30,300 nucleotides of DNA, from the NCBI GenBank assembly GCA_016840065.1, contig JAEOTB010000073.1, forward strand, positions 1 through 30,300. The letters run 5' to 3'. The notes beneath the pieces were generated by a model that saw nothing but the letters and a program-made list of their open reading frames with translations, did not search any database and had not been told where the DNA came from. This DNA comes from Candidatus Hermodarchaeota archaeon. Lineage in GTDB: Archaea; Asgardarchaeota; Hermodarchaeia; Hermodarchaeales; Hermodarchaeaceae. Both the position numbers and the translations under genes were made by a program. How positions within the stretch are numbered: position 1 is the stretch's first letter; every line of letters starts with the position of its first letter. Shown one piece after another: positions 1 to 30,300 of this stretch.

Positions 1-767
1 ATGTCATCGAGAAAGCCCAGCGGGTCTCCATAGCCGACTTCAAAGGCAACCAGTATGAGGCAAACCTCCTAGGTACTGACAGCCGAGTCGACACCGCCCT
101 CTTCAAGATCCGCGACGGCAGCATCCCCCCTGCAAAACTCAGTGACTCCGACAAGCTAAAAGTGGGACAGCTAGCTATCGCGATTGGAAGCCCCTTCGGA
201 TTTGTCTTGGGTGGACACACAGCCACCACCGGAATCGTCAGCGCCGTCAACCGCCAAATCCGTACACCAGAAATAGTGCTTCAGAACCTAATCCAAACTG
301 ACTGCGCCATCAACCCAGGTAACAGCGGAGGACCACTTGTGGACATCGATGGACGCGTCATCGCGATAAACACCGCCACCATCCAGTTCGCCGATGGCAT
401 AGGCTTCGCCATGGCTATCAACTCGGTTAAAGATGTCGTAGAGGAAATCATCCAACACGGACGCGTCCGTCGACCATGGATGGGTATAGGAGGCTTCCCT
501 GTTACACGCCAGCTAGCCCGAACCTACAGCCTTCCTGTAGAAGAAGGCGTGGTAGTCGCACAAGTAGTGCAAGGTGGTCCAGCCTATCGAGCAGGTATGC
601 GAGAAGGCGACATCATCATCGGTCTAGACAAGCAGCCAATAAAAACAATGGAAGAAGTAGGAAAGATCATCCAACAGCGCGACGTTGGCGACCGTATAGC
701 TATTGTCGTCGTGAGAGGACGCGGGAAACGAGACCTCACAATCAAATTAGGCGAAGTGCCGACCTAA
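1..767 (+). CDS. htrA: HtrA/DegP-family trypsin-like serine protease with C-terminal PDZ domain (5'-truncated by the window edge)
   Basis: Frame 3 is open from base 3 (VIEKAQRVSIADFKGNQYEANLLGTDSRVDTALFK...). The catalytic Asp region is DTALFK and the Ser motif is IQTDCAINPGNSGGPL. The PDZ region reads GVVVAQVVQGGPAYRAGMREGDII. The ORF-track start at 162 is internal. Confidence 0.93.
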   Translation, partial: VIEKAQRVSIADFKGNQYEANLLGTDSRVDTALFKIRDGSIPPAKLSDSDKLKVGQLAIAIGSPFGFVLGGHTATTGIVSAVNRQIRTPEIVLQNLIQTDCAINPGNSGGPLVDIDGRVIAINTATIQFADGIGFAMAINSVKDVVEEIIQHGRVRRPWMGIGGFPVTRQLARTYSLPVEEGVVVAQVVQGGPAYRAGMREGDIIIGLDKQPIKTMEEVGKIIQQRDVGDRIAIVVVRGRGKRDLTIKLGEVPT

Positions 768-880
768 CTATCTGACTCTCAGCTCCTTGTTGCTCTACCC
801 GATATGGTACAATAAGTATTTCAGAACCAACCTAGTAACTATTCTTGTTAAATGAATAGAATATTTTTCCGGGATGGTTC

Positions 881-1849
881 ATGGAGAAAGAGAAAAGCGT
901 CAAAGAATGGATAAAACTCCTAGAAAGCTCTCAAAATCCTCGGGTAAGGCAAAGCGCTGCTGTTGCCCTAGGAAGGCTGGGAGATAGAAGCGCTGTCAAG
1001 CCTCTGATTCATTTGCTGAAGAGAGACCAAAACCTTTCGGTTAGAGGAGCTGCTGCTCGAGCCTTAGGAGAGCTAGGAGATTCCCGCGCAGTAAATCCTC
1101 TCATAGACGCTGTGCTTCTAGGAGCGAGTGTTGAAGTTCGGGCTAATGCTGCTTGGGCTTTGGGGCGGATTGGCGACCCCATCGCTGTAAACCCCCTGAT
1201 AACGGCTCTACGAACTATTCACCTTGTTACGCCACAAACTCGTCTTGCTTTGCTGGAGACTAGAACACGGTACAGTCGTACAAGGGAACTTATCTCCCGA
1301 TCCACGCGTAGGCCAGGGAGTTACGACCTTGCTGGTGTGAGACGAAATGCTGCTCTAGCCCTTGGGAGGCTAGGAGCCCAAAGTGCCATTGAGCCCCTTA
1401 TCTATGCCATGAGAAACGATTTGTCGATGGAGGTGCGGCGAAGCGCCGCCCTTGCCTTGGGGGAGTTTCTTTCCGAGCTAGACGGACAAATAATGTCTGA
1501 GATGGAAACCCTTGTTCCAGGTACGGCTCCAAAGACTTCTGTGGAGGAAGAAACAATTGAGGTCATTACAAAACCCATACCAAAACCCACTTCTTTTTCA
1601 AGGACAAGAAAGGTAAAACTACGTTGTCCATCCTGTCAGAGAATCATTCGAAAGAGTGAGGACCTCTGCTCCAAATGTGGGAAGGGCTTGAGCCGATGCA
1701 CGGTTTGTCACAAGGTCATTGACCCCGATGATGATTACATTCAATGCCCCCATTGCATGAGTTTAGCTCACAGGGATCATCTTGAGGAATGGCTTCAAAT
1801 CAAGCCTGTCTGTCCGTATTGCCAGAATCAAATAATGATTCAAGGTTAG
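881..1849 (+). CDS. HEAT-repeat (PBS-lyase-like) protein with C-terminal zinc ribbon and RING-like finger
   Basis: Repeated VRxxAAxALGxLGDxxAVxPLI units. The C-terminus has CPSC..CSKC followed by CTVC-x12-CPHC-x4-HRDH-x3-W-x6-CPYC. Confidence 0.88.
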   Translation: MEKEKSVKEWIKLLESSQNPRVRQSAAVALGRLGDRSAVKPLIHLLKRDQNLSVRGAAARALGELGDSRAVNPLIDAVLLGASVEVRANAAWALGRIGDPIAVNPLITALRTIHLVTPQTRLALLETRTRYSRTRELISRSTRRPGSYDLAGVRRNAALALGRLGAQSAIEPLIYAMRNDLSMEVRRSAALALGEFLSELDGQIMSEMETLVPGTAPKTSVEEETIEVITKPIPKPTSFSRTRKVKLRCPSCQRIIRKSEDLCSKCGKGLSRCTVCHKVIDPDDDYIQCPHCMSLAHRDHLEEWLQIKPVCPYCQNQIMIQG

Positions 1850-1877
1850 ACTTCTGAATCACATGGTGGGATGGTTA

Positions 1878-2765
1878 ATGGAGTACGAGAGAAGCGTTAA
1901 GGATTGGGTAAAGCTCCTGAAGCGCGATGTGGATCCTCATATTCGGCGTCGTGCCGCGGAAGCATTGTCAAAGTTGGCGGAAAGTACTGAGGCAGCGAGG
2001 CATGCAGTCAAACCGTTGATTAGTGCTCTGGGATTTGATACGGATATTTCAGTGCGGGAGGCAGCTGCCCGAGCGCTTGGTGCGCTGGGTAGCCGACTTG
2101 CCGTGAACACTTTGATTGCTGCTCTGCGCACTGATGTCAGTGTGTCTGTACGAAGCGGAGCGGCTTCAGCGCTGGGGCGTATCGGGGATGCTCGCGCTAT
2201 AGATCCCCTGATTTTTGTACTGAAGCGCCACAAAGCAGAGGCAGCCCGAAGAAGCGCTGCCCTAGCCTTAGGACGTTTTGAGGAAGACAAGGCTATCAGT
2301 GCCCTCACCGGCTCCGTAAAGACGGATCCATCCATTGAGGTCAGAAGAACTGCTGCCATGGCATTACAGTGGCAGCTAGACCGGTTAGACCCTCAAAGAA
2401 GAGGCACCGTTGAACCCCTCATTCGCCAGGTATTACCAGAACCTGAGAAAGTGAAAACCCCTAAAGTGAAAGAAACGGTTAGTGAGGCACCCAGTGAAGG
2501 CAAGGCAACCATAGTTAAGCCAAAGCTAATCTGCCCGTCTTGTAGGAAGAGAATCAGGAAAGCAGCCAATGTTTGTCCAAAATGCAAGAAGCCGCTAAGC
2601 CGCTGTATGGTTTGTCATAAGATAATTGGGCCAGATGAAGCCTTTACAGCATGTTATCAGTGTGGGGAACTGGCACACTTGGAACATATGCAGCACTGGC
2701 TCACCATCAAGACCATATGTCCCCACTGCCAGCATCACCTGAGTCCTGAGCGCTATAATTTTTGA
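1878..2765 (+). CDS. HEAT-repeat protein with zinc ribbon and RING-like finger (paralog of 881..1849)
   Basis: Same HEAT units, then CPSC..CPKC and CMVC..CYQC-x4-HLEH-x3-W..CPHC. Start moved from 1863 to ATG 1878 because MEYERSVKDWVKLL aligns with MEKEKSVKEWIKLL. Confidence 0.87.
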   Translation: MEYERSVKDWVKLLKRDVDPHIRRRAAEALSKLAESTEAARHAVKPLISALGFDTDISVREAAARALGALGSRLAVNTLIAALRTDVSVSVRSGAASALGRIGDARAIDPLIFVLKRHKAEAARRSAALALGRFEEDKAISALTGSVKTDPSIEVRRTAAMALQWQLDRLDPQRRGTVEPLIRQVLPEPEKVKTPKVKETVSEAPSEGKATIVKPKLICPSCRKRIRKAANVCPKCKKPLSRCMVCHKIIGPDEAFTACYQCGELAHLEHMQHWLTIKTICPHCQHHLSPERYNF

Positions 2766-2839
2766 CAGTCCTAGTTGGAACCTCGCCTAGACATCCTTAA
2801 TAGGTGTCAACGGGAGAAGCTGGTTGGTGATTTCAAGCT

Positions 2840-3211
2840 ATGCCCTTCCTTTGGGCACGAGATGCCCCCCAATTCTATCATCCCGTGGACAGATTACCGG
2901 AGGAATCCGATGAGGAGTGGACGGAGCGCCTCTACGACTGGCAGGAATATTGCGAAGAAGACCTCCTCTTTGGTCTCTACGCAGCCGTGGGCCCAAGCCT
3001 CGGGCAGATCATCCGGTGGGCACGGGCAAACGGGTGGGCAGAGAAGGATACCCAGATTATCGTCGGAGAAGTCACACCCGCAGACCTCAAACCCTTGTTA
3101 CGCCTAGTCGAACAGGGTGAAGACTTTGTGCTACTCCCCAAATGTGAAGAGTATGAAGAAGAAGGCATCGTTCTCGTCGTCCGACCAAGACCACCTAGAA
3201 CGCAACAGTAA
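2840..3211 (+). CDS. Hypothetical acidic protein (123 aa)
   Basis: Fills the gap between co-oriented genes, has an upstream GGTGA SD-like motif and a globular-looking composition. No family recognised. Confidence 0.6.
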   Translation: MPFLWARDAPQFYHPVDRLPEESDEEWTERLYDWQEYCEEDLLFGLYAAVGPSLGQIIRWARANGWAEKDTQIIVGEVTPADLKPLLRLVEQGEDFVLLPKCEEYEEEGIVLVVRPRPPRTQQ

Positions 3212-3262
3212 CTAACCCCCTCTCGATGTGGAAAACGCTAGACTTGTGGGAGAAGAAGCATC

Positions 3263-4162
3263 TTGACGCACAATGGTCCAGATTCGATTGAACCGCTGGT
3301 TGCTGAGTCTAAGGCAGTACTCGAGCAGTACCGCAACCGTAGTCTTCCCGCTCAGGAAAGGGGTGCGCTTGCCATTCGCCTGCGGCAGTTTGCTTATCAA
3401 ATCGAAAGGCATGCTCACACGATTTATCGTCAAGGAAGAATCACGGAAGCGTTGACCCTCCTCCAGGGCATCCTTACAATCTTTCATGAGACTGGGGATA
3501 AACCTAACGAGGGCCTCGCCCTCAACAACATCGGTCTCGTCTTCAAATCTCTGGAGCAGTACGAGAAAGCCTTAGACTGCCTCAAACGAGCCCTAACCAT
3601 ACATCAGAAGGTAGGGAACCGCCGTGGTGAGGGAACCACGTTGAACAACATCGGCTTGGTCTACCATTTAATGGGGGAGTCACAGGTAGCGCTGGATTAC
3701 TTCAATCAGGCGTTGGTCATTGCCCGTGAAGAGGCGAACCTAAACGGTGAGGCGAATGCCCTCTCCAATATCGGTGCCGTGTACACAGCGTTGGAACAGT
3801 ACCAGGAAGCCCTCATGCACCTCCAGCAAGCCCTCACCATAACTCGCCAAATCGGAATCCGGTATGGTGAAGGAACCGTACTGAACAACATTGGGAAAGC
3901 GCTGCTTAAGCTGGGAAGGTTTGTGGAGGCTCTCGGAAACCTTGAACAAGCCCTAACAATCCAGCAAGAGATTGGCGACAAACCAGGTGAATGGATTACT
4001 CTCAACAACATTGGTCACGTAAAACAGGAGCAGGGGTATCTACAAGAAGCTCTGGAGTACTTCCAGCAGGCTCTAGCCATTACACGAGAGATTGATGACA
4101 AAAATGGTGAAAGACTAACCTTAGAGAACATTGAAACAATATCCAAGCAATTAGAGAAGTAG
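3263..4162 (+). CDS. Tetratricopeptide repeat protein (40-aa MalT/TPR_12-type repeats)
   Basis: Repeats of GEGxxLNNIGxVYxxLxxYxEALxYxxQALxIxREIGD. Confidence 0.9.
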   Translation: MTHNGPDSIEPLVAESKAVLEQYRNRSLPAQERGALAIRLRQFAYQIERHAHTIYRQGRITEALTLLQGILTIFHETGDKPNEGLALNNIGLVFKSLEQYEKALDCLKRALTIHQKVGNRRGEGTTLNNIGLVYHLMGESQVALDYFNQALVIAREEANLNGEANALSNIGAVYTALEQYQEALMHLQQALTITRQIGIRYGEGTVLNNIGKALLKLGRFVEALGNLEQALTIQQEIGDKPGEWITLNNIGHVKQEQGYLQEALEYFQQALAITREIDDKNGERLTLENIETISKQLEK

Positions 4163-4247
4163 ACACGTTATGGACATGGGCTATAACTATCTCTTACAGT
4201 ATACTTAAAGTCTCATTCACCCAATGTGTTTTCGCGTTGGGATGGTT

Positions 4248-5042
4248 ATGGAATCTGAGCGTAGTGTCAAAGAATGGATCAAATTGCTAAAGGAGTATCC
4301 TGACCCTCATGTGAGGAGAAAGGCTGCTGAGGCATTGGGGAAGCTAAGAGACCCAAAGGCCGTGAAACCCCTGATTAGTGCTTTAGAAAGGGATCAAGAA
4401 GGTTCAGTAAGGTGTGCTGCTGCCCAAGCATTGGGTGAACTCGGCGACAGAAAAGCTGTTAAACCGTTAATAAAGGCCCTGGGGCTAAAGAGTACGCTTT
4501 CGTCGAAAAGAAAGCGTGTTCGCGGAGTAGTCGAAATAGTAGACCTGAAAATTCAGGGAGAAATCAGTTCTGAAGTGATATCCAACGCAGCAACCGCTCT
4601 AGGAAGAATCGGTGACCCCCGCGCCATCAAACCTCTAGGTCAAACTCTGCGTCGGCACAAGGAATATGCCCGAATCCGGGCTGCTCTTGCCTTGGGAATG
4701 TTTGAAGACCAACATGCACTCAGCTTCCTTGTAGACTCTGTGGAACGCGACCCTTCGATTGATGTTCGAAGAAGCGCTGCTCAGGCCTTAAGGGGTCGGA
4801 TAGGTTGGTTAGACCCTGCGAGAAGAACCCGCATACAGCTAACAATCAGCAGCCTTCTGGGAGAACCTACTGTTATTGAAGGACCATCGCGTGAAGTATT
4901 CCCGGGAGTGGAAGTCAGCGACGGTTTTCTAGTCGTACCCTCTACTTCTTCTGAGGCTCCTGCGAGAGTGTTCTGTAGGTTTTGTGGTGAGAGGATAAGT
5001 ATAGAAGAGGAAACATGTCCAAAGTGCAAATCAACTCAATAA
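4248..5042 (+). CDS. HEAT-repeat protein with C-terminal zinc ribbon only (third paralog)
   Basis: N-terminus MESERSVKEWIKLL matches the paralogs, so the start is 4248 rather than 4224. HEAT units follow, and it ends CRFC-x10-CPKC with no RING. Confidence 0.87.
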   Translation: MESERSVKEWIKLLKEYPDPHVRRKAAEALGKLRDPKAVKPLISALERDQEGSVRCAAAQALGELGDRKAVKPLIKALGLKSTLSSKRKRVRGVVEIVDLKIQGEISSEVISNAATALGRIGDPRAIKPLGQTLRRHKEYARIRAALALGMFEDQHALSFLVDSVERDPSIDVRRSAAQALRGRIGWLDPARRTRIQLTISSLLGEPTVIEGPSREVFPGVEVSDGFLVVPSTSSEAPARVFCRFCGERISIEEETCPKCKSTQ

Positions 5043-5110
5043 TCCCTTAGAAGAGCAGGTTTATGGGAAGAATATCTACTATTTCTTCTCTCTTAGCTTG
5101 TTGGAGTTAC

Positions 5111-6232
5111 TTGGCGAAACGCAGCTCAGATTCGATATCACAACTCATCACAGAGGGCGAGGAACTACTCCGAGAATACCGTAGCCTTGAGCCAGGTAGT
5201 AGGTATCAACAGGAACCAATCGTGCGACAGTTCGCCCTTCAATTAACTGAGCGATATGTTGCGCATTATCGTAAAAATGAATTTGAAGATGTTTTAAGGA
5301 TACTACCTCTAGTGGTAGAGTTCAATAAAGCCCTTGACAACCCACCTGGTGTAGGGACAACCCTAGCCCTCATGGGTATGGTATACAGGACGCTAGAACG
5401 GCACAAGGAGTCCCTAGAATATCTTCAGCAGGCCTATGCCGTCAGCCGTGAGATTGACGACCGCCGTCTCAAAGGAACTACACTAGGTAGTCTCGGTGAA
5501 GTTCTTGTTAAGTTAGGGCGGTACAAGGAGGCCCTAGACTATCTCCAGCAGGCTCTCCCCATCACTCGTGAGGTGGGCGATAGACCAGGTGAAGGAATGG
5601 CCTTGGCCAACATCGGTAGGGTATACAAGGCATTTGGGCGTTTTCAGGAGGCCCTAGACTATCTTCAGCAGGCTCTCGTCATTAGTCGTGAGGCTGACGA
5701 TAGATCCCAGGAGGCGGGTATCGTAAACGACATCGGCGACACTTACGTTAAGCTGAAGCGTCCCCAAGAGGCGATGAAATACCTCCAACAGACTCTCACC
5801 ATTTTGCGCCAAATGGGAGACCGAAGAAGAGAGGGAATCACACTTGGCAATCTTGGAACTGTTTACAGGTTGTTTGGACGAACCTCTGAAGCCCTAAAAC
5901 ATTACAACCAGGCTCTTGCCATTAGCCGCGAGTTTAACGACCGAATATCAGAGGGTATGACTCTAAACAATATTGGTCTATTGTATAGGGTGATGGGGCA
6001 GCAACAAAAGGCCTTAGGCTATTACAAGCAAGCTCTCATCATTATCCGTGAGATTGGTGACCGCCAAGGAGAAGGAATTCTCCTTAACAACATTGGCATG
6101 GTGTGCAAGATATTGGGGCAGCGCCAGGAGGCCCTCGACTACTTCCAACAAGCCCTCGAAATTATGCGTGCGGTTGGCAATCAATATATTATAGGATTGA
6201 TCGAGAAAAACATCAAGGAGATTGCCTTGTAG
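5111..6232 (+). CDS. Tetratricopeptide repeat protein (paralog of 3263..4162)
   Basis: 40-aa TPR units. N-terminus DSISQLITEGEELLREYR..VRQFALQL aligns with DSIEPLVAESKAVLEQYR..LRQFAYQI. TTG 5111 after GGAG is preferred over 5063. Confidence 0.88.
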   Translation: MAKRSSDSISQLITEGEELLREYRSLEPGSRYQQEPIVRQFALQLTERYVAHYRKNEFEDVLRILPLVVEFNKALDNPPGVGTTLALMGMVYRTLERHKESLEYLQQAYAVSREIDDRRLKGTTLGSLGEVLVKLGRYKEALDYLQQALPITREVGDRPGEGMALANIGRVYKAFGRFQEALDYLQQALVISREADDRSQEAGIVNDIGDTYVKLKRPQEAMKYLQQTLTILRQMGDRRREGITLGNLGTVYRLFGRTSEALKHYNQALAISREFNDRISEGMTLNNIGLLYRVMGQQQKALGYYKQALIIIREIGDRQGEGILLNNIGMVCKILGQRQEALDYFQQALEIMRAVGNQYIIGLIEKNIKEIAL

Positions 6233-6267
6233 TATAGAATCTCGTAGCTCTAAAGGGGTATTTGTTT

Positions 6268-6292
6268 GGTTGTGTTTGTTTGTGCCACAACC
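6268..6292. repeat. Palindrome GGTTGTG-N11-CACAACC, copy 1 (between convergent genes)
   Basis: Perfect 7-bp arms with an 11-nt spacer. Identical arms and spacing recur at 29173..29197. Confidence 0.6.
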
Positions 6293-6320
6293 TCTCACTA
6301 CACGAGAGTAACATGCAATT

Positions 6321-9300
6321 CTAACCTGCTCCTTCGATTCGTCTTTGTCGTCTCCGGCGTACCTGAAGCCCACCGAATATGTAGCGTATAATAACATAAC
6401 AGCCGATTATTGCGATGAAAAGATATGTGAGCATCAGTACCCATAATCCTGCTGCAGGCCAGGGATCAGGTAGGGTGGGGAAGACCCATGTGGCAAGAAA
6501 TCCTGCGATGCCGGGGAGGAAGGTTAGTGCGATGATTTTCGCTTCTATGCTTTCGACGAACCGCCCAAGCACTGAGCCACGAGCTCCTAGCTTAACGATT
6601 ACCTTGGGGAAGTCTGGTTGCTCGAGGGCGTTTTGGAATTCCTCGTAGGCTTCCCGCCATTCTGTAGGGTCCTGGAGCCGTTGTAGCCCAGTGGGTTGGG
6701 AGTCTCTCTTTTCTGGTCCTCTGCGTTTTGTTTCACTAGTCATTGGTTTTTGTTGGCGGCGGATGTTCTCACTATCTCCCCTAGCCCTTTCTTCTTTGGG
6801 CTTCTCGTGTTTAAGAAATTCTAGAATCTCTGTTACACTTTGGGAGAGCCCATGGACTTGGCGGTCCACCTTGGCGAGTCGACTTGATACGATGTGGCGT
6901 AACTCGGTGAAGAGTATTGTTTCCAGTGGGCTGAACTCCCGAGGTTTCATTTCTGGTGCATATTCAATACGATGTCCTGTTACTGATAGGATGGCTTCGG
7001 GGGAAACTGAGTAACCAGAGTCTAGCTTGAAACTCGCCCACTCAGAGTAGTGTTGTCGTTCCGTATCCCATACAAAGTCGGTGAATCGAACATCTGCCTT
7101 ATCGCCCCTGTCACTTTCAACGGTGAGTACAACCGCCTCTATCCATGGGCCATACTCGATGGGTAGCTCCTCGATGGCGAGTTTGAAGTGTATTGCGGTT
7201 TCTTTCCGGTCAGGGAGCTGGACGGTGACTTTGCCCTCTCGTTGGGTCTCCTTTGTTAGAGGTATTTCGGTGATTTCTTCTTCCCGGGGGAATTCAGCAG
7301 GGTTTAGGGGAGAAAACCAGAGGCGCAGGTGCCATGGGAGCATAAGGTAACCGAGTTGTTTCCTGAAGACAGCATAACGCAAGGGGACCTCACGGCAGGT
7401 TTTCTGGATTCTACGGATGTATTCCTTTTGATGCTCTGAGGAAAGGTAGGGGATAAGCTGAGGCATGAAGCCACCCTCCAGATGCTCCAGTTTTGTAGCC
7501 CCCCAGTATAGACAGTCAAAGACCTTATGTCCTTCTTTCCTGTAGTTCTTAACTAGGGTCCAGAGTCCAGTTCCACCTCCCAGCATTCGGTCCTGAAGTT
7601 CGGTGGGGAGAAGTGTAAGCAGGTAGAGGTCTAGGACACATCCTTCGAAATCCCAAATGGCTGCGGTTTTGTCAGATGAACCTGATATTATGTGTCGACA
7701 ATCCTTTGCCACAGCAATAGCACCAACAGCGCCCTCATGCCCATGGAGGACTCGAAGCAGTGTACCCTTCTCAAGGTCCCAAACTTTGATTGTGTTGTCG
7801 TGACCTCCTGATACGACGTACTTGCCGCAGGGTGAAACTGCCACGGAAAGAACACGGCTGCGATGACCTTTCAGGGATCGGAGTACCTCACCAGTCGCTG
7901 GGTCCCAGATAACGACTTTGTCTTCGCGGGCACCCGAGATGATGTGCTGACCGTCCTGTGTAGTAGCGACAGGTCCAACTGATTTTGTGTGGCGTGGAAG
8001 GGTTTGCACGAGCTTGCCTTCCTCAAGGTCCCATACACGGACAGTTTCATCCCAAGCCCCTGACAGCACGTGTTGCCCATCGGGTGCCATTGTGATTCCA
8101 TGCACTCGACCGGAGTGACCCTTTAGAACCTTGACTGGTGCGCCTGTTTTAGCGTCCCATACACGCACCGCATCATCCCTGCCACCACTCAGTATTAATC
8201 GAGAGTCCGGAGTGACTAGCACAGATCCAACTGCGTCAGTGTGACCTTTTAGGAGATGAACCTGTTTTCCAGATTCAATATCCCACACTCTGACTGACCT
8301 ATCGGAGGAGGCTGAAATAATATGGCAACCATCCGGGGTTATGGCAAGGTCATCGATGGCGTTTTTATGACCCTCTAGGGTGTGAACTAACTCTCCTGAA
8401 TGAAGATTCCAGACCAGAATCTTATCATCATCGGTTCCTGTAACTAGGTGTTTGCCATCAGGAGACTCACACAAAACGCTTATCCTACCTGTGTGGGGTA
8501 GGGTACGGAGCATCTCATTAGTCAGTAGGTTCCAGATGTGGACGCTACCATCAAAAGAGCAAGTGAGTAACCGCCTTCCATCAGCGGTAACTGTGGCTCC
8601 ATAGACTCCTCCTTGGTGTCCCCTGAGTAGACGGAGTTCCTCACCTGTCTGGAGGCTCCAGACCCTTGTGGTTTTATCCTCGGAGGTGGAGATGATGTTC
8701 TTCCCATCTTTAGTTAGTGTAACAGATAGGACGGGTCTTTCGTGACCCTCAAGTACAAAGACCAGTTCACCACTTCGGAAATCATAAACACGAACCCTCT
8801 TGTCCCTTGAACCTACAACGATGTGGCGGGAGTCGGGGGTAACTATTACAGATTCCTGGGATTCTGCATCTCCTTCAATCACTCGGAGTGCCTCTCCCGT
8901 AGCAAGACCCCAAACCCTAATCAGGTGGTCTTCATGGCCTACACTAACTATGTACCGGTCATCAGGTGTTATTGCCACACTTCGTACGGTGCCGTCGTGA
9001 CCTTTGCAGGTGTGGAGGAGTTTCCCAGATTGCAGCTCAAAGACGCGTACTGTTTTATCTCGAGACCCTGAGACTAGGAATTTTCCGTCATTGGAAATAA
9101 CTACAGTTGTAACCGATGCCTTGTGTTCCTTCAATGTGTGGAGGGCCTTTCCTGTTGTAAGATCAGAGACTCTGATAGTCCTGTCAAGGGAGCAGGACAC
9201 GACGAAGCGACCATCGGGTGAGGATGTAACGGCTTCCACAGCTGCGTTGTGAGCCTTTATCTGGTGAAGGAGCTGAGAGGTAGCGAACTCCCATACTAGA

Positions 9301-9416
9301 ACCTTGCCTTGAGTTGTGCCAGCAATCACGTGGTGACCGTCAGCTGTTGCTGTTGTGCAGAGTAAGGGCTCCTTCTGCTCTATCTGTTTGTCAGGAATTA
9401 TGGCAAATTCTGTCAT
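6321..9416 (-). CDS. WD40-repeat protein (14 repeats, two 7-bladed propellers) with uncharacterised C-terminal region and two terminal TM helices
   Basis: I counted 14 GH..SGSxDxTVRVWD-type repeats in the first ~590 aa. Hydrophobic segments IIALTFLPGIAGFLATWVF and AAGLWVLMLTYLFIAIIGCYVII are followed by RRRRQRR. Confidence 0.92.
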   Translation of the reverse strand: MTEFAIIPDKQIEQKEPLLCTTATADGHHVIAGTTQGKVLVWEFATSQLLHQIKAHNAAVEAVTSSPDGRFVVSCSLDRTIRVSDLTTGKALHTLKEHKASVTTVVISNDGKFLVSGSRDKTVRVFELQSGKLLHTCKGHDGTVRSVAITPDDRYIVSVGHEDHLIRVWGLATGEALRVIEGDAESQESVIVTPDSRHIVVGSRDKRVRVYDFRSGELVFVLEGHERPVLSVTLTKDGKNIISTSEDKTTRVWSLQTGEELRLLRGHQGGVYGATVTADGRRLLTCSFDGSVHIWNLLTNEMLRTLPHTGRISVLCESPDGKHLVTGTDDDKILVWNLHSGELVHTLEGHKNAIDDLAITPDGCHIISASSDRSVRVWDIESGKQVHLLKGHTDAVGSVLVTPDSRLILSGGRDDAVRVWDAKTGAPVKVLKGHSGRVHGITMAPDGQHVLSGAWDETVRVWDLEEGKLVQTLPRHTKSVGPVATTQDGQHIISGAREDKVVIWDPATGEVLRSLKGHRSRVLSVAVSPCGKYVVSGGHDNTIKVWDLEKGTLLRVLHGHEGAVGAIAVAKDCRHIISGSSDKTAAIWDFEGCVLDLYLLTLLPTELQDRMLGGGTGLWTLVKNYRKEGHKVFDCLYWGATKLEHLEGGFMPQLIPYLSSEHQKEYIRRIQKTCREVPLRYAVFRKQLGYLMLPWHLRLWFSPLNPAEFPREEEITEIPLTKETQREGKVTVQLPDRKETAIHFKLAIEELPIEYGPWIEAVVLTVESDRGDKADVRFTDFVWDTERQHYSEWASFKLDSGYSVSPEAILSVTGHRIEYAPEMKPREFSPLETILFTELRHIVSSRLAKVDRQVHGLSQSVTEILEFLKHEKPKEERARGDSENIRRQQKPMTSETKRRGPEKRDSQPTGLQRLQDPTEWREAYEEFQNALEQPDFPKVIVKLGARGSVLGRFVESIEAKIIALTFLPGIAGFLATWVFPTLPDPWPAAGLWVLMLTYLFIAIIGCYVIIRYIFGGLQVRRRRQRRIEGAG

Positions 9417-9506
9417 AGGTTGACCTCCCTAAAGCGAATGTTGGGTGATAGTTACTCAAAACCTTTTCTTCCCCAACAACAGAAAGACTAGTGATGTAAC
9501 GAGGGT

Positions 9507-10403
9507 CTAGCCTGTGAGCATATCAGGGGTTATCTTGATTTTTCGCTTTGCAGCAATCTGAATTGTGCTTTCAGGATCCAAGCTAGGTACTCCGAGATAA
9601 GGATCCCCATCCTTATGATCAACGCGTCCGTCATAATGTTTGGGCACAAAGTCAGGGTCTTTCTGGCCGGAGGGGTTTGCGCCGAAGGAGGCGGCAAAGG
9701 TGAAGAGAAAATCAATGGGATAATCCTGGCCTGCTTCGAAAGGTTTGGGGTAGTTCTTCATCCAGCCTTTGAAGAATTCGCGCATTTTTACAATGATGTG
9801 AGCTTTTCCAGGATCAGTACCTTTAATCTCGCATTCAGGCCAGCTGCCGTCACCGCTATCAAAGGTGTGACCAAGAAGTCCTCCGAACCCAATGTAACCT
9901 GAAAGGGGTTTGAGCTTCGGATCATAACTGAGATCAAACTCGAGGGCTCCATCACCAGGTTTTGCCTTGGTGAGCAGCCAAGGCTTGATGTCGGTGGTCA
10001 TGGTGAGTTTCTCGAACCACTTGCCTGGATGGAACCAGTGTAGAGTCATCTTGTCGAGGCCACAGCCAGATGGAAGTGCCTTACCAGTTAGTTCTGCATC
10101 GATAAGACTCTCATTGTATTCCAGCTCCGTGGCAAGCTTACCAGAGGCATCTAATCTGTAATCAAGATAATCTTCCATACTTTCCCCTAGTACACTACGT
10201 GCAGTATAGACACGAACAGGTTGACCAGCAAGAGGAGAGGCACCTGTTACAAAACTAAGTTCCAGCTGAAGACGACGGGGCTGACGAATTTGGTGAGTAG
10301 CCTTGTCGTAGTCTTCTTGATCCCAAGCAGCAAGACGTGGCATTTTTTTCATCTCAAAGGTTTCATCGCTTTCCCTTTGTCTAGCGGGACAAGTGTAAGA
10401 CAA
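9507..10403 (-). CDS. Hypothetical protein (~280-298 aa; real start may be ATG 10352 or 10343)
   Basis: Long ORF co-oriented with its neighbours, rich in Gly/Pro/aromatic residues and probably beta-rich. No family recognised. Confidence 0.7.
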   Translation of the reverse strand: MSYTCPARQRESDETFEMKKMPRLAAWDQEDYDKATHQIRQPRRLQLELSFVTGASPLAGQPVRVYTARSVLGESMEDYLDYRLDASGKLATELEYNESLIDAELTGKALPSGCGLDKMTLHWFHPGKWFEKLTMTTDIKPWLLTKAKPGDGALEFDLSYDPKLKPLSGYIGFGGLLGHTFDSGDGSWPECEIKGTDPGKAHIIVKMREFFKGWMKNYPKPFEAGQDYPIDFLFTFAASFGANPSGQKDPDFVPKHYDGRVDHKDGDPYLGVPSLDPESTIQIAAKRKIKITPDMLTG

Positions 10404-10530
10404 AAGGGGCTGTAATTAAGAGAACTTAGTGAACCTACTGCCTTTTAAAAGCTTAACTTTCAGCTATATCTACCAATACTTCAGTAGTATCTTTACTCTT
10501 CTAGAAGTTTTTCAATTTTTTTCCAAACAG

Positions 10531-11100
10531 TTAAAGGTCGAATTGTTCGCTTCGCTCAAGGGATTTGACGACTTCAAACGCTAGTAGGGTGAAGACCTTC
10601 ACGACGTTCATACCATTCTTTGCGCTAGTTTCAAGATAGGAGAGCTGTAACTGCTCTGCAAAGGTTTCCCCCTGAGCAGCTGTCACCGCCTCTTTGAGAT
10701 CAGCCTTGTTACCCACTAACATCGTGGGTATTATTCCACAAATACTCTTCACCCTATCTAACCAGCCTCTCACATTCGCTAGGGTTTGTGGAACAGTCTT
10801 GTCAAAAACAACAACAGCACCCTTTGCTCCCACATAATACTTCTCAAGAACAGGACCAAACCTTTCCTGACCAGCAGTATCCCATAACTGCATCCTCAGC
10901 ACCTTATCCTCAACAGCCACGTTCTGGACAAAGAAGTTAACCCCTAGAGTTTGAATGTACTCTGGTGAGAAGAAGCCCTTAGTGAACCTGACCGCGATAC
11001 TGGTTTTACCTACTGCTGCATCACCGAGTACAATGACTTTGGCCCGATAATCATAGGGCACTGGAGGGTCGCGTTCCTTTGATTCAATTGATGGAGTCAT
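10531..11100 (-). CDS. Rab-like small GTPase 1
   Basis: G1 GDAAVGKTS, G2 TLGVNF, G3 WDTAGQERF, G4 NKAD, G5 ETSAK. Its start overlaps the upstream longin stop (ATGA). Confidence 0.95.
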   Translation of the reverse strand: MTPSIESKERDPPVPYDYRAKVIVLGDAAVGKTSIAVRFTKGFFSPEYIQTLGVNFFVQNVAVEDKVLRMQLWDTAGQERFGPVLEKYYVGAKGAVVVFDKTVPQTLANVRGWLDRVKSICGIIPTMLVGNKADLKEAVTAAQGETFAEQLQLSYLETSAKNGMNVVKVFTLLAFEVVKSLERSEQFDL

Positions 11101-11915
11101 AGGATTTTCATCACCAAAAGGTCGGTTAGTTCCCAGGCAATCAGCCGGTCCCTCTCAGCTCCAATAAGGGGTACTATGTGCTTGAAGAACAGACTCTGAT
11201 AAGCTTCTGCAGGTAATAGACGCTGCGTAAGGATGAACAGATCACGGAGAATTCGGCCCAGAGCTCTAAGCATGCCAGAATAATCTATACCTTCAACATC
11301 GATGTTTTCAAAGAACACGTTACCCTCGGGATGAACGGTCAGCCCTGATAAGGGGGAGCCAGAGTCGATGTGAGTTTTGAATATCTTGACGATTTCTCCC
11401 CAATTATCTTGACGCGTTTGATCGTCAAAGAACTTCTGGAGAATCGTGTTAAAGAACACTGTGAAGATGTCTAGGGTGTCTATAGCCTTTGCTGTGATTA
11501 GACTTCTTTCAGCTTGCTCCCAGTTTGACACGTACTTGCCCACGACCTTATCAAAGGTGTTGAACTGATACTCGTCTGGCTCTGATTCGGTAATAGCAGG
11601 TAGGTGGTTACTAAACATCTCGACGAATCGTTTGTTCAGCGTTAGGAGATACTCACTCCATCTTTCCACATTCACATTTGCCTCAGTGAAAAAGATGAAG
11701 AGTAAATCATTTTCTTCATCAATTTGGAAGAGAACCCAGAGGTTATCAAAACAGATGTAATTGACAAACTTGGTAGATAGATCCTTTGCTAGAAGTTGTA
11801 GTTTGACTAATTGAGTGGAGAGATGAGTGGGGTCGGTATTCATCGCTTTCCAGGTTTTACTGAAAAGGTGAACCCCACCTTGCCAGCTAGTTATCATGAA
11901 ATTGTAAAGTGCCAT
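11097..11915 (-). CDS. Longin-like domain protein with C-terminal helical domain (copy A)
   Basis: N-terminal beta-beta-alpha-beta-beta-beta-alpha pattern (LYNFMITSWQGGVHLFSKTW..DPTHLSTQL..LLFIFFTE). Colinear paralog of 14160..14975. Confidence 0.72.
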   Translation of the reverse strand: MALYNFMITSWQGGVHLFSKTWKAMNTDPTHLSTQLVKLQLLAKDLSTKFVNYICFDNLWVLFQIDEENDLLFIFFTEANVNVERWSEYLLTLNKRFVEMFSNHLPAITESEPDEYQFNTFDKVVGKYVSNWEQAERSLITAKAIDTLDIFTVFFNTILQKFFDDQTRQDNWGEIVKIFKTHIDSGSPLSGLTVHPEGNVFFENIDVEGIDYSGMLRALGRILRDLFILTQRLLPAEAYQSLFFKHIVPLIGAERDRLIAWELTDLLVMKIL

Positions 11916-12095
11916 CTTGCTTTTTGACCTCGTTTTCCCGAATCTGAATATTGTCGTACTTGTTAATAAACGTGCCCTGCCTGTTAAATTAATTTTCCCA
12001 GTAACGATTCAGCAGGAATTGCATCCTGAAGGAGGTTCTTCATTTGTGAAACGTAGATACTTCCAACTCTGAAGAATGGCAAGGGTCAACGATGG

Positions 12096-12647
12096 CTAGT
12101 AACCCTTAGATGTCTTGTCAATGTACTCTATGATCTGGGGTGCGAGAAGGGTGAAGATTTCTGTTGTGCCCGTTCCAGTCTTTGCGCTGGCCTCTAGAAA
12201 GCTGAGTCCATGGGTGGTCGCAAACTGTTGTCCAAACTCATAACTTATTGCCTCGGCGAGGTCAGCCTTATTCCCTACTAAGATGATGGGAATATCACCT
12301 GCACCCTCCTTTATCTCCTGAATCCAATGATCCAATTGAGTGTGAGAGCTAGACTTATCGTAAACCAGGACAGCCCCTTTGGCCCCAAGATAATAGCGTT
12401 TCCGCAAAGGACCGAACTGCTCCTGGCCTGCGGTGTCCCATATTTGGAGTTTTAAGACCTTGTCGCCCACCTTTATCTCGTGGATGAAAAATGTGACACC
12501 AATCGTTGAGATATACTCGGGATTGAAGAATCCCTTGCAGAAGCGTACGATTAAGCTGGTTTTTCCTACACCGGCCTCTCCTACTACGATGACTTTGGCT
12601 GCATGAGTAATGTGCCTGTCTTGCGTGGTTGGTGGGGTATCTGTCAT
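12096..12647 (-). CDS. Rab-like small GTPase 2
   Basis: GEAGVGKTS, TIGVTF, KLQIWDTAGQEQF, NKAD and EASAK motifs, with a GGTGA SD upstream. Confidence 0.95.
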   Translation of the reverse strand: MTDTPPTTQDRHITHAAKVIVVGEAGVGKTSLIVRFCKGFFNPEYISTIGVTFFIHEIKVGDKVLKLQIWDTAGQEQFGPLRKRYYLGAKGAVLVYDKSSSHTQLDHWIQEIKEGAGDIPIILVGNKADLAEAISYEFGQQFATTHGLSFLEASAKTGTGTTEIFTLLAPQIIEYIDKTSKGY

Positions 12648-12751
12648 AGTAACTCTATCACCAGGGGTTCTACTAGGTGTATGCTTCTAGCCCCGACTGG
12701 TTCTGATTTCAATATGATAACAGGGTAAAGGGGTGTTTTAAAATTTAGTTG

Positions 12752-13315
12752 TTAGTAGGGATGAGCCATTTGGTTGCTTACTTGGGATGCAAGGAGGTCA
12801 AAAATCTTCGTTGTGTGGTGGCCAGTCTTGGCACTGGCTTCTAGGAAGGTAAGCCGATGAGCTAGAGCGAATTGCTTACCCTGTTCAAAGGTGATGATTT
12901 CTTCAAGGTCAGCTTTGTTCCCGACAAGAACTATGGGAACATCACCCATATTCGTCTTGATCTCGTTTAGCCAGTATCCTAACTTCTCAAAGCTTTCTTC
13001 GTTAGTTTTATCATAGACCAAGATAGCCCCTTTCGCCCCATCGTAATACAATTGACGAAGGGAGCTGAACCTTTCTTGCCCTGCTGTGTCCCAAATCACT
13101 AAGCGTAGAACCTTATCTGTCATATTGAAGTCTTGGACGTAAAAGTTCACGCCTATTGTTAGAATATATGAAGGATTGAAGATGCCTTTCACGAATCTGG
13201 TGATGAGGCTGGTTTTTCCTACAGTAGCTTCGCCTATGACAATTACTTTTGCAGTGTGTGAGTGGGTTGGAGAGCTTTGTTGTAGATCGGTATCTGTTGT
13301 TGTATGGATTGTCAA
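12752..13315 (-). CDS. Rab-like small GTPase 3
   Basis: GEATVGKTS, TIGVNF, WDTAGQERF, NKAD and EASAK motifs. TTG 13315 gives 187 aa, exactly colinear with GTPase 4. The ORF-track start 13372 is an alternative. Confidence 0.93.
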   Translation of the reverse strand: MTIHTTTDTDLQQSSPTHSHTAKVIVIGEATVGKTSLITRFVKGIFNPSYILTIGVNFYVQDFNMTDKVLRLVIWDTAGQERFSSLRQLYYDGAKGAILVYDKTNEESFEKLGYWLNEIKTNMGDVPIVLVGNKADLEEIITFEQGKQFALAHRLTFLEASAKTGHHTTKIFDLLASQVSNQMAHPY

Positions 13316-13458
13316 AGTAGGGTCATCACTATGACTCGAATTCTCTTCTACCAATTTTGAACACCAATTCATTTCGTAGCAAGTCTATTTGTCGCCGTAG
13401 AGCGATGTTTGTTGGAACTGATATCCCTTGTCGCCGCCCTTATACTTCATTATTAATT

Positions 13459-13466
13459 TATATAAA
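13459..13466 (-). promoter_or_regulatory. Candidate archaeal TATA box (TTTATATA) upstream of GTPase 3
   Basis: AT-rich island in the intergenic gap. The minus strand reads AGAAAGGTTTTTATATAAATT, a purine-rich BRE-like element followed by TATA. Confidence 0.35.
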
Positions 13467-13599
13467 AACCTTTCTATAATATATGCAGCAGAAGAGTAGC
13501 CTTGAAGAGCGGCTTGTCCTAGGTACTTCAAGGAGACCTCTCTGAATTTTCAACGGTTTCGATGAAAGTAATACGAAAGTGTCAGAGTGAACAAGATAG

Positions 13600-14163
13600 T
13601 CAGTAGTGACGTGACAAATAGTTGCTCACCTGAAAGGCAAGTAAGTTGAAGAGCCTCACCGTTTGGTGACCAGTCTTTGCACTTGCTTCTAAGAAGGTTA
13701 GTCTGTGAGCCATGGCGAATTGCTTTCCACGTTCAAAGGATATGATTTCCTTGAGGTCAGCCTTATTCCCTACGAGAATCACTGGGATATCACCGGCGTG
13801 TTGGCTAATCTCTTTCAGCCAGTATTCTAGCCGCTGAAATGTTTCTTCACTGCTTTTATCATAGACTAGAACAGCACCCTTGGTGCCGAAGTAATAGCGC
13901 CTGCGAATGGGGCCGAATCTTTCTTGTCCCGCAGTATCCCAGATTTGTAGGCGAAGGACTCTATTTGGTAAATAGATGTCTTGCACGTAGAAATTCACTC
14001 CTATTGTCAGGATGTAGGATGGTTTGAAGATGCCCTTCACGAACCTCACGATGAGACTGGTTTTTCCCACAGTGGCTTCACCGACAACAATCACCTTTGC
14101 AGCGTGCGTATATACTGGAGGTTCCTTGGAGAGGCGGGCTGTTGTTGTGTCGGGGACCGTCAT
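13600..14163 (-). CDS. Rab-like small GTPase 4
   Basis: GEATVGKTS, TIGVNF, RLQIWDTAGQERF, NKAD and EASAK motifs. ATGA overlap with the upstream longin gene. Confidence 0.95.
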   Translation of the reverse strand: MTVPDTTTARLSKEPPVYTHAAKVIVVGEATVGKTSLIVRFVKGIFKPSYILTIGVNFYVQDIYLPNRVLRLQIWDTAGQERFGPIRRRYYFGTKGAVLVYDKSSEETFQRLEYWLKEISQHAGDIPVILVGNKADLKEIISFERGKQFAMAHRLTFLEASAKTGHQTVRLFNLLAFQVSNYLSRHY

Positions 14164-14975
14164 AGGAGCTGCACCACCAATGATTCGAATAGATTGTAGG
14201 CTAATAATCGGGATCGTTCTTGGCGGATAAGAGGGATCATATATCTGAAGAAGAGCGCCTGATGGCTTTGGGGTGTTATGATTCTTTGAACTAAGGTAAT
14301 CAGGTCCTTGAGGGTTCTACTCAGGGAGTCTAGCATCAGTGTGTAATTGACGCTTTGAAGGTCCTCAATCCCGTACTGTGCACCGCCCTGAGGGCTGATA
14401 GTGAAGCGATGTAGGGGAATGCTCCCTGAGACGTTATCTCGGAATGCCGCTTGAAGATGCCCCCAACAATCTTCTCTCATCTTTGGTGTGAGAAACTTCT
14501 GAAGAAGGACATCGAAGAAGAGGGAGAAGACTTCCAAGACATCCATTACCTTAGCTTTGTCTAGTGTGATCTCACCTTGTTCCCAACCGGAAATTAAGCT
14601 ATCAGCGAGTTCGTTGTAAGCCTGAGTGGGTAGGGATCCTTCTATGGACTCAAGGTGCGTTAGGTTCGAATGGAAAATCTGGATGAAGCGTGTGCTCAGA
14701 ATGTCAAGATATTCCTTGAAACGGGTTGCATCGCCTTTAGCGTCTGTGATGAAGACGAAGAGCAGTTTGTATTTCTCATCTACACTGAAGAAGAAACGTG
14801 AATCCTCTAGTGTTATCATATTGACATGCTGAGATGTGATGCTCAGTGCCATCATCTCAAGACTCGCAATGAGCGCCGAGAGTAAATCTGGATCCTTCCC
14901 TACTTTAACCCAAGTTCTGTTGTAGACGTGTTTGCCACTTTTCCAGGCAATTACATAGAAACCGTGAATTGCCAT
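14160..14975 (-). CDS. Longin-like domain protein with C-terminal helical domain (copy B)
   Basis: IHGFYVIAWKSGKHVYNRTW..DPDLLSALIASLEMMA..ITLEDSRFFF..LLFVFITD matches the longin/sedlin-like pattern. Confidence 0.78.
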   Translation of the reverse strand: MAIHGFYVIAWKSGKHVYNRTWVKVGKDPDLLSALIASLEMMALSITSQHVNMITLEDSRFFFSVDEKYKLLFVFITDAKGDATRFKEYLDILSTRFIQIFHSNLTHLESIEGSLPTQAYNELADSLISGWEQGEITLDKAKVMDVLEVFSLFFDVLLQKFLTPKMREDCWGHLQAAFRDNVSGSIPLHRFTISPQGGAQYGIEDLQSVNYTLMLDSLSRTLKDLITLVQRIITPQSHQALFFRYMIPLIRQERSRLLAYNLFESLVVQLL

Positions 14976-14987
14976 CCCTTACACCAA

Positions 14988-15069
14988 ATGTCGTCTCTAC
15001 TTCTAGCCGTAGAGACTAATGACATATGCTTGTTAATCAGATTCCGTATTTGTCTTCCCTCGCAAATAC
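14988..15069 (-). promoter_or_regulatory. Two tandem inverted repeats upstream of the longin-GTPase unit
   Basis: ATGTC-GTCTCTAC(14988-15000)/GTAGAGAC-taat-GACAT(15009-15025) and GTATTTG(15046-15052)/CAAATAC(15063-15069). Confidence 0.45.
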
Positions 15070-15170
15070 CAGTTAGATATCACTGTTAACCATAAAAATA
15101 AGTCTTTCTCCGGCTCTCAGAAACCGAAACATTAGCAGTACTCGTCGCTAATTGGGTTCGCCAAGTTTAC

Positions 15171-16757
15171 TTAAGTGGGTCGGATTCGTGAGTCCACGAT
15201 TTCCTGGAATTTGAGGCCTCCAGCTTTCTCGAGGAGGACATCCAGTTCCATGAAGTGGATGACCGGCGTAACTTCAGTTTGAGCTTTGGTTAAACGCTTG
15301 AGTTCACGCTTCAGGGATGCCTTGTTTGCACCAGAGCTAGGTGCCACATTCAGAGATAATACGTCTAACGAATAGGGGTCATCGGGATTCGATTTGGTGA
15401 CCACAATTTGTACCTCATCTACTTCTTGTAAGGCTAGAAGCGATTCACGAAGCGCGGTGAGGTTGACGGTAGCGCCCTTGATTTTCTCCTCTTGAATGCC
15501 CATCACTTGCATTTGGGCACCGATTTCAGTTTCTCGAGAGATGTTGTAGAAGAGGGGCATCTCTAATCCGCACTGCCCGCATTTTCCGGTTTCTACCTTG
15601 TCGACATGGTCGCCCATGAGATAGCCTTCAAACATGGAGGCGGTACCGTCCACGTGGAAAATAGTGATGTAGCCGCCTTCTTCGGGGCTTGTGAATTCAT
15701 AGCCTCCGCTGTCATCGGTGAATTTCACGAAACGAACAGCAAAGGCTAGAGGGGAAAGATTGTGATATCCGCCCTTCTCAGCACATTGACAAGCGACACC
15801 AATCTTAGTCTCGCTGGCAGCCCAGCCTCCAATCACACGAGTCTCGGTCATCCCTACCTCTGCAAGGGCGTCCTTAATATCATCGATAACCCGGTCATAA
15901 ATGCGTTCACCAGCAAGTAGCACAATACCTCTTTTTTCCAGTTTAGGCTTCATCGCCTTTAATGCACGACAATAGATATTCCTGAAGTACCCAGGCATGG
16001 CAGCAAATCCTGTTACCTTGAATAACTCCGCTAATTGCACGAGTTTCTCGGTAGGAATCGCACCCCCCGCAGTGGTCCGCAAACAAAAGTCTGCCATCTG
16101 CATTAGGCCACCATCGACTCCAAAGAAGCCCAAGTGTGGGGCGCAGGGGAAGAGGTTCTGCGCCCGTAGAGTGAACCCTTCTTCAACCCATGGGTCTATT
16201 GCCATCATTCCTGATTTGGCCATGTTTGCTCGCATCAACTCATCATCATAATGTGTTAGGAAAACTGGTGAAGGAAGCCCTGAAGCTCGTCCTGAGGAGA
16301 ACCAGAAGAATCGGGGAGTGAATCGGTGTGCAATGTGTTCTAGAAGCTCTTGACGGGCTTTAGAAGCGCCCAGTCGCAGTTTTACCTTGAGCCCTCGTCG
16401 AAAGACAAAGCTTCTTTCTTCTTTATAGCCTGCCTCCTTGTAGTAGCTCAACAGGTTCCCGATTATCTTTGCAGGGTCGCGCTCTTTTCCGTCTGCCTCT
16501 CGGGGGTTCAGAACGAATTCACGGAGTCCTCCCTTGTAATCAGCTTTTCTGACCAGGGGAAGCTTGTATTTCTCCCAGTCTGTGGGGGTCTTCAAGTCAA
16601 AGGGATCAACCTTGTGCTGCTTGAATAGTTTCCTGTAGAATGGATGATTGGGATAGACCTGGTAGCGGATGAATGCTCTAAACTTTCTATCCTGTATTTC
16701 CTCTATCTCCGAATACCGCATTGATTTGAGTTCTTTGAATGTAAGAAGTCGCTTCAA
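15171..16757 (-). CDS. Phenylacetate-CoA ligase (PaaK)-like adenylate-forming enzyme
   Basis: HPFYRKLF..LPLVRKADY N-terminus, P-loop FSSGRASGLP, LLAGERI, GGWAASETK and YLMGD. TTG start with an AGGAG SD. Substrate unknown. Confidence 0.8.
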   Translation of the reverse strand: MKRLLTFKELKSMRYSEIEEIQDRKFRAFIRYQVYPNHPFYRKLFKQHKVDPFDLKTPTDWEKYKLPLVRKADYKGGLREFVLNPREADGKERDPAKIIGNLLSYYKEAGYKEERSFVFRRGLKVKLRLGASKARQELLEHIAHRFTPRFFWFSSGRASGLPSPVFLTHYDDELMRANMAKSGMMAIDPWVEEGFTLRAQNLFPCAPHLGFFGVDGGLMQMADFCLRTTAGGAIPTEKLVQLAELFKVTGFAAMPGYFRNIYCRALKAMKPKLEKRGIVLLAGERIYDRVIDDIKDALAEVGMTETRVIGGWAASETKIGVACQCAEKGGYHNLSPLAFAVRFVKFTDDSGGYEFTSPEEGGYITIFHVDGTASMFEGYLMGDHVDKVETGKCGQCGLEMPLFYNISRETEIGAQMQVMGIQEEKIKGATVNLTALRESLLALQEVDEVQIVVTKSNPDDPYSLDVLSLNVAPSSGANKASLKRELKRLTKAQTEVTPVIHFMELDVLLEKAGGLKFQEIVDSRIRPT

Positions 16758-16843
16758 TAGAAAACATCTCTCCTGATTAAAACCGAATAGAACGACGGTT
16801 TAATTGTAAGAGTTGCCTTACCCTAAAAGATTAATGGAAATAA

Positions 16844-18871
16844 TCAGTTCTTGATTGGCGGCATTACGTTACAGTAACCATTCATTACTTCAAGCTTGTC
16901 TTGGTTGAGGACTTTGAAGCTTAATCGCACAAGGTTCTTTTCAGGTACTTTTTCTGTAACTTCCACAATCGCTGTAATCTTGTCCCCTGGGTATACCGGG
17001 GCTGTGAAATTGACCTTCATATTGTAGGCTAGAGTGCCGAGTCCTGGGAGTTTCATCCCAACCACTCGTGCTACTAGAGCGCCCCCTATGGGGCCATGAG
17101 CTATCCTTTTCCCAAAAATGGTTGTCGCTGCATAGTCTTGGTCCATGTGGAGCGGGTTGTAATCGCCCGACATCTTGGCGTATAACTCGATGTGTTCTTC
17201 TGTAACCCTCATCACACCCTCAGCTGTTTCACCGATTTTAATCTCTTCCAGACTTTTTCCAAGAGTAAACCGCGGCGATTCATCTGTGGCGATGGTTTCT
17301 GCGGGTGCATCAGAGACCAGTCCTTGAAAGGTCTGAGGAGTGAACCTGAACATTCGGGCGAACTTCATTAACAACTCCATATCGTCGGTGTCGATAACGA
17401 CCCGCTTGGTCATCATTGCCTGCATCGCATCGAGTTTTCCGAAGAGAATCTCTCGCCAGGTCGCTGAATCCGTTTTGATCGTCATGGTGGGTACTGGTAT
17501 CTTTTTTTGTATAGCAGAGCATGTTTGGTTGTCGATGCTTAGAAGCCACGGGTCATGATCGGAAAAGATGAATTGAATCTGTGCAGTAATTCCTTTCGCC
17601 CGTTCTGAGCGGAACCCATTCGGTATCGCTGCCATGAGCGTATCGAAGCCGATGGCTTCAAGGTCAACTCCACTAGGTGGTTGCGCAGCACCGCGTTTCT
17701 CTTCGATGTACACTTCTCTTTGAATCAGGAACCGCATGATTTCAGAGGTTCCTCCACCAATAGTGCCCAGCCTAGCATCTAGGTAGAACTGACTGAGTGG
17801 ATAGAAGTCCTCCACATAGCCAGCCCCACCGCAGATCTGGATAGCCTGGTCACAGATTTCCACCGATGCTTCGGTGGCGAAGAGCTTCGCGATGGTGGCT
17901 TCCTTGGTGCAAGGCAGGCCCTTCTCGATCATTCTCGCAGCCGTCACCAGAAGCAATCGTGAGGCGCGAATCTTCGTTGCCATGTCTGCGATTTTGAAGG
18001 AGATCGCTTCAAAGCGAGAAATAGGACGGTCGAACTGGATACGCTCTTGGGAATACTTGACCGCCACTTCGAAGGGGGTCCGCATACACCCCAGGGCTTC
18101 TGCGGCGATACCTATCCGTTCAGAGTCCAGCTCATCCATCAGGATCAGAAAGCCTTGATTGACCTTGCCGAGGAGGTTCTCCTTGGGCACTTTCACATCC
18201 TTGAATTCGAGGTGAGAGGCGTGGACGCCCTTTCGTCCCATGAGTTTGTAATCCTTTGTGGCGGTGAATCCCTTCCATGAGGTTTCAACGATGAAGGCAG
18301 ACATCCCGCTCTTACTATCCACTCCGGGGTCGGTGATGGCAAATACTACGATGTGATCCGCGATACTGCCATTGGTGATGTAGCGCTTCTCTCCATTCAG
18401 TATCCAGCATTGCTCCTTCTCGTTCCACACTGCGGAGGTTTCCATACCCGCGGTATCGCTGCCCACCTTGGGTTCAGTTATGGCTAGCGCACTAATTTTC
18501 TCGCCCTTCGCCAAGGGTTTGAGGTATTTTTGCTTCTGTTCCTCGCTCCCAAAGCGGAGAATGGGGATAGCGCTTAAGGTACAGCTGGCACCAAACATCA
18601 TCGTGGCGGCAGGACACACCGCGGATATTTCTTCGCCGGCAATCAGCTGGTACATGAAGGGTTTACCAGACCCCCCATACTCCTGTGGAACCATTAACCC
18701 CGAGAGGCCAAACTCGCCTAATTTCCGGAAGAAGAGCCTGTAGTCAAAATCATCCTCGATAATCTTCTCGCGCATGGGGAGGATTTCTTCTGCAACCCAT
18801 TTTCGCACCTTCTCTCGAAATTCTAGTTCGTCAGGGGAGTAGAGGAATTGTTCATCATTAATGCGTGTCAT
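16844..18871 (-). CDS. Fusion protein: acyl-CoA dehydrogenase + SCP2 sterol-carrier domain + MaoC-type (R)-enoyl-CoA hydratase
   Basis: ACAD motifs ALAITEPKVGSD, LNGEKRYITNG, RIQFDRPI and GGAGY. SCP2-like region FRSERAKGITAQIQF..W..GKLDAMQAMMTKRVVI. MaoC motif YAKMSGDYNPLHMD..FGKRIAHG..FTAPVYPGD. ATG 18871 is preferred and GTG 18883 is an alternative. Confidence 0.9.
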   Translation of the reverse strand: MTRINDEQFLYSPDELEFREKVRKWVAEEILPMREKIIEDDFDYRLFFRKLGEFGLSGLMVPQEYGGSGKPFMYQLIAGEEISAVCPAATMMFGASCTLSAIPILRFGSEEQKQKYLKPLAKGEKISALAITEPKVGSDTAGMETSAVWNEKEQCWILNGEKRYITNGSIADHIVVFAITDPGVDSKSGMSAFIVETSWKGFTATKDYKLMGRKGVHASHLEFKDVKVPKENLLGKVNQGFLILMDELDSERIGIAAEALGCMRTPFEVAVKYSQERIQFDRPISRFEAISFKIADMATKIRASRLLLVTAARMIEKGLPCTKEATIAKLFATEASVEICDQAIQICGGAGYVEDFYPLSQFYLDARLGTIGGGTSEIMRFLIQREVYIEEKRGAAQPPSGVDLEAIGFDTLMAAIPNGFRSERAKGITAQIQFIFSDHDPWLLSIDNQTCSAIQKKIPVPTMTIKTDSATWREILFGKLDAMQAMMTKRVVIDTDDMELLMKFARMFRFTPQTFQGLVSDAPAETIATDESPRFTLGKSLEEIKIGETAEGVMRVTEEHIELYAKMSGDYNPLHMDQDYAATTIFGKRIAHGPIGGALVARVVGMKLPGLGTLAYNMKVNFTAPVYPGDKITAIVEVTEKVPEKNLVRLSFKVLNQDKLEVMNGYCNVMPPIKN

Positions 18872-19059
18872 AGCTAGAATCACCAGCGCTACTAGTAAAC
18901 GGAATACTTCTGGTAGAGGGGAGTATTCTGATGTTTCTTCAAAAGTATTTGGAGTGTAGCAAATTCCGATTAGACGCGCTTTTTGAACAAAGGCAGAGAA
19001 ATTAAGTGGAGTGGTTCATCAGTCGCATTAAGTTCTCTGGAAAAGGAAGATGATGTAAG

Positions 19060-20718
19060 ATGCGATTCTTTGGCCATCTAATCAAAGGAGATGTCACCTC
19101 CCCTGATAAAGGAAGAACCGGTCGATTCCCGAATATGAATTTGGCAATCGAGGATCCCCGCCTGCTTTTTGCCATGGCGCTCAGGGGCCAGGGATCACTG
19201 AGCCGCATTGCTGCGAGATATTTCGGTGGTCTACTCCCGGAAAAAACACCAGAAATCCGATTGTTAAAGGATTACATTCGCTGTCATGGTTATCCCTCAG
19301 CATCCAAGGATGAGATTGACGACATCATCTTTGCCCGATATGCCATTGGTGGAGTAAAGGAAACCACGACCGCTTGTGAAGAAGCCAGCCGGATAAAGCG
19401 GTTAATGCACAAGGAACTTCACAAGACCGGAGCAGGCCTTACACTCCGCGACCGAATGAAGAGCATTCCAATAATGAGTAAATTCATGTGGAAACACCTT
19501 GACTCATTCAAGGAAATCGCCATCGCCGAAGGTACCCCTGTGAAACTCTTTGACTGGCAGGCTGAGACAACCTTCAAGACCCTTTGCAAAGAAAAGGCTG
19601 ACTTCATCACCGACAGAATAGGGCCAAAAGAGATTCCTTGCAGCGTAAAAGGGGAGAAGACCTTGTTGTATCGTTTCCCCTTTGGAGCGGTCGGCATCTT
19701 CCCACCGTATAATGCAGCCCTAGGTCTCGGGTTCATGGCGATAGTCTCATCCTATTATGCTGGGAACGCCAACGTTACCCGAACCCCTGCAAGAATGCCC
19801 TTAACAAACATGGAATTGGCATATGTTCTACGGAACCTTATGGAAGAGCTGGAATTTCCTACTAGCGCCTTTCAGGCAGTGATTGGGCCGGCACGCCCAA
19901 TAGCGAAGTACATGATCAATGAATCTCCCCTGAATGCTATGGTTTACTATGGTGATTCAGATGTGGGGTTGCAGCTAATGTCTCAGGCAATCAGGAGGGG
20001 CTTGCACTTTGTACCCGAACTAGCGGGGAGTGGAGCAAGCTTGGTCTGGAAAGATGTTGATGTGAACAAGGTTGCTGATTTCGTCACGCATGCCCGGTTC
20101 TTCGGTTCAGGACAGATATGTCTGGCAGCAAAGAGGCTATTCCTCCACGAAGCAATCTACGACGAATTCGTTGAGGCCCTGGTAGAGAAAAGTGAGCAGT
20201 TGAAGGTTGGGATTCCAGCAGACCCCAAGACCGATTTGCCTGCTCTCGGAAGCCGAGCCCTCTACCAGATTATAGACATGACGGAGGAGGCTCTAAAGAA
20301 AGGAGCTAAGCTAGAAACCGGAGGCTATCGAATCGATGTCCACGGTGAAGGAGACGATTCAGGATTATTCTACAAACCAACCATTCTCAGTGATGTTCCC
20401 CTCGAATGTAAGATGTGGTACCACGAAACCTTCGGCCCAGTTCTGCCCATTATGAAAGTGAAGAATTTTGACCAGGCAATTGCTCAGGCAAACAATACAC
20501 CCTATGGTCTTCGGACTTCAGTGTATAGTGATGACCCCACCATCTGCCAACGGTTCTTCGATGAAATTGAGGCCCCAGGAATCGCCGTGAATACTGACCA
20601 CCTTCACTTCGATACCTTCTATCCTCATCTAGGCGGCTTGAAGACTAGTGGAGTCTTTGGTGGCAAGTATTTCTATGAAGTCTTGACGTATCTGAAATAC
20701 CGTCATTTCCCAGCGTAG
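19060..20718 (+). CDS. Aldehyde dehydrogenase family protein (divergent, with N-terminal insertion)
   Basis: FPFGAVGIFPPYN, catalytic Glu PELAGSG, catalytic Cys GQICLA, ETFGPVLPI and ANNTPYGL. Confidence 0.88.
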   Translation: MRFFGHLIKGDVTSPDKGRTGRFPNMNLAIEDPRLLFAMALRGQGSLSRIAARYFGGLLPEKTPEIRLLKDYIRCHGYPSASKDEIDDIIFARYAIGGVKETTTACEEASRIKRLMHKELHKTGAGLTLRDRMKSIPIMSKFMWKHLDSFKEIAIAEGTPVKLFDWQAETTFKTLCKEKADFITDRIGPKEIPCSVKGEKTLLYRFPFGAVGIFPPYNAALGLGFMAIVSSYYAGNANVTRTPARMPLTNMELAYVLRNLMEELEFPTSAFQAVIGPARPIAKYMINESPLNAMVYYGDSDVGLQLMSQAIRRGLHFVPELAGSGASLVWKDVDVNKVADFVTHARFFGSGQICLAAKRLFLHEAIYDEFVEALVEKSEQLKVGIPADPKTDLPALGSRALYQIIDMTEEALKKGAKLETGGYRIDVHGEGDDSGLFYKPTILSDVPLECKMWYHETFGPVLPIMKVKNFDQAIAQANNTPYGLRTSVYSDDPTICQRFFDEIEAPGIAVNTDHLHFDTFYPHLGGLKTSGVFGGKYFYEVLTYLKYRHFPA

Positions 20719-20907
20719 AATTACATCTTCAGTGGTGGTCCCGTAAAACGGACAATCTATGGGGGGAAACCATGTCTCCTTATCTTAACCTCAAATTAAG
20801 CTTTGGCACACCAAATATCAATAACGCACTGTCAGTCCAGTTCGTTTATATGCTATTACAATAATAATGTTTTACAACTCAACCTTATTAACTGGAGGAG
20901 GAACTAA

Positions 20908-22977
20908 TTGTCAGGTCTTGGAGATGCGGATTTCGCCCGGGCAAGACAACTCAGAGATGAGGGAGAGTTCACGAAAGCTATGGAAGTCATAGAGGCGATT
21001 GAAACCCGTAGAGACCTAACCGATGTTGAGCGATTTAGTTGTCAGCTCTTAAGGGCTACCATTCTAATACGACGAAACCAAATCAACGATGCTTTATTGC
21101 TAGCCGAAAAGACCCTCTACAAAAGCCAAGATCTAGGTCAACACCTCGTAGCCATTGATGCTCTTATAGTGATGGCGACCGCTCTGTATGAACTCGGTAG
21201 ATACGACGAAGGCTTGGAGGTTATCACTCAAGGTGAACAACTACTAGCCAACCTTGAAAAACCCGCGTCAACTACTCCCAGAGTACGGAAGGTTATTCAG
21301 AAACTAATCAGTAAAATTACTGGTAGGGCAATCGTTACACCTCACCCACCAATTCCCCATTCAGTTATCGCGTCAGCTAGTTCAGCCAGTGACACAGACC
21401 AGCTTTCGGCAATCATGCAGCGAAAAGCAGCCATACTCTTTCGCAAAGCAACACTACTCATAGCCCAAGGCCACATTAATCAAGCTCAAGACCTAACACA
21501 GCAGAGTCTTGAATTATACCAGACTCTGGGTAATCGAGCCCGTATTGGAAGTGCTCTTCTAATTCTTGGTTCAATTAGCTCCCGGAAAGGTGATTTCGAC
21601 AAAGCCTTGGACTACTATCAGCAAAGCCTAACTTTGTATGAGGAACAGGGAATCAGATACTACACATTTTCTAGCATTAATAATATCGGTGAAATATACC
21701 GGCAAAAAGGTGAATTGGAACTAGCTTTGGAATACTATCAAAAAGGTCTAGCGTTGGCTACAGACATTGGGAATAGAACCTATGTCAGTACAGCTCTTAT
21801 TAATATTGGAGCGACGTATTGGCAAAAAGGGGACTTGGAGCGCGCTCAAGAATATCTTGAAAGAGGGTTGAAGCTATTAGAGAAGGAGCAAGCGGGTACC
21901 ATAGGAGTTACTGAATGTCTTACTCGTCTGATTTTCATAGCTGTTGAACAGAACAACCAAGAACGTGCACAGCATTATTTGAATCGCATTAAGGAAATCC
22001 ATGACTCTGTAGAGAACAAATTATTGAGCCAGATCTACCGGTTAGCAAAGGCGATTGTTCTAAAAGCGAGTCCTCGGGCACGCTATCGCGTTCAAGCAGA
22101 AGAGCTATTCATGCAATTGGTAGATGAAGAGATTATAGTTCTTGAACTCACTACTTTTGCTCTCCTCTATCTTTGTGATTTACAACTTGCTGAATTGCGG
22201 AATACCGGCGATTCAAGTTTACTTGAGGAGATCCAATCTCACGTGAATCGTCTACTTGAGATAGCTCAAAAGCAGGGTTCTCAATGGGTACTCACTGAAA
22301 CCTACACTCTACAGGGCAGACTCGCTTTGTTACAGCTAGATCTCAATGCAGCTCGTCGCATGTTTACTCAAGCTCAAACTATTGCAGAAGAACATGGATT
22401 GCAACGGTTGGCGACGATAATCTCCCGTGAACATGATATTTTATTGGACCAATTGGGCAAATGGGAGGAACTGATTGAGCGACAAGCCCCTCTGGCAGAG
22501 CGTGTAGAACTTGCTCAATTGGAGAAGCTAGTCGTACGGATGGTGCGGAAACGAGTCGAGGAGATTCCTGAATTACCTGAAGAGGAACCAGTCTTACTCC
22601 TAATCCTTGCAGGTAGTGGAATCTCCCTTTTCTCTAAAAGTCTGATGCCGGAAAGTGCCCTAGACACACAATTGGTAAGTGGCTTCTTGACTGCAATTCA
22701 CGGATTCAGTGGAGAAGTCTTCTCTCAATCATTGGATCGAGCTAAACTCGGTGATTTTACTCTGCTGATGCAGGCAGCAAACCCCTTACTAGTGAGCTAT
22801 GTATGTAAAGGACAGTCTTATTCCGCTCAACGAAAGCTGACGACGTTTCTGTCAAGAATTCAAGCTGATGAGGAAATTTGGCAGAAACTTGTGGAAGCAC
22901 AACAGATGGGGAAGATACTGACTGGTGAAGATTACAAAGCAGTAGAAGATCTACTAATTGGGATTTTTCCTTCGTGA
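20908..22977 (+). CDS. TPR-repeat protein with C-terminal longin domain
   Basis: TPR units (SSINNIGEIYRQKGELELALEYYQKGL). The C-terminus PVLLLILAGSGISLFSK..QLVSGFLTAIHGFSGEVF..AKLGDFTLLM is a longin signature. GGAGGAGG SD before the TTG start. Confidence 0.88.
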   Translation: MSGLGDADFARARQLRDEGEFTKAMEVIEAIETRRDLTDVERFSCQLLRATILIRRNQINDALLLAEKTLYKSQDLGQHLVAIDALIVMATALYELGRYDEGLEVITQGEQLLANLEKPASTTPRVRKVIQKLISKITGRAIVTPHPPIPHSVIASASSASDTDQLSAIMQRKAAILFRKATLLIAQGHINQAQDLTQQSLELYQTLGNRARIGSALLILGSISSRKGDFDKALDYYQQSLTLYEEQGIRYYTFSSINNIGEIYRQKGELELALEYYQKGLALATDIGNRTYVSTALINIGATYWQKGDLERAQEYLERGLKLLEKEQAGTIGVTECLTRLIFIAVEQNNQERAQHYLNRIKEIHDSVENKLLSQIYRLAKAIVLKASPRARYRVQAEELFMQLVDEEIIVLELTTFALLYLCDLQLAELRNTGDSSLLEEIQSHVNRLLEIAQKQGSQWVLTETYTLQGRLALLQLDLNAARRMFTQAQTIAEEHGLQRLATIISREHDILLDQLGKWEELIERQAPLAERVELAQLEKLVVRMVRKRVEEIPELPEEEPVLLLILAGSGISLFSKSLMPESALDTQLVSGFLTAIHGFSGEVFSQSLDRAKLGDFTLLMQAANPLLVSYVCKGQSYSAQRKLTTFLSRIQADEEIWQKLVEAQQMGKILTGEDYKAVEDLLIGIFPS

Positions 22978-23011
22978 GTCTGAGGAACCTGATATTCGGG
23001 GAAAGATTCTT

Positions 23012-23332
23012 CTAGACAATTTCAACGAGGGTTATCCGGAACACCAAGGTCTTGCCCGACATAGGATGGCCTGGTCTGTGACCATAGGCTTGTTCGGGGG
23101 GTAAGGTTACGGTTTTCTCTTCACTTGGCTTCATGCCGACGATGGCATCGTTGAAGCCCTGAATTACCTGCCCAGCGCCGAGTTTGAACTTGAGGGGTTC
23201 GTAATCTCTGCGTGGGTCATAGATACCGGCGCTTTTCGCCTCCTCGATGAGCGAAGTGTCGAAGACTTCTCCGGAGGGGAAGGATCCGTGATAGTGCACG
23301 CGAACCGTGTCACCGTTTTTTGCTACCGTCAT
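23012..23332 (-). CDS. FKBP-type peptidyl-prolyl isomerase (archaeal short type, no IF domain)
   Basis: [17 protein letters not shown], bulge insert [26 protein letters not shown] and HPMSGKTL. Confidence 0.92.
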
Positions 23333-23391
23333 GAAAGTGAACTCCTAGTTCTAGGGATTGAAGGTTGTCCTCTTAAACTTGCTGCTTTCCT

Positions 23392-23685
23392 CTATTCTTC
23401 GTCCGATAACAACGAAGGGTTTTTCTGAGTGGTGGCTGGTATCGCTACCTGTTTGATTGATATCATTGTGTTTCTCTGAGTAGTCGTGCCTGATGGTCTT
23501 GTACGCGGTTGAGGGCGAGGCTGGGGGGTTTCCTCTTCGCTAGCTGGAACACTGGCATCGGGTACTGTTACGATGACCATCTCGAACCGTTCACGCCGCT
23601 CTAGCTCGGGTCGGGGTTTTCGCTTCCGCTTGGTTCTTCGCTTAGTCTTGGGTTTCGCTTTGGTTTTTCTTCTCCTTGAACTCAA
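23392..23685 (-). CDS. Small low-complexity protein with a highly basic N-terminus
   Basis: Fills the gap between the two co-oriented FKBP genes. TTG start is preceded by GGTGGGATG, and the N-terminus reads RRRKTKAKPKTKRRTKRKRK. Confidence 0.5.
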   Translation of the reverse strand: MSSRRRKTKAKPKTKRRTKRKRKPRPELERRERFEMVIVTVPDASVPASEEETPQPRPQPRTRPSGTTTQRNTMISIKQVAIPATTQKNPSLLSDEE

Positions 23686-23756
23686 AAAGTCATCCCACCA
23701 GCACTAAGAATGAACCGTCCTTCGATCCAACGAAATAGAAGTGGCATTCAAAATAC

Positions 23757-24107
23757 TCAAGAGGAACTCGCTAGCCCTGATTTCGTTCCAATGATGTCGA
23801 CCAGTAGAAGGCGGAACTTGAGCGTCTTCCCGGCCATCGGGTGTTTACCGCTCTTCCCATAAGCTAGCTCAGGAGGAAGGGTAACGGTCTTTTCTTGACC
23901 GGGTTTCATTCCGATGAGGGCATTGTTGAAGCCCTTAATCACTTGGCCAGCACCTAGGGTTATAGTTAGTGGTTTGTAGTCTAGCCCGCGTTTGAATATT
24001 CCTTGGCGGATTGCCTCCTTCTCCATACTGGTCTCGAAGACCTTTCCGCCGGGAAAACTTAGGGCATAATGAACTCTTACAGTATCGCCGTCTTTTGCTT
24101 CTGTCAT
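23757..24107 (-). CDS. FKBP-type peptidyl-prolyl isomerase (paralog, no IF domain)
   Basis: [14 protein letters not shown] aligns with [14 protein letters not shown], so the start is 24107 rather than 24179. Also LGAGQVIKGF and AYGKSGKHPMAGKTL. Confidence 0.9.
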   Translation of the reverse strand: MTEAKDGDTVRVHYALSFPGGKVFETSMEKEAIRQGIFKRGLDYKPLTITLGAGQVIKGFNNALIGMKPGQEKTVTLPPELAYGKSGKHPMAGKTLKFRLLLVDIIGTKSGLASSS

Positions 24108-24213
24108 GGTTTGCGGCTCCTTGTTCGGTGAGTGGGATTTTACATTCTTAAGTTTGATGCTCCTTACCCAAGCCATCAATTAAAATAGGGTTCGGGCTGC
24201 TAGTATCTTCGAT

Positions 24214-25389
24214 ATGGAGACCGTTACTGTTTCTTATTCGACTGAGAAAGGAAAAGAGCGCCGCGAGGAGGTCCCAGTGGATGCCTCTGTTGTTGATTTC
24301 GTTGGGCTTGAAATCGTTACCATCGATCTTGCTCCACTTGCTCAGTTTGAAAATCTCCATACCTTGGACCTGCGCGAGAACTCCCTCAAGACGCTGGACC
24401 TTAGACCCCTTCAGGGGTGTTCCGGTCTTGAGGACATTCTTCTGAGCGAGAACAAGTTAGAAACGCTGGACCTTGAGCCCCTAGAGGGATGTAGTAGCCT
24501 ACAATATCTTGATCTTGAGATGAACAAACTCTCGGAACTAAAGCTGGACCCGTTAGCGAAATGCCCACGACTCCACACTCTAGAGCTGGACGGTAACCTG
24601 ATGACAGAGATTGACCTAGAACCCCTCAGAGGACATAACAGCCTGCACCGTCTAACTCTTGGTAAGCAACTACAACGAATCGACCTAAAGCCGCTCCAAC
24701 ATTGCCCGGGGCTAGAAGAACTCGACATCAGGGGAAACCAGCTCTCAGGCCTGGTGCTACCCCGGTTTCCACACCTGATGCGCCTGTACCTGTCTGGAAA
24801 CAAACTCTCGACGATTGCCCTTGACCAAATGCAGTACTCCCCCCACATCAAGCTAATCGACCTTCGGGGAAACCAGCTAAAAGAAGTAGACCTGACCCCC
24901 CTAAAGGGCTGCCCGAACCTCCGGGGACTCTACCTCAGCGGAAACGAACTCCAAAAAATCAATCTCCACCCATTGGCGAATTGCCCAAACCTCCGCACAC
25001 TAGACCTCCTCGGCACTAAAGCAGATCACATTGACCTGGAACCTCTTCGGCGAACACGTCGCCTCCGACGCCTATTCATCGGAGGACTCAGTATGCACAC
25101 AATCGACTTGAGTCCACTGCGGAGCTGTACACGACTGGAGCGCCTCTACCTGAGGAAAGCCCTGAAAGAGGTGGACCTCTCCCAGCTGGAAAAGTGTACG
25201 CGGCTGGAGGAGCTGGACCTGCGCTTCAACCAGCTACAGGAGGTTGACATCTCCGTGGTCTTCAACCTTCCCGACCTTAAGTCCCTGAAACTAGACGAGG
25301 ACGTAACCCTCACCGCTCTCCAGCGCCTCAAGGATAAGGCATTACCTGAAGCCCTGAAGGAGCACCAGAAGCACATCAAATGGCACTAA
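24214..25389 (+). CDS. Leucine-rich repeat protein (24-aa repeats)
   Basis: About 13 units of LxxLDLxxNxLxxIDLxPLxxCxx. Confidence 0.92.
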   Translation: METVTVSYSTEKGKERREEVPVDASVVDFVGLEIVTIDLAPLAQFENLHTLDLRENSLKTLDLRPLQGCSGLEDILLSENKLETLDLEPLEGCSSLQYLDLEMNKLSELKLDPLAKCPRLHTLELDGNLMTEIDLEPLRGHNSLHRLTLGKQLQRIDLKPLQHCPGLEELDIRGNQLSGLVLPRFPHLMRLYLSGNKLSTIALDQMQYSPHIKLIDLRGNQLKEVDLTPLKGCPNLRGLYLSGNELQKINLHPLANCPNLRTLDLLGTKADHIDLEPLRRTRRLRRLFIGGLSMHTIDLSPLRSCTRLERLYLRKALKEVDLSQLEKCTRLEELDLRFNQLQEVDISVVFNLPDLKSLKLDEDVTLTALQRLKDKALPEALKEHQKHIKWH

Positions 25390-25482
25390 AACTCACTTTT
25401 TGACAAACTAAGCTAATTTCAACAAGGCAGCAGTTTTTTAACCCGAAAGAAATGGTGTAACACCATCAAGGAGGATCCTGCA

Positions 25483-26121
25483 ATTAGCAAAGTAACACTC
25501 GTCTGCACGAACCTGCACGGAGAAGAGAAACTAGTAGAGATAGACGCGGCTATCGAGGAGCTGAGATTAAACCTCTCCTCCATCGTATCAATAGACCTGA
25601 CACCCCTCAGCCAGTGCCTCAATTTAAGAATTCTTCAGCTTATTAGAAATGAGCTGCGAAGTGTCGATCTTTCTCCCCTGAGTAAATGCACAAATCTTCA
25701 ATGGCTAAACCTTGACGACAATCAGTTGCCTAGTGTCGACCTCACACCCCTCAGCCAATGCACAAAGCTAGACTTTCTAGGGCTTTCTAGCAATCAGTTG
25801 CCTAGCGTCGACCTCACACCCCTCCAAGGACTCCCCAACCTGACACAACTCAACCTTCGTGGGAACCAGTTAGAGACTATCGACCTCACACCCCTCCAAG
25901 GCCTCCCCAACCTCCAAAATCTTTGGTTCAATGGGAACCAGATCCTGGAGATAGACCTCTCACCACTATTTACCTGTCCCAAGCTTATTGAATTAAGTCT
26001 AGATGAATCAGTGACTGTGACAGCCCGGCCTGACCTGCAGGGAGCATCTCCAATACCTGAAGCGCTACAGGCAATGGTGGAGAATGGCAGAACTGAGTGG
26101 CGACCGAGTACAAAGGAGTAG
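25483..26121 (+). CDS. Leucine-rich repeat protein with apparent ATT start (212 aa)
   Basis: The frame is open from 25417. LRR units and the family N-cap lie upstream of the ORF-track start at 25726. GGAGG ends 8 nt before ATT 25483. Confidence 0.8.
   Translation: MSKVTLVCTNLHGEEKLVEIDAAIEELRLNLSSIVSIDLTPLSQCLNLRILQLIRNELRSVDLSPLSKCTNLQWLNLDDNQLPSVDLTPLSQCTKLDFLGLSSNQLPSVDLTPLQGLPNLTQLNLRGNQLETIDLTPLQGLPNLQNLWFNGNQILEIDLSPLFTCPKLIELSLDESVTVTARPDLQGASPIPEALQAMVENGRTEWRPSTKE
25719..25913 (+). repeat. 72-bp-period near-identical nucleotide repeats within the LRR gene
   Basis: CAATCAGTTGCCTAGYGTCGACCTCACACCCCTC at 25719 and 25791; CGACCTCACACCCCTCCAAGGMCTCCCCAACCT at 25809 and 25881. Confidence 0.8.
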
Positions 26122-26310
26122 CAACGCCAGTGACCTTGAAGGACTGGAAGGTGGTTACAAAGAAGTCCTGGCAAGGGTTCGTCCTTTCTGGGTTTTTCCT
26201 TTGCCTGTGGTGCTTCCCCTTGAGTTTATTCTAGTTATTTGGTTGTGGAAAACCTCTTAATCTATTAGGGTTCATAGTGTTGTTGTCTTCATCTCCCATG
26301 GTGGGATGCT

Positions 26311-27705
26311 TTGCCCGCGGAATCTGTTACCCTCTATTATAAGACGCATAGTGGAGAAACGCTCCAGAAGGTCTTCTCAGCGGATGCAGAAATCATTCTA
26401 CTTTCAGGTCTGGGGATTACTTCGATTGACCTATCCCCCTTGCAGCAATGCTCTAGGTTACGGGAACTTCACATCACTTCCAATTGGATGGAGTACGTTA
26501 CACTGGAACCTCTCCAGCATTGTACCAAGCTTGAATTGCTCTCCCTCTCACTGAACAGACTCCTAGAAGTTGATCTATCTCCCCTTGCCCAGTGCCCTGA
26601 GTTCCTGTGGCTGAACCTTGAGAGAAACTGGCTACAACAGGTAGATATCTCTCCCCTCTTTCTCTGCCCAAAGTTTGCGGTGCTTGAAGTGGATTTCGAT
26701 GTGGAGCTAATAGCGGACCCCCAGCTCCTAGAAATGAAGCACGTACCTGAAGGACTGAAGGGCTTTCTTAGTAGAATAAAGGTTCAGGAGATGGGCATCC
26801 CATCAGAGTTCCTGGTAGGGCGTATACAACAGGTTTTAGAGCTGTTCCAGAAACTTCCTGCTGAACAGCTTGTAGAGCTGCTCCACTTCCCAGACGTAGA
26901 CACTCTACTGAAATGGGTTAACAGTCTACCTGGTGATTTCCCCATAATAATGGAGGAGAACGAAGTGAACATACTATCAGACACCTTACCTGATGAGGCC
27001 CGCCGGGCGATATTAGAGAATCCTGTTTCGGGGAGTCCCTCAACAACACGACCCAACCAGGATGCCAAACTGGAGCTGGGTGTGGGTGTGGGGTTCAAAC
27101 AGAAGTTATCCGAAGAGAGCCTGCTCCGTTGGGTTCGCGACGCAATGACTTCTCATGAGGAGAGCCGTTATCGCCACGCAGCCATCGAAGGATGGACGGT
27201 GCTAGAATCCCTTCTTGGTATCCTATTTCGTGTCTACTTCAAGGAGTCAAAGCCGCTTCACCTGTCCTATCTTCAGATGATCCAGTATATGGCCCCTTAT
27301 CTGCCTGAGGATGGTGTGATTCTGTCTTTGTTGAATCAAGCCTTTAGTATTCGGAACAGGATTTTCATTGGGTCAGATGATCCCACATCTGCTGCAGCAG
27401 AGCAGATTATCGAAGCATCCTTGGAACTGTACTCTAAACTTGATGCGCTTATGGTCCAACCAGAACCGCCTAGCGAACCAGTTGAGAGGGCAGTGACAAG
27501 ACCGGTTGAAACAAGGTCTGTCGGAGTAGGTTATAGTCCGCCACGTACGCATGCCCGTCGTGTAGGGCAGCAAAGGATATCCACTCCTTGTTGTGAGGTT
27601 GAATATGATTTTGAGCGGCTGGTTAATTGGGTCAGGTCTAAGGGAACTTGCCCAGAGTGCAACAGCCCCCTGGTTATCCGCCGGGACCAGGTGGTAAAAC
27701 TCTAG
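26311..27705 (+). CDS. LRR + winged-helix-like + HEPN-like + degenerate RING-like protein
   Basis: N-terminal LRRs. Helical domain YRHAAIEGWTVLE...IRNRIF. C-terminus TPCC..YDFERLVNW..CPEC. Confidence 0.85.
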   Translation: MPAESVTLYYKTHSGETLQKVFSADAEIILLSGLGITSIDLSPLQQCSRLRELHITSNWMEYVTLEPLQHCTKLELLSLSLNRLLEVDLSPLAQCPEFLWLNLERNWLQQVDISPLFLCPKFAVLEVDFDVELIADPQLLEMKHVPEGLKGFLSRIKVQEMGIPSEFLVGRIQQVLELFQKLPAEQLVELLHFPDVDTLLKWVNSLPGDFPIIMEENEVNILSDTLPDEARRAILENPVSGSPSTTRPNQDAKLELGVGVGFKQKLSEESLLRWVRDAMTSHEESRYRHAAIEGWTVLESLLGILFRVYFKESKPLHLSYLQMIQYMAPYLPEDGVILSLLNQAFSIRNRIFIGSDDPTSAAAEQIIEASLELYSKLDALMVQPEPPSEPVERAVTRPVETRSVGVGYSPPRTHARRVGQQRISTPCCEVEYDFERLVNWVRSKGTCPECNSPLVIRRDQVVKL

Positions 27706-27770
27706 ATGTCGTGATTGGAAAAGCCTTTATGCCGTGTTCAACTCTAATAATTTTAGGAGGATTACCTCTT

Positions 27771-29135
27771 TTGGATGTGGTGCTTTCCTATTCAACTCGT
27801 CGCAAAACCCGCAGTATTACTTTACCCGAGACAGTGTATTTAATTAGACTCCAAGGGAAGGGAATCACAGCAATTGATCTTTCACCCTTGAAGCACCTGC
27901 TTAACCTCCAAGAATTATCCCTTGCTAATAACAGCATCACTGTACTATACATGGAACCACTGAAGCATTGTTGGTACATCGAAAGATTGTGGCTCCGTAA
28001 GAACAAGCTCAAGACCCTCGACCTTTCTCCTCTCCGCTTCTGCAAGAGCTTACAACTACTAGACATTGAAAAGAACAACATTGAACGACTTGATGTTACT
28101 CCTTTATTCGCCTGCACAAAACTCCTTGTCCTTGATATTGACAAGAATGTAGAATTAATCGCCAACTCTAGATATAAGGACAGTTCGAACATCCCTCAAG
28201 CTCTAGAAAAGTTTATTGACAGGATTACATGGGTAGACTTTGATGAAATCCTTGATTTCAGGCTAGCCCGGCTAAAGCTTGTGCTAGAGCTTTATGAGGT
28301 GCTGCGCCTTGAGCATATGGCTGAACTGCTTCGTTTTCCCGACCCAGAGGTATTGGATATCTGGCTAGAGAAATTACCAGATACACTCCCCCTAGAAATT
28401 AGGGGGGGCGAGGTGAGCGTCCTCTCTAGCGAGTTGCCCAAAGAGGTTGAGGAGTATTTCCAAACAGGCGCTTTGGTTGAAGAGTTGAACCCAAGTTCGC
28501 AGTATGATTTTTTGGGTGACAAGGAAGGGGGCTCGGGAATAGGAGTGATTTACAAGAGACGGCTGCCTGAGCAGAGTATCTTCCAGTTGATGCGGGATGC
28601 GGCAGCCTCCCATGATGCGGAGTGCTGGCGTCATGCAGCGATAGAAGGGTGGACGGTGATTGAAGCCCTTTTAAGTGCTATATATGAGAAGCATTTCGGG
28701 GAGCCAAAACCCATCGAGCTATCGTACACGAAGGTTATCCGGAAAATAAAACCACATCTTCCCTGGGAGAAGTTATCTGAGGGAATGCTGCTGAAGTCAC
28801 TTAAGGCGAGGAATGACATCTACCCTGCATCAGAGGATCCGGACCCCGAAGATGCTGAGATGATTATCGCCGTGGCTATGCAGTTATGTGGCTATTTGAA
28901 TGTGGAACTTGATGAGCTGACGCCCAAGGGAGTTCGTCTTCTGAGAGTTGCTGCCAGCAAACCCTGTCCAATCTGTAACAGGGAGATGAGAGCTGGCCAG
29001 AGAACTACCAGGTGCCCTAACTGTGGCATTAATTGTCATTTAGAGCATCTAACACGATATGTGAAAACGAATGGGTTTTGTCCGAACTGTCGCAAAGCCC
29101 TTGTCATGCGGCGTGGGGCAATAGAAGCATTGTAG
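27771..29135 (+). CDS. LRR + winged-helix-like + HEPN-like + RING-like protein (paralog)
   Basis: Colinear with 26311..27705, with WRHAAIEGWTVIE...ARNDIYP and CPIC-x12-CPNC-x4-HLEH..CPNC. TTG 27771 after AGGAGG removes the overlap seen with the 27648 start. Confidence 0.86.
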   Translation: MDVVLSYSTRRKTRSITLPETVYLIRLQGKGITAIDLSPLKHLLNLQELSLANNSITVLYMEPLKHCWYIERLWLRKNKLKTLDLSPLRFCKSLQLLDIEKNNIERLDVTPLFACTKLLVLDIDKNVELIANSRYKDSSNIPQALEKFIDRITWVDFDEILDFRLARLKLVLELYEVLRLEHMAELLRFPDPEVLDIWLEKLPDTLPLEIRGGEVSVLSSELPKEVEEYFQTGALVEELNPSSQYDFLGDKEGGSGIGVIYKRRLPEQSIFQLMRDAAASHDAECWRHAAIEGWTVIEALLSAIYEKHFGEPKPIELSYTKVIRKIKPHLPWEKLSEGMLLKSLKARNDIYPASEDPDPEDAEMIIAVAMQLCGYLNVELDELTPKGVRLLRVAASKPCPICNREMRAGQRTTRCPNCGINCHLEHLTRYVKTNGFCPNCRKALVMRRGAIEAL

Positions 29136-29172
29136 GCATAGGCTAGGAAGAACTTGAAGTGTCTTCATTTTC

Positions 29173-29197
29173 GGTTGTGAGATATAGTGGCACAACC
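29173..29197. repeat. Palindrome GGTTGTG-N11-CACAACC, copy 2
   Basis: Same arms and spacer length as 6268..6292. Confidence 0.6.
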
Positions 29198-29368
29198 TAT
29201 CCTAACAGAGAACCAATAACCAACAAATCCAGGTACAGACCATCTCAGGAATGAGGATGAGGAAAAATCCAATACCTTACTCGAAAAGGGAAGACTAAAT
29301 AAGAGCATCACTGTAGAGTTCTTGGTCCTTCCGAGCTAGATGATTAGTAGCAGTGGTGGAAAGAACAA

Positions 29369-30300
29369 ATGGCATCCAGAAAGGTTCAAGAACTCTTCTA
29401 CAAAGGCATGGCCTTCTTAGAGCTCAAGAGTATCAGGTGGGCAGTCGAGCACCTGCAAAAAGCCATCGACATCGACCCAGAACATGTGCCCTCCCTATAC
29501 GCCCTTGGTAGAGCCCAGTATAAAGTTGGAGACCTTGATCAGGCCATCGAGTGTTTCCAAAGAGTGGTCGCCCTCAAGTCCAAGGACCAGTTCGCCTGGT
29601 TCGGACTAGCTATAGCCCATCACGATGACGGCAGCTACAAAGAGGCTGTCGAAGCCTATAACAGAGGCTTGAAAATCAACCCATACAATGAGATTGGCTG
29701 GCTCTGGCTAAGTGTGGTGCACCACGAGAACAAAAAATACAAACTAGCTATCAAGGCCTGCAAGAAAGCCTTGGACCTAAATCCTGACAACCTGGATGGT
29801 TGGGTCTTACTGGGAACCATCCATCAAGAAACTAAAGATTTCGACAATGCCCTGGATGCCTACCAGAAGGCTCTTGCCCTCAATCCTGATAGTGCGAAGT
29901 CCTGGGCTGCTCTTGGATCCCTACACACTGAGAAGAGCGAGTTTGTCCAAGCGATCGAAGCTTATCTCAACTCCCTTGCCATTAATCCAAGGGACGAGCA
30001 TTCCTGGTATAATGTTGGCTCAATCCACATTAGAACTCGTGACTTTGAACAAGCAGTCGAAGCCTTTGAGAAAGCTACAGTAATAAATCCCAAAGATGAG
30101 CGCTCCTGGTTTGGGTTAGGCGTTGCACTACATGAGAAGGGAGATTTCCCAGAAGCTGTAGAAGCCTTCCAAAACGCTGTAACCCTTCACTCCAAATATC
30201 CCCTGGCTTGGTTCCGGCTTGGGCTGGCACACCATTACAGCGAGAATTTGCCTGAAGCCATCAAGGCCTATAAGGAAACCCTAATACTCGACCCAGACAA
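29369..30300 (+). CDS. TPR protein (34-aa canonical repeats), 3'-truncated by the window edge; missing from the ORF track
   Basis: ATG 29369 opens MASRKVQELFYKGMAFLELKSIRWAVEHLQKAIDIDPEHVPSLYALGRAQYKVGDLDQAIECFQRVV... and the frame stays open to the end. Confidence 0.9.
   Translation, partial: MASRKVQELFYKGMAFLELKSIRWAVEHLQKAIDIDPEHVPSLYALGRAQYKVGDLDQAIECFQRVVALKSKDQFAWFGLAIAHHDDGSYKEAVEAYNRGLKINPYNEIGWLWLSVVHHENKKYKLAIKACKKALDLNPDNLDGWVLLGTIHQETKDFDNALDAYQKALALNPDSAKSWAALGSLHTEKSEFVQAIEAYLNSLAINPRDEHSWYNVGSIHIRTRDFEQAVEAFEKATVINPKDERSWFGLGVALHEKGDFPEAVEAFQNAVTLHSKYPLAWFRLGLAHHYSENLPEAIKAYKETLILDPD

Follow-up and report, generated by a model that had tools for sequence, protein, structure and literature searches.

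The WD40 gene and its surroundings

The window, by which we mean the whole stretch of 30,300 nucleotides analysed here from a Candidatus Hermodarchaeota archaeon, contains a minus-strand gene for a 1031-aa protein that joins a long WD40 head to a membrane anchor. The source genome belongs to Hermodarchaeia, its uL2 sharing 93% identity with the one of Ca. Hermodarchaeota YT_063. The gene, its parts and its upstream neighbours are listed below.

6321-9416, minus strand: whole gene, 1031 aa, 14 WD40 repeats and a conserved membrane-anchor module
8529-9416, minus strand: predicted propeller 1, residues 1-296, repeats 1-7, repeat 1 degenerate
7650-8528, minus strand: predicted propeller 2, residues 297-589, repeats 8-14
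7347-7649, minus strand: helical subdomain, residues 590-690 (AF2), with a family-conserved second half, LGxxFxP ... QKxY ... YW
6942-7346, minus strand: Ig-like beta-sandwich, residues 691-825 (AF2 and conservation)
6807-6929, minus strand: coiled-coil helix, residues 830-870 (AF2), within an optional insert of the sandwich
6672-6806, minus strand: charged linker, probably disordered, residues 871-915 (pLDDT mostly <50)
6537-6671, minus strand: helix 918-929, last sandwich strand 938-943 and interfacial helix 948-960 (AF2)
6480-6536, minus strand: transmembrane (TM) helix 1, residues ~961-979 (hydropathy, AF2)
6387-6443, minus strand: TM helix 2, residues ~992-1010 (hydropathy, AF2)
6321-6386, minus strand: Arg-rich, probably cytoplasmic tail and stop codon
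9451-9471, minus strand: conserved block GAAGAAAAGGTTTTGAGTAAC, BRE/TATA-like, candidate own promoter
9507-10352, minus strand: ORF281, 281 aa, of no known family, conserved next to the longin-Rab pair in Hermodarchaeia
10531-14975, minus strand: four Rab-like GTPases without a C-terminal Cys and two longin-like genes

The ATG is preceded by a GGAGGT ribosome-binding-like site, and the orthologue in the congeneric genome G002, which is 80% identical, starts at the identical Met; the orthologue in G001 is spread across two contigs. Codon-position mismatches against G002 fall mostly on third positions (17/7/67 in the sandwich), indicating a gene under purifying selection, and the propellers, at 85-87% identity between species, are as conserved as the base. 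The tandem GH...WD repeats exceed the cut-off of Pfam PF00400, which reported 13 of them (387 bits versus a cut-off of 27); a profile built from the protein's own repeats recovered the 14 counted in the first-pass annotation, the first of them degenerate and the last at residue 589, so that residues 1-589 consist of repeats throughout. We infer a 7+7 division into two propellers. The earlier claims that a signal peptide and NACHT, kinase or TIR domains are absent also held, as the N-terminus has no hydrophobic stretch by hydropathy and no Pfam family, a STAND/NLR-like P-loop NTPase included, exceeds its cut-off in residues 590-1031. No other full WD40 protein was found in the assembly, and scanning metagenome and genome contigs for word patterns returned generic WD40 matches or none. 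A separate WD40 gene of ~300-360 aa that encodes a single propeller is present in most Hermodarchaeia (e.g. G004:C2:32935-33783); in the source genome only a fragment of it was seen (C48:12180-12260).

In the 90-bp gap ahead of the gene, the 21-nt block is retained across three genomes while its flanks drift, and a related motif lies outside long ORFs in 34 of 46 cases versus 23% expected, often 30-59 nt ahead of a start. Conservation of the block together with this enrichment outside genes suggests that the gene can be transcribed on its own from the putative promoter. On the opposite side, HEAT / zinc-finger and TPR genes (881-6232, plus strand) converge on it; G001 and G002 have such genes in other numbers and another order, intermixed with LRR genes, so that this is a fast-changing patch of repeat proteins.

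Fold, topology and relatives of the anchor module

The AF2 model has a mean pLDDT of 79.8, with values mostly of 85-98 in the sandwich, where W695, R737, ExDRGD (767-772), FxDF (778-781) and KxDxGY (797-802) are near-invariant. The segment ahead of TM helix 1 (6537-6671) conserves P934, G944, K/R952 and E/D955 and is 91% identical to G002. The heptad-like helix proposed in the first-pass annotation reappeared as the AF2 helix 830-870, with 64% of its a/d positions hydrophobic. Its interpretation as a tether-like coiled coil did not stand, given that the insert measures 14 aa or less in 17 of 44 members and that, among the soluble parts, the coiled coil differs most between orthologues.

Hydropathy windows above 1.5 are confined to residues 956-1019, and the 12-residue loop joining the two TM helices contains no K or R. 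Averaged over 70 family rows, K and R together number 3.6 ahead of TM helix 1 and 5.0 behind TM helix 2, against 0.5 within the loop. This positive-inside pattern, the missing signal peptide and the existence of kinase-headed members make it most likely that both ends of the protein face the cytoplasm, which agrees with the previously assumed cytoplasmic bulk on a TM hairpin.

A full-library search yielded 45 proteins with the module (50% clustering), and the C-terminus of every full-length relative consists of two TM helices followed by a basic tail; few polar residues are conserved in the TM helices of the family. The N-terminal heads vary between one propeller, two propellers, LRR, and a protein kinase with a further domain, and these types group by clade on a quick IQ-TREE module tree with SH-aLRT support only, which does not settle deep branching or the direction of transfer. 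The nearest relative on the tree, P0002 (L012:2354-5617), has a different WD40 repeat type and, after the TM hairpin, a thioredoxin-like domain that stays below the cut-off (E 3e-4) and that would suit a location in the cytoplasm. Of 400 Asgard genomes, 37 gave strong profile matches, most of these genomes belonging to four other families and usually having one copy, not counting weak matches to the TM part in G005, G014, G089 and G146; the relatives with an organism name are all Asgard (3/3). Within the host family, the module was found in 3 of 19 genomes, all of the source genus, and in none of the 15 genomes of the sister genus (completeness 72-91%).

Searches of residues 590-1031 against Pfam, NCBIfam, PADLOC and PDB sequences gave nothing but LRR carry-over, and the module has no similarity to ORF281. 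Foldseek produced no E-value below 0.001 against the PDB and viral libraries, an Atlas shape search no TM score by query above 0.28 and an Atlas feature search no match, blanks which do not show a new fold; the matches of a wide VIA search were taken up by the TM hairpin. A split-Roco (COR domain) identity was considered and found no Pfam support. The module is not described in the incompletely covered literature on Asgard archaea with RhoGDI, UNC119 or GDI, nor, by term search, in two structure-based Asgard surveys. It is thus an undescribed Asgard domain module of about 400-440 residues on which we found no paper, and we define it as an as yet unnamed anchor for swappable repeat heads at the inner membrane face. 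Cytoplasm-facing membrane scaffolds of this kind are a gap in current hypotheses on Asgard membrane organisation.

In other clades, the module gene is accompanied by partner genes. A nicotinamidase-fold subfamily that goes with the one-propeller clade (e.g. L081:10585-11430) occurs in 24 of 400 genomes from four families, each time immediately downstream of the module gene; the genomes being related, these 24 cases amount to a few independent events. This nicotinamidase / isochorismatase-fold protein keeps the N-terminal Asp and HxRDWHD...HC, which we take to be the metal-site pattern, and it has a GVITNVK motif whose Lys presumably occupies the position of the expected catalytic Cys. Judged from this substitution, it may be a pseudoenzyme. 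A close GNAT subfamily was found in 8 genomes, 7 of them with the module; the GNAT gene is located within 1.3 kb of two-propeller Lokiarchaeia members at 8 loci (e.g. L079:3555-4235), in divergent, convergent and tandem orientation to the module gene. As neither subfamily was found in the source genome (84% complete), the case for a partner is transferred from other clades; the fixed pairs, above all the 24/24 nicotinamidase-fold genes, are open to direct testing.

GTPase neighbourhood and possible functions

The source genome encodes about 30 small-GTPase-like ORFs. The nearest one ends 1.1 kb upstream of the gene, with ORF281 in between; of the location downstream of a Rab array pointed out earlier, the co-orientation and the conserved synteny were borne out, and direct adjacency to a GTPase was not. 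In G000, G001 and G002, all of the source genus, the gene follows a co-oriented longin-Rab-ORF281 unit, so that the neighbourhood was indeed conserved when checked in three genomes. The longin-Rab pair directly precedes ORF281 in G000, G002, G004, G015 and G017, and in G001 one extra gene separates Rab from ORF281. Among 400 Asgard genomes, ORF281 itself turned up in 6, each of them from the host family, and none of 25 homologues had a Pfam match; one hot-spring contig contains ORF281 without a GTPase. In the sister genus, a CPBP / Rce1-like membrane protease (PF02517; L113:1005-2213, L114:9003-10172, L115:1-538, L110:8931-10091) comes after longin-Rab-ORF281, with a convergent HtrA gene next to it, and tblastn did not find this protease in the source genome. 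The stable unit is therefore longin-Rab-ORF281, with a variable next slot, and ORF281 is a better candidate for a Rab partner than the 1031-aa protein. Congeners have additional longin-Rab pairs in which stop and start codon overlap (L116-L118; G003, G002), and these indicate that the pair was duplicated several times in the genus.

On the computed evidence of its architecture, the bias in topology, the swapped heads and the linkage to partner genes, we slightly favour a modular adaptor or sensor that is tethered to the membrane at its cytoplasmic face, "adaptor" being used here as a broad label. The first-pass annotation had instead proposed a Rab effector that would act as a tether or in a coat-like manner, or would give the unlipidated GTPases their membrane platform. 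Such an effector might work via its propellers or result from a late recruitment into the longin-Rab unit within the genus. Archaeal Rab-like proteins have been published as lacking a C-terminal Cys (PMC4915359), and the four GTPases conform to this, so that the need for an anchor is real and its supply by the 1031-aa protein a proposal, which the co-oriented gene order in the three genomes would fit. A degenerate-P-loop Ras-like gene (~265 aa) also adjoins the module gene at two Lokiarchaeia loci (L084:11682-12479, L090:7641-8429), which are sisters on the tree and hence represent one event. However, GTPase genes near 33 other module loci (6 in 383 kb, 15.7 per Mb) are as dense as the background of five module-type genomes (374 in 24.4 Mb, 15.3 per Mb), a rough comparison made with different profiles and on related genomes, and a family-wide GTPase link was thus not confirmed. 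Together with the exchanged gene in the sister genus, the gene inserted in G001, the optional coiled coil, an AF2 model without alpha-solenoid and a promoter-like block of its own, this makes an effector role improbable. When residues 590-951, i.e. the protein without its propellers, were co-folded with the nearest GTPase, GDP and Mg, the score was 0.00 and the mark 0.32, which speaks neither for nor against binding. The Rab neighbourhood is thus best regarded as a local arrangement of one genus and is not to be taken as a proto-coat. Still less probable is that the sandwich is a true RhoGDI / PDE-delta / UNC119 relative that docks a lipid or small GTPase, with the helical subdomain as a regulatory arm. 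PF02115 and PF05351 matched nothing in the source genome at E 10 and were not among the matches listed for the 44 members (first 25 of 50), and the literature searched, of incomplete coverage, does not report such a fold from Asgard archaea. It is equally doubtful that the module is a membrane-anchored archaeal member of this group docking unlipidated Rab-like GTPases in the source genus; if true, such a GDI-like dock would be a pre-eukaryotic solution predating prenylation.

Two-TM effectors of bacterial immune systems disturb the membrane, and the protein might likewise be a one-chain sensor-effector of defence or stress, the head of which recognises foreign or damaged protein while the TM hairpins oligomerise and disturb the membrane under regulation by the nicotinamidase-fold or GNAT partner. 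The patchy distribution (37/400 genomes, 3/19 in the host family), WD40 and LRR heads that are typical for recognition and are swapped, the two-gene cassette fixed in 24 genomes and the varying downstream HEAT/TPR/LRR genes of three close genomes are in favour of such a role. We nevertheless consider it rather unlikely, because no module matched PADLOC (2023 library; 0/44 at E 0.01), an NTPase switch is absent, the gene is mostly single-copy in stable housekeeping contexts, the TM helices have few conserved polar residues and the propellers are no less conserved than the base. That the propellers face outwards as a surface adhesin, in the manner of the signal-peptide-bearing WD40 proteins of Nerearchaeum, is hardly credible. 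Membrane-bound WD40 proteins have been reported in that archaeon (10.1101/2025.07.22.663070) and Ig-like domains are frequently extracellular, but the missing signal peptide, the even number of TM helices, the strong positive-inside bias at both ends and the kinase-headed relatives contradict this.

As an adaptor or sensor, the protein would bind a protein client with its two propellers, and the base would hold head and client at a short, fixed distance from the membrane. The conserved polar loops, which judging by the Ig topology are probably near the membrane, and the basic interfacial helix might contact lipid or a neighbouring subunit, and the complex would work with a clade-specific soluble partner, of the nicotinamidase fold in the one-propeller clade and a GNAT protein in two-propeller Lokiarchaeia. 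For the Hermodarchaeia copy, ORF281 or the Rab-like GTPases are candidate clients by position.

Comparison with known systems

The best solved-structure match of the head is PDB 2YMU (577 aa; E 1e-120), a generic WD40 protein of bacterial type with which it shares a regular 42-residue repeat. Unlike this and other regular prokaryotic WD40 proteins, such as the PkwA propeller 5YZV, the 1031-aa protein has the unnamed module and a TM hairpin, and in contrast to prokaryotic WD40 relatives it lacks a STAND NTPase, kinase or TIR domain.

With COPI alpha/beta' and Sro7/tomosyn it has in common 14 repeats, presumably in two cytoplasmic 7-blade propellers. The kinship with COPI or Sro7 suggested at first found no support, none of their chains being among the best 60 of 430 PDB matches, although WD40 scores mostly reflect how regular the repeats are. 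Tandem propellers of COPI and Sro7/tomosyn are soluble, and those of COPI continue as an alpha-solenoid. The AF2 model contains no such protocoatomer solenoid, the propellers being followed by a short helical subdomain, the beta-sandwich and the TM hairpin; two TM helices in the protein and all full-length relatives are at odds with the solubility of Sro7/tomosyn/Lgl, and, unlike in COPI/Sro7, the head is exchangeable with LRR across the family.

Sec12 is a membrane-anchored cytoplasmic propeller and the GEF for Sar1. The 1031-aa protein resembles it in its N-terminal cytoplasmic propeller, C-terminal membrane anchor and nearby small GTPase, and differs by two propellers, the Ig-like module and a hairpin in place of one TM helix. 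Asgard propellers from a Sec12 search were judged non-Sec12 in a study that did not include this protein (PMC11914678). To RhoGDI / PDE-delta / UNC119 the module sandwich has about 10% identity, and it deviates from them by the long insert before the last strand and by its integral membrane anchor. The surface WD40 proteins of Nerearchaeum marumarumayae are described as carrying signal sequences and fibronectin stalks and as located outside the cell (10.1101/2025.07.22.663070). The protein described here is likewise an Asgard, membrane-bound WD40 protein, but it is free of signal sequence and stalk and most likely faces inwards.

Follow-up and report, generated by a model that had tools for sequence, protein, structure and literature searches.

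A conserved ACAD-SCP2-MaoC fusion protein of Thorarchaeia and its predicted role in acyl-CoA metabolism

An open reading frame on the reverse strand of a Hermodarchaeota contig, from a Thorarchaeota-type Asgard archaeon, raises two questions, namely whether an acyl-CoA dehydrogenase (ACAD), an SCP2 lipid carrier and a MaoC hydratase are truly joined in one polypeptide, and which reactions such an enzyme would carry out. We addressed both computationally in a window of 30,300 nt, the whole stretch of DNA that was analysed, in which the gene lies as follows.

16844..18871, minus strand: coding sequence of the ACAD-SCP2-MaoC fusion, 675 aa; stop codon at 16844-16846, alternative GTG start at 18883

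A conserved fusion of three domains

The frame 16844..18883 (minus strand) is uninterrupted over 679 codons counted from the GTG, while initiation at the ATG at 18871 yields 675 aa, equal to the length of the database homologues. It should be noted that Pfam residue numbers mentioned here refer to the 679-aa translation from the GTG and become those of the 675-aa protein upon subtraction of 4. Pfam recovers ACAD, SCP2 and MaoC in this single frame, as the first-pass annotation had read it, and the misassembly which that annotation had named as a possible objection can be rejected: about 30 genomes, each assembled independently, contain the gene in the same colinear form, and Logan contigs from two runs, which may stem from the source samples, cover the whole ORF with zero differences. 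Short Logan 'joints', considered as signs of a rearrangement, proved to be 22-33-nt matches to ACAD motifs of other organisms. The protein is also deposited in public databases, under automatic names only. The three-domain fusion is real and conserved; its novelty lies in how familiar parts are combined and does not extend to the kind of enzyme.

The three-domain architecture is present in about 30 genomes from two Thorarchaeia families, and conservation of all three domains at 70-85% identity argues for selection acting on the fusion as a whole. Since all three domains occur together in a single 50%-identity cluster among 1.84 billion protein representatives, the architecture is lineage-specific. 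We found no description of it in the literature, and the Hermodarchaeota paper reports generic Acd/Ech/Hadh genes only. The architecture, which had appeared unfamiliar at first sight, is thus neither common nor characterised.

Related arrangements were observed in other Asgard lineages. A two-domain ACAD-SCP2 form from Hodarchaeales, Heimdall- and Odinarchaeota MAGs shares the ACAD lineage (64-69% identity), the SCP2 domain and, in part, the linkage to an aldehyde dehydrogenase (ALDH), but is devoid of the hydratase. One Hodarchaeales MAG encodes a MaoC that stands alone and shares 66% identity with the fused domain; its matches among genome contigs were exclusively fused genes from two 'Hermodarchaeota'-labelled MAGs. 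In each of four Hod genomes, the top MaoC reaches just 36-39% identity and is located far from the ACAD-SCP2 gene. Consequently, the unfused gene pair was not seen side by side in these searches. A natural four-domain variant, ACAD-SCP2-MaoC-ACBP, carries an additional acyl-CoA-binding domain, suggesting long-chain acyl-CoAs as ligands. Two-domain forms are basal to three-domain forms in the ACAD tree, a pattern that fits accessory domains having been added step by step to one ACAD lineage.

Identity and active sites of the modules

The protein is divided into three modules and one linker:

17696..18835, minus strand: ACAD module with N-terminal, middle and C-terminal domains (residues ~13-392), from Pfam, structure matches and alignment
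17327..17662, minus strand: SCP2 lipid-binding domain (residues ~404-515), from Pfam, AF2 and fold comparison
17237..17326, minus strand: poorly conserved, flexible linker of ~30 aa between SCP2 and hydratase, with variable alignment columns and pLDDT below 50-55
16847..17236, minus strand: MaoC/PhaJ-type single hot-dog hydratase (residues ~546-675) with the motif SGDYNPLH, from Pfam, PDB matches and fold

Acyl-CoA_dh_N (residues 17-128, E 9e-30), Acyl-CoA_dh_M (132-230, E 7e-24) and Acyl-CoA_dh_1 (242-391, E 2e-45) together with the three-domain fold place the first module in the ACAD superfamily (PF02771/PF02770/PF00441), and Foldseek superimposes it on MmgC (5lnx) with a TM of 0.93. FAD-dependent acyl-CoA:ETF oxidoreductase activity is predicted for it. 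Its IGGGT aligns with IYEGT of Bcd and MmgC, so that Gly occupies the position of MCAD Glu376, while the Glu of LDSER (Glu251), invariant in 57 homologues, is gaplessly aligned to human IVD (1ivh) at residue 254 and to LCAD (8w0t) at residue 261. Both the missing MCAD-type Glu and the Glu at the IVD/LCAD position had been pointed out in the first-pass annotation, and the alignments agree. The IVD-type base is common to the nearest stand-alone Asgard ACADs and thus not peculiar to the fusion. Although the position of the base is that of IVD Glu254 and LCAD Glu261, the module as a whole shares more of its sequence with MmgC, Bcd and SCAD (about 40% identity) than with IVD (34%). Assignment to the IVD orthologous family was therefore discarded, as no curated cut-off is reached and IVD structures rank below those of Bcd, SCAD and MmgC; the fusion reaches no equivalog cut-off in NCBIfam, with AcrC as best match (343 bits vs 640).

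For the middle region, which had been read as SCP2 at about 17330-17650, the Pfam match (PF02036, residues 425-512, E 2.4e-9, 37.9 bits against a gathering cut-off of 21.3) lies inside this range at 17348-17611, and the AF2 model shows an alpha/beta fold with pLDDT mostly of 84-97. Fold comparison returns Z of 10.4-11.5 to human, yeast, mosquito and A. fulgidus SCP2 (11.2 for human SCP2 8af2, 10.5 for 3bn8 and 2ksi, with A. fulgidus SCP2 at 10.5, and 10.4 for 4jgx), in agreement with SCP2 membership. The domain is predicted to bind lipid or acyl-CoA in its hydrophobic tunnel. Channelling between the modules, as first proposed, lacks structural support, since inter-domain geometry is uncertain in the AF2 model (pTM 0.56).

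The hydratase had been placed at about 16844-17260 with an intact D-x-N-P-L-H motif, which is what we find: the Pfam match (residues 558-649, E 1.3e-21; window coordinates 16937-17212) falls inside this range, SGDYNPLH aligns to the Asp/His motif of PhaJ, and the hot-dog fold superimposes on 1iq6 with Z 21.1 and an rmsd of 1.1 Å over 131 residues. It resembles PhaJ from A. caviae (1iq6) and P. aeruginosa (PhaJ1, 5cpg, E 2.7e-28) as well as human HTD2 (3ir3), all of them single hot dogs with the same Asp/His motif, at 32-40% identity. These, however, exist as separate proteins of about 135-155 aa serving PHA synthesis or mitochondrial FAS, whereas the fusion hydratase is tethered to ACAD-SCP2. 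From what is known of the family, hydration by the MaoC domain would be (R)-stereospecific. PHA synthesis as the sink for an (R)-product was dismissed, as no class III PHA synthase (PhaC) was found in the 83.9%-complete genome. In the same genome no PF01575 domain was found other than that of the fusion, so that its hydratase is not redundant.

Catalytically inert MaoC partners occur in steroid hydratases, a general precedent with nothing specific to the fusion. It could be invoked for an accessory domain, or both, being non-catalytic, for example a regulatory or scaffolding hot dog. With the Asp/His motif and fold intact and nearly invariant among homologues, and with the colinear assemblies and spanning Logan contigs described above, we regard this explanation, or an ORF created by assembly or annotation, as very improbable.

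The first-pass annotation further drew an analogy to peroxisomal MFE-2, which holds only loosely. As in MFE-2 (HSD17B4) and SCPx, an SCP2 lipid-binding domain is attached to an enzyme of beta-oxidation, and with MFE-2 the fusion additionally shares a hydratase of the MaoC superfamily, predicted here to be (R)-specific. MFE-2 (HSD17B4/Fox2), however, combines an SDR dehydrogenase for the third step with a double hot-dog hydratase 2 and a C-terminal SCP2, whereas the fusion combines an ACAD for the first step with an internal SCP2, located between ACAD and hydratase, and a single hot dog of 130 aa. Pfam gave no adh_short/KR match in the fusion, whose N-terminal region is ACAD, and no PF22622 (MFE-2_hydrat-2_N) match, although PF22622 does appear in MFE-2-like proteins in the same search, leaving one hot dog of ~130 aa. 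The hydratase also matches that of MFE-2 at an E of 2.4e-7 vs 2.7e-28 for PhaJ1. Membership in the MFE-2 family is ruled out by the missing SDR, the single hot dog and the internal SCP2.

Neighbouring genes, electron carriers and direction of catalysis

Two genes flank the fusion in the window:

19060..20718, plus strand: aldehyde dehydrogenase of 552 aa, divergent, conserved neighbour, Pfam Aldedh
15171..16757, minus strand: protein of 528 aa directly downstream of the fusion, with weak similarity to PaaK/F390-synthetase-type acyl-CoA ligases

The ALDH is of the non-acylating NAD(P) type and adjoins the fusion in all 11 Thorarchaeia loci examined (11/11); in one Hodarchaeales-type genome it also adjoins the two-domain form, there co-directionally. 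The adjacency of the 528-aa protein is specific to this genome, and the protein was not found beside the fusion in the related loci examined, while in Hod loci a FadD-like long-chain ligase adjoins the ACAD-SCP2 gene. Acid-activating ligases next to the gene, FadD-like in Hod and weakly PaaK-like here, point to catabolism of free acids.

Taking modules and neighbourhood into account, we cautiously favour, as somewhat probable, a bifunctional dehydrogenase/(R)-hydratase acting on hydrophobic acyl-CoAs in the oxidative direction. Substrate would be supplied by the neighbouring conserved ALDH and the acyl-CoA ligase, the ACAD would convert a hydrophobic (long-chain or methyl-branched) acyl-CoA to the 2-enoyl-CoA with its electrons passing to the CarDE-like ETF of the genome, and the hydratase would form (R)-3-hydroxyacyl-CoA with the acyl tail retained by SCP2. 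Two hydratase domains might pair on the ACAD dimer in the fashion of a PhaJ dimer. Of the role proposed in the first-pass annotation, the succession of dehydrogenation and (R)-hydration is retained as the most economical reading, which also fits the ALDH and ligase neighbours; we infer its further elements, chain length, branching, channelling and stereochemistry, as we do substrate, direction and oligomeric state.

Some observations weigh against this reading. One concerns the ETFs, whose genes reside on contigs C66 and C68, outside the window and not adjacent to the fusion. In both pairs EtfA carries an N-terminal 2x[4Fe-4S] (Fer4) domain, and the pairs hit CarE/CarD with E 3.5e-114 and 1.3e-73, scoring far higher than against non-bifurcating ETFs, the PDB ranking being led by CarE/CarD and continued by 5ol2, 7qh2, 4kpu and 7koe. 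The only ETFs found in the 83.9%-complete genome are of this bifurcating type and most resemble CarDE, Bcd-Etf and LctBC. Characterised bifurcating ETFs drive enoyl-CoA reduction, not acyl-CoA oxidation. Another is that no obvious candidate for an (R)-specific 3-hydroxyacyl-CoA dehydrogenase, which would take the product onward, was found in the 83.9%-complete genome; its sole FabG-like SDR sits in a polysaccharide cluster.

Since only bifurcating ETFs were found, a reductive direction has to be weighed, in which the MaoC domain dehydrates (R)-3-hydroxyacyl-CoA and the ACAD, with the bifurcating ETF, reduces the enoyl-CoA with NADH under concomitant reduction of ferredoxin. The setting would be ACP-independent fatty-acid synthesis, reverse beta-oxidation or fermentation, with SCP2 holding the growing chain. 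The nearest solved ACADs indeed include Bcd of the bifurcating complex (5ol2_C, about 40% identical, and 4l1f) and CarC (6fah_C), but the MCAD-type Glu kept in Bcd and CarC is missing from the fusion, which furthermore differs from Bcd-EtfAB and CarCDE by its two extra domains and by not being encoded beside ETF genes. At least three thiolase/DUF35 pairs in the genome would suit synthesis, and there is precedent for the dehydration step: MaoC-HCD carries it out in the archaeal fatty-acid synthase, and the Sulfolobus MaoC enzyme acts in synthesis as an (R)-hydroxyacyl-CoA dehydratase (doi 10.1101/2024.07.05.601840). However, the conserved non-acylating ALDH and the acid-CoA ligases feed catabolism and would be superfluous for synthesis, and no candidate for an (R)-specific ketoacyl-CoA reductase was found in the genome. 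We consider the reductive direction the less likely of the two.

A different substrate class is suggested by related loci. In 6 of the 11 Thorarchaeia loci, all from family f1, a gene of the geranylgeranyl-reductase (GGR) family (TIGR02032) follows directly downstream of the fusion; its flavoprotein product had been considered as a FixC-type ETF dehydrogenase, a candidate rejected by 199 bits for the GGR family vs 41-75 for FixC. In genus g2 a polyprenyl synthase is located near the fusion. Together with the catalytic base at the IVD/LCAD position, these genes could mark a module for isoprenoid acids, in which methyl-branched acyl-CoAs derived from phytol or the side chains of archaeal lipids enter an IVD-like site accepting a 3-methyl group. 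The resulting 3-hydroxy-3-methylacyl-CoA would be cleaved by a lyase, so that no 3-hydroxyacyl-CoA dehydrogenase step is involved, in line with the lack of an evident (R)-specific one in the genome. In animals, SCP2/SCPx and MFE-2 act in the oxidation of branched chains. Linkage to GGR and prenyl synthase is nevertheless confined to one family, being absent from family f6 and from the window (which is not among the 11 loci and whose GGR ortholog is on contig C128), and may reflect no more than an inherited gene order that includes housekeeping lipid genes. Ordinary stand-alone paralogs have the IVD-type base as well, and a lyase partner was not identified. A dedication to isoprenoid acids therefore appears improbable to us.

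Meaning for Asgard lipid metabolism

Returning to the favoured oxidative dehydrogenase/(R)-hydratase, a wider proposal can be formulated, which we regard as speculative and doubtful. Thorarchaeia would oxidise long or isoprenoid-branched acids by an (R)-specific, carrier-assisted route (SCP2, sometimes ACBP) with the fusion as entry enzyme, constituting an archaeal parallel or forerunner of the attachment of SCP2 and ACBP to peroxisomal enzymes (MFE-2, SCPx, ECI2). In its most specific form, the enzyme may handle 3-methyl-branched isoprenoid acyl-CoAs and pass 3-hydroxy-3-methylacyl-CoA to a lyase.

Since all parts belong to well-known families, the gain lies in pathway and evolutionary context and not in new chemistry. 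Of all known relatives of eukaryotes, Asgard archaea stand closest, and the way in which they process fatty and isoprenoid acids is relevant to the 'lipid divide'. The fusion is a conserved, lineage-specific enzyme that couples a lipid carrier to beta-oxidation catalysts, as peroxisomal enzymes do. Its characterisation would reveal the lipids that these sediment archaea oxidise or produce, whether acyl-CoA oxidation proceeds in reverse with their bifurcating ETFs, and whether substrates are truly channelled by a tethered SCP2.

Domain composition and active sites

The fusion gene occupies a minus-strand reading frame of the window that extends from a GTG at 18883 to a stop codon at 16844-16846; started at the ATG at 18871, the protein has 675 aa and equals its database homologues in length. 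Pfam searches returned the N-terminal, middle and C-terminal domains of a complete acyl-CoA dehydrogenase (ACAD; E 1e-24 to 1e-45), followed by SCP2, which scored 37.9 bits (cut-off 21.3), and finally by a MaoC dehydratase domain (E 1.3e-21). Matches from the whole-genome domain scan fell within both ranges delimited in the first-pass annotation:

17348-17611 (-), SCP2 match
16937-17212 (-), MaoC match

None of the NCBIfam equivalog cut-offs was reached by the fusion, the best-scoring family being acryloyl-CoA reductase AcrC (343 vs 640 bits).

For the full-length protein, an AF2 model (pLDDT 77.6, pTM 0.56) matched ACAD structures at TM about 0.9; its packing between domains is not reliable. 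Modelled separately, residues 396-675 formed two domains (pLDDT 90.5): a hot dog superimposing on PhaJ (Z 21.1, rmsd 1.1 A over 131 residues) and an N-terminal alpha/beta domain matching the C-terminal domain of E. coli YjcS (Z 11.5), human SCP2 (Z 11.2), A. fulgidus SCP2 and mosquito SCP-2 with palmitate (both Z 10.5) and yeast SCP2 (Z 10.4). Together with the Pfam match, sequence and fold both identify the middle region as SCP2, as originally proposed. Since the linker between SCP2 and hot dog, roughly 30 residues, is variable and modelled with low confidence, the prediction suggests a flexible tether.

At the position of the MCAD-type base motif, the IYEGT of MmgC (5lnx) and C. difficile Bcd (5ol2) is replaced by IGGGT, in line with the loss of this Glu read from the sequence earlier, and their LNVGR/LDGGR corresponds to LDSER. 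A 41-residue query around LDSER aligned gap-free to human IVD 232-268 and LCAD 240-277, so that its Glu falls on residue 254 of IVD and residue 261 of LCAD, according to the literature the catalytic bases of those enzymes; the assignment of an IVD/LCAD-type Glu is thereby supported. The same arrangement extends beyond the fusion, occurring in the two-domain (ACAD-SCP2) relatives and in those stand-alone Asgard ACADs that are nearest to it (49-55% identity), among them a paralog on contig C105 of the window's genome; IYEGT is kept in two other ACAD paralogs of this genome. With P. aeruginosa PhaJ1 (5cpg; E 2.7e-28) the hydratase part shares 40% identity, and further matches are human HTD2 (3ir3) and A. 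caviae PhaJ (1iq6), its SGDYNPLH lining up with the Asp/His motif of PhaJ and HTD2, so that the hydratase motif is indeed intact. The protein is well supported as a bifunctional enzyme, ACAD and MaoC hydratase, that has a lipid-binding domain between the two.

Distribution, origin and relation to MFE-2

In a large protein database we found about 85 clusters of the three-domain form (668-783 aa, 69-85% identity), named as Thorarchaeota or Promethearchaeota MAG proteins, as 'acyl-CoA dehydrogenase family protein' or, by JGI, as 'AidB-like ACAD/acyl dehydratase/putative sterol carrier', and about 25 clusters with ACAD-SCP2 only (513-532 aa) from Hodarchaeales, Heimdall- and Odinarchaeota MAGs. 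Among 400 genomes of the phylum, full-length matches to the fusion were present in 14 of 18 further genomes of the window's family and in two genera of family f6, and the two-domain form in families f19 (8 of 22 genomes) and f33; the other families, about 29, gave no match at this level. MAGs of the window's genus carry the GenBank label Hermodarchaeota. This conservation excludes a misassembly, which had been considered, and Logan contigs from two marine-sediment runs, possibly the source samples, spanned the ORF with 0 differences.

Searching the SCP2-MaoC half against 1.84 billion 50%-identity representatives recovered the full architecture in a single cluster and one fragment, together with a stand-alone MaoC from a Hodarchaeales MAG (66% identity to the fused domain), a stand-alone SCP2 and, as architectures without relation to the fusion, SDR-SCP2 x n-double hot dog, MaoC-SCP2 and FMN reductase-SCP2. 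A literature search found no paper describing the fusion, and with one such cluster the architecture is not, as might have been suspected, already common and characterised. An Asgard lipid-transfer-protein preprint treats SCP2 only as a domain common to archaea, bacteria and eukaryotes (PMC12139934). The fusion, which is real, conserved and uncharacterised, draws its parts from the ACAD, SCP2 and PhaJ/MaoC families in a combination specific to Thorarchaeia.

A quick ML phylogeny of the ACAD region, with MCAD-type paralogs as root, united all SCP2-bearing ACADs in one clade (SH-aLRT 99), with two-domain forms as a basal grade and three-domain forms nested inside, a topology consistent with stepwise gain from ACAD through ACAD-SCP2 to ACAD-SCP2-MaoC. 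The NCBI MAG protein P0086 (783 aa) is a four-domain variant, ACAD-SCP2-MaoC-ACBP, in which the last 87 residues match the acyl-CoA-binding proteins of yeast (E 1.6e-17) and human. Animal peroxisomal ECI2 likewise carries an ACBP domain.

The analogy to MFE-2 drawn initially holds on one point, an (R)-hydratase and SCP2 tied to a beta-oxidation enzyme. However, the fusion lacks the SDR, the double hot dog and the C-terminal SCP2, and is therefore not a member of that family; MFE-2 hydratase 2 matches its hydratase part at E 2.4e-7 only. Five metagenomic MFE-2-like proteins (P0127, P0135, P0141, P0166, P0260; 799-1084 aa) have the order SDR, SCP2 (1-4 copies), double hot-dog hydratase 2.

Gene neighbourhood

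Window content is typical of Asgard archaea, with four Ras-family GTPases and WD40, HEAT, TPR, LRR and RING proteins; the four Ras/Rab-family genes lie in tandem at 10531-14975 (-) among two ~271-aa proteins without Pfam match. Genes next to the fusion in the window and GGR-family (geranylgeranyl-reductase family) genes at fusion loci of related Thorarchaeia are:

19060-20718 (+), 552-aa aldehyde dehydrogenase (ALDH), divergent from the fusion gene
15171-16757 (-), 528-aa protein downstream of the fusion, with weak PaaK/F390-synthetase-like signals
L017:9184-11518 (+), L002:3545-4777 (+), L003:3531-4787 (+), segments with GGR-family genes

The ALDH, similar to non-acylating NAD(P) enzymes, adjoins the fusion gene in 11 of 11 Thorarchaeia loci examined, and in one Hodarchaeales-type genome it is the next gene downstream of the two-domain form. 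Its Pfam Aldedh domain starts at residue 124, after an N-terminal extension of ~120 residues without family match. Genes downstream of the fusion differ between loci. The 528-aa protein has no Pfam hit and only weakly resembles, at its N-terminus, phenylacetate-CoA ligase/F390 synthetase (PDB 2y27, E 0.0025; NCBIfam FlxY, 1e-9); it occupies the place held by a GGR-family gene in the two other fusion-holding genomes of the genus. Family f6 has an RsmB methyltransferase downstream, and near the two-domain gene of Hodarchaeales loci lie a divergent FadD-like long-chain acyl-CoA ligase, PAP2 and alpha/beta hydrolases.

Because the ALDH is conserved and acid-CoA ligases are neighbours, we infer an oxidative catabolic role, in which an aldehyde would be converted to acid, acyl-CoA, enoyl-CoA and (R)-3-hydroxyacyl-CoA. 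The presence of SCP2, and of ACBP in one variant, argues for hydrophobic long or branched chains as substrates. The IVD-like base and the GGR and prenyl-synthase neighbours suggest a possible role on isoprenoid acids: in six related loci of the window's family a GGR-family flavoprotein (TIGR02032, 199 bits; FixC, at only 41-75 bits, was rejected) follows the fusion, 3-17 nt behind it in the window's genus, and in genus g2 a polyprenyl synthase, GGPP-synthase-like, lies between the two genes or nearby. The fusion and isoprenoid metabolism may thus be linked in an operon, but this linkage occurs in one family only and not in the window, the GGR ortholog of this genome being on another contig.

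Metabolic context and direction of the reaction

The window's genome is 83.9% complete, and gene counts hold within those limits. The fusion carries the only MaoC domain found; two crotonases, one classical thiolase, several 3HCDH genes and at least three thiolase/DUF35 pairs were detected. On contig C82, an ADP-forming acyl-CoA synthetase-type protein (CoA_binding/Succ_CoA_lig), an archaeal-type thiolase and DUF35 (OB_ChsH2_C) are co-directional (L030:266-3362, +), a cluster which would couple thiolysis to substrate-level phosphorylation.

The simple oxidative reading is opposed by two observations. Both EtfAB pairs (contigs C66 and C68), the only ETFs found in the genome, have an N-terminal 2x[4Fe-4S] domain in EtfA. 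Non-bifurcating ETFs are far poorer matches to either subunit than are the bifurcating CarDE, Bcd-Etf, LctBC and T. maritima ETFs, CarDE being most similar. Moreover, no (R)-specific dehydrogenase for the step following hydration was evident in the 83.9%-complete genome, whose only FabG-like SDR lies in a polysaccharide cluster; class III PHA synthase was likewise not found. A reductive role, as (R)-hydroxyacyl-CoA dehydratase and Bcd-like enoyl-CoA reductase, is therefore a serious rival, and agrees with the MaoC-HCD belonging to the archaeal fatty-acid synthase (doi 10.1101/2024.07.05.601840). Both contigs show the same 302-aa/EtfB/EtfA arrangement, as paralogs or strain variants, the 302-aa protein having no Pfam or NCBIfam match; on C66 (L022, 1-8555) EtfB/EtfA lie beside methylmalonyl-CoA mutase and MeaB.

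Besides the fusion the genome encodes four SCP2 domains. Two are C-terminal in ~360-aa paralogs with an NADPH-dependent FMN reductase/flavodoxin-like domain (contigs C20 and C70; L009:2620-3696, -; L010:2607-3716, -), a 644-aa metagenomic relative of which, P0172, has three SCP2 copies. The other two are stand-alone proteins of 119 and 140 aa (contigs C122 and C75; L012:3135-3494, -; L011:2780-3202, -). One stand-alone gene is convergent with an MCAD-type ACAD, and the second has an iron-containing alcohol dehydrogenase as its neighbour, so that in this organism SCP2 seems to accompany redox and lipid enzymes repeatedly.
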